Notes under the pieces: generated by a model | Seen by the model: only the letters and a program-made list of their open reading frames with translations | Database searches by the model: none | What the model was told of the DNA's origin: nothing | In this document: piece after piece, positions 1 through 64,000 of the stretch | Numbering within the stretch: the stretch's first letter is position 1 | Layout of the letters: every line of letters starts with the position of its first letter | Source of the DNA: Acidimicrobiales bacterium | GTDB lineage: Bacteria; Actinomycetota; Acidimicrobiia; Acidimicrobiales; AC-9 | Direction: 5' to 3' | NCBI GenBank assembly: GCA_036270875.1 | Contig: DATBBR010000074.1 | Span: 1,040 to 65,039, forward strand | DNA: 64,000 nucleotides | Made by a program: the position numbers and the translations under genes

Positions 1-2
1 AA

Positions 3-380
3 CGGTGTCTCGACATGAGCGTCGAGTACGCCAAGGAGCGGGTGCAGTTCGGCCGCCCCATCGGCAGCTTTCAGGCCATCAAGCACAAGTGCGCCGACAT
101 GCTTCTCGAGGTCGAGTCGGCCAAGTCAGCGGCCTACTACGCCGGATGGGCCGCGGCCGAGAGCTCTGACGAGCTGCCCGTGGTGGCCAGCCTGGCCAAG
201 GCCTACTGCTCTGACGCCTACTTCCACGCCGCCGCCGAGAACATCCAGATCCACGGCGGCATCGGGTTCACCTGGGAGCACGACGCCCATCTGTACTTCA
301 AGCGGGCCAAGTCCTCCGAGCTGCTCCTCGGCGATCCGACCTACCACCGGGAGCTGCTCGCCCAGCGCATCGGCCTCTGA
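3..380 (+). CDS. Acyl-CoA dehydrogenase, C-terminal part (gene starts before the window)
   Basis: EYAKERVQFGRPIGSFQAIKHKCADM and IQIHGGIGFTWEHDAHLYFKRA are acyl-CoA dehydrogenase C-terminal motifs; the frame is open to the window edge. Confidence 0.9.
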   Translation, partial: RCLDMSVEYAKERVQFGRPIGSFQAIKHKCADMLLEVESAKSAAYYAGWAAAESSDELPVVASLAKAYCSDAYFHAAAENIQIHGGIGFTWEHDAHLYFKRAKSSELLLGDPTYHRELLAQRIGL

Positions 381-391
381 GCCAGCCTCGC

Positions 392-411
392 CCGACGCCG
401 GGCGGCGTCGG
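392..411 (+). terminator. GC-rich hairpin after the acyl-CoA dehydrogenase stop
   Basis: ccgacgcc-gggc-ggcgtcgg, 8-bp stem; no U-tract. Confidence 0.35.
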
Positions 412-434
412 CGCGTGACTAACCTGGCTCGGTC

Positions 435-893
435 ATGGTCACTGTCGTGCTGGTGATCGTGGCCGCGGTGCTCGTGGCGGCTCTGGTGGCGACGGCGGCC
501 ACCGTCACCAGGCAGACCGAGCGGCGACGGCCCTCAACGCGGCGGCGCGCACAAGGGCGGCGGGCCGTCGATCAGGATGTGGTGGCGTCGTGGGTGACGC
601 GTCACCTGCCGTTCGAGGTCAGCGAGCGGCTCAGCCCCCAGGACGTACGCCAGATCATCGACTGGAACCTCGAGTTCTTCCGCTCCCGCACCACCTCGGG
701 TAACGGCCACTCGGCCAGCGCCGAAGCACCGATCGTGGTCGCCGGGGCCGAGACCGTCGACTACGTCCTGGGGCGGGCCGACGCGGTGGGGACCTCGTAC
801 ACACCCGCCCAGGTGCACGCCGTCCTGGCCGCCCAGATGAGCTACCTGCAGTCCATCGGGGCCATCGGCGAGGATCCGCCGGAGTCTCGTTGA
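435..893 (+). CDS. Hypothetical protein with an N-terminal transmembrane helix
   Basis: 152-aa ORF with hydrophobic N-terminus VTVVLVIVAAVLVAALVATAA that fills the gap between neighbours; family not recognised. Confidence 0.7.
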   Translation: MVTVVLVIVAAVLVAALVATAATVTRQTERRRPSTRRRAQGRRAVDQDVVASWVTRHLPFEVSERLSPQDVRQIIDWNLEFFRSRTTSGNGHSASAEAPIVVAGAETVDYVLGRADAVGTSYTPAQVHAVLAAQMSYLQSIGAIGEDPPESR

Positions 894-906
894 GCGGGCC
901 TGGCGC

Positions 907-912
907 GATACT
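907..912 (+). promoter_or_regulatory. Candidate -10 element of a leaderless transcript
   Basis: GATACT 6 nt before the GTG at 919, with no Shine-Dalgarno (SD) sequence. Confidence 0.4.
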
Positions 913-918
913 GAATCG

Positions 919-1368
919 GTGGCGTCGACACCAGATCGGGGCTCGGGAGAGGGTCGGCTGCGGGCCTCGGACGCCGATCGGGACCGGGTGGCCGCCGTGC
1001 TGCGGCAGCACTGCTCCGCCGGACGGCTGACTTTCGAGGAGCTCTCCGAACGGCTGGGGCAGGTCTACCAGGCTCGTACCCTCGACCAGCTGTTCTCCCT
1101 CACCAACGACCTGCCAGATCCGGAGCCCCACCCGCACGTGGGTGAGTACCTCCCCCAGCCACGATCGGTCGTTCCGGCGAGACGGCGCGCCGTGGCCGTC
1201 GACGCGGTGACGTACGCCGTGATCAGCGCCGTGCTGGTGGCCGTGTGGGCCGTGGCGGGAGGGGGCTACTTCTGGCCGATCTGGCCGATCGTCATCTGGG
1301 GGGTAGCCCTCGCCGTGCACGCGGTCAGCGTGTTTCGGCGACCAGGTGGCGACAGCGGCAGCGCGTGA
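919..1368 (+). CDS. DUF1707 (SHOCT-like) plus 2TM domain membrane protein
   Basis: RLRASDADRDRVAAVLRQHCSAGRLTFEELSERL...ARTLDQL is the DUF1707 pattern; C-terminal WAVAGGGYFWPIWPIVIWGVALAVHA is the 2TM pattern. Confidence 0.85.
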   Translation: MASTPDRGSGEGRLRASDADRDRVAAVLRQHCSAGRLTFEELSERLGQVYQARTLDQLFSLTNDLPDPEPHPHVGEYLPQPRSVVPARRRAVAVDAVTYAVISAVLVAVWAVAGGGYFWPIWPIVIWGVALAVHAVSVFRRPGGDSGSA

Positions 1369-1448
1369 CGGATATCGGCGTGGAAATGCCTCCGCTGTGC
1401 CCGTCCGTCCGTATAGCCTGTTGCCACCAGAGAAAGGAGGTGGTCCAA

Positions 1449-1493
1449 CTGAACTGTCAAACCGCAGGGACCCTGGAGGTGGCTGGCCGCTAG
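1449..1493 (+). CDS. Putative 14-aa small peptide (L/M)NCQTAGTLEVAGR with CTG start
   Basis: Very strong SD (AGAAAGGAGG 1431-1440) 8 nt before CTG; TAG at 1491-1493; non-canonical start, so speculative. Confidence 0.3.
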   Translation: MNCQTAGTLEVAGR

Positions 1494-1608
1494 GGCGGCC
1501 GCTGGACCACCTGGTGAATCTCAGCCAGACACCGCTCGGCGAGGCGGTCGGGAGCCGGTCCCACCTGATGTCGTAGGTCCTCGTCGGGTCCTTTCCAGCA
1601 GTTTCGTC

Positions 1609-1634
1609 CCGGGGGGCGCTTCGGCGCCCCCCGG
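1609..1634 (+). terminator. Strong stem-loop, probable terminator or 3' stabiliser
   Basis: ccggggggcgc-ttcg-gcgccccccgg: perfect 11-bp stem with a C(UUCG)G loop. Confidence 0.65.
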
Positions 1635-1676
1635 AACTCTGTCCGGGCCAGGTTGGCTCCCGATTGCCAGGGGTAG

Positions 1677-2444
1677 GTGCGAGTCGTGCAGTTGGACATA
1701 CGCAGCGGTGGGCTCACGCTGCGTGGGTATCTGGTGCGACCCGACCTCGAGCCGGATCAGTCCTGCGGGTTGCTCGTCGTGTGCCACGGCTTTCCGGCCG
1801 GTCCGAAGGGAGCGGCGGGCGCCGGTCACACCTACCCCCAGCTCGCCGACCGGTTGACGGCGGAGGCCGGGTGGGCGGTCCTGACGTTCAACTTCCGGGG
1901 TACGGGGGAGTCCGAGGGCGACTTCTCCCTCGGTGGCTGGATGGACGATCTCAGGGCCGTGGTCGACCACGCCCTCGGTCTGGCCCATATCCGTGGCGTG
2001 TGGCTGGCCGGGTTCAGCACGGGCGGTTCGCTCGCCCTGTGCGGGGCGGGCGAAGACGAGCGGGTCCGCGGCGTCGCCGCCCTGGCCGCTCCGTCTGACT
2101 TCTCGCATTGGGCCGCCGCTCCCGATCGCCTCCTGGCTGAAGCCGGTGACCTCGGGGTGGTGCGTAGCGCTGGTTTCCCCGACGACCCCGATGCCTGGGC
2201 GAGAGAGCTCGACGAGCTTCGGCCGCTCGCGCTGGTGGGGAAGGTGCCGCCCCGGCCTCTGCTGATCGTGCACGGCGGGGACGACACGGTCGTTCCCCTG
2301 GTGGAGGCGCGGGCCCTCGACGATGCCGCCGACGGTCGGGGAGAGCTGCGGGTGCTCTCCGGAGCGGGTCACCGCCTGCGCCACGATCCTCGGGCCATCG
2401 CCGTCCTGCTGGGGTGGCTCGAGCGCCAGGGCGAGGGGGCCTGA
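1677..2444 (+). CDS. Alpha/beta-fold hydrolase
   Basis: CHGF oxyanion motif, FNFRGTGESEGDF, nucleophile elbow GFSTGG, HGGDDTVV Asp and GAGH His. Confidence 0.88.
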   Translation: MRVVQLDIRSGGLTLRGYLVRPDLEPDQSCGLLVVCHGFPAGPKGAAGAGHTYPQLADRLTAEAGWAVLTFNFRGTGESEGDFSLGGWMDDLRAVVDHALGLAHIRGVWLAGFSTGGSLALCGAGEDERVRGVAALAAPSDFSHWAAAPDRLLAEAGDLGVVRSAGFPDDPDAWARELDELRPLALVGKVPPRPLLIVHGGDDTVVPLVEARALDDAADGRGELRVLSGAGHRLRHDPRAIAVLLGWLERQGEGA

Positions 2445-2447
2445 GCC

Positions 2448-3119
2448 TCACCCGTCGTGGCGTCCGACGCCGGCCAGTGCGTCCTCCAGCGCGCCGCGCA
2501 GAGCCCGGGCCCGGCCCTCGGGATCGGCGGCCTCGGTCAGGAAGCGAACGACCACGAAGCGGCGACCGCCAGCCTCCACCATTGGCCCCACCGTCTCCGG
2601 CGAGACGCCGCCGGTGACGAAGAAGGGTAGGCCGGTGCTGGCCGCCACATGGGACACGTACCCCAGCCCGGTGCCGGCCCGCCCCGGCTTGGTCGGTGTG
2701 GGCGTGACGGGCCCGGCCGACAGGTAGTCGACCGGCTCGCGGTCGGCGGCCTCGAGCTGGGCGGGACCGTGCGTCGACAGCCCGACGAGGGCGTCGGGAC
2801 CCATGATCCGTCGGGCGAGGGTGGGCGGGGCGTCCTCCTGGCCCACGTGGACACCGTCGGCTCCGAGCTCGACGGCGAGGTCCGGCCGGTCGTTGAGCAC
2901 GAAGGGAACGTTGTGGTCGCGGCACACCTCGAGGGCGAGGCGGGCGCGCGCCATCAGCGGTCGCGCCTCGAGCGACTTCTCCCGCAGCTGGACGAGGTCG
3001 ACGCCGCCGCGGATGCAGGCGGCCAGGAAGCTGGTGAGGTCTGGGCGATCGGGGCAGCACAGATAGAGGCGGCGTCCGTCGAGGCGTTGGCGCGCCGTTG
3101 CGGTGATGACGCCCGTCAG
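2448..3119 (-). CDS. thiE: Thiamine-phosphate synthase (start uncertain)
   Basis: GGVDLVQLREK, FVLNDRPDLAVELGADGVHVGQED, GLSTH, GPVTPTPTKPG, FFVTGGV; no ATG/GTG/TTG at the domain start, and the CTG at 3119 overlaps the upstream stop. Confidence 0.9.
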   Translation of the reverse strand: MTGVITATARQRLDGRRLYLCCPDRPDLTSFLAACIRGGVDLVQLREKSLEARPLMARARLALEVCRDHNVPFVLNDRPDLAVELGADGVHVGQEDAPPTLARRIMGPDALVGLSTHGPAQLEAADREPVDYLSAGPVTPTPTKPGRAGTGLGYVSHVAASTGLPFFVTGGVSPETVGPMVEAGGRRFVVVRFLTEAADPEGRARALRGALEDALAGVGRHDG

Positions 3120-3709
3120 GCGCTGGCCGAGGGCTCGGCCCGCGCCTGCGCCTTCATGGCTCGCTTGTGCTCGCGCACCTTCCCGAGCGCGTCGGGACCA
3201 TCGATGTCGGCGACCGACATGAAGCTGTCCGGCCGGCCGAAGGGACCCGCCGCTTCTTCCCAGCCCGGTGGCCGCACGTCCATGCGCTTGCCCAGGAGGG
3301 CGACGAAGATCTTGGCTTTCCGGTCGCCGAACCCGGGCAAGGACCTGACCGTCTTCAGCAGCTCCTGGCCGCTCGCCGCCGAGCGCCAGATGCCGGATGC
3401 GTCCCCGCCGTAGTCGTCGACGACGACCCGGCACAGCTCGTGGACGCGTCGGGCCATGGAGGCGGGGAAGCGGTGCAGGGCAGGCGGGCCGGTGAAGACC
3501 TTGACAAGATCCTCGGGGTCCATCGCCGCCATCGCTCCCGGGTCGAGGCGTCCACCCAACCGTTCGCGCAGCTCGAGGGGGCTCCGAAACGCCCATTCCA
3601 AAGGGACCTGCTGGTCCAGCACCATGCCGATCAGCAGCGCCAGCGGTTCTCTGCTCAGGAGCTCGTCAGCGGCATCATCGCCCGACAGGGCCAGAGAATG
3701 GGCAGCCAC
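3116..3709 (-). CDS. Actinobacterial HhH-GPD-type putative DNA repair protein
   Basis: PLALLIGMVLDQQVPLEWAF, PALHRFPASMA, LPGFGDRKAKIFVALLGK (helix-hairpin-helix), SVADI; GTG at 3709 chosen, ORF open to 3754. Confidence 0.8.
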   Translation of the reverse strand: MAAHSLALSGDDAADELLSREPLALLIGMVLDQQVPLEWAFRSPLELRERLGGRLDPGAMAAMDPEDLVKVFTGPPALHRFPASMARRVHELCRVVVDDYGGDASGIWRSAASGQELLKTVRSLPGFGDRKAKIFVALLGKRMDVRPPGWEEAAGPFGRPDSFMSVADIDGPDALGKVREHKRAMKAQARAEPSASA

Positions 3710-3722
3710 GGGCTCGATTCTG

Positions 3723-6446
3723 TCACGCGTCCCGAGGGTCCGGCCTGTCGGCATCGATGCCGTAGCGGGAGATCGCGTCGGCGACCTCCTCGGCCTTGGC
3801 CTCGCCCAGCTCCACGAGGGCGGTGAGCACGGCGACGACCACGTGGGCGGCGTCGGTCTCGAAATGTCGGCGAAGAGCGGCGCGGGTGTCGGAGCGCCCG
3901 AAGCCGTCGGTGCCGAGCGCGGTGAAGTGAGCCGGCACCCACCTGGCCACCTGGTCGGGCACGGCCTTCATGAAGTCGGTGACCGCCACCACGGGGCCCT
4001 CGTTCTGCGAGAGGACCTCGGTGACGTACGGCGTCCGGGCCTCCTGCCCGGGGTGGAGCCGGTTCCAGCGCTCGGCGGACAGGGCGTCCTCCCGGAGCGC
4101 CTTGTAGGAGGTCACCGACCACGCCTCAGCCGCCACGTCCCAGTCGCGGGCCAGCAGCTCCCGCGCCTCCATCGCCGTCTGCCACGCGGGCCCCGAGAAG
4201 AAGATGGCGGCCCGACGGCGCTGGGACACCTTGCCCCGTGGCCCCTGGGGTGGGCCCGCGAAGCGGTACATCCCCCGGATGACACCCTCTCTCACCCGGT
4301 CGCGGTCCGCGCCTTCGGGCAATGCCGGCATCACGTAGTTCTCGTTGTAGAGCGTGAGGTAGTAGAAGCGATCCTCGGGCTCGTCGCCGTACATGCGGGT
4401 GATGCCCTCGGACACGATGACGGCCACCTCGTAGGCGAAGGCGGGGTCGTAGGCCGAGAGATTGGGGAACGTCGACGCCAGCACGTGTGAGTGGCCGTCC
4501 TGGTGCTGGAGGCCCTCGCCGTTCAACGCCGTGCGCCCGGCGGTGGCCCCGAGCAGGAAGCCGCGTCCCCTGGAGTCACCGAGCGACCAGGCCAGGTCGC
4601 CCACCCGCTGGAACCCGAACATCGAGTAGAAGACGTAGAAGGGGAGCATGGGCTGGCCCCAGGTGGCATACGAGGTGGCGGCGGCCGTGAAGCTGGCCAT
4701 GGAGCCGGCCTCGGTGATGCCCTCCTCCAGGATCTGGCCCGACTCGCTCTCCGAGTACGACAGCAGCAGGTCGGCATCCACGGGCGTGTACCGTTGCCCG
4801 CCGGCGGCGTAGATCTTCACCTCCTTGAACAAGGCGTCAAGGCCGAACGTGCGGGCCTCGTCAGGGATGATCGGCACCACGCGGCTACCGATGGAGTCGT
4901 CACGCAGAAGGTTGCGCAAAAGCCTGGCGAACGCCATCGTCGTCGACACCGCCTGGTTCCTGGAGCCGCCCAGGAACTCCGCGAACGCCTTGGGATCCGG
5001 TGCCGGCAGCGGCCTCGCCCGCACGACCCGAGTAGGCAATGGACCGTGGAGGGCCTTGCGGCGGGTCATCAGGTAGTCGTGCGCTGGCGAGCCGGGAGCG
5101 GGCCGGTAGTAAGGCGGCAGCTCGGCGTCGAGGGCCTGGTCGGGGATCTCGTCCTCGAGGTACAGGCGCTCGCGGAGGCGCAGGAGCTGTGCCTTGCTCA
5201 TCTTCTTGATCTGGTGGGTGGCGTTGCGGGCCTCGATCTCTGGCCCGAGGGTCCAGCCCTTGATCGTCTTGGCCAGGATGACGGTGGGAGTTCCCTGCTG
5301 CTCGGTGGCCGCCTTATAGGCGGCATAGAGCTTGCGGTAGTCGTGACCGCCGCGCGGCAGCGCTTGCAGCTCGGCGTCGGATAGGTGCTCGACCATCCGC
5401 CGCAGCCGCGGGTCGGGACCGAAGAAGTGCTCGCGGATGTAGGCCCCCGACTCGGTCGCGTACTTCTGGTACTCGCCATCCACCGTGGTGGTCATCTTGT
5501 TGACCAGCGCGCCGTCGACGTCGCGCATCAGCAGCTCGTCCCACTTGGAGCCCCAGATCACCTTGATCACGTTCCAGCCCGCGCCGCGGAACGTCGCCTC
5601 CAGCTCCTGGATGATCTTTCCGTTGCCTCGCACCGGCCCGTCGAGGCGCTGGAGGTTGCAGTTGACGACGAAGACGAGGTTGTCGAGCCCTTCGCGGGCC
5701 GCCAGCGACAGGCCGCCGAGGGTCTCGGGCTCGTCCACCTCGCCGTCGCCGAGGAAGCACCACACCCGTGCCGCGGTGGTGTCGGCGAGGTGCCGGTGCC
5801 GGAGGTAGCGGTTGAAGCGCGCCTGGTACACCGCGTTGATCGGGCTCAGCCCCATCGACACGGTGGGGTACTCCCAGAACTCCGGCATCAGCCGGGGATG
5901 GGGATAGCTCGAGAGTCCCTCGCCCCCGATCTCCTGGCGGAAGTTGTCCAGTTGGGTCTCGGTCAGCCGCCCCTCGAGGTAGGCGCGCGCGTAGATGCCC
6001 GGGGAGGCGTGACCCTGGAAGAAGACCTGGTCGCCGGCAGTACCGTCGTCCTTGCCCCTGAAGAAGTGGTTGAACCCGACCTCGTAGAGCGACGCCGAGC
6101 TGGCGTAGGTGGCCAGGTGCCCCCCGATGCCCTCCGAGCGGGCGTTCGCCCTCGTGACCATCACCGCCGCGTTCCACCGTATGAACGCGCGGATTCGCCG
6201 CTCCATGTGCTCGTCGCCGGGGAACCACGGCTCGTCCTCGGGCGGGATCGTGTTGATGTACGGCGTCGAGACCGTGGCTGGAAATCCCACCTGGGCCGCC
6301 CGGGCCCGCTCCAGCAGCTTCATGAGCAGAAAGCTGGCCCTGGTCCGGCCCCGGGTCTCCACGATGGAGTCGAACGAGTCGAGCCACTCGAGGGTCTCCT
6401 CGGGGTCGATGTCCGGAAGCTGATGGGAAAAACCGTCGAATATCAC
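3723..6446 (-). CDS. aceE: Pyruvate dehydrogenase E1, homodimeric AceE type
   Basis: DIDPEETLEWLDS, GGHLATYAS, FQGHASPGIYARA, TPP motif GDGEVDE...NCNLQRLDGPV, TFGLDALF, EGLQHQDG; GTG at 6446 with a GAGGA SD. Confidence 0.97.
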   Translation of the reverse strand: MIFDGFSHQLPDIDPEETLEWLDSFDSIVETRGRTRASFLLMKLLERARAAQVGFPATVSTPYINTIPPEDEPWFPGDEHMERRIRAFIRWNAAVMVTRANARSEGIGGHLATYASSASLYEVGFNHFFRGKDDGTAGDQVFFQGHASPGIYARAYLEGRLTETQLDNFRQEIGGEGLSSYPHPRLMPEFWEYPTVSMGLSPINAVYQARFNRYLRHRHLADTTAARVWCFLGDGEVDEPETLGGLSLAAREGLDNLVFVVNCNLQRLDGPVRGNGKIIQELEATFRGAGWNVIKVIWGSKWDELLMRDVDGALVNKMTTTVDGEYQKYATESGAYIREHFFGPDPRLRRMVEHLSDAELQALPRGGHDYRKLYAAYKAATEQQGTPTVILAKTIKGWTLGPEIEARNATHQIKKMSKAQLLRLRERLYLEDEIPDQALDAELPPYYRPAPGSPAHDYLMTRRKALHGPLPTRVVRARPLPAPDPKAFAEFLGGSRNQAVSTTMAFARLLRNLLRDDSIGSRVVPIIPDEARTFGLDALFKEVKIYAAGGQRYTPVDADLLLSYSESESGQILEEGITEAGSMASFTAAATSYATWGQPMLPFYVFYSMFGFQRVGDLAWSLGDSRGRGFLLGATAGRTALNGEGLQHQDGHSHVLASTFPNLSAYDPAFAYEVAVIVSEGITRMYGDEPEDRFYYLTLYNENYVMPALPEGADRDRVREGVIRGMYRFAGPPQGPRGKVSQRRRAAIFFSGPAWQTAMEARELLARDWDVAAEAWSVTSYKALREDALSAERWNRLHPGQEARTPYVTEVLSQNEGPVVAVTDFMKAVPDQVARWVPAHFTALGTDGFGRSDTRAALRRHFETDAAHVVVAVLTALVELGEAKAEEVADAISRYGIDADRPDPRDA

Positions 6447-6492
6447 CAGTCCATCCTCGCGCTTTCGGTCGGTTAGGAGAGGCTCTCGGGGC

Positions 6493-6960
6493 ATGCTGTT
6501 GGAGATGGCCACGATCGTGTACACCGACGGCGCCTGCATCGGGAACCCGGGCCCGGGCGGGTGGGCCTGGGCGGTCCCCGGCGGTCGCTTCGCCAGCGGC
6601 GCCGAGCCGACGACCACCAACCAGCGCATGGAGATCACGGCGGCCCTCGAGGCCCTCCGGGCGCTGGAGACGCCCGTGGAGGTGGTGAGCGACTCGATCT
6701 ACGTGGTCAACTGCTTCCGGCAGCGGTGGTGGGAGACCTGGGTACGGAAGGGCTGGCGCAACGCGCGCGGAAAGCCCGTCGCCAACCAGGACCTGTGGAA
6801 GCCGCTCGTCGATCTGGTGCGCTCGGAGGCCGGGGTGACCTTCCGGTGGGTGAAGGGGCATTCCACCGATCCCTACAACGACCTCGTCGACGCTCTGGCG
6901 GTGGAGGCGGCTCGCACCCAGGTCGGCCGGGAGGGTGACGGCCCTCCGGTCGTTGGCTAG
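6493..6960 (+). CDS. rnhA: Ribonuclease HI
   Basis: YTDGACIGNPGPGGW, TTNQRMEITAALEAL, SDSIYV, NQDLW, WVKGHS...NDLVDALA. Confidence 0.95.
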   Translation: MLLEMATIVYTDGACIGNPGPGGWAWAVPGGRFASGAEPTTTNQRMEITAALEALRALETPVEVVSDSIYVVNCFRQRWWETWVRKGWRNARGKPVANQDLWKPLVDLVRSEAGVTFRWVKGHSTDPYNDLVDALAVEAARTQVGREGDGPPVVG

Positions 6961-6970
6961 CGAGACGATC

Positions 6971-8749
6971 GTGTCGGTCGGGGTCGACACCGGGGGCACC
7001 TTCACCGACGTGGTCAGCGACGACGGGCGCGTGCTCAAGGCTCCATCGACACCGCAGGACCCGTCGCTGGCTGTTGCCGACGCGCTCCGGCGCGTGGGCC
7101 GGCCCGACCTGCTCGCTCACGGCACGACGGTGGCGACCAACGCCCTGCTGGAGCGGCGCGGCGCCCGAGTCGCCCTCGTGACCACCCTGGGCTTCGCCGA
7201 CGTGATCGAGATCGCCCGCCAGGATCGGCCCGCGCTCTACGACCAGTGGATCGACCGGCCCGAACCCCTCGTTCCCCGGGAGCTGCGACTCGAGGTGGCA
7301 GGGCGGCTGGACGCCACCGGCGCACAGCTCGAACCCCTCGCTCGGGAGCTGCCGAGAGTACCGAGAGGGGTCGAGGCGCTCGCCGTCTGCCTGCTGCACT
7401 CGGACCTCGACGAGTCCCACGAACGCGAGCTGACCGAGCGTCTGGCCCCGCTGGGGTTGCCCGTGTGGCGCTCGAGTCAGGTGTCGCCGGAGTTCCGGGA
7501 GTACGAGCGGACGGTGACCACAGTGGTGAGCGCCCACCTCGGTCCCACTTGCGGCGACTACCTGGCCCGGTTGGCGACCATGGCCGACAGCGTTCTGGTG
7601 ATGACATCGGCGGGAGGCCTCGTGCCGGTCGACCAGGCGGCGGCGAAGCCGGCGACGCTGCTGCTGTCGGGACCGGCCGGCGGGGTCCAGGCGGGGGCGG
7701 CAGCTGCCGCGGCCGCCGGCTACCCCGACGTGATCACCTTCGACATGGGGGGCACCAGCACCGACGTCTGCCTCGTACGTGACGGCGTCCCGGAGCCGGC
7801 CGGGCAGCGGACCATCGCCGGTCTGCCGCTGCGGCTACCCGCTCTCGACATCCACAGCATCGGCGCCGGCGGCGGGTCGATGGCGCGCATCGACCCCGGC
7901 GGCGCCCTCGTCGTGGGCCCGCAGTCGGCGGGAGCAGACCCCGGACCCGCCTGCTACGGACGCCAGGACACGGCGGCGACGGTGACCGATGCCGACCTGG
8001 TAGAGGGGCGCATCGCCGCGGGCACAGCCTTCCCTGGGATTGGCCCCCTTGACGATCGCGCCGCCCGGCGGGCGCTCGATCATGGCGGCATGCACGCCAA
8101 GGGCGTGATCGAGGTGGTGGACGCGACCATGGAACAGGCGCTGCGGGTCGTGTCGGTCCAACGCGGCGTCGATCCGCGATCGCTGGCCCTCGTCGCCTTC
8201 GGCGGTGCGGGCCCCCTCCACGCCTGTGCCCTCGCGGAAGCCCTCGATATGGCCGCGGTCGTGGTGCCGCCCCGCGCCGGGGTGCTCTCGGCCGTCGGCC
8301 TGCTGTGCTCTCCGCGCCAAGCCGACCTTGTCCGGTCGTGGCCGACGCCGGGGTCGGTCGACGGCCTGTCGCAGGCTCTCGCCGAGCTCGCTGGCCGCGC
8401 CGCCGAGCAGATGGCAGCCGAGGATCGCGAGGTCGTCGTCGAGACGGCGGTGGACTGCCGCTACGCCGGCCAGAGCCACGAGCTCACCGTGCCGTCGCCC
8501 GAAGCGTTCCCGGCGGAGCACCTGCGCCGGAACGGGTTCTCCAGACCCGGCGCGCCGGTGGAGGTCGTCGCCCTGCGGGCCCGGGCGACGGCGCCCGCTC
8601 CCCTCACGGCGGAAGACCTCGGCCCCCCGCCCGCCCGTCAGCCAGCCAGCGGACCGTGCGTGGTCTCCGAACCCGACTGCACGCTGTGGATCCCCGACGG
8701 CTGGCGGGCGGAGGTCGCTCCCGACGGCGCCTGGGTGCTCAAGAGATGA
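6971..8749 (+). CDS. Hydantoinase A / 5-oxoprolinase family subunit
   Basis: GVDTGGTFTD, HGTTVATNALLERRG, LLSGPAGGV, FDMGGTSTDV, IGAGGGS, GPQSAGADPGPACYG, AFGGAGPLHA. Confidence 0.92.
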   Translation: MSVGVDTGGTFTDVVSDDGRVLKAPSTPQDPSLAVADALRRVGRPDLLAHGTTVATNALLERRGARVALVTTLGFADVIEIARQDRPALYDQWIDRPEPLVPRELRLEVAGRLDATGAQLEPLARELPRVPRGVEALAVCLLHSDLDESHERELTERLAPLGLPVWRSSQVSPEFREYERTVTTVVSAHLGPTCGDYLARLATMADSVLVMTSAGGLVPVDQAAAKPATLLLSGPAGGVQAGAAAAAAAGYPDVITFDMGGTSTDVCLVRDGVPEPAGQRTIAGLPLRLPALDIHSIGAGGGSMARIDPGGALVVGPQSAGADPGPACYGRQDTAATVTDADLVEGRIAAGTAFPGIGPLDDRAARRALDHGGMHAKGVIEVVDATMEQALRVVSVQRGVDPRSLALVAFGGAGPLHACALAEALDMAAVVVPPRAGVLSAVGLLCSPRQADLVRSWPTPGSVDGLSQALAELAGRAAEQMAAEDREVVVETAVDCRYAGQSHELTVPSPEAFPAEHLRRNGFSRPGAPVEVVALRARATAPAPLTAEDLGPPPARQPASGPCVVSEPDCTLWIPDGWRAEVAPDGAWVLKR

Positions 8750-10269
8750 CCCTCGACCCTGCCTCGCTGCAGGTGCTCGTCTCCCGGCTCACGGGTGTGG
8801 CCGAGGAGATGGGCGCCGTGCTCCGGCGCTCGGCGTTCAGCCCCAACATCAAGGAGCGGGCTGACTGCTCGGCCGCCCTGTTCACCTCCGGGGGCGAGCT
8901 GCTGGTGCAGGCCGAGCACATCCCCGTGCACCTCGGCTCGATGCCGGCGTCGGTCCGGGCCGTCATCGACGGGGCCGGCGAGCTCGATGGGCCGCTGCGG
9001 CCCGGCGACCGGCTCGTGCTCAACGACCCGTTCGCCGGCGGCACCCACCTCAACGACCTGACCCTCGTCTCCCCGTGCTTCGTCGGCGATGTCCTGTCGG
9101 GTTGGATCGCCAACCGCGCCCACCACTCCGACGTCGGAGGGATGGCGGCCGGCTCGATACCGCCCGACGCCACCGAGATCTATCAGGAAGGCTTGCGCAT
9201 CCCGCCGCTGCGTCTCGTGCCCGAGATCGAAGCCCTCCTTGTGGCCAACTCGCGCACCCCCGAGGAACGGAGGGGCGACCTTGACGCCCAGATCGGCGCC
9301 AACAGCGTCGGGGTCGAGCGGATGGCCGAGATCCTCGCCGCCGGCGCGCCGGTGGACGAGGTGGTCGTCTACGGCGAGCGGCGCATGCGGGCGGCCCTCG
9401 CCGCGCTGCCCGACGGGTCCTGGTCGTTCACCGACGTCCTCGACTCGGCTGGGGGGGCGGAGATCAGCGTCCGGCTCACCGTCGCGGGCGACGAAGCGGT
9501 GTTCGACTTCACGGGTTCGTCGCCTCAGCAGCGGGGGAACGTCAACGCCGTCGAGGCCGTCACGGTGAGTGCCGTCGCCTTCGCCGTGCGGGCGGCAACG
9601 GATCCGACCATCCCCGCCAACGGCGGTGCGCTCCGGCCGGTGCGGGTCGTGGCCCCGCCCGGCACGATCGTGGCCGCCCGACCCCCGGCCGCGGTGGGCG
9701 CCGGCAACGTCGAGGTCAGCCAGCGGGTCGCCGACGTGTGCCTGCGGGTCCTCGCCGAGGCCGCCCCCGATCGGGTGGGAGCCGCCGGCCAGGGGACCAT
9801 GAACAACGTCATGATCGGCGGCCGCGGCTGGGTGTATTACGAGACGATCGGGGGTGGACAGGGCGCGCGCCCGAGCCGGGCCGGCATGAGCGGGGTCCAT
9901 ACGGCCATGACGAACACCCGCAACACGCCGGTGGAGGCCCTCGAGCGGTCCTTCGGCCTCCGGGTGCGCCGGTACCGGCTGCGCCGGGGCAGCGGCGGAC
10001 GGGGCCGCTGGCCCGGCGGGGAGGGCATCGAGCGCGATCTGGAGGCGCTGGAGCCGGTCACGGTCTCTCTGGTGACCGAGCGTCGGGTCAGTCAGCCGTG
10101 GGGATTGGCGGGAGGAGAGCCCGGTGGGCGAGGCGAGAACTGGCTGCTGCCGGCAGGAGAGGAGGGTCGGGCCCGACTGCTCCCCCCCAAGGTGACCCTC
10201 GAGCTGAGCCCGGGCGACGTTCTCCGCATGCGGACCCCGGGTGGTGGGGGCTACGGGCCTCCGACGTAG
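8746..10269 (+). CDS. Hydantoinase B / 5-oxoprolinase family subunit
   Basis: AEEMGAVLRRSAFSPNIKERADCSAALF, HIPVHLGSM, NDPFAGGTHLND, YYETIGGGQGA, TPGGGGYG; ATGA overlap with subunit A. Confidence 0.92.
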   Translation: MTLDPASLQVLVSRLTGVAEEMGAVLRRSAFSPNIKERADCSAALFTSGGELLVQAEHIPVHLGSMPASVRAVIDGAGELDGPLRPGDRLVLNDPFAGGTHLNDLTLVSPCFVGDVLSGWIANRAHHSDVGGMAAGSIPPDATEIYQEGLRIPPLRLVPEIEALLVANSRTPEERRGDLDAQIGANSVGVERMAEILAAGAPVDEVVVYGERRMRAALAALPDGSWSFTDVLDSAGGAEISVRLTVAGDEAVFDFTGSSPQQRGNVNAVEAVTVSAVAFAVRAATDPTIPANGGALRPVRVVAPPGTIVAARPPAAVGAGNVEVSQRVADVCLRVLAEAAPDRVGAAGQGTMNNVMIGGRGWVYYETIGGGQGARPSRAGMSGVHTAMTNTRNTPVEALERSFGLRVRRYRLRRGSGGRGRWPGGEGIERDLEALEPVTVSLVTERRVSQPWGLAGGEPGGRGENWLLPAGEEGRARLLPPKVTLELSPGDVLRMRTPGGGGYGPPT

Positions 10270-10280
10270 AGTTCCTGACC

Positions 10281-11048
10281 ATGCGCATCGACGGGAGCTC
10301 GGCACTGGTCAGCGGAGGGGCGTCCGGACTCGGTGAGGCGACGGCGCGCGTGCTCGTCGGCAACGGAGCGGCGTGCACGATTGTCGACCGCAACGCCGAG
10401 CGAGGCGAGGCCCTGGCCAAGGAGCTTGGCGGCGCTACCTCGTTCGTGGCTGCCGACGTCACCGACCCGGCGCAGGTCGGAGCCGCCGTCGACCACGCTG
10501 CCCAGTCAGGCCCCCTGCGCATCGCCGTCAACTGCGCCGGCGTCGGCAGTGCGTCGCGACTGGTCGACCGCAGCGGCGCGCCCCACGACCTCGACGCCTT
10601 TCGTTTCGTCGTGAGCGTCAACCTGATCGGTACGTTCAACGTGATGCGCCTCGCCGCCGCGGCGATGGTCAAGACCGACGCCCTCGATGATGACGAGCGA
10701 GGTGTGATCGTGAACACCGCGTCGATCGCCGCCTTCGAAGGCCAGATCGGCCAGATCGCCTACTCGGCCTCCAAGGGAGGGATCGTGGGCATGACCGTTC
10801 CCGCGGCTCGCGATCTGTCGCCATCGGGGATCCGGGTGCTCACGATCGCGCCGGGCGTCATGGACACGCCCCTGCTCGGCCTGCTCCCCGACGAAGGGCG
10901 CCAGGCCCTGGCCGCCGGTGTGCCCTTCCCCAAGCGGCTAGGTACGCCCGACGACTTCGCCGCCCTCGTCGTCCATCTCTGCCAGAACCGGTACCTGAAC
11001 GCCGAGGTCATCCGCCTCGACGGCGGCCTGAGGATGCAGCCCAGATAG
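10281..11048 (+). CDS. SDR, type II 3-hydroxyacyl-CoA dehydrogenase-like (HSD17B10 family)
   Basis: SGGASGLG, VNCAG, RGVIVNTASIAAFEGQIGQIAYSASKGGIVGMT, PFPKRLG, IRLDGGLRMQP. Confidence 0.9.
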   Translation: MRIDGSSALVSGGASGLGEATARVLVGNGAACTIVDRNAERGEALAKELGGATSFVAADVTDPAQVGAAVDHAAQSGPLRIAVNCAGVGSASRLVDRSGAPHDLDAFRFVVSVNLIGTFNVMRLAAAAMVKTDALDDDERGVIVNTASIAAFEGQIGQIAYSASKGGIVGMTVPAARDLSPSGIRVLTIAPGVMDTPLLGLLPDEGRQALAAGVPFPKRLGTPDDFAALVVHLCQNRYLNAEVIRLDGGLRMQPR

Positions 11049-11065
11049 CGCAATAAGCTGAGCCG

Positions 11066-12034
11066 ATGCGCTACTTGGAGGTTGGTGGGGTTCGGGTGTC
11101 GGCGGTCGGGCTGGGCACCTGGCAGTTCGGATCGAGGGAGTGGGGTTACGGCTCGGCCTATGCGGAGCACGACGCCTTCGACATCGTCAGTCGCGCCCTC
11201 GACCTGGGGATCAACCTCATCGACACGGCCGAGAGCTACGCCTTCGGTCGATCGGAGCGCATCGTCGGGCGGGCGATCACCGGCCGCCGGGATGAGGTCT
11301 TCCTCGCCACCAAGATCCTTCCCGTGATGCCCATCCCCCCCGTCGTCGAGCAGCGGGCGAGGGGCAGCGTCCGTCGGTTGAACGTCGACTACCTGGACCT
11401 GTACCAGCTCCATTGGCCCAACCCCGTCGTCCCCATCGGCCCGACGATGTCGGGTATGCGCCAGCTCCGGCGCTCGGGCCTCGTGCGCCACGTGGGCGTG
11501 AGCAACTTCTCCCTCGGCGGCTGGCGAGAGGCCGAGGCCGCCCTCGGCGCACCGGTGCTGAGCAACCAGGTCAAATACAGCCTGGTGGCGCGACGCCCGG
11601 AGAAGGAATTGTTGGGGTGGGCGCAGGGGAACGACCGTCTCGTCATTGCCTACAGCCCGCTCGGTCAGGGGTTCCTCTCCGGTCGTTACAGCAGCGAGAA
11701 CCGCCCCGGTGGGATGCGCGCGTTCTCCAGCCTGTTCCTCCCCGAGAACCTGGAGCGGGGAGCCCCGCTGCTCGCGGCCCTGCGGGACATCGCCAAGGTG
11801 CACGACGCCACGGCCTCTCAGGTGGCGCTGGCGTGGGTCCTCCGGCGCCCGAACGTCGTAGCCATCCCCGGCGCGAGCAGTGTCGCCCAGCTCGAGTCCA
11901 ATGCCGCCGCCGCCGACCTGGAGCTCACCGACGAGGAGGACGCCCGCCTGACCGGCGCGTCGGACGCCTTCGATCCCGTCTCCGGTCCGGCTGCCCTTCC
12001 CGGCATCGTGCAGACTCTCATCCGCCGGCCCTAA
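11066..12034 (+). CDS. Aldo/keto reductase
   Basis: GLGTWQFG, IDTAESY, FLATK, DLYQLHWP, VGVSNF, IAYSPLGQGFL, IPGASS; TAAGCT at 11054-11059 suggests a leaderless start. Confidence 0.92.
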   Translation: MRYLEVGGVRVSAVGLGTWQFGSREWGYGSAYAEHDAFDIVSRALDLGINLIDTAESYAFGRSERIVGRAITGRRDEVFLATKILPVMPIPPVVEQRARGSVRRLNVDYLDLYQLHWPNPVVPIGPTMSGMRQLRRSGLVRHVGVSNFSLGGWREAEAALGAPVLSNQVKYSLVARRPEKELLGWAQGNDRLVIAYSPLGQGFLSGRYSSENRPGGMRAFSSLFLPENLERGAPLLAALRDIAKVHDATASQVALAWVLRRPNVVAIPGASSVAQLESNAAAADLELTDEEDARLTGASDAFDPVSGPAALPGIVQTLIRRP

Positions 12035-12343
12035 CCGGGGCGCTCGCCCGTACCGGTTGAGGATTCGCCACCGCGTCGTCTTCGGGAGTTGACGGGCCGT
12101 GTAGGTCCCATGGCACACCCGCACAACCCGGCCTCGCCCCCGCTCGTACGCGAGCGCGTCGGCGAGGGCTTGGCGTGGGGAGCGAGCCGTGATGCGGCGA
12201 CCTCGGGCCTCGATGCCCGCCATGATCTGTCCAACCGTCAGCGGGCCGGCGGCGAGGATCAGGATCGCGAGGGCGGCATGACGGAGGCAGCGGCCCCACA
12301 GGTCGGCCGACTCAGGCTTGCCATCAGACCGTCTGGTGATCAC
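12031..12343 (-). other. Small basic, possibly winged-helix ORF with no in-frame stop at the expected end (possible pseudogene)
   Basis: LRHAALAILILAAGPLTVGQIMAGIEARG...ALADALAYERGRGRVVRVCHGTY looks like a winged helix-turn-helix; the frame runs antisense through the aldo/keto reductase to 10760; a TAG at 12031-12033 is one base out of frame. Confidence 0.4.
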
Positions 12344-12404
12344 GAAGCGGACGCTAGCGAGGGGGTGTATCGCCGGGGCGCCCGCCAACGGTCGACGGGG
12401 CCGC

Positions 12405-12542
12405 GGTCCACCTCTTGTCGAAATGTGGCCGGGCGAGCCCGAGCGCTGCGCCCACTCGGGTGCATTGCTCCGGTTCCACCTCTTGTCGAAAGTGGGCAAC
12501 CAGTGAGGTGACGCTGCGCCCATTTCGCCAAAAGGTGGAACC
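12405..12542. repeat. Three copies of a ~25-bp imperfect palindromic repeat (two direct, one inverted)
   Basis: ccacctcttgtcgaaa identical at 12408-12423 and 12476-12491; the reverse complement of 12519-12542 reads ggttccaccttttggcgaaatggg. Confidence 0.8.
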
Positions 12543-12639
12543 GAGTAGTTGTCCCCGATGCCGTGGTACGGGTCCGGCGGCGGAGCGGCGGTCCTGCCAG
12601 AGTGGGGAGAGTTACTAGGCTGAAGGCAGTCGAGAGGAG

Positions 12640-14040
12640 GTGGTCAGCACGGCCCGCGAGTTCGATGTCGTGGTCATCGGCGGGGGGCCCGGAGGTTATG
12701 CCGCCGCCCTCTACGGCGCCGCCGCCGGGCTGTCGGTGGCAGTGGTCGAGAAGGACAAAGTAGGGGGGACCTGCCTGCACCGGGGGTGCATCCCGGCCAA
12801 GGAGTTCCTGGAGACGGCGACCGTGTTCCGGACGGTGGCAGGGGCCAAGGAGTTCGGCATCCAGGCCAGCCAGCCGAGCGTCGACTTCGGTACCAGCCAG
12901 GCGCGGAAGCAGAAGGTCGTGGACCAGCTGTGGAAGGGTCTCGCTGGCCTCATGAAGCACCGCAAGATCACGACCGTGATCGGCGCGGGCTCGCTGGCCG
13001 CTGATCACCTGGTACGCGTCGACGACGGGTCCGAGCTCGTGGGCCGCCACGTCGTGTTGGCCGCGGGGTCGGTACCGAGGACGATCCCGGGCTTCGAGAT
13101 CGACGGGCAGCTGGTGATGAGCTCCGACGAGGTCCTCGAGCTGGAGCGCCTGCCGGCGTCCGCTGTGGTCATCGGGGGCGGGGCGATCGGCTGCGAGTTC
13201 GCCTCGATGATGGCCGATCTCGGGACCCAGGTGACGGTGCTGGAGGTCCTGCCGTCGCTCATCCCCGGTTGCGACGCGGAAGTCTCCGGCGCCGTGGCCC
13301 GGTCGTTCAAGAAGCGCGGCATCGAGGTCCAGACGGGGGTAGAGGTCCACGGCCATCAGCCCAATGGGAAAGGAACGACCGTGTCCTTCGGCGACGGCGG
13401 GCAGGTGAGCGTGGACGCGGTGGTCGTGTCCGTGGGGCGGCGGCCCGACAGCCACGGTTTGGCGAACCCGGACGCCGGCGTCGAGCTGGACGAGCGTGGT
13501 TTCGTGCGAGTCGACGACCACATGCGCACCACCGCCGACGGCGTCTATGCGGTGGGGGACGTCGTTCCGACGGCGCAGCTGGCCCATGTCGGCTTCGCCG
13601 AGGCCATCGTGGCCATCAAGGACATGCTCGGCGAGCCCGTTGTGCCGGTCGACTACGCCACCGTCCCGTGGTGCATCTACACCCACCCCGAGGTGGCGTT
13701 CGCCGGCCTGTCCGAGGCGGCGGCACGGGACGCCGGTTACGACGTGGTCGTGAAGAAGGACCCGTACGGCGGCAACAGCCGGGCCAAGATCGTGGGCGAG
13801 ACGGAGGGCTTGGTCAAGGTGATCGCCGAGCGGGGTACCGATGGTCGTGCCGGACGGCTCCTGGGGGTTCACATGGTCGGGCCCTGGGTCACCGAGCAGC
13901 TCGGTCAGGGGTATCTGGCCGTGAACTGGGAGGCGACGGCGGAAGATGCGGCGCACTTCATCCAGCCCCACCCGACGCTGTCCGAGGCGTTCGGCGAGAC
14001 CGTGCTGGCCATGACGGGGAGGGGACTGCACGTTGGCTGA
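12640..14040 (+). CDS. lpdA: Dihydrolipoyl dehydrogenase (E3)
   Basis: GGGPGGY, GGTCLHRGCIPAK redox disulfide, GGGAIGCE, YAVGD, C-terminal HPTLSE. Confidence 0.95.
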   Translation: MVSTAREFDVVVIGGGPGGYAAALYGAAAGLSVAVVEKDKVGGTCLHRGCIPAKEFLETATVFRTVAGAKEFGIQASQPSVDFGTSQARKQKVVDQLWKGLAGLMKHRKITTVIGAGSLAADHLVRVDDGSELVGRHVVLAAGSVPRTIPGFEIDGQLVMSSDEVLELERLPASAVVIGGGAIGCEFASMMADLGTQVTVLEVLPSLIPGCDAEVSGAVARSFKKRGIEVQTGVEVHGHQPNGKGTTVSFGDGGQVSVDAVVVSVGRRPDSHGLANPDAGVELDERGFVRVDDHMRTTADGVYAVGDVVPTAQLAHVGFAEAIVAIKDMLGEPVVPVDYATVPWCIYTHPEVAFAGLSEAAARDAGYDVVVKKDPYGGNSRAKIVGETEGLVKVIAERGTDGRAGRLLGVHMVGPWVTEQLGQGYLAVNWEATAEDAAHFIQPHPTLSEAFGETVLAMTGRGLHVG

Positions 14041-15424
14041 CGTCACCATGCCCCAGCTCGGTGAGACGGTGACCGAGGGGACCATCACGAAATGGCTCAA
14101 GCAGGTTGGGGACCAGATCGGCCAGGACGAGGTGCTCTTCGAGGTCTCGACGGACAAGGTCGACTCCGAGGTTCCTTCGCCGTCGGCGGGCTACTTGGCC
14201 GAGATCCTGGTCCCCGAGGGCGACACGGTGGACGTTGGGGCGCGGCTGGCCGTGATCACCCCCGAGCCGCCATCGGGGGCGGATGGCAGCGACGGCGCCG
14301 CCGCGGCACCCGAGCCGGCCCAGGCCCCGTCGCCGCCGCCCGAGCCTGCGCCATCGGCACCCGAACCCGAACCCGAGCCCGAGCCACCGCCACCCCCACC
14401 CGAGCCCGCGCCGGCACAGACACCGGCACCGGCCAGGGCGACCGAGCAAGCCCCCACGGACGGCCAACGCGGCGGGGGACAGGTGCTCTCCCCAGTCGTC
14501 CGCCGTCTCCTCGCCGAGCACGACCTCGATCCGTCCGAGATCCGCGGCACCGGGGCCGGTAACCGGATCACCCGGGCCGACGTGCTGGCGGTCATCGACG
14601 ATCGCAGCGGGGCGGGTGGCGCATCGGCCCGGCAGGCGCCGGCCCGGACTGCCCCGCCGGCTCCAGCGGCGCCTCCGACCCGGCCGCCGGTGGTCGCTGC
14701 GCCGGCAGGCGAGCGGGACGAGGTCATCCCGTTTTCCAACATCCGGCGGCGGACGGCCGAGCACATGGTCCGGTCGAAGGCCACCTCGGCCCACACGCTG
14801 GTGGCGATAGAGGCGGACTTCGAAGCGGTGGATCGGGTGCGACGGGCCGAGCGCGAGCGGTTCAGGGCCGACGAGGGCTTCTCGCTCACGTACCTGCCCT
14901 TTGTCGTCCGGGCGACGATCGAAGCCCTGCGGGCCTTCCCCCACCTGAACGCGTCGGTGGGCGACGACGCCCTCGTCGTCCACCACGACATTCATCTGGG
15001 AATCGCCGTGGACCTCGACGCCGAGGGCCTCATCGTGCCTGTCATCCACTCTGCCGACGGCAAGCGGCTCCCGGCCCTGGCGAGAGAGGCGGCCGACCTC
15101 GCCAGCCGGGCGCGGGAGCGCAAGCTCAGCGCCGACGACATCACTGGGGGCACGTTCACCATCACCAACCCGGGCCCGTTCGGGACGCTGATCACGATCC
15201 CGATCATCAACCAGCCTCAGGTCGGCATCCTGTCGACCGACGGAGTCAAACGGCGTCCAGTGGTGGTGACCCTCCCCGACGGCAGCGAGGGCATTGCCAT
15301 CCACTCGGTGGGTGTGCTGGCCCTGTCGTTCGACCATCGGGCGGTCGACGGTGCCTATGCGTCCCGGTTCCTGGCCAAGCTCCGTGAGGTCGTCGAGACC
15401 CGGGACTGGGCCCAGGAGCTCTAG
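14033..15424 (+). CDS. dlaT: 2-oxoacid dehydrogenase E2 dihydrolipoamide acyltransferase (DlaT/SucB-like), one lipoyl domain
   Basis: MPQLGETVTEGT...STDKVDSE lipoyl domain, SPVVRRL...GTG...RIT peripheral-subunit-binding domain, catalytic SFDHRAVDG. Confidence 0.88.
   Translation: MADVTMPQLGETVTEGTITKWLKQVGDQIGQDEVLFEVSTDKVDSEVPSPSAGYLAEILVPEGDTVDVGARLAVITPEPPSGADGSDGAAAAPEPAQAPSPPPEPAPSAPEPEPEPEPPPPPPEPAPAQTPAPARATEQAPTDGQRGGGQVLSPVVRRLLAEHDLDPSEIRGTGAGNRITRADVLAVIDDRSGAGGASARQAPARTAPPAPAAPPTRPPVVAAPAGERDEVIPFSNIRRRTAEHMVRSKATSAHTLVAIEADFEAVDRVRRAERERFRADEGFSLTYLPFVVRATIEALRAFPHLNASVGDDALVVHHDIHLGIAVDLDAEGLIVPVIHSADGKRLPALAREAADLASRARERKLSADDITGGTFTITNPGPFGTLITIPIINQPQVGILSTDGVKRRPVVVTLPDGSEGIAIHSVGVLALSFDHRAVDGAYASRFLAKLREVVETRDWAQEL
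14310..14440 (+). repeat. Low-complexity Pro/Glu/Ala linker coding region (cccgaa/cccgag repeats)
   Basis: Encodes PEPAQAPSPPPEPAPSAPEPEPEPEPPPPPPEPAPA between the lipoyl and binding domains. Confidence 0.7.
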
Positions 15425-15433
15425 GCGCGGGAG

Positions 15434-17071
15434 TTGCGGTCGACGGTGCTACGAGCACGCTGGCTCGGACGGGTCCGCTACCGCGATGCCCACGCGCTCC
15501 AGCGGGCGCTCTTCGCCGGCGCCGCTGACAACTACCTGCTCCTCCTCGAGCATCCCCACGTGTACACGCTCGGCGTCAGTGCCCGGCCTGACCACGTGCT
15601 GGTACCCCCTGAGTCGGTGGGGGCCGAGCTGGTGCGGGCCGATCGGGGAGGTGATGTCACCTACCACGGGCCGGGCCAGCTGGTCGGCTACCCGATCGTC
15701 AGCGTGCCGACCGTTCCGGGAGCAACCCGGTCCTACGTCTGCTCCGTCGAGCAGTTGGTCATCGACGTGCTCGCCGACCTCGGCCTGCCCGGTGCCGGTC
15801 GCCTGGGCGGATACCCCGGCGTGTGGGTCGAACCCGACGGCGCTGCGCCCCGCAAGATCGCGGCGATCGGTGTCCGCATCGGCAGGGGACGCTCGATGCA
15901 CGGCTTCGCCTTCAACGTCGATCCCGACCTGGCCATGTTCGAGCACATCGTTCCCTGCGGCATTTCCGACAAGGCGGTGACGTCACTGGCCGCGGAAGGC
16001 ATCCACGTCGCCATGTCGACGGTAGTCGACGCCGTGGCGTCCCGAGCCGCTCGTCTGTGGGGTGACGGCGCCGAGCGACTCGAGCGCCAGGACGTTGCCT
16101 GGCGGGTGGCGCCCACCGATCTCTCCACGTTCACCAAAGCAGGGAGTCGGCTCGAGGGACGATTGGCGCAAGCGGGGGTGGACCCAGCGGGGGGCGTCGC
16201 GCTGGCGGAGCCCAAGCCGCGCTGGATCAGGGCCAAGGCGGTCATGGGTCCCGAGTACCGCGACCTCAAGCGGACGATGCGCAGCCTCGACTTGGTAACG
16301 GTGTGCGAGGAGGCGGGGTGCCCCAACATCTTCGAGTGTTGGGCCGAGGGCACCGCCACGTTCATGATCAACGGGGAGCGGTGCACGAGAGCCTGCGGGT
16401 TCTGCCTCGTCGACACCCGACACCCCGGGCCGATCGATCTCGGCGAACCCGACCGGGTGGCCGACGCGACGGACCGACTGGGCCTGGCCCACGTCGTGGT
16501 GACGGCGGTGGCCCGCGACGATCTGCCCGACGGTGGAGCGAGCGCGTTCGCCGCCACCATCCAGGCCATCCGGCGGCGCTGCCCAGGAGCGGCGGTCGAG
16601 GTCCTCATCCCTGACTGCAAGGGAGACGAGGCCGCCTTGAGCACGATCTTCGAGGCGCGCCCCGCGGTGTTGAACCACAACCTGGAGACCGTCGCCCGCC
16701 TCCAGCGGGCGGTGCGGCCGTCGGCGTCCTATGCCAGGAGCCTGTCCGTGCTGGCGCGAGCCAAGGAAGCCGGGCTGGTCGCCAAGTCCGGGCTGATCCT
16801 CGGGATGGGTGAGACCGAGAGCGAGGTAGTCGGGGCCCTGGCGGATCTGCGGGCGGTCGGCGTCGACATCGTGACGCTCGGCCAGTACCTGCGACCGACA
16901 GCTGACCACCTGCCGGTGGCGCGCTGGTGGCGGCCCGAGGAGTTCGAGGAGCTCCGTCGGGCGGGAATGGCGCTCGGGCTGACGCACGTCGAGGCATCGC
17001 CGCTGACCAGGTCCAGCTACCACGCGCGGGGCGCAGCGGCTGCTGCCGCTGCACGTTCAGCGGCGGGCTGA
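15434..17071 (+). CDS. lipB-lipA: Fused octanoyltransferase LipB plus lipoyl synthase LipA
   Basis: N-half: LEHPHVYTLG, DRGGDVTYHGPGQLVGYP, RKIAAIG, HGFAFN, IVPCGI. C-half: CEEAGCPNIFEC, CTRACGFC, RSSYHA. One uninterrupted frame. Confidence 0.93.
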   Translation: MRSTVLRARWLGRVRYRDAHALQRALFAGAADNYLLLLEHPHVYTLGVSARPDHVLVPPESVGAELVRADRGGDVTYHGPGQLVGYPIVSVPTVPGATRSYVCSVEQLVIDVLADLGLPGAGRLGGYPGVWVEPDGAAPRKIAAIGVRIGRGRSMHGFAFNVDPDLAMFEHIVPCGISDKAVTSLAAEGIHVAMSTVVDAVASRAARLWGDGAERLERQDVAWRVAPTDLSTFTKAGSRLEGRLAQAGVDPAGGVALAEPKPRWIRAKAVMGPEYRDLKRTMRSLDLVTVCEEAGCPNIFECWAEGTATFMINGERCTRACGFCLVDTRHPGPIDLGEPDRVADATDRLGLAHVVVTAVARDDLPDGGASAFAATIQAIRRRCPGAAVEVLIPDCKGDEAALSTIFEARPAVLNHNLETVARLQRAVRPSASYARSLSVLARAKEAGLVAKSGLILGMGETESEVVGALADLRAVGVDIVTLGQYLRPTADHLPVARWWRPEEFEELRRAGMALGLTHVEASPLTRSSYHARGAAAAAAARSAAG

Positions 17072-17076
17072 CCGAG

Positions 17077-17808
17077 GTGGACCTCGGCCTCGAGGGGCGT
17101 GTCGCGCTCGTGACCGCTTCGTCACGCGGGCTCGGTTTCGCCTCGGCCTCGGCGTTGGTCGAAGAGGGCGCGAGCGTTCTGATCTGCGGCCGCGGCCAGG
17201 ACTCCATCGAGGGCGCGGCATCGGCTCTGCGGTCGCGGGCCGGGCGCGGGGCCGAGGTCGCCGCGGTGGTGGCGGACGTGACCGATCCCGCCGCACCGGC
17301 TCGGCTCGTCGAGGAGACGGTCCGGCGTTTCGGCGGCCTCGACGTCCTGGTTGCCAACGCCGGGGGCCCTCCGCTCGGCCGCGCCCTGGAGGTCGACGAC
17401 GCCGCGCTCGAGGCGGCCATCGGAGCCAACCTGCTCACCTCGGTGCGGTTGGCCCGCGCCGCCGCCTCACCGCTGCGGGCCCGGGAATGGGGACGTATCT
17501 GCTTCATCACGTCGTACTCCGTCAAGCAGCCCGTCCCCACGCTGGCGCTCTCCAACACGGCGAGGGTTGGCTTGTGGGCCTGGGCCAAGACGGCAGCCGC
17601 CGACCTGGCCGACGATGGCGTCACCTTGAACCTCGCCTGTCCCGGACCGCACGCCACCGACCGGATGGTGCAGTTGGGAGGCGCCAGCGTTCGCATGGGG
17701 GATCCCGCCGACTTCGGCAAGGTCGTCGCCTTCCTGTGCTCCGAGCCGGCCGGGTTCGTGAACGGGGCCGCCGTCGTCGTCGATGGAGGTACGACGCTGG
17801 CGCTGTAA
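17077..17808 (+). CDS. SDR family oxidoreductase
   Basis: ALVTASSRGLG, LVANAGGP, LALSNTARVGL, GDPADFG, VVDGG. Confidence 0.88.
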   Translation: MDLGLEGRVALVTASSRGLGFASASALVEEGASVLICGRGQDSIEGAASALRSRAGRGAEVAAVVADVTDPAAPARLVEETVRRFGGLDVLVANAGGPPLGRALEVDDAALEAAIGANLLTSVRLARAAASPLRAREWGRICFITSYSVKQPVPTLALSNTARVGLWAWAKTAAADLADDGVTLNLACPGPHATDRMVQLGGASVRMGDPADFGKVVAFLCSEPAGFVNGAAVVVDGGTTLAL

Positions 17809-17815
17809 GCGAGCG

Positions 17816-20800
17816 TCAGGCCACGAAGTACTTGGCCCGCGGGTGGTGACAGACGATGGCCGAGGTGGTCTGCTCCGGGTGCAGCTGGAACCCCTCGCTC
17901 AGCTCCACTCCGATGCGCTCGACCTCGAGGAGCTCGGCCACCTTGGCGTTGTCCTCGAGATTGGGGCACGCGGGATACCCCCACGAGTAGCGCCCGCCGC
18001 GGTACTTCTGACGGAAGAGCCCACCCAGACTGGGACCGTCCTCGTCGGCGAACCCCCACTCTTCCCGTATGCGGCGGTGCCAGAGCTCGGCAAGGGCCTC
18101 GGCCATCTCCACCCCGAGGCCATGCAGCAGGAGGTATGCCTGGTACTTGTCATCGGCGAACAGGCGGGCGGTCGCTTCCGAGACGGCCTGGCCCATGGTG
18201 ACGACCTGGAAGGAGGCCCAGTCGCGATCTCCTGACGCCGTGGACCGGAAGAAATCGGCGATGCAGAGCCACGGTGCCTTCTGCTGGCGGGGGAATGTGA
18301 ACCGGAGCCACTCGGCCTGGCGGGCCTCGTCCTTCCAGATCACGAGGTCGTCGCCGTCGGCGTTGGCGGCGAAGTAGCCCCATGCCACCTGGGGCACGAG
18401 GACGCCGCTCGCTCGCGCCTCGGCCAGCTGGTCCCGAAGGACGGCGCGGACTCGGGTCTTGAACTCGGCGTCCGACTCGCCGCCTTCGGGTCGATACCCC
18501 CACTGGTTGCGGAACAGCGCTGTCTCGTTCAGGTAGGCGGCGATCTCGTCGATGCCGACGCCCTTGGCGAGCTCCGATCCGACGAACGGCGGGTCGAACA
18601 CCGGGTTGTCCGCCGGCACCTCGGGCGATCGGGCGGGTACATCGTCGGGGTTGACTTCGGCCGTCCGCTGGCTCTTGCGGGGCGGTAGGTCCCGACCACC
18701 CAGCTCGCGGCCGAAGCTCGGGTCGTCGTCGCCCGAGCGCTGGAGCTCCCGCAGGCGGTCCATCGTGCGCAGGCCTTCGAAGGCGTCGCGGCCATAGAAC
18801 AGGCGCCCCTGGTAGAGCTGGCGCAGGTCCCTCTCGACATACGTGCGGGTGAGGGCGGCTCCCCCCAGCAGCACAGGCAGGCGGGAGAGCCCGCGATCGT
18901 TCATTTCCTCGAGGTTCTCCCGCATGATGAGGGTCGACTTCACGAGCAGCCCGCTCATGCCGAGGGCGTGGGCTCCCACCTCCTCGGCCTTGGTCAGCAT
19001 CTCGCCAATCGAGACCTTGATCCCGAGGTTGTGCACCTCGTAGCCGTTGTTGGTGAGGATGATGTCGACCAGGTTCTTGCCGATGTCATGCACGTCGCCC
19101 TTGACCGTGGCCAGCACGACCCGGCCCTTGCCGCCCTGGTCGGCGTGCTCCATGTGCGGCTCCAGGTGGGCAACCGCGGCCTTCATGGTCTCGGCCGACT
19201 GAAGGACGAACGGGAGCTGCATCTCGCCCGAGGCGAACAGCTCGCCGACCGTCTTCATCCCGGCAAGTAGCAGGTCGTTGACGATGCCGAGGGCGGACCA
19301 GCCGGCGCCCATGGCCTGGTCCAACTCGGGCTCGAGGCCGTTGCGGTCGCCGTCGACGATGCGCTGCTCCAGACGTCGCTCGAGGCTCCAGCCGCTGCGG
19401 TCCTCGGCGGTCGACGTGGCGCTCGACGACACGCCTTCGAAGAGCGACAACAGCTCGCCCAGCGGGTCGTAGCCGTCGCCTCTGCGGTCGTAGATGAGAT
19501 CGAGGCAGACCTGGCGTTGACGCTCGTCGATCCGGTTGAGGGGGAGGATGCGCCCGGCGTGCACGATGGCGGCGTCGAGGCCGGCGTCGACGCACTCGTG
19601 GAGGAACACCGAGTTGAGCACGTGGCGCGCGGCGGGAGACAGACCGAAGGACACGTTGGAGAGGCCGATGATCGTGTACACACCGGGCAGCTCGGCCTTG
19701 ATGCGGCGGATCCCCTCGATGGTCTCGATGCCGTCGCGTCGGCTCTCCTCCATGCCCGTTGACAACGGCAGGGCGAGCGGGTCGAACAGGAGATCGGACG
19801 GCTCCAGCCCATAGCGGTCCACGGCGACGTCGTGGATGGCCCGCGCCGCCCGCAGCTTCCAGTCAGCGGTCCGGGCCTGGCCCTCGGTGTCGATGCAGGT
19901 GCACACGACGGCAGCCCCGTACTCGCGGGCCAGGGAGAGGAAGCGGTCGAGCCTGGTGCCCGGCGCGTCGCCGTCCTCGAGGTTCACCGAGTTGAGCACG
20001 GCCCGCCCGCCGATCCACGAGAGCCCGGTCTCGACCACCTCGGCCTCGGTCGAGTCGAGCACGATGGGCTGGCTGGCCTGGGTGGCCAGGCGGCTGGCCA
20101 CCTGCTCCATGTCGGCGCGGCCGTCGGCGCCGGTGTAGTCGACACAGACGTCGATGAGGTGGGCGCCCTCCTTCACCTGGTCGCGCGCCATGGCCGTGCA
20201 GGTGTCCCAGTCCCCCGCCAGCATCGCCTCACGAAAGCGCTTGGAGCCGTTGGCGTTCGTTCGCTCGCCCACCACCAGGAACGAGGTCTCCTGCGAGAAC
20301 GGGACGTTGGTGTACAGCGAGGCGGCGCCAGGCTCGGGCTCCGGCGAACGATGGGCCGGCGTCAGCCCGCCACAGCTGTCCACCACCTGGCGGAGGTGCT
20401 CGGGCGTCGTGCCGCAGCAGCCTCCGACGACCGACACTCCCATGTCGGTGATGAACCGCCTATGGAACTCGACCAGCTGCTCGGGCGTCAGGTCGTAGTG
20501 CATGTGGCCTTCGACGACCGACGGGAGACCCGCGTTCGGCTGGCAGGAGATGGGCATGCGGGAGTGGTGCGAGAGGTGGCGCAGGTGCTCGCCCATCTCG
20601 GCCGGCCCGGTGGCGCAGTTGAGACCGATGACGTCGGGCCGCATGGCGTCGAGCGCGCACAATGCGGCTCCGATCTCGGTGCCCGGGAGCATGCGCCCGG
20701 TCAGCTCCATGGTGACCTGGACCTGGATCGGGACCTGGCGTCCGATGGCCGCCATCGCCCGACGGGAGGCGATGATGGCCGCCTTGGCCTGGAGCAGGTC

Positions 20801-21286
20801 GAAGACGGTCTCGATGACCAAGAGATCGACGCCGCCCTCGAGGAGCGCCCGGACCTGCACCTCGTAGGCGTCCCGCAGCTCGGCCAGCCGGATCTGGCCC
20901 AGCGACGGGAACCTGGTGCCGGGGCCGATGCTGCCGGCGACCCAGCGGGGTCGGTCGGGCCTGGCGTAGCCGTCGGCCACCTCCCGGGCCAGGCGGGCGG
21001 CGGTCAAGTTGAGCTCGTGGGCCCGATCGGCGATGCCATATTCGGTCAGGACGGTGGGGAAGGCGCCGAAGGTGTCGGTCTCGATCACGTCCACGCCGAC
21101 ATCGAGGAACGACCTGTGCACGTCGGCCACCAAGTCGGGCCTGGTGCTGACCAGCACCTCGTTGCAGCCTTCGAGCTGGGCCCCGCCGAAGTCGTCCGGG
21201 CCCAGCCCGGCCAGCTGCAGGTTGGTGCCCATGGCGCCGTCGAACACGACGACGCGCTCGGCCAGGGCCTCGAGATAGCTGGTCAT
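17816..21286 (-). CDS. metH: Cobalamin-dependent methionine synthase
   Basis: FDGAMGT, GLNCATG, GGCCGTTP, VGERTNANGS, TVKGDVHDIGKN (DxHxxG), SGLLVKS, RYSWGYPACP, HPEQTTSA. Confidence 0.97.
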   Translation of the reverse strand: MTSYLEALAERVVVFDGAMGTNLQLAGLGPDDFGGAQLEGCNEVLVSTRPDLVADVHRSFLDVGVDVIETDTFGAFPTVLTEYGIADRAHELNLTAARLAREVADGYARPDRPRWVAGSIGPGTRFPSLGQIRLAELRDAYEVQVRALLEGGVDLLVIETVFDLLQAKAAIIASRRAMAAIGRQVPIQVQVTMELTGRMLPGTEIGAALCALDAMRPDVIGLNCATGPAEMGEHLRHLSHHSRMPISCQPNAGLPSVVEGHMHYDLTPEQLVEFHRRFITDMGVSVVGGCCGTTPEHLRQVVDSCGGLTPAHRSPEPEPGAASLYTNVPFSQETSFLVVGERTNANGSKRFREAMLAGDWDTCTAMARDQVKEGAHLIDVCVDYTGADGRADMEQVASRLATQASQPIVLDSTEAEVVETGLSWIGGRAVLNSVNLEDGDAPGTRLDRFLSLAREYGAAVVCTCIDTEGQARTADWKLRAARAIHDVAVDRYGLEPSDLLFDPLALPLSTGMEESRRDGIETIEGIRRIKAELPGVYTIIGLSNVSFGLSPAARHVLNSVFLHECVDAGLDAAIVHAGRILPLNRIDERQRQVCLDLIYDRRGDGYDPLGELLSLFEGVSSSATSTAEDRSGWSLERRLEQRIVDGDRNGLEPELDQAMGAGWSALGIVNDLLLAGMKTVGELFASGEMQLPFVLQSAETMKAAVAHLEPHMEHADQGGKGRVVLATVKGDVHDIGKNLVDIILTNNGYEVHNLGIKVSIGEMLTKAEEVGAHALGMSGLLVKSTLIMRENLEEMNDRGLSRLPVLLGGAALTRTYVERDLRQLYQGRLFYGRDAFEGLRTMDRLRELQRSGDDDPSFGRELGGRDLPPRKSQRTAEVNPDDVPARSPEVPADNPVFDPPFVGSELAKGVGIDEIAAYLNETALFRNQWGYRPEGGESDAEFKTRVRAVLRDQLAEARASGVLVPQVAWGYFAANADGDDLVIWKDEARQAEWLRFTFPRQQKAPWLCIADFFRSTASGDRDWASFQVVTMGQAVSEATARLFADDKYQAYLLLHGLGVEMAEALAELWHRRIREEWGFADEDGPSLGGLFRQKYRGGRYSWGYPACPNLEDNAKVAELLEVERIGVELSEGFQLHPEQTTSAIVCHHPRAKYFVA

Positions 21287-21369
21287 TGCCGGTTCAGGTT
21301 ACCGGGGGCCGTGGCCGACCCTCGCCGCCGCCGGGCGCCCCGCCTGCCCGCCGGTAGATTGATGCTGCC

Positions 21370-21933
21370 GTGAAGATCTACACCAGGCGTGGCGACGACG
21401 GCACCACAGGCCTCCTGTACGGCGGTCGGGTGCGCAAGGACTCCGCCACGATCGACCTCAACGGGGCGGTTGACGAGGCCCAGGCCGCCCTGGGTGTCGC
21501 GCGGGCCGAGGCAGAGCGGGGCTCGGAGCTCGACGAGCTGCTCATCGCTCTGGAGCGGGACCTGTGGGTGCTCATGGCCGAGGTGGCGACGGCGCCCGAC
21601 AACCGGCACAAGCTCTCGCCCGGCGTGAGCCTGGTCACCGCCGAGATGGTGGCTGCCCTGGAGGCCCGGATCGACGACATCGACGAGCGCTTCGAGATGC
21701 CGGCCGAGTTCGTGGTACCCGGACAGACGCGAGTGGCAGCTCTCCTGGACACCGCCCGCACGGTGGTGCGGCGCGCCGAGCGGCTGTCCCTGCCAGTCGT
21801 CGAGGGGTCACTGGTGGGCCCCTACCTCAACCGGTTGTCCGACCTGTGCTGGACGATGGCCCGGTGGCAGGAGGAGGACCACCTCCCCAGTCGCCAGGGC
21901 GGCAAGAGATCCCGGTCACACAAGGAGCCGTGA
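21370..21933 (+). CDS. PduO-type cob(I)alamin adenosyltransferase
   Basis: KIYTRRGDDGTTGL...RVRK, GAVDEAQ, RTVVRRAER, YLNRLSD. Confidence 0.92.
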   Translation: MKIYTRRGDDGTTGLLYGGRVRKDSATIDLNGAVDEAQAALGVARAEAERGSELDELLIALERDLWVLMAEVATAPDNRHKLSPGVSLVTAEMVAALEARIDDIDERFEMPAEFVVPGQTRVAALLDTARTVVRRAERLSLPVVEGSLVGPYLNRLSDLCWTMARWQEEDHLPSRQGGKRSRSHKEP

Positions 21934-23438
21934 TGCCGATCGCCTTCACCACCGCCCGCGAGGTTCCGGACAATCTGGATGCCCTCGCCGTCCCGGTGTT
22001 CGCCGGCCTGGAGCCCATCTCCGGCGCTCCGGTCGAGATCGACCGCCGGTACTGCGAGCAGCTGGGCTTCGAGGCCAAGGTGGGTGAGGCCATTCCGCTC
22101 CAGGGCGATGACGGCGTCACCGTGGTGGCTGTGGGCCTGGGCGAGCCGGGTGAGGTGGGGCGTGAGAGCTTGCGGAAGGCGGGGGCGGCTTTCGCCCGGA
22201 CCTCCGGGCACGCGGAGACTGCGGCGTTCAGCCTCCCGGGACCACGACCGGCGGGGCTCGACCCCGCGGAAGCCGGCGAAGCCGTGGCGGAGGGGATCGC
22301 TCTGGCGACGTACCAATTCACGGCGTACAAGGGTCAGTCGAAGCCGAGCCGGCTGGCGCGTCTGTCGGTCGTCGGGGACGATCCGGTGGCACTGGGAGCC
22401 GGCGTGGCACGGGGCGCCCGCATCGCCGAGGCGGTCTGCATGGCCCGCGATCTGGTGAACGAGCCCGCCGGGGCGATGACGCCGAGGCGCCTCGCCGACG
22501 TCGCCCGGGATCTGGCCGACCGTCATGGCATGTCGGTCACCATCCTCGACGAGGTGGCGATCGCCAGCGAGGGCCTGGGCGGGCTGGCCGGCGTGGCCCA
22601 GGGCTCGGACGAGCCCCCTCGCCTGATCGAGCTCGTCCATCAGCCGTCGAACCCGGCGCCTGGCACCGGTGACGGGCACGTTCCGACCGTCGCCCTCGTC
22701 GGAAAGGGGATCACGTTCGACTCCGGAGGGCTGTCGATCAAGACCGCCGACGGCATGATGACGATGAAGACGGACATGGGTGGGGGCGCCGCCGTGCTCG
22801 CCACCATGTCGGCCCTGGCCGACCTCGACGTCGGGGTCAAGGTGATCGCCATCGTGCCAACCACCGAGAACATGCCCGGCGGGCGAGCCATCAAGCCGGG
22901 CGACGTGCTGAAGATCCGCAACGGCAAGACGATCGAGGTGCTCAACACCGATGCCGAGGGGCGGCTCGTGCTGGCCGACGGGCTCTCGCTGGCGGTCGAG
23001 GCCGCTCCCGATGCCATCGTCGACGTGGCGACCCTGACCGGCGCCTGCGTCGTCGCGCTCGGCCGCCAGATCGCCGGGCTCATGGGCAACAACGAGGAGC
23101 TCGTGAACCAGGTGCGAGCAGCGTCCGAGCGGGCCGGCGAGCTGGTCTGGCCCCTCCCGCTGCCCGAGGAGTACCGGAAGGGCATCGAGTCGGAGGTGGC
23201 GGACATGAAGAACATCTCTTCCCCTGCTGGCGCCGCCGGTGCGCTCACGGCGGGGCTCATCCTCGGCGAGTTCGTCGACGGGGTCCCCTGGGCCCACCTG
23301 GACATCGCCGGCCCGGCGCGCTCCGATTCCGACGACGGCTACACCCGCAAGGGAGCCACCGGTTACGGCGTGCGCACCCTCATCGAGCTGGTGTCGCGGT
23401 TCGAGGCGCCTCGCCGCCAGCCCCCCGCCGCCCGTTGA
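21933..23438 (+). CDS. pepA: Leucyl aminopeptidase (M17)
   Basis: VGKGITFDSGGLSIK, MKTDMGG, NTDAEGRLVLAD, DVATLTGA, WAHLDIAG. Confidence 0.95.
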   Translation: MPIAFTTAREVPDNLDALAVPVFAGLEPISGAPVEIDRRYCEQLGFEAKVGEAIPLQGDDGVTVVAVGLGEPGEVGRESLRKAGAAFARTSGHAETAAFSLPGPRPAGLDPAEAGEAVAEGIALATYQFTAYKGQSKPSRLARLSVVGDDPVALGAGVARGARIAEAVCMARDLVNEPAGAMTPRRLADVARDLADRHGMSVTILDEVAIASEGLGGLAGVAQGSDEPPRLIELVHQPSNPAPGTGDGHVPTVALVGKGITFDSGGLSIKTADGMMTMKTDMGGGAAVLATMSALADLDVGVKVIAIVPTTENMPGGRAIKPGDVLKIRNGKTIEVLNTDAEGRLVLADGLSLAVEAAPDAIVDVATLTGACVVALGRQIAGLMGNNEELVNQVRAASERAGELVWPLPLPEEYRKGIESEVADMKNISSPAGAAGALTAGLILGEFVDGVPWAHLDIAGPARSDSDDGYTRKGATGYGVRTLIELVSRFEAPRRQPPAAR

Positions 23439-24039
23439 CGGGCGCCGGCTGCGCCCAAGCCCAGGCTGCCGACCCCTTCGCCAGGGCTGGCGGGAACCGC
23501 CACCGGCGCAGCTGCCGCTCGACGGCCTCGGGGTCCTCACCGAGCTGGCGCAGGCTGAGGGCCAGCTGGCGCGAGCGGCGAACCTGATGCTCGGCGCCCG
23601 GCGGGCCCAGCTGGGCGTCCTGCCAGCGCTGGTGACTCTGTTGCAGTGACCGCGGCAGGTGCAGGACCTGGCGACGGCTGAGCGGGGGGAGGCGACGGCG
23701 GACGGCCAGGCTGTCGTAGCTCTCGGGCCTGGCCAGGTCGAAGGCCACGCACCGGCCGAGAGCCCGCACGAAGGGGGAGTGGCGACCGCCCTTGGCCCCC
23801 AGACCGAGGCTGCGGGCCGTCTCAGCCAGGTCGAGAGAGAAGCCGCCGGGCTCGGCCTCGAGTCGGAAGGCCAGGCGCCGCAGCAGCCAGGTCGTCGAGG
23901 GACCGAGGACGGCCAGCCAGTAGGTCTCGACGTAGCGCGAGCGGGGGTCGTGGCCGAGGGCATCGATGACCACGTCGGGCCAGGGGACGACCGTGAGGGT
24001 CAAGGTGGACCCATCCGGGAGAGTTCGGTGCTCTTTCAT
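23380..24039 (-). CDS. Hypothetical protein
   Basis: 219-aa ORF with globular-looking core PWPDVVIDALGHDPRSRYVETYWLAVLGPSTTWLLRRL...LDLAETARSLGLG; ATG after an AT-rich upstream stretch; 3' end overlaps pepA by 59 bp. Confidence 0.7.
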   Translation of the reverse strand: MKEHRTLPDGSTLTLTVVPWPDVVIDALGHDPRSRYVETYWLAVLGPSTTWLLRRLAFRLEAEPGGFSLDLAETARSLGLGAKGGRHSPFVRALGRCVAFDLARPESYDSLAVRRRLPPLSRRQVLHLPRSLQQSHQRWQDAQLGPPGAEHQVRRSRQLALSLRQLGEDPEAVERQLRRWRFPPALAKGSAAWAWAQPAPVNGRRGAGGEAPRTATPAR

Positions 24040-24073
24040 ATACTTTCATTATTCCCCGCCCGCGCTCCTCGGG

Positions 24074-24487
24074 TCAAGCCGGCTGGTGCTCATCCTCTCG
24101 TTGCTCTGACGGATCCCGTGGCAGGGCTTCGCGACGCCGATTTGGCGAGAAGAGGCTCGTGGCGACCTCGCCCGTGTTCTGTATGAACAGCGCGGCATTG
24201 CCCCACACGAACGGCAACCAGACCGGGATGCCGAGGAAGTCGCCCGTCGAATACCTCCACGCGCCCGCGTGAATCCCCAGGACCTCGGCCGTGGGACCGA
24301 ACACGAATCCCACCGCGTAGACGATCAGGCTCGGTCGGGTCGGGCGAAGGAGGAAGATCCCCAGCCCCACCGACAGCACCAGCACGATGAGGGCCAGGGG
24401 GTGCCGCCACAACGCCGCCGTCGCCAGCAAGGTCGAGAAAGCGAGGATGGCACTGATCAGGGCGCGGGTGGAGTCGGCCATAGGCAA
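24074..24487 (-). CDS. Small integral membrane protein (DUF2878-like)
   Basis: Several hydrophobic helices; GPTAEVLGIHAGAWRYSTGDFLGIPVWLPFVWG. Confidence 0.65.
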   Translation of the reverse strand: MPMADSTRALISAILAFSTLLATAALWRHPLALIVLVLSVGLGIFLLRPTRPSLIVYAVGFVFGPTAEVLGIHAGAWRYSTGDFLGIPVWLPFVWGNAALFIQNTGEVATSLFSPNRRREALPRDPSEQREDEHQPA

Positions 24488-24523
24488 CCCTAGGCCGGCC
24501 CGGGCACTACCCCCCGAGGGCGC

Positions 24524-24817
24524 TCACGAGCGGTCGTCGATGATGTCCAGGTCGTAGAACGTCGGCGGCCCGTCGGCGAACTTCATCATCTCCTGAGAGA
24601 AGCGCTGGGTCTCGGCCAGGTCCGAATTCTCCATGGCCGACTCGTGTGAGTCGAAGAAGACCAGGTTGAAGTACCGGTTGGGGTCCTTGCGGTCCCGGCA
24701 CATGAGCCGCCGGCCAGCTGTCCGCTTCCCCTCGGTCGCCTTCTCCCACTGCTCCTCGATCCCCAGCATGGCGTCGAGGTTGCCGCTCCGAAACTCGATG
24801 ATCTGGACAAAGCCCAT
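24524..24817 (-). CDS. Small actinobacterial hypothetical protein, probable dimeric alpha+beta barrel (ABM-like)
   Basis: MGFVQIIEFRS...RDRKDPNRYFNLVFFDSHESAMENSDLAETQ...GPPTFYDLD. Confidence 0.75.
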   Translation of the reverse strand: MGFVQIIEFRSGNLDAMLGIEEQWEKATEGKRTAGRRLMCRDRKDPNRYFNLVFFDSHESAMENSDLAETQRFSQEMMKFADGPPTFYDLDIIDDRS

Positions 24818-24858
24818 GTGCACCGCCCCCTTTTGCCCCGATGCTCTCACGTTCGGGG

Positions 24859-25482
24859 TCAGCGACGGCGCTTGCGACGGGTGCCGACCCCCGCCTCGAT
24901 CTCGGCCACCAGCTCTCCGGTCAGGGAGGTCAGGGCCGATCCGGGGCGGCGGCCGTAGGTCGCGGCGATCGCCTCCCGCTGCGGGAGGGCGGTCTTGGCC
25001 AGCCAGACCCGAGCCTCCTCGAGGCTGGCGGTGGCTTCTTCCAATGACCGGGTGCCGGCCCGGACGCGGTTCAGCACCACCATCGCCGGGACGCGGGCCT
25101 CACGAGCCAGGTCCAGGGTCCCGTCCAGCCGGTCGAGGTCAGACCAGCTCGTCTGGGAGGGCACCACCACGACGTCGGCCAGGTCAACAGCGGCGGTGAC
25201 GATGGGTAGCTGGCCGGGAGGCGTGTCGACCACCACCACTGGATAGCCGCCGCCGATCCCGCTCAGGCGACGTCGGAGATCCCGGGTGGGCAGCGCCACC
25301 GTGACCGCCCGGAGCCCGGTGCCCTCCTCGGATGCCGTGTCCGACCAGCGCATGGCCGAGGCCTGGGGGTCGGCGTCCACCAGCAGCGACGATCCGTGCT
25401 CCAGGGCAGCCGCCTCGGCCAGGCCAACGGCAACGGTCGTCTTCCCAACTCCGCCCTTCAGGGCCGCAACGACGATCAGCAC
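24859..25482 (-). CDS. Short ParA/ParF-type Walker-A ATPase
   Basis: KGGVGKTT, LVDADPQAS, VVDTPPG, ADVVVVP, VLNRV; 207 aa with no N-terminal HTH; TAGGCT 6 nt before the GTG. Confidence 0.88.
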   Translation of the reverse strand: MLIVVAALKGGVGKTTVAVGLAEAAALEHGSSLLVDADPQASAMRWSDTASEEGTGLRAVTVALPTRDLRRRLSGIGGGYPVVVVDTPPGQLPIVTAAVDLADVVVVPSQTSWSDLDRLDGTLDLAREARVPAMVVLNRVRAGTRSLEEATASLEEARVWLAKTALPQREAIAATYGRRPGSALTSLTGELVAEIEAGVGTRRKRRR

Positions 25483-25526
25483 GGGCCGAGCCTACGCGCC
25501 CCGGGCCCGGCTCCACCACGACCGGC

Positions 25527-26504
25527 CTAGTCGGTCCAGGGAACGGCGAGCAGGTGCCGCGGCCGAGAGAGGCCCTTGAGGGTCCGTAGACCCCGGTCTT
25601 CCAGCTCGAACCGGCCGTCGAGCCGGTCGGCAACGGCCTCGGTGATCAGCACCTCGGCCGGCTGGGCTTCCGTCGTGACCCGGGCGGCCATGTTGATGAC
25701 CGTCCCCAGCAGGTCCCCGGTCTCCTCCATGGCCTCGCCCGCATGCACGCCGATGCGCACGCTGGGGGCGAACCCGGTGTCCTCACGCTGGCTCTGGAGC
25801 CGCCGCTGGACCTCGATCCCGCAGCGCACGGCGTCGCAGGACGACCCGAACCGGGCCAGAAAGCCGTCGCCCTGGGCGCTGACCTCCTCGCCGCTGTTGA
25901 TCGCAAAGCAGCTCCGCAGCAGGGTCCGACAGCGCGAGCGGATCCGGCTCCACTCCTCGTCGCCGATCACCTCCGTGAGGCGGGTGGAGTCGACGACGTC
26001 GATGAACATAGCGACCACCGGGCGGCGCGCCGATTGGGACGCAGATCCGTTCGGGGGCGGCCGCCCGACCCGGACCGTCGGTGTTGGCCGCTCAAGTTGA
26101 CGGGGCTCGGCGTGCGCCCGGCGCTCCTGGGCCGAACGGACACAGACGGCATGGAGGCCCAGCGCGACTCCCCAGCCGGCCGCCGGAAAGAAGGGCCAGA
26201 AGAAGCCGTGTCCCGTCAGGGCCCAGGTCCCGACCAGAAGGCCGTTGGTCAGCCAGTAGGCGGCGGCATGGAGCCGGAACCCGACGTTCTGCCGAGCGCC
26301 CGGGAGCCGGGGATCGCTGCTGGCCACCGGCTCGAGGTCCCAGACCAGCTCGGCCAGCTCGCCGATCGTGCGGGCCCGGATGGCGGCGTCGAGACGCTGC
26401 TCGAGCTCCTCCAGTCCCAGCTCGCCGGCAGCGGCGCGCAACTGCTCGATCGCCCGCTCTCGGTCCTCAGCGGAGGCGAGGCGCCCCAGGGCCTCGGTTG
26501 CCAC
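25527..26504 (-). CDS. DUF1707 plus 2TM plus class III adenylate/guanylate cyclase
   Basis: ASAEDRERAIEQLR...RARTIGEL (DUF1707); GHGFFWPFFPAAGWGVAL (2TM); MFIDVVDST, QGDGF, RIGVHAGE, GTVINMAARV (cyclase). Confidence 0.88.
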   Translation of the reverse strand: MATEALGRLASAEDRERAIEQLRAAAGELGLEELEQRLDAAIRARTIGELAELVWDLEPVASSDPRLPGARQNVGFRLHAAAYWLTNGLLVGTWALTGHGFFWPFFPAAGWGVALGLHAVCVRSAQERRAHAEPRQLERPTPTVRVGRPPPNGSASQSARRPVVAMFIDVVDSTRLTEVIGDEEWSRIRSRCRTLLRSCFAINSGEEVSAQGDGFLARFGSSCDAVRCGIEVQRRLQSQREDTGFAPSVRIGVHAGEAMEETGDLLGTVINMAARVTTEAQPAEVLITEAVADRLDGRFELEDRGLRTLKGLSRPRHLLAVPWTD

Positions 26505-26580
26505 GCCCGCCAGTATCGTCCATTTTGTGCCGGTTCAGCCACAGAGCGCCGGCCAACGGCAGGCCGGCGGCCCCGCGGTC

Positions 26581-27141
26581 CTATCCGGTGTTGGCGCCGA
26601 AGAAGGTGCGGATCAGGGGCTCGTAGTGCTCCAGCGGCTCGCTCTTGTAGTCGCTGTCGAAGGCCACCTGGTCGTAGTTGGCGCAGAACTCGGCCGTGTA
26701 GTCGAAGAACGGCGACTCCCGGTAGGCGTCCCTGGCGTTCTGGTCGAGCCCGATGTGGTGCCAGAAGTAGTAGCCCTGGAAGATCCCGTGGTGGGCGACC
26801 ATCCAGTGGTTCGCCTTGGACACGAACGGCTCCAGGATGCCGGCGGCGATGGTGGGGTGGTTGTAGGGGGCCAGGGTGTCGCCGATGTCGTGGAGGAGCG
26901 CGCACACCAGGTACTCGTCGTCACGACCGTCTCGCTCGGCTCTGGTGGCCGTCTGCAGCGAGTGCTCGAGGCGGTCGACCGGGAACCCGCCGTAATCGTT
27001 GCGCAGGTAGCCCAGCTGCTCGAGGACACGATCGGCGACCATGCTCTGTGTCACCTGGAGCTGGGGCATGATGGCCGCCCAGTCGTCGCTGGTGGACTCC
27101 TCGAAGCTCTTGAACGAGGCTCGTACGCCCGTGGTCGTCAT
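26581..27141 (-). CDS. HD-domain metalloprotein, PhnZ/TmpB-like subfamily
   Basis: EHSLQTATRA, LLHDIGD, NH, HHGIFQG, YDQ: six-ligand dimetal pattern. Confidence 0.82.
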   Translation of the reverse strand: MTTTGVRASFKSFEESTSDDWAAIMPQLQVTQSMVADRVLEQLGYLRNDYGGFPVDRLEHSLQTATRAERDGRDDEYLVCALLHDIGDTLAPYNHPTIAAGILEPFVSKANHWMVAHHGIFQGYYFWHHIGLDQNARDAYRESPFFDYTAEFCANYDQVAFDSDYKSEPLEHYEPLIRTFFGANTG

Positions 27142-27353
27142 CGGTCCTCGGTCCTCCCACGCTGGGGGTCAGTGCTCATCACGACCTTACCCGGCGGGTG
27201 AGGGCGACGGGCCAGGCGCGGGGAGCGTGGGTTGTCAGTCATGGTGGAACTGCCTTTACTGGTAGTGGTGGCCGCTGGATACCAAGCTTCCTTCCAGGCT
27301 AGAGGTGGCGAGGCGGCGCAGGCCGAGGCACCGAATCGGGGGCGACTGAGGGC

Positions 27354-27875
27354 GTGAGCGACGACCGGACGGTGAGCCGGATCAGCGTGCAGGTGAACGG
27401 CCGGCGACGGGAGCTGTCAATCGACAACCGGACGACCCTTCTCGACGCTCTACGCGAGCACCTCGATCTTGTCGGATCGAAGAAGGGCTGCGATCACGGT
27501 CAGTGTGGAGCCTGCACCCTCCTCGTCGACGGTCGCCGGGTCAACAGCTGCCTGATCTTCGCAGTGGCGGTGGAGGACGCCGTCGTCACCACCATCGAGG
27601 GCCTCGGCGACGAGGACGACATGCACCCGCTGCAACGCTCGTTCGTGGATCGCGATGCCCTCCAGTGCGGCTACTGCACCCCCGGACAGATCTGCTCGGC
27701 GGTGGGGATGCTGGCGGAGGTCGAAGCGGGCTGGCCGAGCGCCGTTACCACCGAGTTGAGCAGCGAGCGGGCGACGCTCGACGCCAGCGAGGTCCGGGAG
27801 CGGATGAGCGGCAACCTCTGCCGCTGCGGCGCGTACGCCAACATCGTCCCTGCGATCCTCGACGCGCTCCGATGA
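27354..27875 (+). CDS. paoA: 2Fe-2S subunit of an aldehyde oxidoreductase (PaoA/YagT-like)
   Basis: KKGCDHGQCGACT, CLIFA, QCGYCTPGQ, MSGNLCRCGAY. Confidence 0.88.
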   Translation: MSDDRTVSRISVQVNGRRRELSIDNRTTLLDALREHLDLVGSKKGCDHGQCGACTLLVDGRRVNSCLIFAVAVEDAVVTTIEGLGDEDDMHPLQRSFVDRDALQCGYCTPGQICSAVGMLAEVEAGWPSAVTTELSSERATLDASEVRERMSGNLCRCGAYANIVPAILDALR

Positions 27876-28867
27876 GGCGGTTTGCCTACGAGCGGCCAGC
27901 CGACACGGCGGGGGCCGTAGCGGCCGTGGCCGGCTCGTCGCCTGCCGCGCCAGCGGCGTTTCTCGCCGGCGGTACCAACCTGGTCGACCTGATGAAGCTC
28001 GGTGTCGAGGCCCCCGAGCTCCTCGTCGACATCACCCGGCTGCCGCTCGACCGTATCGAGAGGACCGACAGAGGCGTCCGGATAGGCGCCGGCGTCCGCA
28101 ACAGTGACCTGGTCGCCGACCTCGTGATCCGACGCCAGCTGCCGGTTCTCGCCAGAGCCGTGCTGAACGGCGCCTCGGGCCAGCTGCGGAACATGGCGAC
28201 CGTGGGCGGCAATCTCCTCCAGCGCACCCGCTGTCTGTACTTCCAGGACGTCACCAAGCCGTGCAACAAGCGCATTCCCGGATCGGGCTGCCCAGCGCTG
28301 GAAGGCGATCACCGAAATCTCGCCATTCTCGGTGCGTCTCCGTCGTGCATCGCCACCCACCCCTCGGACATGGCTGTGGCGCTGGTCGCCCTCGATGCGG
28401 TCGTCCATCTCGAGGAGGGTGGTGGACAGCGCGCCATACCCATCACCGAGCTGTACCGCCTACCCGGCGACGAGCCCCATCGGGACACGACGCTGCCCCT
28501 CGGCTCGCTGATCACTGCGGTCGAGGTCCCGTCCCTGAGCTTCAGCAGCCGCTCCACCTACCGAAAGGTCCGGGACCGGGCCTCGTATGCATTTGCCGTC
28601 GTCTCGGTGGCGGCCGCCCTCGACGTGCAGGACGGCATGGTGCGCGACGTGCGTCTGGCCCTTGGTGCCGTCGCTCCGGTGCCGTGGCGCGCCCACCGGG
28701 CGGAGGAGAACCTGCGGGGGCAGCCGGCGACCGAAGGAAGCTTCCGGCTCGCAGCCGAGGCCGAGCTGGCCGAGGCCCGACCACTGCGCGACAACGGATT
28801 CAAGGTTCCTCTGATGAGCAACGTGATCACGCGCTCGCTCGCCGAGCTCGCGGGGCTCGGCTCGTGA
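27872..28867 (+). CDS. paoB: FAD-binding subunit (PaoB/YagS-like)
   Basis: AGGTNLVDLMK, GASGQLRNMATVGGNLLQRTRC, CNKR...GC...CIATHPSD, KVRDRASYAFA; ATGA overlap. Confidence 0.88.
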   Translation: MRRFAYERPADTAGAVAAVAGSSPAAPAAFLAGGTNLVDLMKLGVEAPELLVDITRLPLDRIERTDRGVRIGAGVRNSDLVADLVIRRQLPVLARAVLNGASGQLRNMATVGGNLLQRTRCLYFQDVTKPCNKRIPGSGCPALEGDHRNLAILGASPSCIATHPSDMAVALVALDAVVHLEEGGGQRAIPITELYRLPGDEPHRDTTLPLGSLITAVEVPSLSFSSRSTYRKVRDRASYAFAVVSVAAALDVQDGMVRDVRLALGAVAPVPWRAHRAEENLRGQPATEGSFRLAAEAELAEARPLRDNGFKVPLMSNVITRSLAELAGLGS

Positions 28868-30966
28868 CCGTCATCACCGAGCCGGTCAGGCGATCGACCG
28901 GCGCGGCCGTCAGCCGGGTCGAGGGACCGGACAAGGTGACGGGAAAGGCCCGCTACGCGTTCGAGCATCCCCTCGACGACATCGCCTACGCCTGGCCGGT
29001 CGCCTCGACGATCGCCAAGGGGGAGATCCGTACCATCAGAGCCGACGCCGCGCTCGCCCTTCCGGGGGTGCTGGCGGTGATCACGCCGGACAACGCGCCA
29101 CGGCTTGTTGTCACCGAGGACGCCGAGCTGGCGCTGTTCCAGTCGCGCTCGGTCGCCTATCGCGGTCAGCTCGTGGCAGCGGTCGTGGCGACGACCCTCG
29201 AGGTCGCGCGTGACGCCGCCGAGCAGATGACGGTCGACTACGCCGCCGCGAGCCATGATGTCACCCTGACGCCGGACCACCCCGGCGTGTACGCGCCGGA
29301 ACACGTCAATCCGAATTTCGACACCGATTCGATGGTGGGCGACTTCGCCGCCGGGTTCTCGAGCGCGGCGGTGCGAGTCGACCAGACGTACCGGACGCCC
29401 GCCGAGCACAACAACCCGATGGAGCCCCACGCCACGGTCGCGGCATGGGACGGTGACCGGCTGACGCTGATCGACTCCAGCCAGGGGCCGCCCCGCGCCA
29501 AGCCGACGATCGCCCGCTTGTTCGACCTTGATCCCTCCCAGGTCCGCGTCCTCTCCGAGCACGTCGGCGGGGGGTTCGGGTCGAAGGGCTTCGTCAGGGC
29601 CAACGTCGTCCTGGCGGCCATGGCCGCGAGAGTCGTCCAACGTCCCGTGAAGTGCGCCCTCACCCGCCAGCAGATGTTCTCCCTCGTCGGCCACCGGTGC
29701 CCCTCGATCCAGCGTGTCCAGCTGGGTGCCGACGGCGATGGTCGCCTCGTTGCCATCGCCCACGACGTCGTGGAGCAGAGCTCGACCCTGAAGGAGTTCG
29801 CCGAGCAGACCGCGGTCGCCACTCGCCACATGTACGCCGCTCCGCACCGGCGGACGACGCACCGGCTGGCGCGGCTCGACGTCCCGACGCCATCGTGGAT
29901 GCGGGCGCCAGGGGAGTGTCCGGGCATGTACGCGCTCGAATCGGCGATGGACGAGCTGGCCCAGGGCTGCGATCTCGATCCGGTCGAGCTCCGCATCCGG
30001 AACGAGCCCACCACCGATCCCGAGACTGGCCAACCCTTCTCGAGCCGCAACCTGGTGGCGTGCCTGCGCGAGGGGGCAGCCCGGTTCGGCTGGGAGCGAC
30101 GGGACCCCAGGCCGGGCGTGCGGCGGGAAGGAGCCTGGCTGGTCGGCACGGGAGTGGCGTCGTCGACCTATCCGGCGCGAGCCCTTCCATCGAGCGCCCG
30201 CGTCGACGTCGACGACTCGGGCCGCTTCGAGGTGTCGATCGCGGCCGTCGACATCGGCACGGGGGCGCGGACGGCACTGCTGCTCATCGCGGCCGAGTCG
30301 CTCGGGGTCCCGACCGACGCGATCGAGCTGCACATCGGCGACAGCGCGCTACCGGACGCCATGATCGCCGGCGGCTCCATGGGCACCGCGTCGTGGACGT
30401 GGGCCATCGTCAAGGCCTGTCGCGCCCTCCGGGAGCGCGTCGAGCGCGACCACGGTGGGACCGTGCCGACGGGCGGGCTGTCGGCAGAGGCGACCACCGA
30501 GGCGGACGTTGCCAACCTTCCCAGATCCGCCCGGTATTCGTTCGGGGCGCAGTTCGCCGAGGTGCGGGTGGACAGTGATACGGGTGAGGTTCGCGTCCCT
30601 CGCCTGCTCGGCGTGTTCGCGGCGGGACGCATCGTCAACGCCACGACGGCACGTTCGCAGCTCATCGGCGGCATGACGATGGGGCTCTCCATGGCCCTGC
30701 ACGAGGAGAGCGCCCTCGATCCCGAGTTCGGCGACTTCCCGAACCACGACCTGGCGAGCTACCACGTGGCCGCGTGCGCCGACGTGATGGAGATCGAGGC
30801 GATCTGGATCGACGAGGAGGAGCCCGAGCTGGGTCCCATCGGGGCGAAGGGCATCGGCGAGATCGGCATCGTGGGCACGGCCGCCGCCATCGCCAACGCC
30901 GCTCATCACGCCACGGGGATCCGCGTGCGCGACCTGCCCCTCCGCCTCGACAGGATGCTGCGCTGA
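28864..30966 (+). CDS. paoC: Molybdopterin-binding subunit (PaoC/YagR-like)
   Basis: DKVTGKARY, HNNPMEPHA, VGGGFGSKG, WMRAPGE, DIGTG, AGGSMGT, KGIGEIGIVG; GTGA overlap. Confidence 0.9.
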   Translation: MTVITEPVRRSTGAAVSRVEGPDKVTGKARYAFEHPLDDIAYAWPVASTIAKGEIRTIRADAALALPGVLAVITPDNAPRLVVTEDAELALFQSRSVAYRGQLVAAVVATTLEVARDAAEQMTVDYAAASHDVTLTPDHPGVYAPEHVNPNFDTDSMVGDFAAGFSSAAVRVDQTYRTPAEHNNPMEPHATVAAWDGDRLTLIDSSQGPPRAKPTIARLFDLDPSQVRVLSEHVGGGFGSKGFVRANVVLAAMAARVVQRPVKCALTRQQMFSLVGHRCPSIQRVQLGADGDGRLVAIAHDVVEQSSTLKEFAEQTAVATRHMYAAPHRRTTHRLARLDVPTPSWMRAPGECPGMYALESAMDELAQGCDLDPVELRIRNEPTTDPETGQPFSSRNLVACLREGAARFGWERRDPRPGVRREGAWLVGTGVASSTYPARALPSSARVDVDDSGRFEVSIAAVDIGTGARTALLLIAAESLGVPTDAIELHIGDSALPDAMIAGGSMGTASWTWAIVKACRALRERVERDHGGTVPTGGLSAEATTEADVANLPRSARYSFGAQFAEVRVDSDTGEVRVPRLLGVFAAGRIVNATTARSQLIGGMTMGLSMALHEESALDPEFGDFPNHDLASYHVAACADVMEIEAIWIDEEEPELGPIGAKGIGEIGIVGTAAAIANAAHHATGIRVRDLPLRLDRMLR

Positions 30967-30986
30967 GCGAGAGCGCTAGCGTCCTG

Positions 30987-31430
30987 TCACGGCTGTACGA
31001 GCCACTGGGCAAGCTCGATCGTCACGCCGCCGGGACCCCCCAGGAAGACGAGCCGCCGGTCGTGGAACGTCATGACCTCGTTCCTGGTGCCGAAGCCACC
31101 CGACTGCACCCGCTCGATCATGGCGTCGATGTCGTCGACGCGGAAGCACACGTGGTTGAACCCGGTTCGGGCCAGGTTGCCGGTCTCGCCGTCGACCTGG
31201 ACCGCGGGATTGTGGAACCGCAGCAGCTGCACCTCCTGGTGGGTCTCTGCACCCGTCAGGGCGAGGGTCACGTGGTCGGCCTCCCAGTCAGCGATGCCCA
31301 TGTACTTCGACAAGGCGTCCCCGCTCACCACGACACTCTTGGACTCCTCGAAGCCGAGCACCTCGAAGAACCGCGTCGCCTCGTCCAGATCGGTCACCAC
31401 GATGGTCACATGATCAAACCCTGGCTGCAT
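30987..31430 (-). CDS. VOC/glyoxalase family protein
   Basis: FDHVTIVVTDLDEATRFF, GFNHVCFRVDDID, GPGGVTIELAQ. Confidence 0.85.
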   Translation of the reverse strand: MQPGFDHVTIVVTDLDEATRFFEVLGFEESKSVVVSGDALSKYMGIADWEADHVTLALTGAETHQEVQLLRFHNPAVQVDGETGNLARTGFNHVCFRVDDIDAMIERVQSGGFGTRNEVMTFHDRRLVFLGGPGGVTIELAQWLVQP

Positions 31431-31549
31431 TCGCCGCTCCTGGCCTCGTAGCACCCTTCACTGTACGACGACGCCGCGCTCAGCGGCGGCTGAACGCCGA
31501 GCACGAATCCCTTATGACCTAAACGCCCCACCCTGGCGGGCTCAAGGCG

Positions 31550-32605
31550 TCAGGCGCGGGCTTCGAGGATGAGGTTCAAGGGCGTCTCCGCCGCCCGGCC
31601 GAACTTGTTGAAGCCGGCCTGGTCGAACACCTCCCGCATCCTGGCCTCGCCCGCCTGGGCGCCCAGTCCCAGCCCCACTTCCTGGGAGAGCGAGTTCGGT
31701 GTGCAGATCGACGCCGACGCCGTATAGATCAGCGCCGCCATGGGGTTCTGGGCGAGGTTGGCAGCCCGACCGTCGAGGGCGAAGGGCTCGACCAGCAGCA
31801 CGGTGCCGGCGGGCTCGAGGTGCTCGCGTGCGTACCGTGCGATGCCCACCGGATCGCCCATGTCGTGGAGACAGTCGAAGAAGCAGATCAGGTCGAAGGT
31901 GCCGTCGTAGCCCTTCGCCGTGGCCACCTCGAACTCGGTGCGATCGCTCACGCCTGCGGCGGAGGCCCGGTGGCGGGCCGTCTCGATCGACGGCTTGTGG
32001 AAGTCGAAGCCCCAGAACCGCGACTCGGGATAGGCGTCGGCCATCACCACGACGGACGCGCCGTGGCCGCACCCGACGTCGGCGACCTTGGCCCCGGCGT
32101 GCAGCTTTGACTCGACGCCGTCCAGGGCCGGAATCCAGGCGCTGGGCAGATAGGCGCGGTAGCCGGTGCGGAAGAACCACTCGGTACCCGAGAAGAGACA
32201 GGGGTGGTGGTCACCCCAGCTCAGGCCGCCGTCGCCGAGAAACGCATTCTTCACCTTGTCGATGTCCATGAACAACGACCCGAGGGTGTTCATGGCTCGG
32301 GCCACGAAGACCGGCGCGTCGTCGTCGGCCAGGGCCAGGGCTGCCTCCTCGCTCAGGTCGTACGAGTCGCCGGCCGGGTCGTAGCCGACCAGCCCCGCTG
32401 CCGCCTGACCGTCGAGCCACTCCCGCACCAGACGGGGGTTGCACCCCGCCTTGGCTGCCACCTCGTCGGCGGCCATCGAGCCGGATCCGGCCATCGCCCG
32501 GTAGAGCCCGAGCTCGTCGCCCACCCACACGCCGAAGCAAATTGCTCCTCCGGTCATGTAGCCGACCATCTGGCCCATCAGCTCTTCGACGCGTGCCTCG
32601 TCCAT
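31550..32605 (-). CDS. Class I SAM-dependent methyltransferase with N-terminal winged helix (Rv2258c-like)
   Basis: GDELGLYRAM, RLVREWL, VADVGCGHG, GFDFH, FFDCLHDMGDP, SLSQEVGLGLGAQAG. Confidence 0.88.
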   Translation of the reverse strand: MDEARVEELMGQMVGYMTGGAICFGVWVGDELGLYRAMAGSGSMAADEVAAKAGCNPRLVREWLDGQAAAGLVGYDPAGDSYDLSEEAALALADDDAPVFVARAMNTLGSLFMDIDKVKNAFLGDGGLSWGDHHPCLFSGTEWFFRTGYRAYLPSAWIPALDGVESKLHAGAKVADVGCGHGASVVVMADAYPESRFWGFDFHKPSIETARHRASAAGVSDRTEFEVATAKGYDGTFDLICFFDCLHDMGDPVGIARYAREHLEPAGTVLLVEPFALDGRAANLAQNPMAALIYTASASICTPNSLSQEVGLGLGAQAGEARMREVFDQAGFNKFGRAAETPLNLILEARA

Positions 32606-32739
32606 GTCATGCCCCCCGTGCTCTGGGCCGGCCTCCAATGTCGATCGGCGCCGTTGCGGCAAGTGTAGGAACGTTCGCTCAGGAGTGCCGGGTCGAGCGA
32701 GGACCGCCTCGACCAGAAAGAAGCACGGGTCAGCCGCTT

Positions 32740-33486
32740 TCAGCTGCTCACCGGCCGCTGCTCTTCACGGTCGGCCTCGATGAGCCGGTAGGCGAGCTCG
32801 ACCTGGACCAGGCCGGTGCCGATCGCGACGACGATCGTCACCAGCAGTCGCACACCGATGTCGATCCATAGCGGCTCCCCGTGCACGGCGTCCTGAACTG
32901 ACGTGCCGATCCAGTCGGCGATCCAGAACGGGACCGTCACCAGGATCAAGGTCAAGCCGAAACGGCCGCGCACGAGCCGAGCAGATCGCCGTATGGCCCG
33001 GAGCGCCGACTCTCTCTCGATGTTGATGATCGGGCCCGACAGACACAGCAGCGTGAACACCACCACTCCCGGCACGATCAATGCGAAGAGGCCGGCGATG
33101 ACGAGGACGGTGAGGAGCACGTCGGCCAGGATCAACCGTCCGTAGGGAAGCGTGCGCAGCACCGTGAGGATCCCCTGCTCCGGGGCTCCGTACCTGGCCT
33201 GGCCCACCATGCGCTCGAGCAGCCCGGCGAAGAAGACCTCACCGAAGACATCGATGGCAAACGCCAAGAACCCGACTGGGACGGCCACGGCTGCCGCTGC
33301 GTCGGCGCCCCAGGCGTCGATGACCGTCTCGGCCACGGCCGAGATCCCGAAGACGATGATCGCGGCGACGAGGACACGTTTCCAGTGGACGCTCCCGGCA
33401 TGGGCAGCGCCTGCGACAACCTGGCGGCCACGAATCGCGTGTCGACCTCGGTCGCTACGCCCGCCCAACCTCGACCGCCGTGTCAC
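32740..33486 (-). CDS. Hypothetical multi-pass membrane protein
   Basis: About five hydrophobic segments and AIRRSARLVRG; GTG at 33486 in a GTGA overlap with the Rieske gene stop. Confidence 0.65.
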   Translation of the reverse strand: MTRRSRLGGRSDRGRHAIRGRQVVAGAAHAGSVHWKRVLVAAIIVFGISAVAETVIDAWGADAAAAVAVPVGFLAFAIDVFGEVFFAGLLERMVGQARYGAPEQGILTVLRTLPYGRLILADVLLTVLVIAGLFALIVPGVVVFTLLCLSGPIINIERESALRAIRRSARLVRGRFGLTLILVTVPFWIADWIGTSVQDAVHGEPLWIDIGVRLLVTIVVAIGTGLVQVELAYRLIEADREEQRPVSS

Positions 33487-34793
33487 GCGGTCAGGTACTT
33501 GTCGATCACTCGGTGCATATGGAGGACGTTGCTCTCCTGGCGGGGGTTGAGCCGGAGGCCCTGGCAGGCCCGGGACTTCATGCCTGCCTGGATGTGGGCC
33601 ATGTTGGCGAAGTCCTGATTGGTGATCAGGCCCCAGTCCTTCGCGGTCCAGTCCGGGTAGAACTTTCGCTCGGGCATCTGCCATGGCTCGTCCGGACGGG
33701 GCCACTGCAGGGTCCAGAGGTCTTTGATAGCGGAGTCCGGATCGAGCCCGTTGGGACGGATGCGGAACAGGATCGCCGTCCCCGGGTAGGTCGGCCCCAC
33801 CATGTTGGGAAACCAGTACACGTCGTCGGCGCTCGTCATCTGGTCCGCCTCGAGGCCCGAGACGTCGAGGCCGCGCGATCGCAGAAGCTCCATCCGCCGT
33901 TGCTGGTAGGCCTCGAGCAGCGACGTACCCGGGGGGAGCGGAGCTGCCCGCAGCTCGTCGACGATCTCCCGCTCCTCCCGGTAGAACAGCCCGCCCAGGC
34001 CGGAGACGAGCGACGAGAGGATCTCGCCCTCGTCGATCTGGTCGTCCCGGAGGCCCAGACGGGGGCTGGGGCGAAGCTCACGACGGGCGTGCGCCAGCCG
34101 GCCGTAGTGGGCGTGCGTGTCGAACTGGACGTACTCCATGTTCACGTCGTCGGTCCACGCCAGGAGCTGGGGGTGCGTGCCCTGCACGTGATAACCCTCG
34201 TTGAAGGCGTCGACGACAACCTTCCAGTTGGCGGGCAGGATCGTCGTGCGATAGGTGGCGAAGCGCATCTGGTCGAGGTGGAAGGGCCCGAGCAGCTTCG
34301 GGATCGGGTCGAGGAAGTCCATGAGGGGTTCGGCCTCTCGGTCCATGTTGACGAACACGAAGCCGCCCCAGCGCTCGGCGCGCACCTCGTGCAGGCGGAG
34401 GTCCGAGGGGACGTCGGTGAACTCGTGGCGGTCGACGATCTCGGTCAGCCTCCCGTCGAGTGCGTAGCGCCAGGCGTGGTAGCGGCAGCGAATCTGGCCG
34501 TCGGCGAAATTGCCCCTGCCCTCGGCCAGCCTTGTGCCCCGGTGCAGGCAGGTGTTGAAGTACGCCTTGATCGTGTCCGGCTCCGAGCGGACGACCAGGA
34601 TGGACTGATCACCGATCGTGTACTCGAGGAAGTCGCCCGCTCCGGGCAGCTCCTCCTCCCGGCAGGCCACCTGCCACACCCGGGGCCACAGTCGGTCCAT
34701 CTCGAGGTCGAGGAACTCTCTCGAGACGTACCGCTCCTTGGGGACGAGCCCGTCGGCTCGCACCAGCATCGCCGTGGTCCCGCCGGTCGACAT
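33483..34793 (-). CDS. Rieske non-heme iron oxygenase alpha subunit
   Basis: CLHRG...CRYHAW Rieske cluster, ANWKVVVDAFNEGYHVQGTH mononuclear Fe site, NQD. Confidence 0.92.
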   Translation of the reverse strand: MSTGGTTAMLVRADGLVPKERYVSREFLDLEMDRLWPRVWQVACREEELPGAGDFLEYTIGDQSILVVRSEPDTIKAYFNTCLHRGTRLAEGRGNFADGQIRCRYHAWRYALDGRLTEIVDRHEFTDVPSDLRLHEVRAERWGGFVFVNMDREAEPLMDFLDPIPKLLGPFHLDQMRFATYRTTILPANWKVVVDAFNEGYHVQGTHPQLLAWTDDVNMEYVQFDTHAHYGRLAHARRELRPSPRLGLRDDQIDEGEILSSLVSGLGGLFYREEREIVDELRAAPLPPGTSLLEAYQQRRMELLRSRGLDVSGLEADQMTSADDVYWFPNMVGPTYPGTAILFRIRPNGLDPDSAIKDLWTLQWPRPDEPWQMPERKFYPDWTAKDWGLITNQDFANMAHIQAGMKSRACQGLRLNPRQESNVLHMHRVIDKYLTA

Positions 34794-34921
34794 GGCCTCG
34801 CTCGCTCCTTCCTGCCACAATGCGGCCTCTAGCTTCGCACCCGGCCGTTCCGGCTGCTCGTCGGCACCCACGCCACACCGAGCGGCAGGGCCGGTCCCGC
34901 CGGCCAGGAAGGTCGACGCCG

Positions 34922-36577
34922 ATGGAGTTCAACCTGGCCGATCTGTTCGAGCGCGTGGCCGACACGGTCGGCCACCGCGAGGCGCTCGTGTCCGGAGATC
35001 GACGGCTGACCTACGCCGTCCTCGACGAGCGCAGCACCAGGCTGGCGAGCGGGCTGGCGGGCCTCGGGGTACGGGCGGGTGACCACGTGGGGCTATATCT
35101 CTACAACGGCGCCGAGTTCGTGGAGACGATGCTGGCCTGCTTCAAGCTGCGGGCCGTTCCGGTGAACGTCAACTATCGCTACGTCGGTGAGGAGCTCGCC
35201 CACCTGTTCTCTGATGCCGATCTCGTCGCCCTCGTCCACGACGCCGAGCTGGCGCCGCGGGTCGCGTCGCTCTCCGGTCGGCCGGGTTCGCTCCGATCGC
35301 TCATCGAGGTGGACGACGGTAGCGGCGCCGACGCCGAGGCCTTCGGCGCTCTGCGCTACGAGCAGGTGCTGGCCTCAGGGTCGGCGAGCCGGAGCTTCGG
35401 CCCGCGCTCAGCGGACGACCACTACGTGCTCTACACGGGAGGGACCACCGGGCTGCCCAAGGGCGTGGTGTGGCGTCAGGAGGACATCCTCTTCGCCACC
35501 CTGGGTGGTGGGAACCCGGGCGGCCCGCCCCTCGAGCGCCCTGAGGAGATCGGCCAGGCGGCGCTGCTCAACCGGTCACATCGGATCGCGCCGTTCCTCC
35601 CCCCCGGGGATCCCGGTCCGGACGAGTTCGTGGCCCTGTCCCTCGGTCCGCTCATTCACGCCAGTGGCCAGTGGACGGCCCTCAGCACGCTGCTGGGCGG
35701 CGGAAAGCTGGTGCTCTACACGCGTCGGAGCGTGGACATGCGCCGCGTGCTCGGACTGGTCGAGACCGAGCGCGTGACCATGCTGACGATTGTCGGGGAC
35801 ACGAGCGGGCGCCCGCTGGTCGAGGCCCTGGAGGACCGTCCCGGTGCGTTCGACACGTCCTCGCTCCGTCTGCTCGGCTCGGGCGGCAGCATCCTCACGG
35901 CCGCCATCAAGGACCGGCTCCTTGTCGCGCTGCCGAGCGTCCTCGCCATCAGCGAGGCCGTGGGCTCCTCGGAGGCACCGGTGCAAGCCACGGCCATCGC
36001 CGTCAAGGGCAAGCCGGCGTCGTCGCTCAGCTTCGCGTCGCGCGACGTCACCATGGTGCTCGGCGACGACCTGCGACCCGTGTCCCCGGGGTCCGGGGAG
36101 ATCGGACGGCTGGCGACGCGGGGCCGGGGGCCGATCGGCTACCACAAGGACCCGGCCAGGACGGCCCGGACCTTCGTCGAGATCGACGGCGTCCGTTGGT
36201 CGCTCCCCGGCGACATGGCCACCGTGGAGGCCGACGGCACGATCCGCCTGCTCGGGCGGGGGTCGATGTGCATCAACACCGGCGGCGAGAAGGTCTACCC
36301 CGAGGAGGTGGAGGCCGTCATCAAGGCGCATCCCCGAGTGGCCGACGCCGTTGTCGTCGGGGCCGACGACCCCGAGTGGGGCCAGCGCGTCGTGTGCGTC
36401 GTCCAGGCGAGCCCCGAGGGCGCCCCTGCCCTCGAGGATCTGCGAACGCACTGCCGGGCCCACCTGGCGGGGTACAAGGCTCCTCGCGCTCTCTACCTGG
36501 TGGACGAGGTCCGCCGCTCGCCGGCCGGCAAGCCGGACTACGTCTGGGCAAGCGCCGTGGTGGCTGGGGCGCCGTGA
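34922..36577 (+). CDS. Acyl-CoA synthetase (FadD19-like)
   Basis: MEFNLADLFE, YTGGTTGLPKGV, GSSE, GDMA, GRGSMCINTGGEKVYPEEVE, SPAGKPDY. Confidence 0.9.
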   Translation: MEFNLADLFERVADTVGHREALVSGDRRLTYAVLDERSTRLASGLAGLGVRAGDHVGLYLYNGAEFVETMLACFKLRAVPVNVNYRYVGEELAHLFSDADLVALVHDAELAPRVASLSGRPGSLRSLIEVDDGSGADAEAFGALRYEQVLASGSASRSFGPRSADDHYVLYTGGTTGLPKGVVWRQEDILFATLGGGNPGGPPLERPEEIGQAALLNRSHRIAPFLPPGDPGPDEFVALSLGPLIHASGQWTALSTLLGGGKLVLYTRRSVDMRRVLGLVETERVTMLTIVGDTSGRPLVEALEDRPGAFDTSSLRLLGSGGSILTAAIKDRLLVALPSVLAISEAVGSSEAPVQATAIAVKGKPASSLSFASRDVTMVLGDDLRPVSPGSGEIGRLATRGRGPIGYHKDPARTARTFVEIDGVRWSLPGDMATVEADGTIRLLGRGSMCINTGGEKVYPEEVEAVIKAHPRVADAVVVGADDPEWGQRVVCVVQASPEGAPALEDLRTHCRAHLAGYKAPRALYLVDEVRRSPAGKPDYVWASAVVAGAP

Positions 36578-36635
36578 CCAGCTGAGGTCGTGGCGTCGGC
36601 CGCCCGGATGCCATACTGATCGCCGGGAGGGAGAT

Positions 36636-38564
36636 GTGACCGACGACCTGGCCGCGGGGCGGAAGGCGTACACCGACCACCGATGGGCCGATGCGTACGC
36701 GCAGCTGTCGGTCGCCAATCGGTCCTCGCCACTGGAGCCGCAGGACCTCGAACGGCTCGCCGATTCGGCGCGGTGGTCCCGTCACTTCGACGCGCTGCTC
36801 GATCTGTTGGAACGGGCCGAGTCGGCGTACGCCGCTGCCGGCGACAACCGGGGCGCGGCGCGCCTGGCGCTCGCCCTCTGTCGCGAGCACTTCCAGCGGG
36901 GCGGGAGCGCCGTGGCCAGCGGCTGGCTCGGCCGCGCCTCGACCCTGCTCGGGGACGACATCGACTGCGCCGAGTACGGCCTTCTGCAGTGGATGATGGG
37001 TCGGGCGATGTCCGACAGCGGCAACCTCGAGGCGTACCGTGACCTCGCGCTGCGGGTGGCGGAGCACGGGCGCCGCCTGGGTGTTCCCGACCTCGAGGGC
37101 CTCGGGCTTCTCGACCAGGGCCACGCCCTCATCGTCGAGGGCCGGCTGGAGGAGGGGATGGCACTCATCGACGAGGCCAACGCCATGGCGGCCAGCGGGT
37201 CACTGACGCTGATGGCGGCCGGCACCATCTACTGCTCGACCATCTTCGCCTGTCGCAACCTGGGTGATTGGCGACGTGCGGGCGAGTGGACTGACACCGC
37301 GTCGCGCTGGTGCGACCGCGAGTCCGTGAGCGGCTTTCCGGGGCTGTGCCGTTTTCACCGGGCGGAGGTGCGGCGGCTGCGGGGCGCGCTGGACGAGGCG
37401 GAACGAGACGCCGTCGAGGCTGCCGACGAGCTCATGGCGTCCGGACCGCGCTTCGCGGCCTGGGCATTCCACGAGGTGGGCGAGATCCGACGCCGGCGCG
37501 GCGATGCGGCGGGGGCGACGGAGGCCTTCCGCCGAGCGTCGGAGCTGGGCTTCGATCCCCAGCCCGGGCTCGCTCTTCTCCGCCTGGATCAGGGCCAGCC
37601 GGCGATGGCGCTTCAGGCTGTCTCCAATGCGCTCGCCGATGAGTCGGGCTTCGTCCGGGAGCAGCATGCCTTCCTCCTGCCGGCGCAGGTGACCATCGCC
37701 GTGGCCGCTGGCGCTCTGGACACCGCCCGCGCCGCGGCGTCGGCGCTGACGATCCTTGCCGAGGCCTCGGCCACTGCTGCTCTGGCCGCCAGCGCCGCCG
37801 GCGCCCGCGGGCAGGTGGCTCTGGGTGAGGGCCGCGTCGACGACGCGATCCAGGAGCTCCGGCGGAGTCTCCAGCGGTGGTCCGAGCTCGACGCTCCCTA
37901 CGAGGCGGCCCAGGGGAAGGTGGAGCTGGCTCGGGCCTATGAGGCCGCCGGCCGCCATGAGGACGGGATCATGGAGCTGGAGTCGGCGCGGGTCGGCTTC
38001 GAGCGGATCGGCGCCGCCAAGGCCGCCGGCGACGTGGCGGCCCGCCTTGCGTCGGACGCTCCAGGAGCACATCCCACCCGCACGCTCATGTTTACCGACA
38101 TCGTCGGATCGACGAGGTTGGTGGAGGCGCTTGGAGACGAGGCCTGGGACGCCCTCTTGACCTGGCACGACCGCACTCTGCGATCGGTCTTCGAGCAGTC
38201 CGGCGGCGTCGAGATCAAGCACGAGGGAGACGGCTTCTTCGTCGCCTTCGACGACGCCGCCGGTGGTCTGCGGGCGGCATGCGACATCCAGCGGCGGCTC
38301 GCCCAGCACCGGAGAGAGCACGGCTTCGCCGTACAGGTGCGCATCGGCCTCCACACGACGGAAGCAACCGTGCGCGGCGGCGACTACGGCGGAAAAGGCG
38401 TGCACGAGACGGCGCGCATCGCCGCCACCGGGGGCCCTGGTGAGATCGTCGCCAGCCGGGAGGCGTTGGCAGCCGCTGGTGACCGCTTCGCCGTCGACGA
38501 CGAGCGGTCCGTCACGTTGCGGGGACTGTCCGCCCCAGTGACGGTGGCCACTGTCCGCTGGTAG
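36636..38564 (+). CDS. MalT/LuxR-type TPR-like helical region fused to a class III nucleotide cyclase
   Basis: Helical repeats (GTIYCSTIFAC, CRFHRAEV, PQPGLALLRL, APYEAA); C-terminal MFTDIVGST, IKHEGDGF, RIGLH, GVHETARI; GGAGG SD before GTG. Confidence 0.85.
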   Translation: MTDDLAAGRKAYTDHRWADAYAQLSVANRSSPLEPQDLERLADSARWSRHFDALLDLLERAESAYAAAGDNRGAARLALALCREHFQRGGSAVASGWLGRASTLLGDDIDCAEYGLLQWMMGRAMSDSGNLEAYRDLALRVAEHGRRLGVPDLEGLGLLDQGHALIVEGRLEEGMALIDEANAMAASGSLTLMAAGTIYCSTIFACRNLGDWRRAGEWTDTASRWCDRESVSGFPGLCRFHRAEVRRLRGALDEAERDAVEAADELMASGPRFAAWAFHEVGEIRRRRGDAAGATEAFRRASELGFDPQPGLALLRLDQGQPAMALQAVSNALADESGFVREQHAFLLPAQVTIAVAAGALDTARAAASALTILAEASATAALAASAAGARGQVALGEGRVDDAIQELRRSLQRWSELDAPYEAAQGKVELARAYEAAGRHEDGIMELESARVGFERIGAAKAAGDVAARLASDAPGAHPTRTLMFTDIVGSTRLVEALGDEAWDALLTWHDRTLRSVFEQSGGVEIKHEGDGFFVAFDDAAGGLRAACDIQRRLAQHRREHGFAVQVRIGLHTTEATVRGGDYGGKGVHETARIAATGGPGEIVASREALAAAGDRFAVDDERSVTLRGLSAPVTVATVRW

Positions 38565-38566
38565 CC

Positions 38567-38580
38567 CCGGCGAAAGCCGG
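38567..38580 (+). terminator. Short GNRA hairpin just after the cyclase stop
   Basis: ccggc-gaaa-gccgg. Confidence 0.3.
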
Positions 38581-38608
38581 ACACCTCCCGCGGTGGGATG
38601 CTGGGTCG

Positions 38609-39379
38609 GTGCACGACTCTGACCAGATCACGGCGGTCAAGGGATGGATCGACCAGGCTCGGCGGGTAGTCGTCCTTGCTGGCGCCGGGATCTCGACCGA
38701 CTCGGGCATTCCCGACTTCCGCGGCCCCCAGGGCGTTTGGACCAAGAACCCCGGCGCCGAGCGCCGCGCGTCCATCCACAACTACCTCCAGGACCCGGAG
38801 GTGCGGCGCCGGTCGTGGCAGGACCGGCTGTCGTCTCCCGCCTGGGAGGCCGAGCCCAACGCCGGCCATCGGGCACTGGTGGCCCTCGAGCGGCGGGGAA
38901 AGCTGGACACGCTCGTCACCCAGAACATCGACGGGCTCCACCAGCGGGCCGGCAACGATCCCGATCGAGTGGTCGAGATCCACGGGACGATCCATTGGGC
39001 CGTCTGCATGTCGTGCGGCGACCGGAGACCGATGGCCGAGGTGCTCGAGCGGGTGAAGGCGGGCGAGCCCGACCCTGCCTGCCTGGTCGCCGATGGTTCG
39101 GGCACCTGCGGCGGCATCCTCAAGTCGGCGACGATCAGCTTCGGCCAGAGCCTGGTGCCCGAGGACCTCGCCCGGGCCGAGCGGGCCGCGTCATCGTGCG
39201 ACCTGCTGCTCGCCGTGGGCTCGACCCTCACCGTGTTCCCGGCCGCCGGCCTGGCACCACTCGCCCGTCAGGCCGGCGCCCGACTGGTCATCGTCAACGC
39301 CGAGCCCACGCCGTACGACGACGTGGCCGACGCGGTGCTGACCGAGCCCCTCAGCGAGGTGCTGCCCGCCATCGTCTGA
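38609..39379 (+). CDS. cobB: Sirtuin NAD-dependent protein deacylase
   Basis: GAGISTDSGIPDFRG, TQNIDGLHQRAG, EIHG, CMSC...C...C zinc site, GSTL, IVNAEPT. Confidence 0.92.
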   Translation: MHDSDQITAVKGWIDQARRVVVLAGAGISTDSGIPDFRGPQGVWTKNPGAERRASIHNYLQDPEVRRRSWQDRLSSPAWEAEPNAGHRALVALERRGKLDTLVTQNIDGLHQRAGNDPDRVVEIHGTIHWAVCMSCGDRRPMAEVLERVKAGEPDPACLVADGSGTCGGILKSATISFGQSLVPEDLARAERAASSCDLLLAVGSTLTVFPAAGLAPLARQAGARLVIVNAEPTPYDDVADAVLTEPLSEVLPAIV

Positions 39380-39382
39380 GCG

Positions 39383-39979
39383 TCACCACCGACCCCGGTG
39401 CACCACCTCGGGCGTCGGCCGTCGCCCGCGCGCCAGCGAGGGAGACGGGAGGTCCGGCGCCGGGTACCCCATGGCGACCGCTCCGATGGGCCGATAGGCC
39501 TCCGGCACCCCCAGGGTGGCCAGCAGCTCGTCCTCCCCCCGAAAGATGCCGAGGAACGCCGCGCCGAGCCCGTGGTCGGATGCGCTGAGGAGCAGGAGCA
39601 TGGTGGCGAAGGCCGTGTCGATCAACCAGTAGGGCACGGGCCACGCCTCGGGGCGGTCGAGCCCGGCGCCCCGCTTGTCGGGCTCGGCGTAACGGTCGAG
39701 GTAGGCCTGTGGATGGGCGAGCGGGAGGACGACGACGGGCGCCCGCATCAGCCCCGCCCGGCGGGTGCTGGCCCGCCAGTCGGGGGTGGTCGTCGTCTGC
39801 CAGAAGATCCCGGTCTGATCCGGGCCCTCCAGCACCACGAAGGCCCAGCCCTGGCTGAAGCCGGCCGAGGGCGCCCGCACGGCATGGGCGAGGACGGCGT
39901 CGACGACCTCGGGCGGCAGGGGGCGATCCTCGAAGCTTCGGACCATGCGCCGGTGTCGGATGAGCTCGTCCAGCTCCAC
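39383..39979 (-). CDS. Nitroreductase family protein
   Basis: IRHRRMVRSF, RAPSAGFSQGWAFVV, DTAFA, GLGAAF, PIGAVAMGYP. Confidence 0.88.
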   Translation of the reverse strand: MELDELIRHRRMVRSFEDRPLPPEVVDAVLAHAVRAPSAGFSQGWAFVVLEGPDQTGIFWQTTTTPDWRASTRRAGLMRAPVVVLPLAHPQAYLDRYAEPDKRGAGLDRPEAWPVPYWLIDTAFATMLLLLSASDHGLGAAFLGIFRGEDELLATLGVPEAYRPIGAVAMGYPAPDLPSPSLARGRRPTPEVVHRGRW

Positions 39980-40065
39980 GCCGGCGACGCTACCGGGCGG
40001 GAATGTCGACTCCGCGGGTAGGGTTTGCAAGTACGAAATCAACCGCTCCCAGGAGCGTGATCGAC

Positions 40066-41259
40066 GTGCCCACTTTCAGAGAGCTTCTTTCCCAGGCCAA
40101 GGCGGCGATCCACGAGGTGGATGGCGCCGAGGCGGACCGCCGGCGCAGTGACGCGCTGTTCCTCGACGTTCGGGAGCCCGAGGAGTACGAGCAGGGGACC
40201 ATTCCCGACGCGCTGCACATCCCCCGAGGCAACCTGGAGACCCAGGTCGAGGGCAGGGTCAGCGACCACGACCGCCCGATCGTCGTCTACTGCGCCAGCG
40301 GCGTCCGGTCGGCCTTCGCGGCCAAGACGCTGGGCGAGCTGGGCTATACCGACGTCGCCTCCCTGACCGGCGGTTTCAACCGGTGGAAGGACGAGGGCCG
40401 GGATTGGCGAGCGCCCCGGACGCTGTCGCCCGAGCAGCGCAACCGCTATCAGCGTCACCTCCTGCTCCCCGAGGTCGGCGAGGCGGGGCAGCAGCGCTTG
40501 CTGGACGCCAAGGTCCTCCTCCTCGGCGCTGGCGGCCTCGGCTCCCCGGCCGCCCTCTACCTGGCCGCGGCGGGTGTCGGGACCATCGGGATCATCGACA
40601 TGGACGAGGTCGACTCGTCCAACCTCCAGCGCCAGATCCTGCACAACGTGGACCGGATCGGCGAGCGCAAGGTGGACTCGGCCAAGAAGACCCTCACCGC
40701 CATGAACCCCGACGTCGACGTCGTGACCTACGACGTGCGCCTCGGGGCCGACAACGTCCTCGACATCATCGACGGCTATGACGTCATCGTCGACGGGACC
40801 GACAACTTCCCCACCCGCTATCTGGTGAACGACGCCTCGCTGATCAAGCGGATCCCGGTCGTGCACGGCTCGATCTTCCGCTTCGAAGGGCAGGTCACCG
40901 TCTTCGACCCCTACAACGGGCCCTGCTACCGGTGCATGATCCCCGAACCGCCGCCGGCCGAGCTGGCCCCGTCCTGCGCCGAGGCGGGGGTGCTCGGCGT
41001 GCTCCCGGGGATCATCGGCTCCATCCAGGCCCTCGAGGCCATCAAGCTGATCCTGGGCGTGGGCGAGCCCCTTGTCGGCAGGCTCCTCGCCTACGACTCG
41101 CTGGAGGAGAGCTTCCGCACCTTCAACGTGCACCGGGACCCGGCCTGCCCGGCCTGTGGGCCCGATGCCGGCGAGATCGTCATCGCCGAGTACGACGAGC
41201 TGTGCATGCCCCACCCCACGCAGGCGCCGGCGGTGGGGACCGAACCAGCGCGGGTCTAA
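40066..41259 (+). CDS. moeB: MoeB/ThiF adenylyltransferase with N-terminal rhodanese domain
   Basis: LDVREPEEY...YCASGVRS rhodanese; [48 protein letters not shown]. Confidence 0.9.
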
Positions 41260-41269
41260 CCTCTGGGCC

Positions 41270-42856
41270 ATGGCCCAGCCGTCAGAGCACCGGACCGACT
41301 CGGGCATAGAGATCCGGCCCGTCTACACCGGGGAGGACCTCGACGGGTGGGACGCGGAACGCCAGCTGGGGCAGCCGGGCCAGTACCCCTACACCCGTGG
41401 CGTGTACGCGGACATGTACCGGGGTCGGCTGTGGACCATGCGCCAGTACGCGGGCTTCGGGACGGCGCAGTCCACCAACGAGCGGTTCAGGTTCCTGCTC
41501 GGTGCCGGCCAGACGGGGTTGTCGTGCGCCTTCGACCTGCCCACCCAGATGGGCTACGACTCCGACCATCCTCGGGCCGAGGGCGAGGTGGGCAAGGTCG
41601 GCGTCGCCATCGACTCGATCGAGGACATGCGCGCGCTGCTGGCCGACCTCCCGCTCGACCGGGTCACCACGTCGATGACCATCAACGCCACGGCGGCCAT
41701 CCTCCTGCTGCTGTACCAGCTGGTGGCCGAGGAGGCTGGCGTCGCCCCCGAACGCCTGGGCGGCACCGTCCAGAACGACATCCTCAAGGAGTACGTGGCC
41801 CGGGGGACCTACATCTACCCGCCCCGTCCGTCCATGCGGATCATCACCGACACCTTCGCCTACTGCGCCGAGCACCTTCCCGCGTGGAACACGATCTCGA
41901 TCTCCGGCTACCACATCCGTGAGGCCGGCTCGACGGCGGTCCAGGAGGTTGCCTTCACCCTGGCCAACGGCGTCGCCTACGTGGAGGCGGCGCTGGCCGC
42001 GGGCCTCGACGTGGACGATTTTGCGCCCCGCCTGAGCTTCTTCTGGAACGCGCACAACAACCTGTTCGAGGAGGTGGCCAAGTTCCGGGCCGCCCGCCGG
42101 ATGTGGGCGCGGCTGATGACCGAGCGCTTCCACGCCAAGGACAAGCGGTCGGCCCTCCTGCGTTGTCACACCCAGACGGGGGGCTCGACCCTGACCGCCC
42201 AGCAGCCCGAGAACAACATCGTGCGCACCACCGTGCAGGCCCTGGCGGCTGCCCTCGGGGGCACCCAGAGCCTGCACACGAACAGCTTCGACGAGGCCCT
42301 CGGGCTTCCGACCGAGCACGCCGTCCGGATCGCCCTGCGAACCCAGCAGATCATCGGAAACGAGTCGGGCTTGGCCGACACCGTTGACCCGCTGGGCGGG
42401 TCCTATTTCGTGGAGTCGCTGACCGACTCGGTCGAGGCGGGGGCGTGGGACTACCTCGAGCGGATCGACGCCATGGGCGGGGCGGTGGAAGCCATCGAGG
42501 CCGGCTTCATGCAGGACGAGATCGAGCAGGCGGCCTACGCCTACGCCAAGGCCGTCGACGACGGCGAGAAAGTCATCGTAGGAGTCAACCGCCACGTCGA
42601 GGAGTCGCCCGACCTGGTCGAGGTCTTCCCGATCGACCCCGCACTCCAGCGCCAGCAGGCCGAGCGCGTGCGTCGGGTGCGAGAGGAGCGGGACCAGCCC
42701 AGGGCGGCGGCGGCGCTGGCCGACGTGGCCGCCGCGGCACGGGGCACCCAGAACCTGCTCGTGCCCATGAAGGAGGCCCTGCGCGCCCGGGCCACCCTGG
42801 GCGAGGTGAGCGACGTGCTCCGCGAGGCGTTCGGCGTCTACCAGCCCACCCGGTAG
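41270..42856 (+). CDS. Methylmalonyl-CoA mutase, substrate-binding (N-terminal) subunit
   Basis: [14 protein letters not shown] (Tyr, MCM-type), [45 protein letters not shown]; no B12-binding DxHxxG domain. Confidence 0.92.
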
Positions 42857-42890
42857 AAGGCGTCGCGACCGGTACGGTGGAGGAGTGCCG

Positions 42891-44249
42891 GTGCGCTTTG
42901 TGATCATCGGGGGTGGCCCGGCGGGCATGCAGGCCGCGACCAACGCCGCCCGCCTCGGGGCAGAGGTGACCCTGGTGGAGCGCGACGTCATGGGTGGCTC
43001 GGCGAACCTGTGGGACTGCATCCCGTCGAAGGCCATGATCGCCACGGGCGGCGTGATCGGCGTGACCCGGCGGGGCCATGCCCTGGGGCTCACCTGCACG
43101 AGCGCAACGCTCGACCTCCCGGCCCTGGCCGAGCGCATCGGGCTCATCAGCGGCTACCTGGAGCGGTCGGTGACCGAGCTGCTCACCAGCCAGGAGGTGC
43201 GCGTCATCCGGGGCCGCGCGACCCTCAAAGGTCCCCACGACGTGGTCGTCGAGACGTCCGACGGCCGCATCCTGGAGTTGGACGCCGACGCCATTCTGCT
43301 GTCGACCGGCAGCCGCCCACGGGTACCTGACTGGGCCGAGGTCGACGGCAGGCGCGTCATGATCACCCGCCAGGCCTATCCGCCGCCCGAGGTGCCCGAG
43401 CACCTCGTCGTCATCGGCTCGGGTGTCACCGGCGTCGAGTTCGTCCACATGTTCCGAGCCTTCGGGTCCAAGGTCAGCCTCATCGTGAGCCGCCAGCAGG
43501 TGCTGCCAGGCAAGGACCCCGAGGTGGCGGCGGCCCTGGAGGCGGACTTCCTCAGCACCGGGGTCATCCTCTACAAGGGGGCGCGGGCCACCGGCGTGAA
43601 GCTGAAGGATGACGGCCTGGTGGTGCAGTGCAACGACGGCCGCGTGGTCGAAGGATCGCACGCGCTGCTCGCCATCGGCCCGGTGCCCAACTCCGAGGGG
43701 CTCGGGCTCGAGGCGGCCGGGGTCGACGTCGACGAGGGCGGCTACGTGCCGGTGAACCAGCACTGCCAGTCGAACGTGGGCCACATCTACGCTGCCGGCG
43801 ACCTCTCGGGCAAGCTGCCGCTGGCCTCGGTGGCGTCCACCCAGGGGCGCAAGGTGGCGGAGCACGTGATGGGCCTCCACACCCGTGAACACCGCCACCT
43901 GGACTACGACAAGGCGGCCAGCGCCATCTTCACCGAGCCCGAGATCGCGGACGTGGGCCTGGCCGAGGCCGATGCCTTCGCCCTGGGCCGCAAGATCAGG
44001 GTGACCAAGGTCCCCTTCGCCGCCAACGCCCGGGCCCTCATCGACGGCGACGCCCGGGGGTTCGTGAAGATCGTCTCCGATCCGGCGACGGGCGTGGTGC
44101 TGGGAGGCTCGATCGTGGGAGAGCGTGCGGCCGAGCTGATCTCGGTGATCGCCCTCGCCGTCACCGCCCACCTGCGGGTCGCCGACATCGGCGAGAGCCT
44201 TCTGGTGCACCCGGCGTTGGCCGAGGCCCTGGCCGAGGCGGCCGAGTAA
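42891..44249 (+). CDS. NAD(P)H:quinone reductase-like flavoprotein disulfide reductase (mycobacterial LpdA-like)
   Basis: GGGPAG, GGSANLWDCIPSK (one Cys only), GSGVTGVE, YAAGD; C-terminal HPALAE. Confidence 0.82.
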   Translation: MRFVIIGGGPAGMQAATNAARLGAEVTLVERDVMGGSANLWDCIPSKAMIATGGVIGVTRRGHALGLTCTSATLDLPALAERIGLISGYLERSVTELLTSQEVRVIRGRATLKGPHDVVVETSDGRILELDADAILLSTGSRPRVPDWAEVDGRRVMITRQAYPPPEVPEHLVVIGSGVTGVEFVHMFRAFGSKVSLIVSRQQVLPGKDPEVAAALEADFLSTGVILYKGARATGVKLKDDGLVVQCNDGRVVEGSHALLAIGPVPNSEGLGLEAAGVDVDEGGYVPVNQHCQSNVGHIYAAGDLSGKLPLASVASTQGRKVAEHVMGLHTREHRHLDYDKAASAIFTEPEIADVGLAEADAFALGRKIRVTKVPFAANARALIDGDARGFVKIVSDPATGVVLGGSIVGERAAELISVIALAVTAHLRVADIGESLLVHPALAEALAEAAE

Positions 44250-44258
44250 GCGCGGAGC

Positions 44259-45440
44259 TCAGCTGGCCGAGCTGGCGAGCTCGGCCCTGAGGTCCTCGTC
44301 GCCGGCCAGGTCCACGATGGTCCAGGCCATCGCCAGCGCCCCGTCGTGCAGTGCCCGGTCGGCGGTCGGCGTGATGGCGGCGGCGGCGAACTCGGGCTGG
44401 TGGTTCACCGCCGGCAGGGAGTCGATGTCGAGCATCGGGTGGATGGACGGCACCGCGAGTGACACGTTGGCCATGTCGGTCGAGGCCAGCATGACCTCCT
44501 TCGGCACCTCGGGGAACGTGCGGCCCAGGGCCTCGGCGTTGGAGCGGTAGCGCGCCTGCATGCCGGCGTGGGGCACGAACTCGGAGTAGCGGGGGCTCTG
44601 CTGGACGAACTCGACCTCGGTCCCCGTGGCCAAAGCGCCTCCCTCGAAGCAGCGTCGCACCCTGGCCTCGAGCGTCTCCAGCGCCTCGAGGGTCTCGGCG
44701 CGCACGTAGTACTTGGCCGACGTGTGCGCGGGGATGACGTTGGGGGCGTCTCCCCCCTTGGTCACGATGCCGTGCACCTGATCGCGGCTCCGGAACTGCT
44801 GACGCAGCAGCCCGATGCTCACCTGGGCGACGGTCAGGGCGTCAGCGGCGTTGATGCCCGCCTCCGGAAACGCCGAGGCGTGTGCCTCCCGTCCCGTGTA
44901 GCGGACGTCGAAGTGCGACACGGCCAAGCACGGCATCTGGATCAGCTCGGCCGGGCCCGGGTGGACCATCATCGCCGCGTCGACGCCTGCAAAGGCGCCC
45001 CGCTCGAGCATGTAGATCTTGCCCCCACCGCCCTCCTCGGCCGGCGTGCCGATCACCTTGAGCGTGATGCCGAGGTCGTCAGCGATGGGCGCCAGGGCAA
45101 CTCCGGCTCCGACCGCCGACGCAGCGATGATGTTGTGCCCGCAGGCGTGGCCGATGCCGGGAAGGGCGTCGTACTCCGCGCACACGGCCACGACCATCGG
45201 TCCTCGGCCGGCGGTGGCGATCAGGGCGGTGGGTAGGTCGCAGGCGCCGCGCTCGACGTCGAAGCCGGCGGACGCGAGCGACTCAGCCACCCAGCCCGCC
45301 GCCCGCTCCTCCTCGAACGCCAACTCGGGATGTCCGTGGATGGTGTGGCTGAGCTCGACGAGGCCAGGGAGGTGGGCGTCCAGCTGGCGCTGCGCGGCGC
45401 CCTTTCGATCCGACGTTGCGTTCTCCCCCCTGGCCGGCAT
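44259..45440 (-). CDS. M20 family amidohydrolase (AmiB-like)
   Basis: HGHPELAFEE, EYDALPGIGHACGHN, GTPAEEGGGGK, MVHP, GREAHAS, STDMANVS. Confidence 0.9.
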   Translation of the reverse strand: MPARGENATSDRKGAAQRQLDAHLPGLVELSHTIHGHPELAFEEERAAGWVAESLASAGFDVERGACDLPTALIATAGRGPMVVAVCAEYDALPGIGHACGHNIIAASAVGAGVALAPIADDLGITLKVIGTPAEEGGGGKIYMLERGAFAGVDAAMMVHPGPAELIQMPCLAVSHFDVRYTGREAHASAFPEAGINAADALTVAQVSIGLLRQQFRSRDQVHGIVTKGGDAPNVIPAHTSAKYYVRAETLEALETLEARVRRCFEGGALATGTEVEFVQQSPRYSEFVPHAGMQARYRSNAEALGRTFPEVPKEVMLASTDMANVSLAVPSIHPMLDIDSLPAVNHQPEFAAAAITPTADRALHDGALAMAWTIVDLAGDEDLRAELASSAS

Positions 45441-45468
45441 GGCGGCCCCCCTTTCGCTCCCTTGGGCC

Positions 45469-47349
45469 CTATTCGATCACGGCGATCACGTCGCCGGGGC
45501 CCACAGCGTCGCCGGCGGCCACCCTGATCTCGCTCACGGTCCCCGCACGGTCCGCGTTGACGTTGTTCTCCATCTTCATGGCTTCGAGCACGCACACCGC
45601 CTGCCCGACGTCGACCTCGTCGCCCTCCTTCACCAGGAGCTTGACGATCGTGCCCTGCATGGGCACGGTGATTGTCCCCGTCCCGGCCCCGCCCGTCGCC
45701 CCGGCCGGCGGCCGGCGTGCCGGCGTCGACCGCGCCGCCCGGGTCACCGACCCGCCGCCTGGGGATGCGGGGGCCACTGCCCCGGCCAGCTCCGGGACCC
45801 ACAGCTTCACCTGGTACCGGTGGCCGTTCACCTCGGCGTCCACCTCCCGCAGCACCCGGCCCTCCCTGTCCTGGGTCGGTGCCGAGCCGGCCGCGGGCGC
45901 AGCCACGCCGGCCTCGGGCGCGGTGTCTCCGGGCGCGGTGTCCCCGGGCGCCGGGGCGACGGCGGCCGCCTCGGGCGGCGCCGGCTGGGGCGCGGCCGCC
46001 ACCCGGGACAGGTCGAGGCTCTCCTCCACCCAGCGGGTCGAGTGGCGGGACGCAGCGAAGTCAGGGTGGGTCAGGATCGCCAGGTGGGCGGGGATGTTGG
46101 TCGCCACGCCGACGATCTCGGTCTCCTCCAGGGCCCGGATCATCCGCCGCCGAGCCGCGCCCCGATCAGGTCCCCACGTCACGACCTTGGCGACGAGGTT
46201 GTCGTAGTACTGGCTCACGGTGTCGCCGTCGCCGTAGCCGGCGTCGGTGCGGACGCCGGGCCCGTCGGCCGGGTGCAGCCGGGTGATCGTTCCCGGCGAG
46301 GGGAGGAAGCGCCCCTGGGCGGGGTCCTCGGCATTGATGCGGCACTCGATGGAGTGGCCTCGGCGCTGCACCTGCTGCTGGGTGAAGCCGAGCGCCTCGC
46401 CCGCGGCCACCTGCAGCTGGAGGGCGACGAGGTCGACGCCGGTCACCATCTCGGTGACCGGGTGCTCGACCTGGAGGCGGGTGTTCATCTCCAAGAAGTA
46501 GAACTCCCGGTCCTGGTAGAGGAACTCGACCGTGCCGGCGTTCACGTAGCCGCAGGCCAGCGCCACCTTGACCGCCGCTTCGCCCATCTCCTGGCGGATG
46601 AAGTCGGGGAAGTCCGGCGCCGGGCTCTCCTCGATCAGCTTCTGGTGCCGGCGCTGGCACGAGCAGTCCCGCTCGCCGAGCCACACCGTCTCGCCACCTG
46701 CGTCGGCGATGATCTGCATCTCGACGTGACGGGGCCAGCTCAGGTAGCGCTCCAGGTAGATCTCCGACCGTCCGAAGTAGGCCTGGGCCTCTCGCTGGGC
46801 GGACTCCATCGCCTCCCGGGCGTCCTCGGCCCGCTCGACGACTTTCATACCTCGCCCGCCGCCGCCGAAGGCGGCCTTGAGGGCCACGGGCCAACCCACC
46901 TCCTCGCCGAAGGCCACGATCTCGTCGAGGTCGGTGACGGGGTGGGACTGACCGGGAACCCCAGCCACCCCGGCCTGCTCCGCCGCCCGCCTGGCGCTGA
47001 TCTTGTCGCCCATCACCTCGATGGCCTCGGGCGGGGGTCCGATGAACGTCACGCCCTGGCCCTCGATGGCCCGCGCGAAGTCGGCGTTCTCCGAGAAGAA
47101 GCCGTAGCCGGGATGGACCCCGTCGGCCCCGCTGCTGGCCACGGCGTCGAGAATGGCCTCGGTGTTCAGGTAGCTCTCGGCCGCGGTCTTGCCGCCCAGG
47201 GCATGGGCCTCGTCGGCTAGCCGGACGTGCAGCGCGTCACGGTCGAGCTCCGAGTACACCGCGACCGTGGCGATCCCCACCTCCCGACAGGTGCGGATGA
47301 CCCGGACGGCGATCTCCCCCCGGTTGGCGATCAGGACCTTGGTGAGCAC
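45469..47349 (-). CDS. Acetyl/propionyl-CoA carboxylase alpha subunit (biotin carboxylase plus BCCP, AccA3-like)
   Basis: IANRGEIA, HPGYGFFSEN, GGGGRGM, RDCSCQRRHQKLIEE, EMNTRLQVEH, biotin site EAMKM. Confidence 0.95.
   Translation of the reverse strand: MLTKVLIANRGEIAVRVIRTCREVGIATVAVYSELDRDALHVRLADEAHALGGKTAAESYLNTEAILDAVASSGADGVHPGYGFFSENADFARAIEGQGVTFIGPPPEAIEVMGDKISARRAAEQAGVAGVPGQSHPVTDLDEIVAFGEEVGWPVALKAAFGGGGRGMKVVERAEDAREAMESAQREAQAYFGRSEIYLERYLSWPRHVEMQIIADAGGETVWLGERDCSCQRRHQKLIEESPAPDFPDFIRQEMGEAAVKVALACGYVNAGTVEFLYQDREFYFLEMNTRLQVEHPVTEMVTGVDLVALQLQVAAGEALGFTQQQVQRRGHSIECRINAEDPAQGRFLPSPGTITRLHPADGPGVRTDAGYGDGDTVSQYYDNLVAKVVTWGPDRGAARRRMIRALEETEIVGVATNIPAHLAILTHPDFAASRHSTRWVEESLDLSRVAAAPQPAPPEAAAVAPAPGDTAPGDTAPEAGVAAPAAGSAPTQDREGRVLREVDAEVNGHRYQVKLWVPELAGAVAPASPGGGSVTRAARSTPARRPPAGATGGAGTGTITVPMQGTIVKLLVKEGDEVDVGQAVCVLEAMKMENNVNADRAGTVSEIRVAAGDAVGPGDVIAVIE
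45916..45951. repeat. 15-bp tandem repeat in the carboxylase linker (APGDT-APGDT-AP)
   Basis: gggcgcggtgtctcc gggcgcggtgtcccc gggcgc. Confidence 0.75.
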
Positions 47350-47365
47350 GGGTTACCTTTCGACG

Positions 47366-47395
47366 CCGTCAACCTATGGGCCATCAACCTATGGT
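47366..47395. repeat. 15-bp tandem direct repeat in the divergent carboxylase/birA promoter region
   Basis: ccgtcaacctatggg ccatcaacctatggt; identical 11-bp core tcaacctatgg. Confidence 0.8.
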
Positions 47396-47402
47396 TAGTT
47401 CG

Positions 47403-48182
47403 ATGCTCGACGGTGGCGCCAGATCGCAGCTGGCCTCCACCCGGTTCGGCGATGTCCGTTGGTTACCCTCGACCGGCTCGACCAACCGCCATCTCCTCGA
47501 GCAGGCCCGGGCCGATGCCCCCGAGGGGACGGTCGTCGTGGCCGACCACCAGGACTCGGGACGGGGTCGTCTCGATCGGGCCTGGGTGGCCCCGCCCGGC
47601 TCCTCACTGCTCGTCTCGGTGCTGCTGCGACCCGAGCTGCCCCTCGAGCGCCTGCACCTGCTGACCTCGATCATGGCGCTCGCCGCCGCCGACGCCTGCC
47701 GGGGCGAGGCCGGTGTCGAGGCCGGCCTCAAGTGGCCCAACGACCTCGTCGTCGGGCCCCGCAAGCTGGGCGGCATCCTGGCCGAGACCCACCTCGACGG
47801 TTCCCGGGCCCGGGCCGTGGTCGTCGGCCTCGGGCTCAACGTCAACTGGGGGCGGCGGATGGAGGAGTGCGGGCTGGCGGGCGAGGCGGTCGCCCTGGAT
47901 CAGCTGGCCGGCTGCGAGGTGGACCGCGCCCGGTTGCTCGTGGCCCTGCTGACCGAACTGGAGCACCGCTACCGGGCCCTGGCCGATCGGGCCGGGCAGC
48001 TGAGCCAGGCCGCGGAGTACCGGCGCCGGTGCACCAGCGTCGGCCGGACCGTGCGCGTCGAGCTGGCCGACGAGACGTTCACCGGGGTCGTGGCCGATGT
48101 GACCGACGAGGGACACCTGCTGCTGGACGTCGGCGTGTGCCTGCGGACTGTGACCGTCGGCGACGTGGTTCACCTCCGCTGA
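47403..48182 (+). CDS. birA: Biotin-[acetyl-CoA-carboxylase] ligase without N-terminal HTH
   Basis: STGSTN, DHQDSGRGRLDRAW, LKWPND, KLGGILAE, GLGLNV, VGDVVHLR. Confidence 0.93.
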   Translation: MLDGGARSQLASTRFGDVRWLPSTGSTNRHLLEQARADAPEGTVVVADHQDSGRGRLDRAWVAPPGSSLLVSVLLRPELPLERLHLLTSIMALAAADACRGEAGVEAGLKWPNDLVVGPRKLGGILAETHLDGSRARAVVVGLGLNVNWGRRMEECGLAGEAVALDQLAGCEVDRARLLVALLTELEHRYRALADRAGQLSQAAEYRRRCTSVGRTVRVELADETFTGVVADVTDEGHLLLDVGVCLRTVTVGDVVHLR

Positions 48183-48191
48183 ACGGCCGGC

Positions 48192-48230
48192 GGCGGGGCT
48201 GGCGTCCCCGCCCGGGGCGGCGAAGCCGCC
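48192..48230 (+). terminator. Two adjacent GC hairpins after birA
   Basis: ggcgggg-ctggcgt-ccccgcc and ggcggc-gaa-gccgcc. Confidence 0.35.
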
Positions 48231-48244
48231 GGCAAACTAGGGCG

Positions 48245-49402
48245 ATGGACTTCGAGCTGTCGGAAGAGCAAGAGGCCTTCCGCAAGGTCGTGCGGGAATT
48301 CGCCGAGGCCGAGATCGCTCCGCACACCGAGGAGTGGGACCGCACCCACCACTTTCCGGTCGACACCGTGCTGGCCATGGGGGAGCTCGGCCTGTTCGGG
48401 CTGCCGTTCCCCGTCGAGTACGGCGGATCGGGGGCCGACTTCACGACCTTCTGCCTCGCCGTGGAGGAGCTCGGCCGGATCGACTCGTCGATGGCGATCA
48501 CGCTCTCGGCTGGGGTCGGCCTCGGGGCCAACCCGATCTTCGCCTTCGGGACCGAAGAGCAGCGCCGCCGCTGGCTGCCGCCGCTGTGCGCGGGCCGGGC
48601 CCTGGCCGCCTTCGGGTTGACCGAGCCGGATGCCGGCAGCGACGCCGGCGCCACCCGCACGAGGGGGCGCTTCGACAGCTCGAGCGGGGAGTGGGTCATC
48701 GACGGGGCCAAGGCCTTCATCACCAACTCCGGCACCCCGATCACCTCGCTGATCACCGTCACGGCCCGCACCGAGTCGGAGGCACGCCAGGGGATCAGCG
48801 CCATCGTCGTGCCGGCGGGAACGCCGGGGCTCTTGGTCGAGCCGCCCTACCGCAAGATGGGCTGGCACGCCTCCGACACCCACGGCCTGGTCCTCGAGGG
48901 CTGCCGCGTGCCGTCAGACCACCTGCTCGGGGGACAAGGCCAGGGCCTGGCCCAGTTCCTCGCCATCCTCGACGGCGGGCGCATCGCCATCGCCGCGCTG
49001 GCCGTGGGCCTGGCCCAGGCGTGCCTCGAGCAGTCGCTAGCCCACGCCCGCGGCCGAGAGTCGTTCGGCGGTCCCATCGGGCGCCATCAGGCCATCGCCT
49101 TCAAGATCGCCGACATGGCCGTTGCCGTCGAGTGCGCCCGAACCCTCACCTACAAGGCGGCCTGGCTCAAAGACCACGGGCGTCCGGTGAAGCAGGCGGC
49201 GGCCATGGCCAAGCTCTACGCCACCGAGGCGGCGGTCGCGGCCACCAGGGAGGCCACCCAGATCTTCGGGGGGGCCGGCTTCCTCGACGAGTCGCCCGTG
49301 GCCCGCTACTACCGCGACGCCAAGATCCTCGAGATCGGCGAGGGCACGAGCGAGGTCCAGCGCCTCGTCATCGGGCGCAGCCTGGGGTTGCCCGTCGCCT
49401 GA
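48245..49402 (+). CDS. Acyl-CoA dehydrogenase (short/branched-chain type)
   Basis: FGLTEPDAGSDAG, GAKAFITNSG, KMGWHASDT, GRIAIAA, FGGAGF, EIGEGTSEVQR. Confidence 0.93.
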   Translation: MDFELSEEQEAFRKVVREFAEAEIAPHTEEWDRTHHFPVDTVLAMGELGLFGLPFPVEYGGSGADFTTFCLAVEELGRIDSSMAITLSAGVGLGANPIFAFGTEEQRRRWLPPLCAGRALAAFGLTEPDAGSDAGATRTRGRFDSSSGEWVIDGAKAFITNSGTPITSLITVTARTESEARQGISAIVVPAGTPGLLVEPPYRKMGWHASDTHGLVLEGCRVPSDHLLGGQGQGLAQFLAILDGGRIAIAALAVGLAQACLEQSLAHARGRESFGGPIGRHQAIAFKIADMAVAVECARTLTYKAAWLKDHGRPVKQAAAMAKLYATEAAVAATREATQIFGGAGFLDESPVARYYRDAKILEIGEGTSEVQRLVIGRSLGLPVA

Positions 49403-49420
49403 CCGGCGTGCTGACCAGCG

Positions 49421-50929
49421 ATGTCGCAGCTCGGCCTCGCCCTTCGAGGGGGCGCTTCAGTGCCCGGTCTGGCCGCTGGTACCCTACTTTTCGCTGTGGC
49501 CACCGGAGGCGACACGATCGCTCCCGAGCGCCCGGCCACCCGGCCTCGACACATCCGTCCTCGCCGGTGGCCTCGGCGCGTGCTCATCGGCGGCAACCTC
49601 GTGGTGGCCGCCATCGTCCTCGCGACCGGGCTCGGATATCTCTACGTCAAGCTCCGCCTGGGGGAGATCAGCTCGGTCAACATCCCCGGCCTGACTGCGG
49701 CCACCGGGACCACCAACATTCTCATCGTCGGCTCCGACTCGCGGGCGAACCTCACCGACCCCAACGCCCAGAGCGCCTTCGGCGGCTCCGCCGCCACTGC
49801 CGGTCAGCGCAGCGACGTCACCATAGTGCTCCACATCGACCCCGCCTCGAAGAAGGCGTCGGTGCTCTCCATCCCCCGCGACCTGTACGTGCCCATCGCG
49901 GGCACGAACCGCTCAGACCGCATCAACTCGAGCTTCGGCAACGGTCCCCAGCAGCTCATCCAGACCATCCAGAGCGACCTCGGAGTCCCGATCAACCACT
50001 ACGTGTCGATGAACTTCGACGGCTTCCAGGGCCTGGTCAACGCGGTTGGCGGGATCGACGTGAACTTCCCCGACCCCGCCAAGGACGCCTTCTCGGGGCT
50101 CAACATCACCAAGACCGGGTGCCAGCACCTCGACGGGGCGGCGGCCCTGTCCCTGGCCCGCAGCCGGGACTACCAGTACTTCGCGGACGGGTCTTGGCAT
50201 TTCGACGGCAACGGCGACCTGAGCCGCATCCGCCGCCAGCACACCTTCATCCACATTCTCACGGCCAAGGCGTTCTCCACCGGGATCCGCAATCCCATCA
50301 CCGCCAACTCGCTGATCAGCTCGGCCGTCCACGACGTGACCATCGACAACAAGCTGTCGACGAACGACATCCTCGGACTCGCCATGCGGTTCCGGTCGCT
50401 CAGCACGAACGACCTGGTCACTTACACCCTGCCCACCACCCCCGCAGTGATCGGCGGCGCCGACGTGCTCCGCCTGCAGCAGCCGGGGGGCACCCAGGTC
50501 GTCAACCAGTTCCTCGGCAAGGGCCAGCCTCCTGCGTCGAGCACTCCAGCGCCGCCCGCGCTGGCTCCGTCGAGCGTCAAGGTGCAGGTCCTGAACGGCT
50601 CGGGAACCGCCGGGCAGGCCGCCCAAGCGGCGGGTCAGCTGCGCTCGGCTGGCTTCGTGGTCGCCGGCACGGGGAATGACGCCGGCACGCGCATGGCGAC
50701 CTCGGAGGTGCTCTACGCGCCGGGCAAGCAGCAGGCTGCCCAGCTCCTGCAAGGGCGGGTCGGCGGGGGTGCCAGCATCCAGCAGGACCCGGCCCTCCAG
50801 GGCGCCGACGTCGCCCTGGTGACCGGGACCTCCTTCTCGGGCATCACCCAGGCGGCGGCTCCTGCCCCCGCGGCGCCACCGGCCCCTGCCCCCCCAGTGC
50901 TGCCGCCGTTCGATCCCCGCGCCTGCTGA
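49421..50929 (+). CDS. LytR-CpsA-Psr (LCP) glycopolymer transferase with C-terminal LytR_C domain (start uncertain)
   Basis: TM helix, NILIVGSDSR, QRSDV, LSIPRDLYV, RINS, ARSR, DLSRIRRQ; C-terminal VQVLNGSG. Confidence 0.9.
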   Translation: MSQLGLALRGGASVPGLAAGTLLFAVATGGDTIAPERPATRPRHIRPRRWPRRVLIGGNLVVAAIVLATGLGYLYVKLRLGEISSVNIPGLTAATGTTNILIVGSDSRANLTDPNAQSAFGGSAATAGQRSDVTIVLHIDPASKKASVLSIPRDLYVPIAGTNRSDRINSSFGNGPQQLIQTIQSDLGVPINHYVSMNFDGFQGLVNAVGGIDVNFPDPAKDAFSGLNITKTGCQHLDGAAALSLARSRDYQYFADGSWHFDGNGDLSRIRRQHTFIHILTAKAFSTGIRNPITANSLISSAVHDVTIDNKLSTNDILGLAMRFRSLSTNDLVTYTLPTTPAVIGGADVLRLQQPGGTQVVNQFLGKGQPPASSTPAPPALAPSSVKVQVLNGSGTAGQAAQAAGQLRSAGFVVAGTGNDAGTRMATSEVLYAPGKQQAAQLLQGRVGGGASIQQDPALQGADVALVTGTSFSGITQAAAPAPAAPPAPAPPVLPPFDPRAC

Positions 50930-51002
50930 CCCCGGTGGGACCGCCCGTCCCGGCCCCCGCGCAACAGGCCAACCGGAGGCGGGCGCCGTAGTGTTCGGTC
51001 CG

Positions 51003-52001
51003 ATGTCCGTCCTGATCACCGGTGGAGCCGGCTTCATCGGATCCAACTTCGTTCGCCACCGCGTGGCGAGCCATTCCGACGAGCGCGTGGTCGTGTACGA
51101 CGCGCTGACCTACGCGGGAAACCGGGCCAGCCTGGCCGACCTGGAGGAGCGCATCTCCTTCGTGCACGGCGACATCTGCGACCAGGCCCGGGTCGAGCAG
51201 GTGCTCGCCGAGCATGACATCGAGCTCGTCGTCAACTTCGCAGCCGAGTCGCACAACAGCCTGGCCGTGGTCGACCCGGGCAGGTTCTTTCGCACCAACG
51301 TGCTCGGCACCCAGGCCCTGCTCGAAGCGAGCCGGCGGGCCGGCCTGCCTCGGTTCCATCACGTGTCGACCTGCGAGGTCTACGGCGACCTGGCCCTCGA
51401 CAGCACCGACCAGTTCACCGAGGAGTCCCCCTACCGGCCCCGAACCCCGTACAACGCGTCGAAGGCGGGCGCCGATCACGCCGTGCGCGCCTACGCCGAG
51501 ACCTATGGGCTGGCGGTCACGATCACCAACTGCTGCAACAACTACGGTCCGTACCAGTTCCCGGAGAAGGTCGTCCCGCTGTTCGCCACCAATGCCATCG
51601 ATGGCAGCCCCCTCCCGCTGTACGCCTCGACCCTGCACCGGCGCGAGTGGCTGCACGTCGACGACCACTGCCGCGCCATCGACGCCGTGCTCGCGCGGGG
51701 CGAGGTGGGCGAGACCTACCACGTGGGATCGGGCCGGGAGGCCAGCATCGAGGAGCTGGCCGACCACATCCTGGCCGCCCTGGGCCAGCCGACCTCGCTC
51801 AAGAAGGTCGTGCCCGATCGTCCCGGCCACGACCGTCGCTACCTCCTCGACTCCTCCAAGATCCGGGCCCGGCTGGGCTGGGAGCCGCTCACCTCCTTCG
51901 AGCAGGGCCTGGCCGACACCGTGGCGTGGTACGCGGCCAACCGGGCGTGGTGGGAGCCGCTGCGCGACCGGGCTCCGGTGGAGGAGACGGCGTGGGCGTG
52001 A
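51003..52001 (+). CDS. rfbB: dTDP-glucose 4,6-dehydratase
   Basis: TGGAGFIGSNF, DALTYAGN, FAAESH, STCEVYG, PYNASKAG, NNYGPYQFPEK, DRPGHDRRY. Confidence 0.95.
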   Translation: MSVLITGGAGFIGSNFVRHRVASHSDERVVVYDALTYAGNRASLADLEERISFVHGDICDQARVEQVLAEHDIELVVNFAAESHNSLAVVDPGRFFRTNVLGTQALLEASRRAGLPRFHHVSTCEVYGDLALDSTDQFTEESPYRPRTPYNASKAGADHAVRAYAETYGLAVTITNCCNNYGPYQFPEKVVPLFATNAIDGSPLPLYASTLHRREWLHVDDHCRAIDAVLARGEVGETYHVGSGREASIEELADHILAALGQPTSLKKVVPDRPGHDRRYLLDSSKIRARLGWEPLTSFEQGLADTVAWYAANRAWWEPLRDRAPVEETAWA

Positions 52002-52861
52002 TGACCCGGGTGCTGCTCACCGGTGCCGGCGGCCAGCTGGGTCGTGATCTCGTGGACGCGTTCGCCGCCAGCGGAGACGGGAAGGCCCACGAGGTGGTGG
52101 CCGCCGACCGGGCCCGGCTCGACGTGACCGACCGGGATGCCGTGCTCCAGGCCATGGGATCCTTTCGCCCCGAGGTGGTGGTGCACGCCGCCGCCTGGAC
52201 CGCCGTGGACGCCTGTGAAGGCGACCCTGACCGGGCCATGGCCGTCAACGCCCTGGGCACCCGCCACGTGGCCGAGGGCGCCCGGCGGGTGGGCGCCCAT
52301 CTCTGCTACCTCTCCACCGACTACGTGTTCGACGGTCGGGCCACGAGGCCGTACACCGAGTGGGACGAGCCCAACCCTCTCTCGGTCTACGGCCGCTCCA
52401 AGCGGGCGGGCGAGGCCGAGCTCGACCGCGGACACGCCGTCGTCCGCACCTCGTGGATCTGCGGCCGCCACGGAACCAACATCGTGCGCACCGTGCTGCG
52501 CCTGGCCGCCGAGGGAGGCCCGCTGCGGTTCGTGGACGACCAGCTCGGGTGCCCGACGTTCACCTCGGACCTGGCTCACGTGGTGCGCGCGCTCGCCCTG
52601 AGCCGCCGGCCCGGAATTTTCCACGTGACCAACCAGGGACCCACCACGTGGTTCGGCTTCGCCCGGGCCATCATGGCCGCGGCCGGGCTCGATCCCGATC
52701 GGGTCGAGGCGGTGACGACCGACGCCCTTCGCCCCCGCCGGCCGGCGCCCAGGCCGGCCAACTCGGTGCTGGACAACGCCGCCCTGCGCCTGTCGGGCCT
52801 CCCCCTGCTTCCGGAGTGGCAGGAGCCGCTCCATCGGCTGGTCAAGGAGATCACCGGATGA
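52001..52861 (+). CDS. rfbD: dTDP-4-dehydrorhamnose reductase
   Basis: TGAGGQLG, AAWTAVD, STDYVFDG, YGRSKRAGE, RTSW, DQLGCPT, RPANSVL. Confidence 0.95.
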   Translation: MTRVLLTGAGGQLGRDLVDAFAASGDGKAHEVVAADRARLDVTDRDAVLQAMGSFRPEVVVHAAAWTAVDACEGDPDRAMAVNALGTRHVAEGARRVGAHLCYLSTDYVFDGRATRPYTEWDEPNPLSVYGRSKRAGEAELDRGHAVVRTSWICGRHGTNIVRTVLRLAAEGGPLRFVDDQLGCPTFTSDLAHVVRALALSRRPGIFHVTNQGPTTWFGFARAIMAAAGLDPDRVEAVTTDALRPRRPAPRPANSVLDNAALRLSGLPLLPEWQEPLHRLVKEITG

Positions 52862-54134
52862 GCTCGATCACCATCGTGGGCACGGGCTACGTGGGTCTCA
52901 CCACCGGCGCCTTTCTCGCCCGCCTCGGCCACGAGGTGACCTGTGCCGACGTCGTCCCGGACAAGATCGAGCAGCTCCGCCGGGGCGAGGTCCCGATCGT
53001 CGAGGACGGCCTCGACGATCTCGTGAGAGAGGGCCTCGACGGTGGGCGGCTGTCCTTCGTGTTGGGGGCGGCGGCGGCCGCCGCCGACCGGGAGTTCGTC
53101 TTCCTGTGCGTGCCGACGCCCCAGCGGGAGGACGGCTCGGCCGACATGGCCTACATCGAGGCCGCCGCCAACGAGATCGGGCCCGTGCTGGCGGCCGAGG
53201 CGGTCGTCGTCAACAAGTCGACCGTGCCGGTCGGCTCGACCAGGGTCGTCGAGCGGGCCCTCGGGCGAAGTGACGTCTCGGTGGTGTCCAACCCGGAGTT
53301 CCTGCGCGAGGGCTCGGCCGTGCACGACTGCTTCCACCCCGACAGGATCGTCATTGGCAGCGACGACCAGGCCGCCGCCATCCGGGTGGCGTCGCTGTAC
53401 AAGGCGATCAAGGCGCCCCTGATCGTCACCGATCCCTCATCGGCGGAGACGATCAAGTACGCGTCGAACGCCTTTCTCGCCACCAAGGTCAGCTTCATCA
53501 ACGCGGTGGCCAACCTCTGCGAGGCTGTGGGCGCCGACGTACGCGAGGTGGTCCTGGGCATGGGCTACGACCGGCGCATCGGTTTCGAGTTCCTGCGTCC
53601 GGGGCCGGGGTTCGGCGGTAGCTGCTTCCCGAAGGACACCCGCGCGCTGGTGCGCATCGGGGAGGACGCCGGCTACGACTTCGGGCTGCTTCGAGGCGTC
53701 ATCGCCGTGAACGAGGAGCAGCACGCCAGGGTCGTGGCCAAGGTCATGGCCCAGGCGGGCGGATCGGTCGACGGCGTGACGGTGGCGGCCTGGGGGCTCA
53801 CCTTCAAGGCGCGGACCGACGACCAGCGCGACTCCCCGGCCCTCCACGTCATCGACCGTCTGGCCGACCACGGGGCGCGCATCCGGGCTTACGACCCGAC
53901 GGTGCGCGGTCTCCTTGGCCCCCCCGGTCGCATCGACGTCTGCGACGACCCGTACGCGGCGTGCGAGGGTGCCGAGGTGCTGGCCGTGCTGACCGAGTGG
54001 GACGAGTTCCGCTGGCTGGACTTCCGCAAGGTGCGCGACCTGATGGCGCGGGCATCGGTCGTCGACGCCCGCAACCTGTTGGACTCCGCTGCCCTGCGTC
54101 GGGCCGGCTTCGCCTACCAGGGGATCGGGCGCCA

Positions 54135-54138
<4 letters not shown>
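52858..54138 (+). CDS. ugd: UDP-glucose/GDP-mannose 6-dehydrogenase
   Basis: [46 protein letters not shown]. Confidence 0.92.
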
Positions 54139-55104
<966 letters not shown>

Positions 55105-55115
<11 letters not shown>

Positions 55116-55821
55116 GGACGAGACGCGCTACCAGAGGCTGTCGGTCGTGATCCCGATGTTCAACGAGCGCAACACAGTGGCCGAGGTCGTTCGTCGGGTG
55201 CGCGCCGTCGACCTCCCGCTGGACCTCGAGGTCATCGTCGTCGACGACGGGTCGACCGACGGCAGCGACAAGATCCTCGCGGCACTCGAGGACTCGACGC
55301 TGCGGGTGCTCACCCATGAGTCGAACCGCGGCAAGGGAGCAGCGATCCGAACGGCCCTCGCCTACGCGAGGGGCGACCTGGTGGTCATCCAGGACGCGGA
55401 CGCAGAGTACGACCCCGACGACTGGCCACGGCTGTTGGATCCCATCCTCAAGGGGAAGGCCCTGGTCGTCTACGGCAGCCGCTTCACCGGCGAGCGCAAG
55501 AGCATGCCCCTCGGCAGCTGGCTGGGCAACCGGCTGCTGTCGCTCATGACGAGCCTGGCCTACGCCACGACGCTCTCGGACATGGAGACGGGCTACAAGC
55601 TCTTCGACCGCCGGGTCCTCGACGGCATCACCATCGAGTCGGACCGCTTCGACTTCGAGCCCGAGATCACGGCCAAAGTCCTGCGCAGGGGGCACCGCAT
55701 CTACGAGGTCCCCATCTCGTATGCAGGCCGGGACTCCAGCGAAGGCACCAAGTTCACCTGGCGGGACGGGATGGGCGCCCTGTGGACGCTCGCCCGCTAT
55801 CGCCTGCGGCCCGATCGGTGA
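55105..55821 (+). CDS. GT2 glycosyltransferase (polyprenol-phosphate sugar synthase-like)
   Basis: [49 protein letters not shown]. Confidence 0.9.
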
Positions 55822-56729
55822 GCCAACCCGGCGCGGAGCGACCTCGCAAGGAGCCCTCGCCCGAGGTCGCCCGGCGGGTCGACGCGGTGGTCGTGAACTA
55901 CAACGCCCGCGACGAGCTGCTCGCGTGCGTGCGGAGCCTGCGGGCCGACGGCGTCGCCGACGTCGTCGTCGTCGACAACGGCTCCGCGGACGGATCGGGC
56001 TCCGCCCTGACTGCAGCCGATCCCGGCGCCAGGCTCGTCGAGACCGGCGCCAACCTCGGCTACGGCGGCGGCGCCAACCGGGGGCTGGCGCAGGGCCATC
56101 GCGAGCTGGTGCTCGTGTGCAACGCCGACGTCGTCGTGCACCCCGGCACCATGGCCGCCATCATGGCCGCCCTCGACGCCGACCCTCGTCTGGCGCTGGT
56201 CGGACCTCGGCTGATCAATCCCGACGAGACGCTGTACCCCTCGGCGCGCACGTTCCCGTCCCTGGTCGACGCCATCGGCCACGGCTTCCTGGGCTTGGTG
56301 GCCCCCCGGAACCGGTTCAGTCGGAGCTACAAGATGCTGGACTGGGACCACCGCGGCAGACGGGGCGTCGACTGGGTGTCGGGGTCGTGCTTCCTCGCCC
56401 GGCGCCGGGCGCTCGAGGACCTGGGCGGCTTCGACGTCTCCTACTTCATGTACCTGGAGGACGTCGATCTCTGCTGGCGTCTCCGGCGCGCCGGGTGGGG
56501 GGTTGCCTACGAGCCGTCAGCGTGTGTCCTCCATGTCCAGGGAGTCTCGACCGATCTGCACCCGTACCGGATGATCGTCGAGCATCATCGATCGCTGCTG
56601 CGATTCGCGTGGCGCACGACGTCGGGCTGGCGCCGGTTCCTGCTGCCCGTGGTCGCCGTGGGACTGGCATTGCGGGCCAGCGCCGCGGCTGCCCAGCGCG
56701 CCGCGGGCAGGCCCCGACCCCCGCGGTAG
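55818..56729 (+). CDS. GT2 glycosyltransferase, WbbL-like rhamnosyltransferase
   Basis: VVVNYN, VDNGSADG, NLGYGGGAN, YPSARTFP, DWVSGSC, FMYLEDVD. Confidence 0.85.
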   Translation: MSQPGAERPRKEPSPEVARRVDAVVVNYNARDELLACVRSLRADGVADVVVVDNGSADGSGSALTAADPGARLVETGANLGYGGGANRGLAQGHRELVLVCNADVVVHPGTMAAIMAALDADPRLALVGPRLINPDETLYPSARTFPSLVDAIGHGFLGLVAPRNRFSRSYKMLDWDHRGRRGVDWVSGSCFLARRRALEDLGGFDVSYFMYLEDVDLCWRLRRAGWGVAYEPSACVLHVQGVSTDLHPYRMIVEHHRSLLRFAWRTTSGWRRFLLPVVAVGLALRASAAAAQRAAGRPRPPR

Positions 56730-56740
56730 GGTCGCAACCC

Positions 56741-57817
56741 GTGAGAGCCGTCGTGCTGGTCGGGGGCGAGGGGACGCGCCTGCGGCCGCTCACCAACACC
56801 ATCCCCAAGCAGCTGCTCCCGGTCGTTGAGCAGACGATGATCGAGCGCGTCCTCTCCCACCTGGCCGCCCACGGTGTGGAGGAGGCGGTGTTGTCGCTCG
56901 GCTATCGGCCGCATGCCTTCTTCACCGCCTTTCCTGAGGGGCGGGCCAGCGGGGTCCGGCTCGGCTACGCCGTCGAGCCCGCGCCGCTGGACACCGCCGG
57001 CGCCATCGCCTTCGCCGCGGCCCATGGCGGCATCGACGAAACCTTCCTCGTCGTGAACGGCGACGTCCTCACCGATATCGACGTGGGCGGGCTGATCCGC
57101 TTCCACCGCAAGCGAGGGGCCGAGGCGTCGATCAGCCTGACGCCCGTTGAGGACCCGTCCGCCTTCGGCGTGGTGCCGACCGACGCCGACGGTCGGGTGC
57201 TCGCCTTCATCGAGAAGCCCGAGCCCGGCAGGGCTCCGACCAATCTGATCAACGCCGGCACCTACGTCCTCGAGCCCTCGGTTCTCGACCTGATCGACCG
57301 CGAGCGGCGCGTGTCGATCGAGCGGGAGACGTTTCCGGCGATGGTGGAGGGCGGGCGACTGTTCGCACTTGCCTCGGACGCCTACTGGGTCGACGCCGGT
57401 ACGCCCGCCAAGTACCTCCAGGCCCACCGCGACCTGCTGTCCGGTGCCCGCCCCGGCCCACCGTCGCCTGGCGCCCGGGAGACATCGCCCGGCGTGTGGG
57501 TGCTGGGTACGCCGGTGATCGACGGTCAGGTGCGGGCCGACTCGCTGATCGGCGACGGCGCCCGTGTGGCGAGCGGGGCGACGGTCGAGGACTCCGTGGT
57601 CGGAGCCGGCGCCCGGGTTGATGGCGGCGCATCGGTGATCGGCTCGGTCCTGCTGCCGGGCGCCTGCGTGGCGGCCGGGGCGACGGTGGACGCGTCCGTG
57701 GTCGGGCCGGCGGCGGTGGTAGGCGAGGGCGCGGTCGTCCGCGGGCTGTCGGTGGTGGGTGCCGGAGCGATCCTCGATCCCGGCGCCCGGGTCGACGGCG
57801 ATCGGGTGCCAGCGTGA
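56741..57817 (+). CDS. NDP-sugar pyrophosphorylase (mannose-1-phosphate guanylyltransferase-like)
   Basis: LVGGEGTRLRPLT...PKQLLP, DTAGAI, VNGDV, FIEKP, INAGTY; C-terminal hexapeptide repeats. Confidence 0.9.
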   Translation: MRAVVLVGGEGTRLRPLTNTIPKQLLPVVEQTMIERVLSHLAAHGVEEAVLSLGYRPHAFFTAFPEGRASGVRLGYAVEPAPLDTAGAIAFAAAHGGIDETFLVVNGDVLTDIDVGGLIRFHRKRGAEASISLTPVEDPSAFGVVPTDADGRVLAFIEKPEPGRAPTNLINAGTYVLEPSVLDLIDRERRVSIERETFPAMVEGGRLFALASDAYWVDAGTPAKYLQAHRDLLSGARPGPPSPGARETSPGVWVLGTPVIDGQVRADSLIGDGARVASGATVEDSVVGAGARVDGGASVIGSVLLPGACVAAGATVDASVVGPAAVVGEGAVVRGLSVVGAGAILDPGARVDGDRVPA

Positions 57818-58830
57818 GGGTCATGGTCACCGGCGGTGCCGGGTTCATCGGCTCGACCCTCGTCGACCGCCTCCTCGCCGAGGGTCACGCCGTGGACGTG
57901 GTCGACGACCTGTCGAGCGGCTCGCTGACGAACCTGGCCGACGCCCGCTCCGGGTCGACGAACGACATGACCTTCCACCACCTCGACATCCGCTCGCCCC
58001 AGCTGGTCGATCTCATGGCCCGGCGGCCGCCAGAGGTGGTCTTCCATCTGGCCGCCCAGGCTGACGTGCGGGTGTCGGTCAACGACCCCGTGCTCGACGC
58101 CGACATCAACATCCTCGGCAGCCTGCGGGTCCTCGAAGGAGCGAGGCGGGCGGGGGTGTCGAAGATCGTCTTCGCCGCCAGCGGCGGCACCCTCTACGGC
58201 GACGTCCGTCCATCCGACCTACCGGCGCGGGAGTCGCTTCCGCAGATCCCGATGTCCCCGTACGGGGTCAGCAAGATGGCCGTGGTCGACTACCTCAAGG
58301 CCTATCGGGAGCTGCACAACATCGAGTTCTGCGCGCTGGCCCTCGCGAACGTCTACGGGCCCCGTCAGGATCCCCACGGCGAGGCGGGCGTGGTCGCCAT
58401 CTTCGCCGGTCACCTCGTCGCCGGCGAGCGCTGCACGATCTTCGGTGACGGCTCCCAGACGCGGGACTTCGTCTTCGTGGACGACGTCGTCGACGCCATG
58501 GCCCGCGCAGGCCAGCGGGGTGGCGGCCTGCTCATCAACGTGGGAACCGGCACCGAGACGTCAGTCCTCCGGCTGTACGAGACGATGGCCAGCGAGGCGG
58601 GCAGCTCGCAACGGCCCGTCCACGCGCCCGCCAGGCCGGGAGAGCTCCAGCGCTCCGCCCTCGACCCCGGGCGGGCGGCCATCCACCTGGGCTGGAAGCC
58701 ATGGACGAGCCTGGCGGAGGGAACGGCTGCCGTGCTGGCGGCGACGTCGCCCGGCGCTGGCGGCGGCGGCCGACGCCGACCGGCCAAGGGCGGGCGCGGA
58801 TCCGGTCAGCGGAACAGATCCTCCCGGTAG
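57814..58830 (+). CDS. NAD-dependent epimerase (UDP-glucose 4-epimerase-like)
   Basis: TGGAGFIGS, HLAAQADVR, SPYGVSK, NVYGPRQDPHGEAGVV, QTRDFVFV. Confidence 0.9.
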   Translation: MRVMVTGGAGFIGSTLVDRLLAEGHAVDVVDDLSSGSLTNLADARSGSTNDMTFHHLDIRSPQLVDLMARRPPEVVFHLAAQADVRVSVNDPVLDADINILGSLRVLEGARRAGVSKIVFAASGGTLYGDVRPSDLPARESLPQIPMSPYGVSKMAVVDYLKAYRELHNIEFCALALANVYGPRQDPHGEAGVVAIFAGHLVAGERCTIFGDGSQTRDFVFVDDVVDAMARAGQRGGGLLINVGTGTETSVLRLYETMASEAGSSQRPVHAPARPGELQRSALDPGRAAIHLGWKPWTSLAEGTAAVLAATSPGAGGGGRRRPAKGGRGSGQRNRSSR

Positions 58831-59501
58831 GGCCGCACCACCTCCGCCGTCACCGACGACTCGCGCAGCCAGGTCGGATCGACCCCGCGCACCACGGCCA
58901 CCGGCACACCTCTTGCCTTGCCCATCACCAGCTCGGCCGCTCCCGCCAGCTCGTCCGCTACGCAGATCTCGGTTCCCACGAGGACCCGGCCCCGCGAGTC
59001 CCGGGTGCCGCGGAGGTCCACCACGGCGGCGACGCCGGCCACCCCGATGGCGACGTCCGTGCTTCCACGGCGCCACGTCCGTCCGAAGGTGTCCGACACG
59101 ACGACCCCTACAGTGACGCCCTTCCGGGCCCGCAAGCCGTCGCGTATGCGGCGCGCCGAGCGGTCGGGGTCGACGGGTAGGAGCGCGGCGCGACCCATCT
59201 CGACGTTCGAGAGGTCGACGCCGGAGTTGGCGCACACGAACCCGTGGCGGGTCTCGGTCATGATCAGGTCCTGCCGGCGGCGCAGGACTCGCGTGGCCTC
59301 GCTCTCGACCAGCTCCCGTACCGATCGGGGATCGTCGGGGTCAACGGGTACCAGTCGCCCTTCGGCCTTGGACACGATCTTCTGGGTGACGACCACGACG
59401 TCGCCGTCGGCGAGGTCGATCCGCTCGGCGATGAGGTCGGCCAGCACGTCGCCGTCGCCGACCTCGGGCAGGCCGGCGACGGGCAGGACCTCCAGGCTCA
59501 C
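58806..59501 (-). CDS. cofE: Coenzyme F420-0:L-glutamate ligase
   Basis: GLPEV...GD, VVTQKIVSKAEGR, ETRHGFVCANSGVDLSN, DPDRSA, SDTFGRTWRRG, ADELA; no C-terminal nitroreductase domain. Confidence 0.93.
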   Translation of the reverse strand: MSLEVLPVAGLPEVGDGDVLADLIAERIDLADGDVVVVTQKIVSKAEGRLVPVDPDDPRSVRELVESEATRVLRRRQDLIMTETRHGFVCANSGVDLSNVEMGRAALLPVDPDRSARRIRDGLRARKGVTVGVVVSDTFGRTWRRGSTDVAIGVAGVAAVVDLRGTRDSRGRVLVGTEICVADELAGAAELVMGKARGVPVAVVRGVDPTWLRESSVTAEVVRPYREDLFR

Positions 59502-60466
59502 GACCGTCTGCCGCCCGCGGCCAGTACCACCTTGGCCAGGGCGGCGGCCCGCTCGGGCGTGCTCATCACCGCCGGGGCCACGACGCACCGCAGCCCCTCG
59601 GCCTCGACCCGGTCGGCGAGGGCGGCGTCCGCCTCGTCCACGACCAGGATGGACGCCAGGCGAGCGTAGAGCCGGGCCACGCCGACCACCGAGGCCTCGT
59701 GGCCGAGCTCGGTGAGCAGCCGGTCAGCGGGGCCCTTGAGGGCGGCGCCGGCCACGATGGGCGACACCGCCACCGTGTCGGCCCGACGGCGGGCGATGGT
59801 CTCCTCGACTCCGGGCACGGCCAGGATCGGCCCGATGGAGACGATGGGATTGGACGGGCACACGACGACCGTGGTCGCCCCCTCGATGGCCTCGAGCACG
59901 CCGGGCGCCGGGCGGGCCGACTCGGCGCCCTCGAAGCGCACGGCCTGTACCTCCACGGCGTGCCGTCGGCGCACGAAGTAGTCCTGGAACTCCACCTCTG
60001 TCTCCTCGGGCCGGCCTCCGGGCTCGCCCCCGCCGTTGCCGGCGAGCGTGACGCGGGTCCGCACCGGGTCGTCGGACATCGGAAGGAGGCTGGGCCCGAC
60101 GCCCCAGCTGGTGGCGACCTCGGAGGTGATGGTCGACAGCGGCGCGCCGTCGTGCAGCCGTTGCGTGCGGTAGAGATGGGTCGCCAGGTCGCGGTCTCCG
60201 AGCCGGAACCAGGTGGCGCCGCCGTAGCGCTCGAGCGCGTCCATGGCCGCCCACGTCTCGCCCGCCAGTCCCCAGCCCGTCTCCGGGTTGACGACGCCGG
60301 CCAGGCTGTAGGTGACGGTGTCGAGGTCCGGGCTCACGTGCAGGCCGTGCAGGACCGTGTCGTCACCCGTGTTGATCACGACGGTGATGTCGCGTTCGGG
60401 GACCACGCGGGTCATGCCCCCCAGCAGGCGGGCGGCGCCCACGCCTCCGGCCAGGGCAGCGATCAC
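59498..60466 (-). CDS. cofD: 2-phospho-L-lactate (PEP) transferase; start could be the ATG at 60514
   Basis: LAGGVGAARL, NTGDD, SPDLDTVTY, WFRLGDRDLATH, PMSDD, FQDYFV, PSNPIVSIGPIL, KGPAD. Confidence 0.95.
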   Translation of the reverse strand: MIAALAGGVGAARLLGGMTRVVPERDITVVINTGDDTVLHGLHVSPDLDTVTYSLAGVVNPETGWGLAGETWAAMDALERYGGATWFRLGDRDLATHLYRTQRLHDGAPLSTITSEVATSWGVGPSLLPMSDDPVRTRVTLAGNGGGEPGGRPEETEVEFQDYFVRRRHAVEVQAVRFEGAESARPAPGVLEAIEGATTVVVCPSNPIVSIGPILAVPGVEETIARRRADTVAVSPIVAGAALKGPADRLLTELGHEASVVGVARLYARLASILVVDEADAALADRVEAEGLRCVVAPAVMSTPERAAALAKVVLAAGGRRS

Positions 60467-60512
60467 GCCTTTCAGGCTAAACCCGGCCAGAACCTTGTGG
60501 GAGGCTCCGGTC

Positions 60513-61670
60513 ATGCGAAGCTCGGGCGCGACGCGTCCGCCGGGCCTTGACGTGGCCTTCGATGCCACGCCTCTGCTGGGGGCGAAAGCGGGTGTCGGCG
60601 CCTTCTGCACGGGCGCCCTGCCCGCCCTGGCCGAGGTCGAGAACTTGTGCGTACGGGCCTTCGCGGTCAGCTGGCGACGTCGGGGGCGGATCGTCGAGCA
60701 TCTCCCCCCGGGGGTGGCGGTGGTCGACCGGCCCATGCCCGCCAGGCCGGTCCACCGCGCCTGGCGATTGACATCGCTTCCGCCGATCGAGTGGTTCACA
60801 GGCGGTGTCGACGTGGTCCACGGCACGAACTTCATCGTCCCGCCGTCTCGGCGAGCGGCCCGGGTGGTCACCGTGCACGACCTCACCACGGTGCGCTTCC
60901 CCGAGATGTGCGACGACTACACGCAGACCTTCCCGCCGCTCGTGCGCCGAGCCATCCAAGAGGGAGCGTGGGTGCACACCCCGTCGGCGTTCGTGCGGGA
61001 AGAGGTGATCGAGCTCCTGGGCGCGGCCCCCGAGCGGGTCCGCGCTGTCCACCACGGTGTCCCCCCCGTCGACAGCTGCGACGCCAGCCTTGCCGAGGGC
61101 GCCGGCTCCGGCCCGGTTCCCGACGGGCCGTACGTGCTCGCCCTGGGAACGATCGAGCCGAGGAAGGACGTCGCCACCCTGGTGCAGGCCTTCGACCAGG
61201 TGGCCGGTCGTCGCCGCGACCTGTACCTGGTGGTGGCCGGGCGCGCGGGCTGGGGCATGGAGCGCTTCGAGGGGGCCGTGGCCGCCTCGCCCTGGCGGGA
61301 CCGGGTGCTGCGACTTGGCTACGTGAGCGACACCCACCGCGCCCGCCTGCTCCGTGGGGCGACGCTGTTCGCGTTCCCGTCGGTGTACGAGGGCTTCGGG
61401 TTCCCGCCACTCGAGGCCATGGTGGCCGGCGTTCCCGTCGTGACCACCACGGCCGGGGCGCTGCCCGAGGTGGTGGGTGACGGGGCCGAGCTGGTGGAGC
61501 CGGGTGACGCCGACGCCCTGGCGGCCGTCATCGATCGGCTGCTGGTCGACGACGGGGCGAGGGCCGACCTGGTGGCCAGGGGGCGACAGCGGATCAGGGC
61601 CTTCAGCTGGAAGGAGTGCGCGGCCGGCCTCGCCGCGCTCTACCGCGCCGCGTCGGCCAGCGCGAGCTGA
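60513..61670 (+). CDS. GT4 (GT-B) glycosyltransferase
   Basis: DVVHGTN, VTVHDL, GTIEPRKD, PSVYEGFGFPPLEAM. Confidence 0.9.
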   Translation: MRSSGATRPPGLDVAFDATPLLGAKAGVGAFCTGALPALAEVENLCVRAFAVSWRRRGRIVEHLPPGVAVVDRPMPARPVHRAWRLTSLPPIEWFTGGVDVVHGTNFIVPPSRRAARVVTVHDLTTVRFPEMCDDYTQTFPPLVRRAIQEGAWVHTPSAFVREEVIELLGAAPERVRAVHHGVPPVDSCDASLAEGAGSGPVPDGPYVLALGTIEPRKDVATLVQAFDQVAGRRRDLYLVVAGRAGWGMERFEGAVAASPWRDRVLRLGYVSDTHRARLLRGATLFAFPSVYEGFGFPPLEAMVAGVPVVTTTAGALPEVVGDGAELVEPGDADALAAVIDRLLVDDGARADLVARGRQRIRAFSWKECAAGLAALYRAASASAS

Positions 61671-61676
61671 GATCCC

Positions 61677-62741
61677 GTGAGGGTGCTGATCGTCGTCGAG
61701 CAGCTGCGCCGGAGGGCCCCCGGTGGCATCGGCACGTACGCCCGCGGCCTGCTCCAGGGTCTGGGGCGCATGAACCCCGCTCCCGACATCGCCCTCCTGG
61801 CCAGCCGGCCCGGAGCGGGTGAGGATCCACTGGCCTCGCTCGGGATGCCGGTCCTGGCCTCGTCGCTGCCGGGCCCGCTGCTGACGCGGGCCTGGGACCT
61901 CGGGGTGTTGGGCGCGCCGGACGGCTTCGACGTGCTGCACGCCGTCTCGACCGCCGTCCCCCGGAGCCGGGCGCCGGCGGTGGCGACCGTCCACGACCTG
62001 GCCTGGCGACAGGTGCCCGAGGCGTTCCCCCCGCGGGGCCGGCGCTGGCACGAGGCTGCGCTGCGACGGACCCTGCGACGAGCCCGGCTCCTGCTCGCGC
62101 CCTCACCGGAGACGGCGGCGGCGCTGCAGGACGCCGGGGCGCCCTCCGAGCGGGTGGCGGTGTTCGAGGAAGGCGCTGACCACCTGCCTCCGGCCGATCT
62201 CGACGGCACCCGCGACCTCCTGAGCCGCGTCGGCGTCGACACGCCATACCTTCTGAGCGTGGGCACCAACGAGCCCAGAAAGAACCTCGACCGTCTGTCC
62301 GACGCCTACGACCAGGCCCGGTCCCGCCTGCCTCAGCCCTGGCCGCTGGTGGTCGTCGGGCCCCAGGGATGGGGGGACGCCCTACGCCCTCGCCCCGGTG
62401 TGGTGCTCGCGGGCGAGGTACCGGCGGCCGTCCTCGCCGGCCTCTACGCCCGGTGTCGCTGCCTGGCCTACGTGCCGCTCCACGAGGGCTACGGCCTGCC
62501 CGCCCTCGAGGCGATGGCCGCCGGCGCCCCGGTCGTCGCCAGCCCCATGCCCAGCACCCAGGGCGCGGCCCTCGAGGTTGATCCCCTGAGCGTCGAAGCC
62601 ATCGCCGACGCGCTGGTATGCGCCTCGCTCGACGGCGCCGACCGAGAGCGGCTCGTCGCCGGCGGGCGAAGGCGCGCCGAGAAGCTCACCTGGGAGTCCA
62701 CTGCCCGCCGCCACGTGGCGCTGTGGGAGCAGCTGCGGTGA
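61677..62741 (+). CDS. GT4 (GT-B) glycosyltransferase
   Basis: ATVHDLA, GTNEPRKN, PLHEGYGLPALEAMA. Confidence 0.9.
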   Translation: MRVLIVVEQLRRRAPGGIGTYARGLLQGLGRMNPAPDIALLASRPGAGEDPLASLGMPVLASSLPGPLLTRAWDLGVLGAPDGFDVLHAVSTAVPRSRAPAVATVHDLAWRQVPEAFPPRGRRWHEAALRRTLRRARLLLAPSPETAAALQDAGAPSERVAVFEEGADHLPPADLDGTRDLLSRVGVDTPYLLSVGTNEPRKNLDRLSDAYDQARSRLPQPWPLVVVGPQGWGDALRPRPGVVLAGEVPAAVLAGLYARCRCLAYVPLHEGYGLPALEAMAAGAPVVASPMPSTQGAALEVDPLSVEAIADALVCASLDGADRERLVAGGRRRAEKLTWESTARRHVALWEQLR

Positions 62742-63895
62742 CCGATACCGTGCGGCTCAGCCTCGACGTCAGCGCCGTGCCGGCCGAGCCGGCGGGAGCA
62801 GGCCGGTACACGCTCGGGTTGGCCGCCGCCCTGGCCGATCGACGCGACGTCGAGCTGACGCTGGTATCGAGGTCGGAGGACGCCGAGCGTTGGCGGGACC
62901 TGGCACCGCATGCTGCCGTGGAGGCGGTGGCACCCGCCGCCCGGCCGCTGCGCCTGGCCTGGGAGCAGACCCGGCTGCCGATGCGTTTGCGCCGGCTCCC
63001 CGTCGATGTCCACCACGGCCCCCACTACACGATGCCGGAGGCGTCGTCGATGCCGCGCGTCGTGACCATTCACGACCTGACGTTCTTCGACCATCCCGAG
63101 TGGCATCGTCGCACGCGGGTCCCGTTCTTCCGCCGGGCCATCCGGGTGGCGGCCCGCCACGCCGAGGCGTTGGTGTGCGTGAGCGCCCGCACCGCTGAGC
63201 GCCTGGCGGAGATCAGCCCCCCGTCGGGACCGGTGTTCGTCGTGCCGCATGGCGTCGATCACGAGCGCTTCCGCCCCGACGAGCCCCAGCCTGGTGCCGA
63301 CAGGGCGGCTCTGACCGGCCTTGGGATCACCGGCGCCTACGTGGCCTTCGTCGGAACACTCGAGCCCCGCAAGGACGTGCCGACACTGGTGCGCGCCTTC
63401 GACCGAATGTGCGGGGCCCACCCGGGGCTCAGCCTCGTCCTGGCCGGCGGAGCCGGCTGGGGGGCCGTGGCAGTCGACCGCGCGGTCGCCGAGTCCCGCG
63501 ACCCCGACCGAATCGTGCGCGCCGGCTACGTCGCCGACGCCGACGTCGCCGCCCTGCTGCGGCAGGCAGCCGCCGTCGCCTATCCGTCTCTGGAGGAGGG
63601 CTTCGGGCTTCCGGCGCTGGAGGCGCTGGCATGCGGCGCCCCGCTGGTCACGACCACCGGCTCCGCCATGCAGGAGGTGGTCCAGGGGGCCGCGGTCCTG
63701 GTCACCCCGGGCGACGTGGACGGGCTGGCCGGTGCCCTCGATCTCCTCGTGCGCCGCGACGACGGGTTGCCCACCCGGCGGACGCGGGGGCTGGCCGTGG
63801 CCGCCCGGCACAACTGGGAGGCCAGCGCCGCCGGCCACCTGGACGCCTATCGAGCGGCGATCGCGTCCGGAAAGGGCCCCAGAGAGCCCGACTAG
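62738..63895 (+). CDS. GT4 (GT-B) glycosyltransferase
   Basis: VTIHDLTF, GTLEPRKD, PSLEEGFGLPALEAL; GTGA overlap. Confidence 0.9.
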   Translation: MTDTVRLSLDVSAVPAEPAGAGRYTLGLAAALADRRDVELTLVSRSEDAERWRDLAPHAAVEAVAPAARPLRLAWEQTRLPMRLRRLPVDVHHGPHYTMPEASSMPRVVTIHDLTFFDHPEWHRRTRVPFFRRAIRVAARHAEALVCVSARTAERLAEISPPSGPVFVVPHGVDHERFRPDEPQPGADRAALTGLGITGAYVAFVGTLEPRKDVPTLVRAFDRMCGAHPGLSLVLAGGAGWGAVAVDRAVAESRDPDRIVRAGYVADADVAALLRQAAAVAYPSLEEGFGLPALEALACGAPLVTTTGSAMQEVVQGAAVLVTPGDVDGLAGALDLLVRRDDGLPTRRTRGLAVAARHNWEASAAGHLDAYRAAIASGKGPREPD

Positions 63896-63906
63896 CGTGA
63901 GCCGCC

Positions 63907-64000
63907 GTGCGAGTGTTCGTCACGGGCGGGCAGGGTTTCGTCGGGACCTGGCTCCAGGCTCACCTCCGCGAGGCGGGGGACGACGTCGACGTCGCCGGCC
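63907..64000 (+). CDS. NAD-dependent epimerase/reductase, N-terminal fragment (possibly Rmd/Gmd-like), truncated by the window
   Basis: MRVFVTGGQGFVGTWLQAHL Rossmann motif; only 31 codons visible. Confidence 0.7.
   Translation, partial: MRVFVTGGQGFVGTWLQAHLREAGDDVDVAG

Follow-up and report, generated by a model that had tools for sequence, protein, structure and literature searches.

Between a DUF1707+2TM protein gene (919-1368) and an alpha/beta hydrolase gene (1677-2444), both on the same strand in the ORF list, the 64,000-nt stretch of Acidimicrobiales DNA analyzed here (the window, to which all coordinates refer) carries an intergenic region rich in complementary segments. Does this region specify an RNA of its own and, if so, of what kind? 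A sequence-only reading had proposed a separately transcribed structured RNA or switch with mutually exclusive folds, built on a 184-nt end-paired core (1418-1601) of 6S RNA size, and could assign it to no family. We confirmed the location between two same-strand genes, the TAGCCT hexamer at 1414-1419 and all of the listed pairings: the end pairs 1418-1423/1596-1601 (6 bp, one G.U) and 1432-1438/1589-1595 (7 bp); the partners of 1438-1447 at 1503-1512 (10 perfect bp) and, for 1438-1443, at 1561-1566 (6 bp); 1467-1472/1557-1562 (6 bp), 1467-1473/1586-1592 (7 bp) and 1480-1486/1521-1527 (7 bp); and the 11-bp hairpin 1609-1619/1624-1634 with its UUCG loop. The 184-nt core is not a real unit because 1418-1423 overlaps the -10 box, and that pair probably lies outside the RNA. 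The folding energy was better than that of shuffled sequences only by a modest amount (z = -2.47, 4 of 200 shuffles matching it; z = -2.32 for the minus strand). The main support for a structured RNA came from the homologue and covariation check, which yielded at least ~100 homologues with compensatory changes.

The Rfam search gave two different answers depending on its mode. At gathering thresholds the whole window produced zero matches; in E-value mode, the only mode in which it is visible, RF02471 (Ms_IGR-5) matched 1426-1595 over the full model (positions 1-184 of 184) with 37.5 bits and E = 4.2e-07, under the gathering cut-off of 45 bits. This full-length match overturns the statement that the RNA has no assignable family. 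The resemblance to 6S or Ms1 was not borne out, since neither family matched at E ≤ 10 and the architecture differs. What the window RNA would share with them is a size class of ~180-300 nt, abundance and the character of a stand-alone structured actinobacterial RNA; it lacks their long rod with a central bubble, in place of which it carries a ribosome-binding site followed by a reading frame. No riboswitch family matched in either mode, and nothing points to a ligand-binding riboswitch.

Membership in Ms_IGR-5 can be followed through intermediates. The nearest relative among the matches listed, also from Acidimicrobiales (L019), has a 5′ half almost identical to that of the window copy and scores 48.8 bits, above the cut-off; from there the scores rise to 62 in Kitasatospora, 85 in Streptomyces, 98 in Micromonospora and 172-176 in Mycobacterium, an unbroken chain of homologues from the window copy to accepted members. 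The order of conserved blocks is the same throughout (leader, AAGGAGGUGRUCC, GAGGUGGCUG, stop, AAUCC, CAGUCACC, GUCC loop), after anchored extraction the window aligned in register and gap-free with 87 other sequences, and helices P1, P3, P4 and the pseudoknot form in the window and covary in the family. The window copy has the leader, the AAGGAGGUGGUCC block, GAGGUGGCUG..GCUAG, the (G)AAUCC..CAGUCACC block and the long 3′ stem with its GUCC loop, in a stand-alone gene with its own promoter. It differs in its start codon (CUG, not UUG, AUG or GUG), its frame length (14 codons, not 12), a short P4 apex with an anti-SD mimic, a CCUUUCCAGCA spacer, and a separate terminal hairpin 3′ of the long 3′ stem. 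We concluded that 1426-1634 is well supported by sequence comparison as a stand-alone sRNA gene, a divergent Acidimicrobiia-type member of Ms_IGR-5. The element is a sub-threshold Acidimicrobiia copy of a known sRNA family, previously unlisted.

The family has been known from mycobacteria and streptomycetes since 2013, with the M. smegmatis IGR-5 site in the MSMEG_5794/5795 intergenic region, and expression of homologues as sRNAs has been reported for M. smegmatis, S. lividans and S. avermitilis. Rfam lists it as a non-coding sRNA and the literature treats it as such. On the function of Ms_IGR-5 and of CC2171, a second family considered below, we found expression and annotation reports only, and we found no published description of the 16S-tail complement, the mini reading frame or the covarying fold of Ms_IGR-5. 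The candidate member ncRv0810c/ncRv10810c proved to be an unrelated leader.

Table 1 gives the coordinates of the features. The transcript most likely begins at A1426, judging from the sequence, because the Rfam model begins there, the A at the corresponding position (-9 relative to AGGAGG) is conserved (81 of the 104 distinct homologues listed), and 75 of the 104 have a TAnnnT box at a constant spacing (-22 to -20 relative to AGGAGG). The 3′ end was placed by the terminal hairpin. Of the 12 clade members examined, 10 had strong hairpins at this place; that of L072 is weaker and the contig of L069 stops earlier. In the low-GC member L093, UUUUU directly follows the hairpin. A simple scan for sigma-70 promoters and terminators found nothing at the element, owing to the TAnnnT type of its promoter and the absence of a U run after the hairpin.

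TABLE 1. Features of the predicted sRNA locus, in window coordinates.
Feature	Position	Strand	Remarks
-10 promoter box TAGCCT (TAnnnT type)	1414-1419	+	6 nt upstream of the inferred start A1426
Predicted sRNA, ~209 nt, divergent RF02471 Ms_IGR-5	1426-1634	+	Rfam match 1426-1595
P1 5′ strand CCAG	1427-1430	+	pairs with 1473-1476 CUGG, 4 bp in window
Extended Shine-Dalgarno AGAAAGGAGGUGGUCCA, complement of 16S rRNA 3′ tail	1431-1447	+	17 nt
P2 5′ strand GGUCC	1442-1446	+	pairs with 1468-1472 GGACC, 5 bp in window
Mini reading frame, peptide LNCQTAGTLEVAGR then stop	1449-1493	+	14 codons
Reading-frame segment GGGACC, shared by P2 and pseudoknot	1467-1472	+	pseudoknot partner 1557-1562
P3 5′ strand, within reading frame	1478-1487	+	pairs with 1524-1533, 9 of 10 bp in window
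P4 5′ strand, holds stop codon	1488-1494	+	pairs with 1510-1516, 7 bp including 2 G.U
Anti-SD mimic UGGACCACCU, resembles 16S tail	1503-1512	+	pairs with SD 1438-1447, 10 perfect bp
Internal-loop motif AAUCU (family consensus (G)AAUCC)	1517-1521	+	between P4 and P3 3′ strands
P3 3′ strand GCCAGACACC	1524-1533	+	
3′ domain	1535-1588	+	P5 (1535-1544/1579-1588, 10 bp) around P6
P6 hairpin	1548-1552/1564-1568	+	loop 1553-1563 shows GGUCCC 1557-1562
Pyrimidine-rich single strand UCCUUUCCAGCAG	1589-1601	+	CCUUUC pairs with SD GAAAGG 1432-1437, 7 bp
Terminal GC-rich hairpin, 11 bp, UUCG loop, presumed terminator	1609-1634	+	no U tract

The genomic surroundings bear on whether the RNA belongs to a neighboring gene. 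The hydrolase ORF begins 43 nt 3′ of the terminal hairpin, and the order DUF1707, RNA, hydrolase, thiE is common to seven window-clade loci among the homologues listed. Other clades in that set have other neighbors (ygfZ, a Fur-family gene and nitrobindin, or pdxH), and at least 27 loci have a convergent downstream gene (nitrobindin in 19, pdxH in 8). No universal neighbor gene was found across the homologues listed, synteny being confined to clades, so that the single same-strand class of downstream gene expected of a riboswitch or cis leader is missing. With its conserved -10 box, terminal hairpins and clade-variable neighbors, the element is predicted to be an independent gene; the same features, together with the discrete sRNA homologues of Mycobacterium and Streptomyces, support the earlier proposal of a separately transcribed structured RNA. 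A near-match at 63671, considered as a second copy in the window, sits in a long ORF and was put down to chance, and all 13 of 13 pattern matches on viral contigs fall within ordinary ORFs.

The 5′ part of the RNA is laid out as a ribosome-binding site. The reverse complement of 1431-1447 is TGGACCACCTCCTTTCT; the segment is predicted to form a 17-bp duplex of -29.5 kcal/mol with CUGGAUCACCUCCUUUCU, and the complementarity extends to the last 16S nucleotide. Positions left free by the search pattern are conserved as well among the 104 homologues listed: G at -3 in 101, A at -2 in 91, A at -1 in 87, and a purine at -4 and at +12 in 87 each. Of 107 distinct metagenomic occurrences of GAAAGGAGGTGATCCAGTG, 106 precede ORFs of ≤31 codons, not ordinary genes. 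Ribosome footprints have been reported on the Ms_IGR-5 homologues of M. abscessus and M. smegmatis (PMC4974804).

This site is followed by a mini reading frame, which reads CUG AAC UGU CAA ACC GCA GGG ACC CUG GAG GUG GCU GGC CGC UAG in the window. Among the 102 homologues listed, 91 have an in-frame ATG, GTG or TTG 4-15 nt 3′ of AGGAGG (5 and 15 in the other two frames), 101 are stop-free in frame 0 (25 and 39 in the others), and 97 end exactly five codons past the conserved GAG, with TAG, TAA and TGA all in use; none of these start, frame and stop statistics was forced by the search pattern. Stop triplets in the AU-rich loops occur out of frame only. At the family level, an SD-spaced start, an open frame and an in-frame stop are thus found beyond chance, and from these sequence statistics the mini frame appears to be under selection across the family, though part of its conservation could stem from RNA constraints. 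The RNA is accordingly not purely non-coding, the earlier reading having overlooked both this frame and the 16S-tail complement at 1431-1447. The combination of the 16S-tail complement with a conserved 14-codon frame suggests that the ribosome acts directly on the RNA.

CUG is a rare start codon in bacteria. All nine sequences of the window clade have it at the conserved position, 8 nt past GGAGG; their frame 0 is open in 9/9 and the other frames are stopped in most. Translation of the window copy may be slight or absent, because of this CUG start and because the ribosome-binding site is predicted to be nearly all paired. The peptide itself shows a particular pattern of conservation. A C-terminal ..T-x-E-V-A-x-x recurs across phyla, and the conserved residues are only those whose codons lie in helix strands (pseudoknot, P1, P3); the unpaired N-terminal codons are free to vary even inside orders, and P3 variants alter residues, as in the EVIVT of L209 and L158, with compensating RNA changes. 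Since conservation is limited to helix-bound codons, that of ..EVAxx is no evidence for a functional peptide.

MAFFT with RNAalifold on full-length clade sequences left the 3′ half poorly aligned, and the fold was therefore assessed in an alignment of anchored fixed-length segments with 87 distinct rows (A2). Overall, 81% of cells were paired vs 70% in shuffled controls and 30-45% with slid partners, and 0 of 500 shuffles equaled the observed value. Because the P3 register was the best pairing of three options and a motif rule located the P6 loop, the counts are slightly biased toward the model; the sequences are also related by descent. Compensatory changes were found in P1, P3, P4, the pseudoknot and the key P2 pair. 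In P1, 82% of cells were paired and three of the four pairs had many double changes (e.g., AU 38/CG 25/GC 9). P3 was paired in 94% of cells, with its four outer pairs compensated (e.g., CG 27/UG 16/GC 15/UA 12/AU 7). P4, the register of which varies by sequence, was paired in 61% of cells in a fixed register, with double changes in six of seven pairs. The key P2 pair was GC 68/AU 10/GU 2/unpaired 7 and the inner P2 pairs were weak.

The pseudoknot between 1467-1472 and 1557-1562 (6 bp, duplex -13.2 kcal/mol) was recovered by RNAalifold in the 11-sequence window clade. In A2 its pair 45-117 was CG 61/UA 7/UG 1 with zero unpaired, pair 46-116 took six pair types, and pair 42-120 was GC 66/UA 2. 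P2 competes with the pseudoknot and with the anti-SD mimic helix. The claim of mutually exclusive pairings was accordingly borne out, as GGGACC 1467-1472 covaries with both GGUCC of P2 and the loop GGUCCC 1557-1562, and the SD at 1438-1447 has a compensated intramolecular alternative at 1503-1512. The Rfam model covers the 3′ domain with its positions 127-178; P5 was read directly off the sequence and forms in constrained folds, and P6 with a RUCC loop lies 19-30 nt past P3 in actinobacterial homologues where it can be located (the loop was placed in 69 of 87 A2 rows). The AAUCU/(G)AAUCC motif stands directly 5′ of the ..CAGUCACC strand in nearly all homologues listed, and no pairing partner was found for 1517-1521. 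Downstream, CCUUUCCAGCA is conserved in 6 and UUCCAGCA in 8 of 11 window-clade sequences. The predicted and the covariation-supported folds are multi-branched.

For the window clade, folding predicts that the 16S-tail mimic at 1503-1512 masks the ribosome-binding site. The mimic helix belongs to the minimum-energy fold (-105.0 vs -89.5 kcal/mol for the open nested fold), and GGAGG has a probability of 0.02 of being unpaired. The full 8-mer GGA[CU]CACC occurs in eight of the homologues listed and always matches position 8 of the SD (C opposite G six times, U opposite A twice). Accessibility of the site across clades was too noisy to generalize, the 3′ ends being approximate.

The observations as a whole would be best explained by an Ms_IGR-5-type riboregulator that is engaged and remodeled by the ribosome, a reading to which we give a probability of roughly 0.55. 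By sequence comparison, the RNA consists of a short leader, a ribosome-binding site able to pair over up to 17 nt with the 16S tail, and the 14-codon frame, the 3′ two-thirds of which supply one strand to each of four helices in succession: the pseudoknot (or P2), P1, P3 and P4. The pseudoknot joins the frame to the P6 loop, the alternative P2 joins it to the flank of the ribosome-binding site, P1 uses the leader, and the stop codon is situated inside P4. The extended site would capture a 30S subunit, translation of the mini frame would have to unzip these helices in turn, and ribosome binding and transit would switch the RNA between a compact and an open fold. Such a switch would expose or hide 3′ elements that resemble the 16S tail (the CCACC strands, the CCUUUCC tail and the GUCC loop) and also the AAUCC loop. 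For the window clade the resting state would be "off", with the site masked by the 1503-1512 mimic and by CCUUUC 1590-1595 and with a weak CUG start, and ribosome entry would need the alternative fold. The regulatory output of this mechanism is what we purely infer.

Several other readings account for part of the evidence. The RNA could be a ribosome decoy or sponge that binds the 16S 3′ tail of 30S or 70S particles through the 17 bp and occupies or senses free ribosomes, the start and stop codons only letting captured ribosomes leave cleanly and the peptide and remodeling being irrelevant. This would suit the complementarity to the last 16S nucleotide, conserved where the search did not force it, the strength of the predicted 16S duplex, the reported footprints and the metagenomic occurrences ahead of very short ORFs; however, a sponge needs neither four covarying helices on the frame strand nor a stop fixed within P4, a stoichiometric effect on ribosomes would demand very high abundance, and the site is masked in the predicted fold of the window clade. 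We consider it unlikely. The sponge overlaps the riboregulator reading and does not exclude it. Quite unlikely, in our estimate, is an ordinary base-pairing sRNA in which the frame is a by-product and the CU-rich tail 1589-1601 or the GUCC loop is the seed for mRNA ribosome-binding sites. Its Rfam class, the absence of peptide conservation outside paired codons and of a canonical start codon in the window copy, and the CCUUUCC tail and C-rich loops, which look like Gram-positive sRNA seeds, are in keeping with it, but RNA structure alone predicts no start, frame or stop pattern, and the excess of in-frame starts and stop-free frames over the other two frames, the interchange of all three stop codons at a single position and the AU-rich loops with stop triplets out of frame only therefore count against it.

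A cis-acting leader or attenuator of the hydrolase gene, where leader translation would pick between hairpins and control the terminator 1609-1634, has the classical layout of a leader frame, competing pairings and a terminator on its side, as well as the nearby same-strand hydrolase and the gene order kept in the seven window-clade loci. It seems very unlikely to us, given that the downstream gene differs in most other clades and is often convergent, that the RNA keeps its promoter, frame and fold beside foreign neighbors, that the terminator stem takes part in none of the alternative pairings found, that the frame has no run of regulatory codons, and that homologues accumulate as discrete sRNAs. 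That the peptide of 12-19 residues is the product that matters would fit the maintained frame and the recurrent C-terminus; this we regard as highly improbable, because the conserved residues are exactly those with helix-strand codons while the N-terminal codons vary freely, the EVIVT variants show residue change with RNA compensation, and related classes encode unrelated peptides.

Among dual-function sRNAs, SgrS/SgrT, RNAIII/hld, SR1/SR1P and Spot 42/SpfP each carry a translated small frame, and the likeness lies in a transcript of sRNA size that also bears a small reading frame; in contrast to Ms_IGR-5, they have a conserved functional peptide, a separate base-pairing region and an ordinary ribosome-binding site, whereas the Ms_IGR-5 peptide is conserved only at helix codons and its site is maximal. 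Attenuators of the trpL type, including rnTrpL, set translation of a very short frame against alternative pairings that lead to a terminator. The RNA described here shares the short frame, competing pairings and 3′ terminator, and differs by lacking a conserved downstream operon, codon runs and a pairing switch that involves the terminator stem.

The same design, a 16S-tail complement followed by a short frame, was found in Acidobacteriota, Leptospira, other phyla and the Caulobacter sRNA CC2171 (RF01867), which has been validated in Caulobacter and Methylorubrum. The CC2171 consensus opens with cAAcaAucGAAAGGAGGUGAUCCAGUG.., a full 16S-tail complement with the start codon at once after it, and its metagenomic copies have a frame of 18-29 codons, then a structured region and an intrinsic terminator. 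Full-length matches to CC2171 were weak and all far under its cut-off of 75 bits (L044 40.9, L091 28.5, L098 22.5, window copy 18.5 bits); that of the window copy lies at 1424-1503 with E = 0.079, and its likeness does not go beyond the 5′ SD and start module. CC2171 is unlike Ms_IGR-5 in its frame sequence (VSHC..) and downstream helices, and Rfam does not place the two families in a common clan. L044 joins a CC2171-like 5′ end to an Ms_IGR-5-like ..REVAV-stop end, which may reflect either common descent or convergence. We suggest tentatively, and with the odds against it, that Ms_IGR-5, CC2171 and unnamed relatives form one widespread "mini-mRNA" class of dedicated ribosome-engaging RNAs and are not ordinary target-pairing sRNAs. 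Members would have a complement of the whole 16S 3′ tail and a 12-30-codon frame in a conserved structure; on this reading the relatives come from Acidobacteriota, Fibrobacterota, Krumholzibacteriia, Eisenbacteria, Sumerlaeota, Leptospira and Desulfobacterota, with CC2171 in Alphaproteobacteria.

By itself, the element is a gain in annotation. From the comparison, the Ms_IGR-5 RNAs emerge with a definite anatomy that can be tested: a ribosome-binding site of the greatest possible strength, a selected mini frame, and a pseudoknotted fold for a translating ribosome to dismantle. The design reaches well beyond Actinobacteria and is similar to that of CC2171, likewise an orphan family. Should the ribosome prove to be their direct partner, such RNAs would be relevant to the sensing or buffering of free ribosomes in bacteria. 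If the mini-mRNA class is real, the folding state of its members would report or control ribosome availability, and they might, for instance, sense or buffer free 30S subunits or provide new subunits with a test substrate.

The predicted sRNA lies between two plus-strand ORFs. Its folding energy was -109.3 kcal/mol on the plus strand (z = -2.47 vs. shuffles) with z = -2.32 on the minus strand; this is weak evidence for a structured RNA, and the case therefore rests on homologues. No Rfam family, the TPP riboswitch included, reached its curated threshold in the whole 64-kb window, despite the thiE gene. In E-value mode, none of the 6S, Ms1 and riboswitch models matched the element, but the sequence-only reading's view that the RNA could not be assigned was overturned: 1426-1595 aligned to the full length of the RF02471 model (Ms_IGR-5, "Actinobacteria sRNA") with 37.5 bits (E 4.2e-07), below the 45-bit cut-off. 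A scan of one genome per GTDB species with the pattern AGGAGGTGRTCC-N(15-45)-GAGGTGGC gave at least 120 loci, ∼108 of them clearly homologous among the matches listed. In a sample of these loci, the Ms_IGR-5 score was graded from Mycobacterium (172-176 bits) through Actinokineospora (105), Micromonospora (98), Streptomyces (85) and Kitasatospora (62) to an Acidimicrobiales locus (48.8), L019, the nearest relative of the window copy among the matches listed. The graded series and the full-model match identify the window element as a divergent, sub-threshold member of the known Ms_IGR-5 family, new as a member and not a new kind of RNA.

In the literature found, Ms_IGR-5 is described only as an expressed RNA of uncharacterised function. 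In M. smegmatis, IGR-5 is located between MSMEG_5794 and MSMEG_5795 and was termed "validated but uncharacterised"; the RNA is NAD-capped with a +1A start, and it was detected again in cold-stressed cells. An sRNA transcription unit was detected in S. lividans and S. avermitilis, and ribosome footprints were noted on Ms_IGR-5 in M. abscessus and M. smegmatis (PMC4974804). The ribosome-binding site, reading frame and fold anatomy described here are without mention in the literature found on Ms_IGR-5.

Comparison of the homologues, whose neighbour genes are shared only within clades among the matches listed, indicates that the element is an independent sRNA gene. Among the matches listed, a TAnnnT box stands at a fixed upstream distance in 75 of 104 distinct homologues, and position -9 from AGGAGG is A in 81/104; in the window this is A1426, where the Rfam model starts. 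A strong terminal hairpin was present in 10 of the 12 members examined of the window clade (Acidimicrobiia relatives of the window copy); the hairpin of L072 is weaker and the L069 contig ends before its position. In the low-GC relative L093 a U run follows the hairpin. The pairings proposed by the sequence-only reading, among them the 11-bp UUCG hairpin (1609-1634), were all found at the positions given, as was its hexamer TAGCCT. However, its end pairing 1418-1423/1596-1601, though complementary, probably does not belong to the RNA, because the gene is independent and the pairing overlaps the -10 box.

Nucleotides 1431-1447 read AGAAAGGAGGUGGUCCA, the complement, with one G.U pair, of the 16S rRNA 3' end, whose consensus we take to be ...CUGGAUCACCUCCUUUCU-3'. 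The duplex, computed at -29.5 kcal/mol, spans 17 bp; in the literature found, this string appears only as the universal 16S reverse primer. At positions left free by the search pattern, conservation among 104 distinct homologues of the matches listed was high: G at -3 from AGGAGG (101/104), A at -2 (91/104) and -1 (87/104), and a purine at -4 and +12 (87/104 each). We concluded from these comparisons that the predicted ribosome-binding site is maximal. Elsewhere in the window, only CAGGAGGTGGTCC at 63671-63683 comes close to AAGGAGGTGGTCC; it was rejected as a second copy and is a chance match inside long ORFs (62618-63895 +). Inside the mini frame, a second Shine-Dalgarno-like copy (GGAGGUGG, 1476-1483) occupies a position common to all homologues listed, with its end 11 nt upstream of the stop codon and 8 nt upstream of the last sense codon. 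A ribosome terminating on the frame could thus pair its 16S tail again with this copy.

The mini reading frame itself appears to be under selection. Frames were counted in 102 distinct sequences among the matches listed, frame 0 being that of the conserved GAG GUG GC. ATG, GTG or TTG occurs 4-15 nt after AGGAGG in 91, 5 and 15 sequences for frames 0, 1 and 2, respectively, and no stop precedes the conserved GAG in 101, 25 and 39. A stop lies exactly five codons past GAG in 97/102 (TAG 77, TAA 12, TGA 8), and the frame has 11-19 codons, with 12 codons in 66 of the 102 sequences that have an assignable start. CUG takes the conserved start position in the window (1449) and in L019, L027, L033, L053, L069, L093, L107 and L108; frame 0 is stop-free in 9/9 of these, and stop triplets are present in the other frames. 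The sequences with this replacement of AUG/GUG/UUG form one Acidimicrobiia clade, in which CUG initiation could be routine or the frame could be kept but rarely translated.

Covariation was assessed on an anchored family alignment, A2 (fixed-length segments cut at sequence anchors, gap-free, 88 rows), in which pairs were counted. For the structure as a whole, the share of paired cells is 81%, vs. 70% in shuffled alignments and 30-45% with slid partners, and 0/500 shuffles scored as high as A2. The alignment leans slightly toward the model through its anchor rules and the selection of the P3 register from three options, and its sequences are related by descent. The pseudoknot pairing was also predicted by an independent RNAalifold run on 11 full-length clade sequences, two of which showed compensation. 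These alignments point to covarying helices on the frame strand, with alternative partners for two segments: in the A2 fold the 3' two-thirds of the frame forms one strand pairing successively with four partners, and the ribosome-binding site and start codon lie inside the loop region closed by P1. An internal loop between the P4 and P3 3' strands, AAUCU at 1517-1521 (family consensus GAAUCC), is highly conserved across phyla among the matches listed; neither a complementary partner nor a known protein site was identified for it.

Coordinates and alignment support of features in the window and of RF01867 matches
Feature	Position	Strand	Remarks
ORF	919-1368	+	DUF1707 + 2TM domains
TAnnnT (-10) box TAGCCT	1414-1419	+	Fixed distance in homologues
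P1 (leader with frame)	1427-1430/1473-1476		82% of cells paired; e.g. AU 38, CG 25, GC 9
P2 (same frame segment as pseudoknot, alternative)	1442-1446/1468-1472		Key pair GC 68, AU 10, GU 2, unpaired 7; inner pairs weak
Mini frame	1449-1493	+	CUG AAC UGU CAA ACC GCA GGG ACC CUG GAG GUG GCU GGC CGC UAG
Pseudoknot (frame segment with P6 loop)	1467-1472/1557-1562		CG 61, UA 7, UG 1, unpaired none; adjacent pair six pair types
P3	1478-1487/1524-1533		94% paired; covariation in four outer pairs
P4 (holds stop codon)	1488-1494/1510-1516		61% paired, fixed register; double changes in 6/7 pairs
ORF	1677-2444	+	Alpha/beta-hydrolase fold
thiE (TMP-TENI domain)	2448-3100	-	Adjoins hydrolase gene
RF01867, sub-threshold	1424-1503		Window; full-length
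RF01867, sub-threshold	L044 4535-4720	-	Full-length
RF01867, sub-threshold	L091 4103-4280	+	Full-length
RF01867, sub-threshold	L098 7535-7718	+	Full-length

The mutually exclusive folds proposed by the sequence-only reading were borne out in substance. In the window clade, a near copy of the 16S tail, UGGACCACCU (1503-1512), forms part of the P4 apex and pairs perfectly with 1438-1447 over 10 bp, and CCUUUC (1590-1595) pairs with GAAAGG (1432-1437). This masked fold has the minimum energy (-105.0 kcal/mol), vs. -89.5 kcal/mol for the open family-consensus nested fold; the pseudoknot duplex alone has -13.2 kcal/mol. As a rough measure, GGAGG has a computed unpaired probability of 0.02 in the window, 0.15 on average in its clade and 0.23-0.58 in other clades. 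The full mimic GGA[CU]CACC occurs in at least 8 sequences of several lineages and in each of the 8 listed agrees with the ribosome-binding site at position 8 (G with C six times, A with U twice), which speaks for selection on the masking helix.

Loci were taken as true homologues if they shared the ribosome-binding site and also had a mini frame in frame with it, a terminator, and P3/P4 enclosing the AAUCC loop. They are present in all classes of Actinomycetota, in Acidobacteriota (at least 11 loci), Fibrobacteraceae, Krumholzibacteriia, Eisenbacteria, Sumerlaeota, Leptospira and Syntrophobacter, and in at least two alphaproteobacterial records; a Blastocatellia copy scored 41 bits on Ms_IGR-5. 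Several of these loci, and weakly the window, matched RF01867 "caulobacter sRNA CC2171", an sRNA validated by northern blot with uncharacterised function. The CC2171 consensus starts with ..GAAAGGAGGUGAUCCAGUG.., the same 16S-tail complement as in Ms_IGR-5, followed by GUG. The two are not linked in an Rfam clan, yet a single wider class may stand behind both names. A metagenome scan for the 19-mer GAAAGGAGGTGATCCAGTG gave at least 120 matches (L134-L253), 107 of them distinct with enough flanking sequence. Among these, the GTG opens a frame of ≤31 codons in 106/107, the three stop codons are about equally used, and a hairpin with T run lies within 300 nt in 71/107. In the matches listed, structure and usually a terminator follow the frames, and this full-length Shine-Dalgarno sequence almost never precedes ordinary genes. 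At least four peptide/structure classes occur, CC2171-like and Ms_IGR-5-like included (VSHC.., 18-29 aa; VSxxKRCHLAGIAR; VSRxxLE..; ..EV[AVI]xx-stop), and two loci (L209 and L158) have a fully compensated P3 variant, GAGGUGAUUG/CAAUCGCC. The classes may reflect either shared ancestry or convergence. No sRNA copies were found in the viral contig pattern matches inspected; the direct repeat ..GATGTTTGAGGTGGCCTTGAAGGAGGTGGTC.. at ∼10440-10560 of L125 (IMGVR_UViG_3300030231_000427) is a repetitive coding motif in a long ORF, unrelated to the sRNA.

We propose that the extended site would capture a 30S subunit. Pairing past GGAGGUG would need free GGUCC (1442-1446), favouring the pseudoknot over P2; translation of 14 codons would then open the pseudoknot, P1, P3 and P4 and transiently release the CCACC strand together with the CU-rich and GUCC elements. 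Such capture and opening would couple the folding state of the RNA to the binding and transit of ribosomes. The window clade would have the masked state as its default, with a weak start codon.

Other roles can be considered for such an RNA. It might instead be a ribosome sponge, which we regard as possible but improbable, and a plain base-pairing sRNA is less probable still. Attenuation of the hydrolase gene seems quite unlikely; among the matches listed, neighbour genes are kept only within clades, with the order DUF1707, RNA, hydrolase, thiE at no fewer than 7 window-clade loci, upstream ygfZ-like and Fur-family genes and a downstream convergent nitrobindin-like gene at at least ∼20 Actinomycetes loci, and convergent pdxH at Streptomyces-type loci. 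We give very little credence to a functional peptide; in the homologues listed, peptide likeness is limited to helix-strand codons (..[RGW]T.EVA..), and the unpaired N-terminal codons are freely variable.

The finding made from sequence at this locus is real, and its structural intuition was good. The present analysis adds an anatomy centred on the reading frame and the ribosome, together with a spread over several phyla; both can be tested directly in Caulobacter and in model actinobacteria.

Follow-up and report, generated by a model that had tools for sequence, protein, structure and literature searches.

The window analysed here, a stretch of 64,000 nucleotides from an Acidimicrobiales bacterium, carries on its plus strand a 17-nt complement of the 16S rRNA 3' tail, AGAAAGGAGGTGGTCCA, at 1431-1447, followed by a CTG at 1449-1451 and a TAG stop codon at 1491-1493. 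Downstream of the stop, TGGACCACCT (1503-1512) was found to be the exact reverse complement of 1438-1447, the two segments forming the inverted repeat I3 (10 nt, 100%). A base-level re-check reproduced every statement that the earlier note had made on the SD complement, the CTG, the open reading frame, the TAG and the segment at 1503-1512. The region flagged in that note, 1431-1512, is not an isolated oddity but the 5' module of a predicted RNA gene of ~215 nt, the features of which are as follows.

1414-1419, plus strand: -10-like hexamer TAGCCT (TANNNT), with a predicted transcription start at about A1426
~1426 to ~1645 (~215 nt), plus strand: whole predicted small-RNA gene, type B, from the RF02471 match, homologue alignments and metatranscriptome contigs
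1427-1430, plus strand: 5' strand of helix H1, CCAG, pairing with 1473-1476 (CUGG), with covariation in alignment A1
1431-1447, plus strand: SD1, AGAAAGGAGGUGGUCCA, the 17-nt complement of the 16S 3' tail
1442-1446, plus strand: 5' strand of helix H2, GGUCC, pairing with 1468-1472 (GGACC), also the 3' end of the extended SD
1449-1493, plus strand: mini-ORF with CTG start, 14 sense codons and TAG stop, the start codon lying in the apical loop of H2
1475-1482, plus strand: SD2, a second GGAGGUGG within the ORF (direct repeat D3)
1478-1486, plus strand: 5' strand of helix LR, GGUGGCUGG, pairing with CCAGACACC at 1525-1533, with covariation across subtypes
1488-1493, plus strand: 5' strand of helix Pb, CGCUAG, including the stop codon and pairing with CUGGUG at 1511-1516
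1503-1512, plus strand: anti-SD UGGACCACCU, exact complement of 1438-1447, in the apical region of Pb and resembling 16S CUGGAUCACCU
1516-1524, plus strand: unpaired GAAUC(C) motif between Pb and the 3' strand of LR, conserved as G(C/U)GAAU(C/U)CC in both types
1534-1588, plus strand: hairpin(s) of the 3' domain, with G1558-U1559-C1560 invariant within GGUCCC
1589-1596, plus strand: UCCUUUCC, complementary to GAAAGGA of SD1 in the minimum free energy (MFE) fold of 1426-1600
1606-1637, plus strand: GC-rich hairpin with a UUCG loop, a likely intrinsic terminator (inverted repeat I1, 14 nt; weak U-tract)
1677-2444, plus strand: alpha/beta-hydrolase gene (Pfam Abhydrolase_1 and Hydrolase_4)

Against the canonical actinobacterial 16S 3' tail GGAUCACCUCCUUUCU, presumed to represent that of the host genome, the SD1 region formed 16 contiguous base pairs with an energy of -29.9 kcal/mol. 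With up to 3 mismatches allowed, the 17-mer occurred twice in the 64-kb window against an expectation of 0.09, and it is no chance match. The second occurrence, at 63668, lies within a coding gene and was set aside as unrelated to the element.

An E-value scan against Rfam matched 1426-1595 of the plus strand to Ms_IGR-5 (RF02471) over the full length of the model (positions 1-184; 37.5 bits, E 3.4e-7). This score lies under the RF02471 gathering score of 45, and the family emerged only from the E-value scan, no match being returned in the window at the Rfam gathering thresholds. In the positive controls, type A loci scored 62-190 bits; the nearest type B relative, L005, reached 48.8 bits and thus exceeded the cut-off, and L009, L018, L047, L122 and L154 scored under it. 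The cut-off is an operational one and the homology of the window copy is clear: the element is almost certainly homologous to Ms_IGR-5 and, as judged from its sequence, is a divergent Acidimicrobiia-type ("type B") variant of this actinobacterial sRNA family. Membership of a named sRNA family was absent from the earlier note.

The window and Ms_IGR-5 were shown to share, in the same order, the 5' leader (ACAC/ACCA) with GGAAGGAGGUGGUCC, the core GAGGUGGCUG..CGCUAG, the stop-codon helix, the GAAUCC loop, the xCACC partner and the GUCC hairpin, and the window element, like Ms_IGR-5, is probably a stand-alone gene. The window copy differs from Ms_IGR-5 in having 14 codons instead of 12 and a CTG start, in encoding Gly in place of Ala through CUGG/CCAG covariation, and in possessing an extra split anti-SD (1503-12 plus 1590-95) and a separate GC terminator. 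Ms_IGR-5 of M. smegmatis, encoded between MSMEG_5794 and MSMEG_5795, corresponds to IGR-5 and to ncMSMEG15794c (Li et al., 2013). Very few sRNAs share its conservation across Actinomycetota, where it occurs in Mycobacterium, Streptomyces, Acidimicrobiia and Thermoleophilia, and expression of the family has been validated in M. smegmatis, S. lividans and S. avermitilis. In the searchable literature, the family was described only as an sRNA, and no mention of a mini-ORF or of a whole-tail SD in Ms_IGR-5 was found.

Altogether 227 homologues were collected from two scans. The genome scan gave 117 true matches, from Nocardioides, Mycobacterium, Kitasatospora/Streptomyces, Rhodococcus, Nocardia, Cellulomonas, Acidimicrobiia and Solirubrobacterales, and the metagenome scan gave 120 further loci. 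Both scan patterns prescribed GAGGTGGC along with a portion of the SD, so that the constancy of these positions, including the presence of the super-SD throughout the 227 homologues, is partly built in. Nevertheless, AAGGAGGTG was present in every true family member of the first scan, the pattern of which had demanded only AAGGAGG. The type B copies were compiled in alignment A1 and the type A copies in alignment A2. The analysis defines a divergent subfamily that escapes the Rfam model.

With respect to transcription, 105 of 118 family members have a TANNNT hexamer whose first base lies 19-21 nt upstream of AAGGAGG, and the RF02471 match begins at 1426, about where transcription is predicted to start. 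An A at this position is in keeping with IGR-5 of M. smegmatis, which is A-initiated and NAD-capped. At the other end, relatives were found to carry an equivalent GC hairpin, followed in several of them by U-runs, and from the hairpin at 1606-1637 we infer that the transcript ends at ~1645. Simple scans called neither a consensus sigma-70 promoter nor a U-tract terminator at the hairpin, and the window holds no tRNA or tmRNA genes. Transcripts of the family are abundant in soil metatranscriptomes: contigs piled up on 1467-1538 with a summed depth of up to 6590 and flanks near 0, these contigs being mostly from relatives and the depths being assembler word depths rather than measures of expression. 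Contigs of 151-175 nt spanned 1436-1596. In M. abscessus and M. smegmatis, significant ribosome-protected reads have been reported on MS_IGR-5 homologues, as they have on many other non-coding RNAs (PMC4974804).

The gene neighbourhood was dependent on the clade. In 15 relatives the element is followed, at a distance of no more than a few hundred nt, by a hydrolase gene of the same orientation with 43-63% identity, and this neighbour is conserved only within Acidimicrobiia, with the MAGs of which the window groups by synteny. Elsewhere the element adjoins an ABC transporter (Nocardioides), GyrA (Solirubrobacterales) or a convergent downstream gene (mycobacteria). The element is thus best read as a stand-alone sRNA gene with its own predicted promoter and terminator.

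The mini-ORF translates as L N C Q T A G T L E V A G R. Because the frame is open upstream as far as 1245, a length of 14 codons hinges on the CTG being the start, which was accepted because homologues carry ATG, GTG, TTG or CTG at the same position; CTG is common among Acidimicrobiia. An in-frame NTG was present in 98 of the 103 unique genome cores, with ATH in 4 more, compared with only 2 and 8 cores for the other two frames, and an in-frame start was likewise present in 106 of the 110 unique metagenome cores, so that ~96-99% of unique copies have an in-frame start after the super-SD. This start lies 8-12 nt 3' of GGAGG across the homologues. Internal stops in this frame were found in no core, whereas the two alternative frames were interrupted in 95 and 92 cores. 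The terminating codon was similarly constrained in position and free in identity: all three stop codons are used across the genome cores, and in 105 of 110 metagenome cores the stop falls exactly 5 codons after GAG, although that scan pattern had left the stop out. The resulting ORF lengths were 11-15 codons in the genome set and 11-19 codons in the metagenome set. The earlier note had staked its reading on conservation of the frame and of the SD spacing in homologues, and both turned out to be strongly conserved.

The peptide itself behaved differently. The two codons before the stop encoded DC, VS, ET, GR, VR, AR, AS, ER or DA among the metagenome cores, and the EVAxR-stop ending, the conservation of which the earlier note had proposed to check, dissolves into this variety. 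The peptide LNCQTAGTLEVAGR is polar, with residues that vary across homologues, and does not resemble the conserved hydrophobic membrane peptide of a type I toxin; the literature searched returned nothing relevant for the strings TLEVAGR, TREVAAR and TCEVAAR. The third base of the Val codon, in contrast, was G in 117 of 117 true members even though the first scan pattern had left it free. Within the ORF, the distance from the GGAGG end of SD2 to the last sense codon is 8 nt, equal to the spacing between SD1 and the start codon. These profiles make it highly likely that selection acts on ribosome engagement or translation of the mini-ORF, and the peptide is probably not the effector. The CTG of the window copy is a weak initiator, and initiation there is predicted. 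As NTG is frequently followed by A, some of the apparent start-codon signal could stem from a conserved UGA motif in the loop; the ATH exceptions and the open frame speak against such mimicry.

The consensus that RNAalifold derived from the raw type B alignment was poor, and the helices were therefore drawn by eye and then tested by pair counts. In H1, two column pairs of A1 varied in a compensatory manner (8:58, AU 33 / GC 10; 9:57, GC 29 / AU 13 / UA 1), and type A copies carry CACG/CGUG and CACA/UGUG. H2 was paired in 98% of cells in both A1 and A2, the GAUCC variants of type A being compensated by GGAU (pair 23:49, GC 49 / AU 14 / GU 3). LR was paired in 97.5% of cells in A2, and its covariation classes comprise CUGC/GCAG (type A), CUGG/CCAG (type B), CCGG/CCGG, CUGAG/CUCAG and CCGAG/CUCGG. 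The inner four pairs of Pb, which is the counterpart of the Rfam consensus helix ccGCuaGC/GCugGCg, were paired in 98% of A1 cells and 85.5% of A2 cells, GC exchanging with GU and UG with UA. As a whole, the four helices were paired in 92.8% of type B cells, compared with 35-52% for slid controls, and both strands had changed in 49 cells, compared with 17.2 +/- 3.6 in shuffled alignments, none of which reached this count (0/500). The corresponding values for type A were 94.4% and 36 against 10.8 +/- 2.5 (0/500), and further covariation classes appeared in the metagenome subtypes. Compensatory changes thus support, in both types, a structure common to the window type and Ms_IGR-5. The helix GGUGGU/GCUGCC of the published Rfam structure displayed no covariation and is broken in the 18 GAUCC variants in which H2 is compensated; the Rfam secondary structure is corrected accordingly, with H2 in its place. 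In the 3' domain, the G1558-U1559-C1560 triplet corresponds to the invariant A1 columns G137, T138 and C139, and type A has the same GUCC motif.

In this covariation-supported fold, 1431-1441 of SD1 form an 11-nt bulge between H1 and H2, and the 3' half of the 14-codon frame supplies strands of H2, H1, LR and Pb. The element would accordingly be a natural example of an SD presented in a bulge with extended tail pairing, and the conserved core of Ms_IGR-5 can be read as a ribosome-docking mini-cistron whose codons double as covarying helix strands.

For the window copy, folding predicts in addition a closed state. The MFE structure of 1426-1600 (-77.0 kcal/mol) has GAAAGGAGGUGGUCCA sequestered by two tail-mimic segments, 1503-1512 and 1589-1596, which in the predicted closed state together form a split mimic of the 16S tail. 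The calculated probability of GGAGG being unpaired was 0.57 for a transcript ending with the stop codon and dropped to 0.02 once the 3' domain was included, and by nearest-neighbour energies the closed state was favoured in the window over the covariation-supported open fold by ~12 kcal/mol. As for conservation, CUGGACCACCUG recurs 8-10 nt past the stop in ~12 Acidimicrobiia and has no equivalent in type A, and the 1589-1596 motif is conserved as CCUUUCCAGC in many Acidimicrobiia. On A1, the anti-SD pairing was present in 88.5% of cells with zero both-side changes, which equals the shuffles. Neither segment could be extended to the family: in type A, duplex energies between the SD and downstream sequence were those of shuffled sequence, and the CCUUUC/GAAAGG helix was paired in 69% across A1, no better than slid controls. 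The anti-SD is real in the window and its Acidimicrobiia relatives, in which a lock of the mature RNA is predicted by folding; this lock is clade-specific, in that only some of the Acidimicrobiia have it and copies from Actinomycetes lack it, and it is not supported by covariation. Consequently, the "translationally locked" mRNA that the earlier note had offered as one option holds for the window, where the MFE structure hides the whole SD, and fails beyond part of the Acidimicrobiia.

Taken together, the element is best read as a ribosome-engaging structured sRNA, not as a peptide or toxin gene, in line with the 30S-capturing RNA that had been the other option of the earlier note. That 1431-1512 constitutes the ribosome-docking module of a stand-alone structured sRNA, with the frame as a track for the ribosome, is the composite reading that we favour by a modest degree. 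The mini-ORF would then encode no working peptide. A 30S subunit would dock at the bulged SD, and the complementarity would be far longer than that of a normal SD because the 16S tail would invade the GGUCC strand of H2. Initiation would come next, at a possibly weak start codon (CTG in the window), and translation of a few codons would unzip H2, H1, LR and Pb, as a result of which the conserved 3' domain would be remodelled. SD2 (GGAGGUGG), which precedes the last sense codon by 8 nt and as a rule pairs with a CCACC-like partner, may retain the ribosome as it terminates. In the window and related Acidimicrobiia, UGGACCACCU (1503-12) and CCUUUC (1590-95) would sequester the SD once the RNA is complete, so that ribosomes could reach it only on the nascent RNA or after an opening event. 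This toehold-and-unzipping mechanism is put forward tentatively. An uncharacterised family becomes a testable hypothesis, namely that RNA activity is gated by ribosome engagement, and its carriers include tractable hosts such as M. smegmatis and S. coelicolor.

Some of these characteristics would also be expected if the SD acted only as a 5' stabiliser, with a parked ribosome shielding the sRNA from RNase J/RNase E 5'-dependent decay and the activity residing wholly in the 3' domain, for example in target base-pairing. As in STAB-SD, the 5' mRNA stabiliser of B. thuringiensis cry3A, the SD of the window can pair with the 16S 3' tail and sits close to the start of the RNA, with ~5 nt separating it from the predicted 5' end (PMC4113751). 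The high abundance in soil metatranscriptomes fits a stable RNA, and the unconserved peptide also agrees with this explanation. STAB-SD, however, directs no initiation, has no ORF and requires no start, frame or stop, whereas all three are conserved in the family; moreover, the ORF is not placed in front of the covarying core helices but woven into them, and the mature window RNA is predicted to hide its SD. A stabiliser alone is thus an unlikely account. The same hidden SD speaks against a pure decoy or sponge, which would titrate 16S tails or free 30S subunits but would not be translated productively, its start codon merely steadying the 30S-fMet-tRNA complex. Although the 16-17 contiguous pairs with the tail (-29.9 kcal/mol), the tolerance of weak starts (CTG, ATH) and the high abundance of the family would all suit a decoy, an open frame of fixed length and a fixed stop position would be needless for it, and stoichiometric titration of ribosomes would demand very high copy numbers. 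We consider such a decoy improbable.

The ribosome-engaging sRNA was also weighed against readings that place the function in a neighbouring gene, in the peptide or on the other strand. As a cis-acting leader or attenuator of the alpha/beta-hydrolase, the element would let translation of the mini-ORF decide either on termination at 1606-1637 or on exposure of the hydrolase RBS. The architecture is indeed like a leader peptide followed by a terminator; inverted repeat I2 joins 1543-1556 to 1655-1668, just 5' of the hydrolase start, and the order acyl-CoA dehydrogenase, 152-aa gene, element, hydrolase is kept in many Acidimicrobiia loci. Outside Acidimicrobiia, on the other hand, the neighbours are unrelated or convergent and no common cis-regulated gene was found, the family is a validated independent sRNA, no regulatory codon run or arrest motif was detected and the C-terminal residues vary, and the metatranscriptome depth was ~0-2.4 on the hydrolase compared with hundreds to thousands on the element, which leaves little room for attenuation. 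Even less probable is a true small-protein gene, whose 14-aa product would be a toxin, a signal or a ribosome-arrest effector with the anti-SD as a type-I-toxin-like lock. It would account for the strong SD, the conserved start, frame and stop, and the long-range sequestration of the SD, a hallmark of type I toxin mRNAs that is present in the window and shared by only part of type B. As in mRNAs of the hok/tisB kind, pairing with distant 3' segments is predicted to conceal the SD of the full-length window RNA, the SD of the nascent form being left free. Unlike them, the window RNA has neither a hydrophobic toxin peptide nor an evident antisense partner, an undirected look at the minus strand having yielded no antitoxin RNA candidate; the peptide is unconserved and the lock is restricted to one clade. 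Besides being polar and too short for a membrane toxin, the peptide varies freely in its N-terminal residues and in its last two residues. The codons of the apparent TLEVAGR motif lie in helix strands and covary with the opposite strands, the Ala/Gly switch goes along with CUGC/GCAG versus CUGG/CCAG, and the always-GUG Val codon points to constraint at the RNA level. The toxin and leader-peptide analogies of the earlier note consequently found no support, the peptide being short, polar and variable, its conserved codons helix strands, and the neighbouring genes different between clades. Dual-function sRNAs (SgrS/SgrT, RNAIII/hld, SR1/SR1P) likewise combine a small RNA with a translated short ORF; in those systems the peptide is conserved and active, whereas in the window family only the act of translation appears to be selected. 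A minus-strand product or a relic of the 16S 3' end, finally, would draw on the reverse complement UGGACCACCUCCUUUCU, which resembles the 16S tail by construction, and on a minus-strand fold z-score of -2.4. The -10 hexamer, the start, the stop, the G-U-containing helices and the Rfam match all lie on the plus strand, however, and the G-U pairs of LR and Pb would become A-C mismatches on the opposite strand. In addition, the rRNA similarity ends at the tail, and Rfam detected no rRNA in the window. The chance of this reading being correct is negligible.

A ribosome-engaging sRNA of this kind raises a wider and quite speculative prospect. Ms_IGR-5 and its type B relatives, possibly along with look-alikes in other phyla, might constitute a "whole-tail" ribosome-sensing class, in which a bulged 16-17-nt toehold would receive free 30S subunits, the mini-ORF would drive unfolding of the core, and SD2/CCACC, together with the split tail mimic in some clades, would serve as a reset or lock. 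If this were true, the RNA would measure or buffer the capacity of free ribosomes or anti-SD, for example during growth arrest. One such look-alike is the Caulobacter sRNA CC2171 (RF01867), the model consensus of which starts with GAAAGGAGGUGAUCCA and ends in a GC hairpin. It aligned with 1424-1503 of the window at 18.5 bits (E 0.065), under its gathering score of 75, and the likeness is limited to the SD and the hairpin. CC2171 is expressed in Caulobacter (bioRxiv 10.1101/2022.01.24.477521).

On rereading, the SD sequence, the CTG, the frame and the TAG were all as the earlier note had described them, and so was the downstream anti-SD. The site lies in a 308-nt intergenic gap with the following features:

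919-1368, + strand: DUF1707/2TM gene, upstream flank of the gap
1414-1419: TAGCCT, a TANNNT hexamer
1431-1447, + strand: SD1, the 17-mer AGAAAGGAGGTGGTCCA, read from the sequence
1449-1493, + strand: mini-ORF from CTG at 1449, reading LNCQTAGTLEVAGR, with a TAG stop at 1491-1493, read from the sequence
1475-1482: SD2, a second SD copy, GGAGGTGG, within the gap
1503-1512: anti-SD TGGACCACCT, perfect complement of 1438-1447 (inverted repeat I3)
1606-1637: 14-bp GC hairpin with a UUCG loop, in the same gap
1677-2444, + strand: alpha/beta-hydrolase gene, downstream flank of the gap

The SD1 region formed 16 contiguous pairs (-29.9 kcal/mol) with the canonical actinobacterial 16S tail GGAUCACCUCCUUUCU, which may not be the host's own. 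Allowing up to three mismatches, the 17-mer occurred twice in the window against 0.09 expected; the other occurrence (ATGCAGGAGGTGGTCCA, 63668-63684, three mismatches) falls within a coding region (..AMQEVVQGAAV..) and is unrelated to the sRNA.

Rfam at its curated thresholds gave no match in the window, and an E-value scan of 1350-1720 aligned 1426-1595 (+) to the whole RF02471 (Ms_IGR-5) model with 37.5 bits (E 3.4e-7; gathering score 45). Ms_IGR-5, an sRNA validated by experiment in M. smegmatis but uncharacterised, is encoded there between MSMEG_5794 and MSMEG_5795, and has been seen in S. lividans and S. avermitilis as well; it is NAD-capped and starts with A (bioRxiv 10.1101/2021.12.14.472595). 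The literature searched described the family solely as an sRNA whose function is unknown. To collect homologues, one genome per species was scanned with the pattern AAGGAGG-N25-45-GAGGTNGCNGSNCGNTRR, which returned at least 120 matches, at least 117 of them clearly the same element. Carriers among the matches listed were Nocardioides, Mycobacterium, Kitasatospora/Streptomyces, Rhodococcus, Nocardia, Cellulomonas, Kineococcus, many Acidimicrobiia and Solirubrobacterales/Conexibacter, and these matches fell into two main types: type A of Actinomycetes, with 12 codons (e.g. M-NSSRTR-EVAAR), and type B of Acidimicrobiia and Thermoleophilia, the window included, with 14-15 codons ending ...GT(L/S)EVAGR. 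Since this pattern required T[AG][AG], a second scan was run on metagenome contigs, with GAGGTGGCYG as the sole constraint beyond the SD part and no stop required. Type A loci scored 62-190 bits against RF02471; L005, the closest type B relative among the matches listed, reached 48.8 bits, just over the Rfam cut-off, and other type B and metagenomic subtypes fell below it. The window copy is thus a divergent Ms_IGR-5 homologue narrowly missed by the curated model. Its membership of a catalogued family is ordinary; what is unusual is the character of that family as it emerges here. The 5' GAAAGGAGGUGAUCCA is also common to Caulobacter CC2171 and the window element; the CC2171 model gave only 18.5 bits, and the likeness is a resemblance, not an established homology.

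The first scan pattern left the start codon unconstrained, and the matches listed supplied 103 unique cores from SD to stop. An NTG in frame with the stop stood 5-13 nt past GGAGG in 98 of these (2 and 8 in the other two frames), and four more had ATC, ATT or ATA in the start position. None contained an in-frame internal stop (95 and 92 cores did in the other frames), so that the reading frame was kept. Starts were ATG (35), TTG (29), CTG (20) and GTG (14), and as CTG was confined to type B among these matches, the window's CTG is typical of its clade; lengths ran from 11 to 15 codons, with all three stop codons in use. In the second scan, an in-frame start was present in 106 of 110 unique cores and the first in-frame stop lay exactly five codons past GAG in 105, while the two codons in between varied widely (DC, VS, ET, GR, VR, AR, AS, ER, DA and others). 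Conservation extends to start, frame, length and stop, but not to the amino acids, nor to the EVAxR-stop ending named in the earlier note. Significant ribosome-protected reads were reported for MS_IGR-5 homologues in M. abscessus and M. smegmatis, with the caution that many non-coding RNAs likewise show such reads (PMC4974804).

Of the 103 cores from the first scan, one had no in-frame start: L053 (Ilumatobacteraceae MAG, element ~1705-1766, minus strand), in which one inserted nucleotide (GGGACTCCTGGAGG) displaces the frame. An error in sequencing the MAG, decay of this copy, or its doing without translation could each account for that. Family-wide, the base next to the start codon is usually A (NTGA), and the loop codons past it (1452-1466 in the window) are AT-rich and rare in high-GC genomes (AAT, TCT, AGT, AGG and TTA in mycobacteria); they may slow the ribosome or merely keep the loop unpaired.

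Four helices overlapping the ORF were derived from the alignments and then tested by pair counting against shuffles and slid controls:

1427-1430 (CCAG) with 1473-1476 (CUGG): helix H1
1442-1446 (GGUCC) with 1468-1472 (GGACC): helix H2
1478-1486 (GGUGGCUGG) with 1525-1533 (CCAGACACC): helix LR
1488-1493 (CGCUAG, stop codon included) with 1511-1516 (CUGGUG): helix Pb

In the type B alignment (n = 44), 92.8% of cells were paired (slid controls 35-52%) and both sides had changed in 49 cells versus a shuffled mean of 17.2 ± 3.6; the corresponding values for type A (n = 70) were 94.4% (26-46%) and 36 cells versus 10.8 ± 2.5, and 0 of 500 shuffles reached the observed count in either alignment. Pair variants included CCAG/CUGG, CCGA/UCGG, CCAA/UUGG, CCGU/ACGG, CACG/CGUG and CACA/UGUG in H1, GGUCC/GGAC versus GAUCC/GGAU in H2, and CUGC/GCAG, CUGG/CCAG and CCGG/CCGG in LR, to which metagenome subtypes add CUGAG/CUCAG and CCGAG/CUCGG. 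The helix drawn by Rfam, GGUGGU with GCUGCC, showed no covariation and was rejected, being broken in the 18 GAUCC variants where H2 compensates. In the four-helix fold, AGAAAGGAGGU forms an 11-nt bulge between H1 and H2 and the start codon sits in the H2 apical loop, the remaining ORF passing through H2-3', H1-3', LR-5' and Pb-5'.

Two subtypes came from metagenome contigs. In the EVADC-stop subtype (L122, L124, L127, L137, L144), which has AUCACUG as 5' leader, SD2 is closed by a local hairpin replacing the long-range LR helix, with a true CCUCC anti-SD directly 3' of the stop (GGAGGUGGCCGAC..GUCGAGCCUCC); this subtype may form a lineage of its own, perhaps one that does not belong to Actinomycetota. 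The EVAET-stop subtype (L154, L161, L169, L174, L181) has CUGAG/CUCAG in LR and GCAG/CUGC in H1, and its variable part contains several Cys codons (e.g. MNDDKCTVC). L122 and L154 were uncalled by Rfam at the gathering threshold.

The anti-SD helix (1438-1447 with 1503-1512) was pairable in 88.5% of type B cells versus 22-69% in slid controls; it showed no both-side changes, the same as shuffles, a consequence of the near-invariance of its SD strand. The SD-to-downstream duplex averaged -18.3 kcal/mol in type B versus -16.1 shuffled, and CUGGACCACCUG stood 8-10 nt past the stop in about 12 Acidimicrobiia, the window included (-19.2 kcal/mol); type A did not rise above shuffles (-17.7 versus -17.2). 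In the minimum free energy fold of window RNA 1426-1600 (-77.0 kcal/mol; covariation-supported open fold, -64.7), GAAAGG (1432-1437) pairs with CCUUUC (1590-1595) and AGGUGGUCCA with UGGACCACCU, the two partner segments being a predicted split mimic of the 16S tail; the CCUUUC helix had no family-wide support. The probability that GGAGG is unpaired fell from 0.57 for window RNA ending at the stop codon to 0.02 with the 3' domain (means 0.47 and 0.23 in type B, 0.55 and 0.38 in type A). From these pairings, energies and probabilities, the predicted lock is real for the window sequence and its near relatives, and is one clade's add-on outside the family's core design. The window copy is a new variant within a known family, with a sub-cut-off score, 14 codons, a CTG start, CUGG/CCAG in LR and the added split anti-SD.

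As for what such an RNA does, the 30S subunit would dock on the SD bulge, and the 16S tail would displace the GGUCC strand of H2; this would account for complementarity exceeding that of a normal SD. Translating the 14 codons would unzip the core and remodel the 3' domain. In SD2, GGAGG stops 8 nt short of the final sense codon, a distance equal to that between SD1 and the start. This second copy may keep hold of the ribosome at termination or, alternatively, act as anti-anti-SD partner of the CCACC element; in the window's clade, the mature RNA would close over its own SD. The earlier note's alternatives, a translationally locked small-peptide mRNA or a 30S-capturing RNA, were supported in part: 30S capture agrees with the docking reading, and a lock is predicted here, outside the family core. 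As rivals, a pure 30S decoy and an RNA acting purely as a STAB-SD-like 5' stabiliser (PMC4113751) would both draw on the SD, and neither would need the conserved frame and stop. A functional peptide is a further rival. In the four-helix fold, pairing with the 5' end determines which codon precedes GAG (Leu, Ser, Thr, Pro, Arg or Cys), LR covariation yields the Ala/Gly difference between EVAAR and EVAGR, and the Val codon is GUG in every match listed despite a free third base in the scan pattern, so that the apparent motif is a side effect of constraints on the RNA.

A leader of the hydrolase gene would fit the order kept in Acidimicrobiia, namely acyl-CoA dehydrogenase, a 152-aa gene (product Pfam-less, membrane-anchored), element and hydrolase (43-63% identity; window 3-2444; L016, L080, L032, L044, L091 and others). 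Other clades have unrelated genes next to the element: Nocardioides has an ABC transporter, mycobacteria have a PabC-like gene on the upstream side and a convergent Rv0813c-like gene on the downstream side, and Solirubrobacterales have GyrA upstream. This argues for a stand-alone gene that may also influence the hydrolase gene in Acidimicrobiia. In the window, the DUF1707/2TM gene intervenes between the 152-aa gene and the sRNA; in most syntenic relatives the 152-aa gene is directly upstream. A 14-nt inverted repeat (86% complementary) joins 1543-1556 in the sRNA 3' domain with 1655-1668, a short way 5' of the hydrolase start (GTG 1677/1686); in Acidimicrobiia it could link folding of the sRNA to the ribosome-binding site of the hydrolase gene.

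A TANNNT hexamer begins 19-21 nt upstream of AAGGAGG in 105 of the 118 copies listed, and the window's TAGCCT predicts that transcription starts near A1426, about where both H1 and the match to the Rfam model set in. The window itself derives from a soil metagenome. Soil metatranscriptome assemblies contained many short contigs on the conserved core, 1467-1538; in one run the summed word depth there reached as much as 6590, against near zero over the flanking genes, the contigs being mostly from relatives and word depths not being expression measures; near-identical contigs of 151-175 nt reached from 1436/1443 to 1593/1596. On this evidence, the family is transcribed in soil as a discrete and abundant RNA. 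Beyond the hydrolase gene, a ThiE-like frame at 2448-3119 (minus strand) is open well upstream, within a 382-aa ATG ORF.
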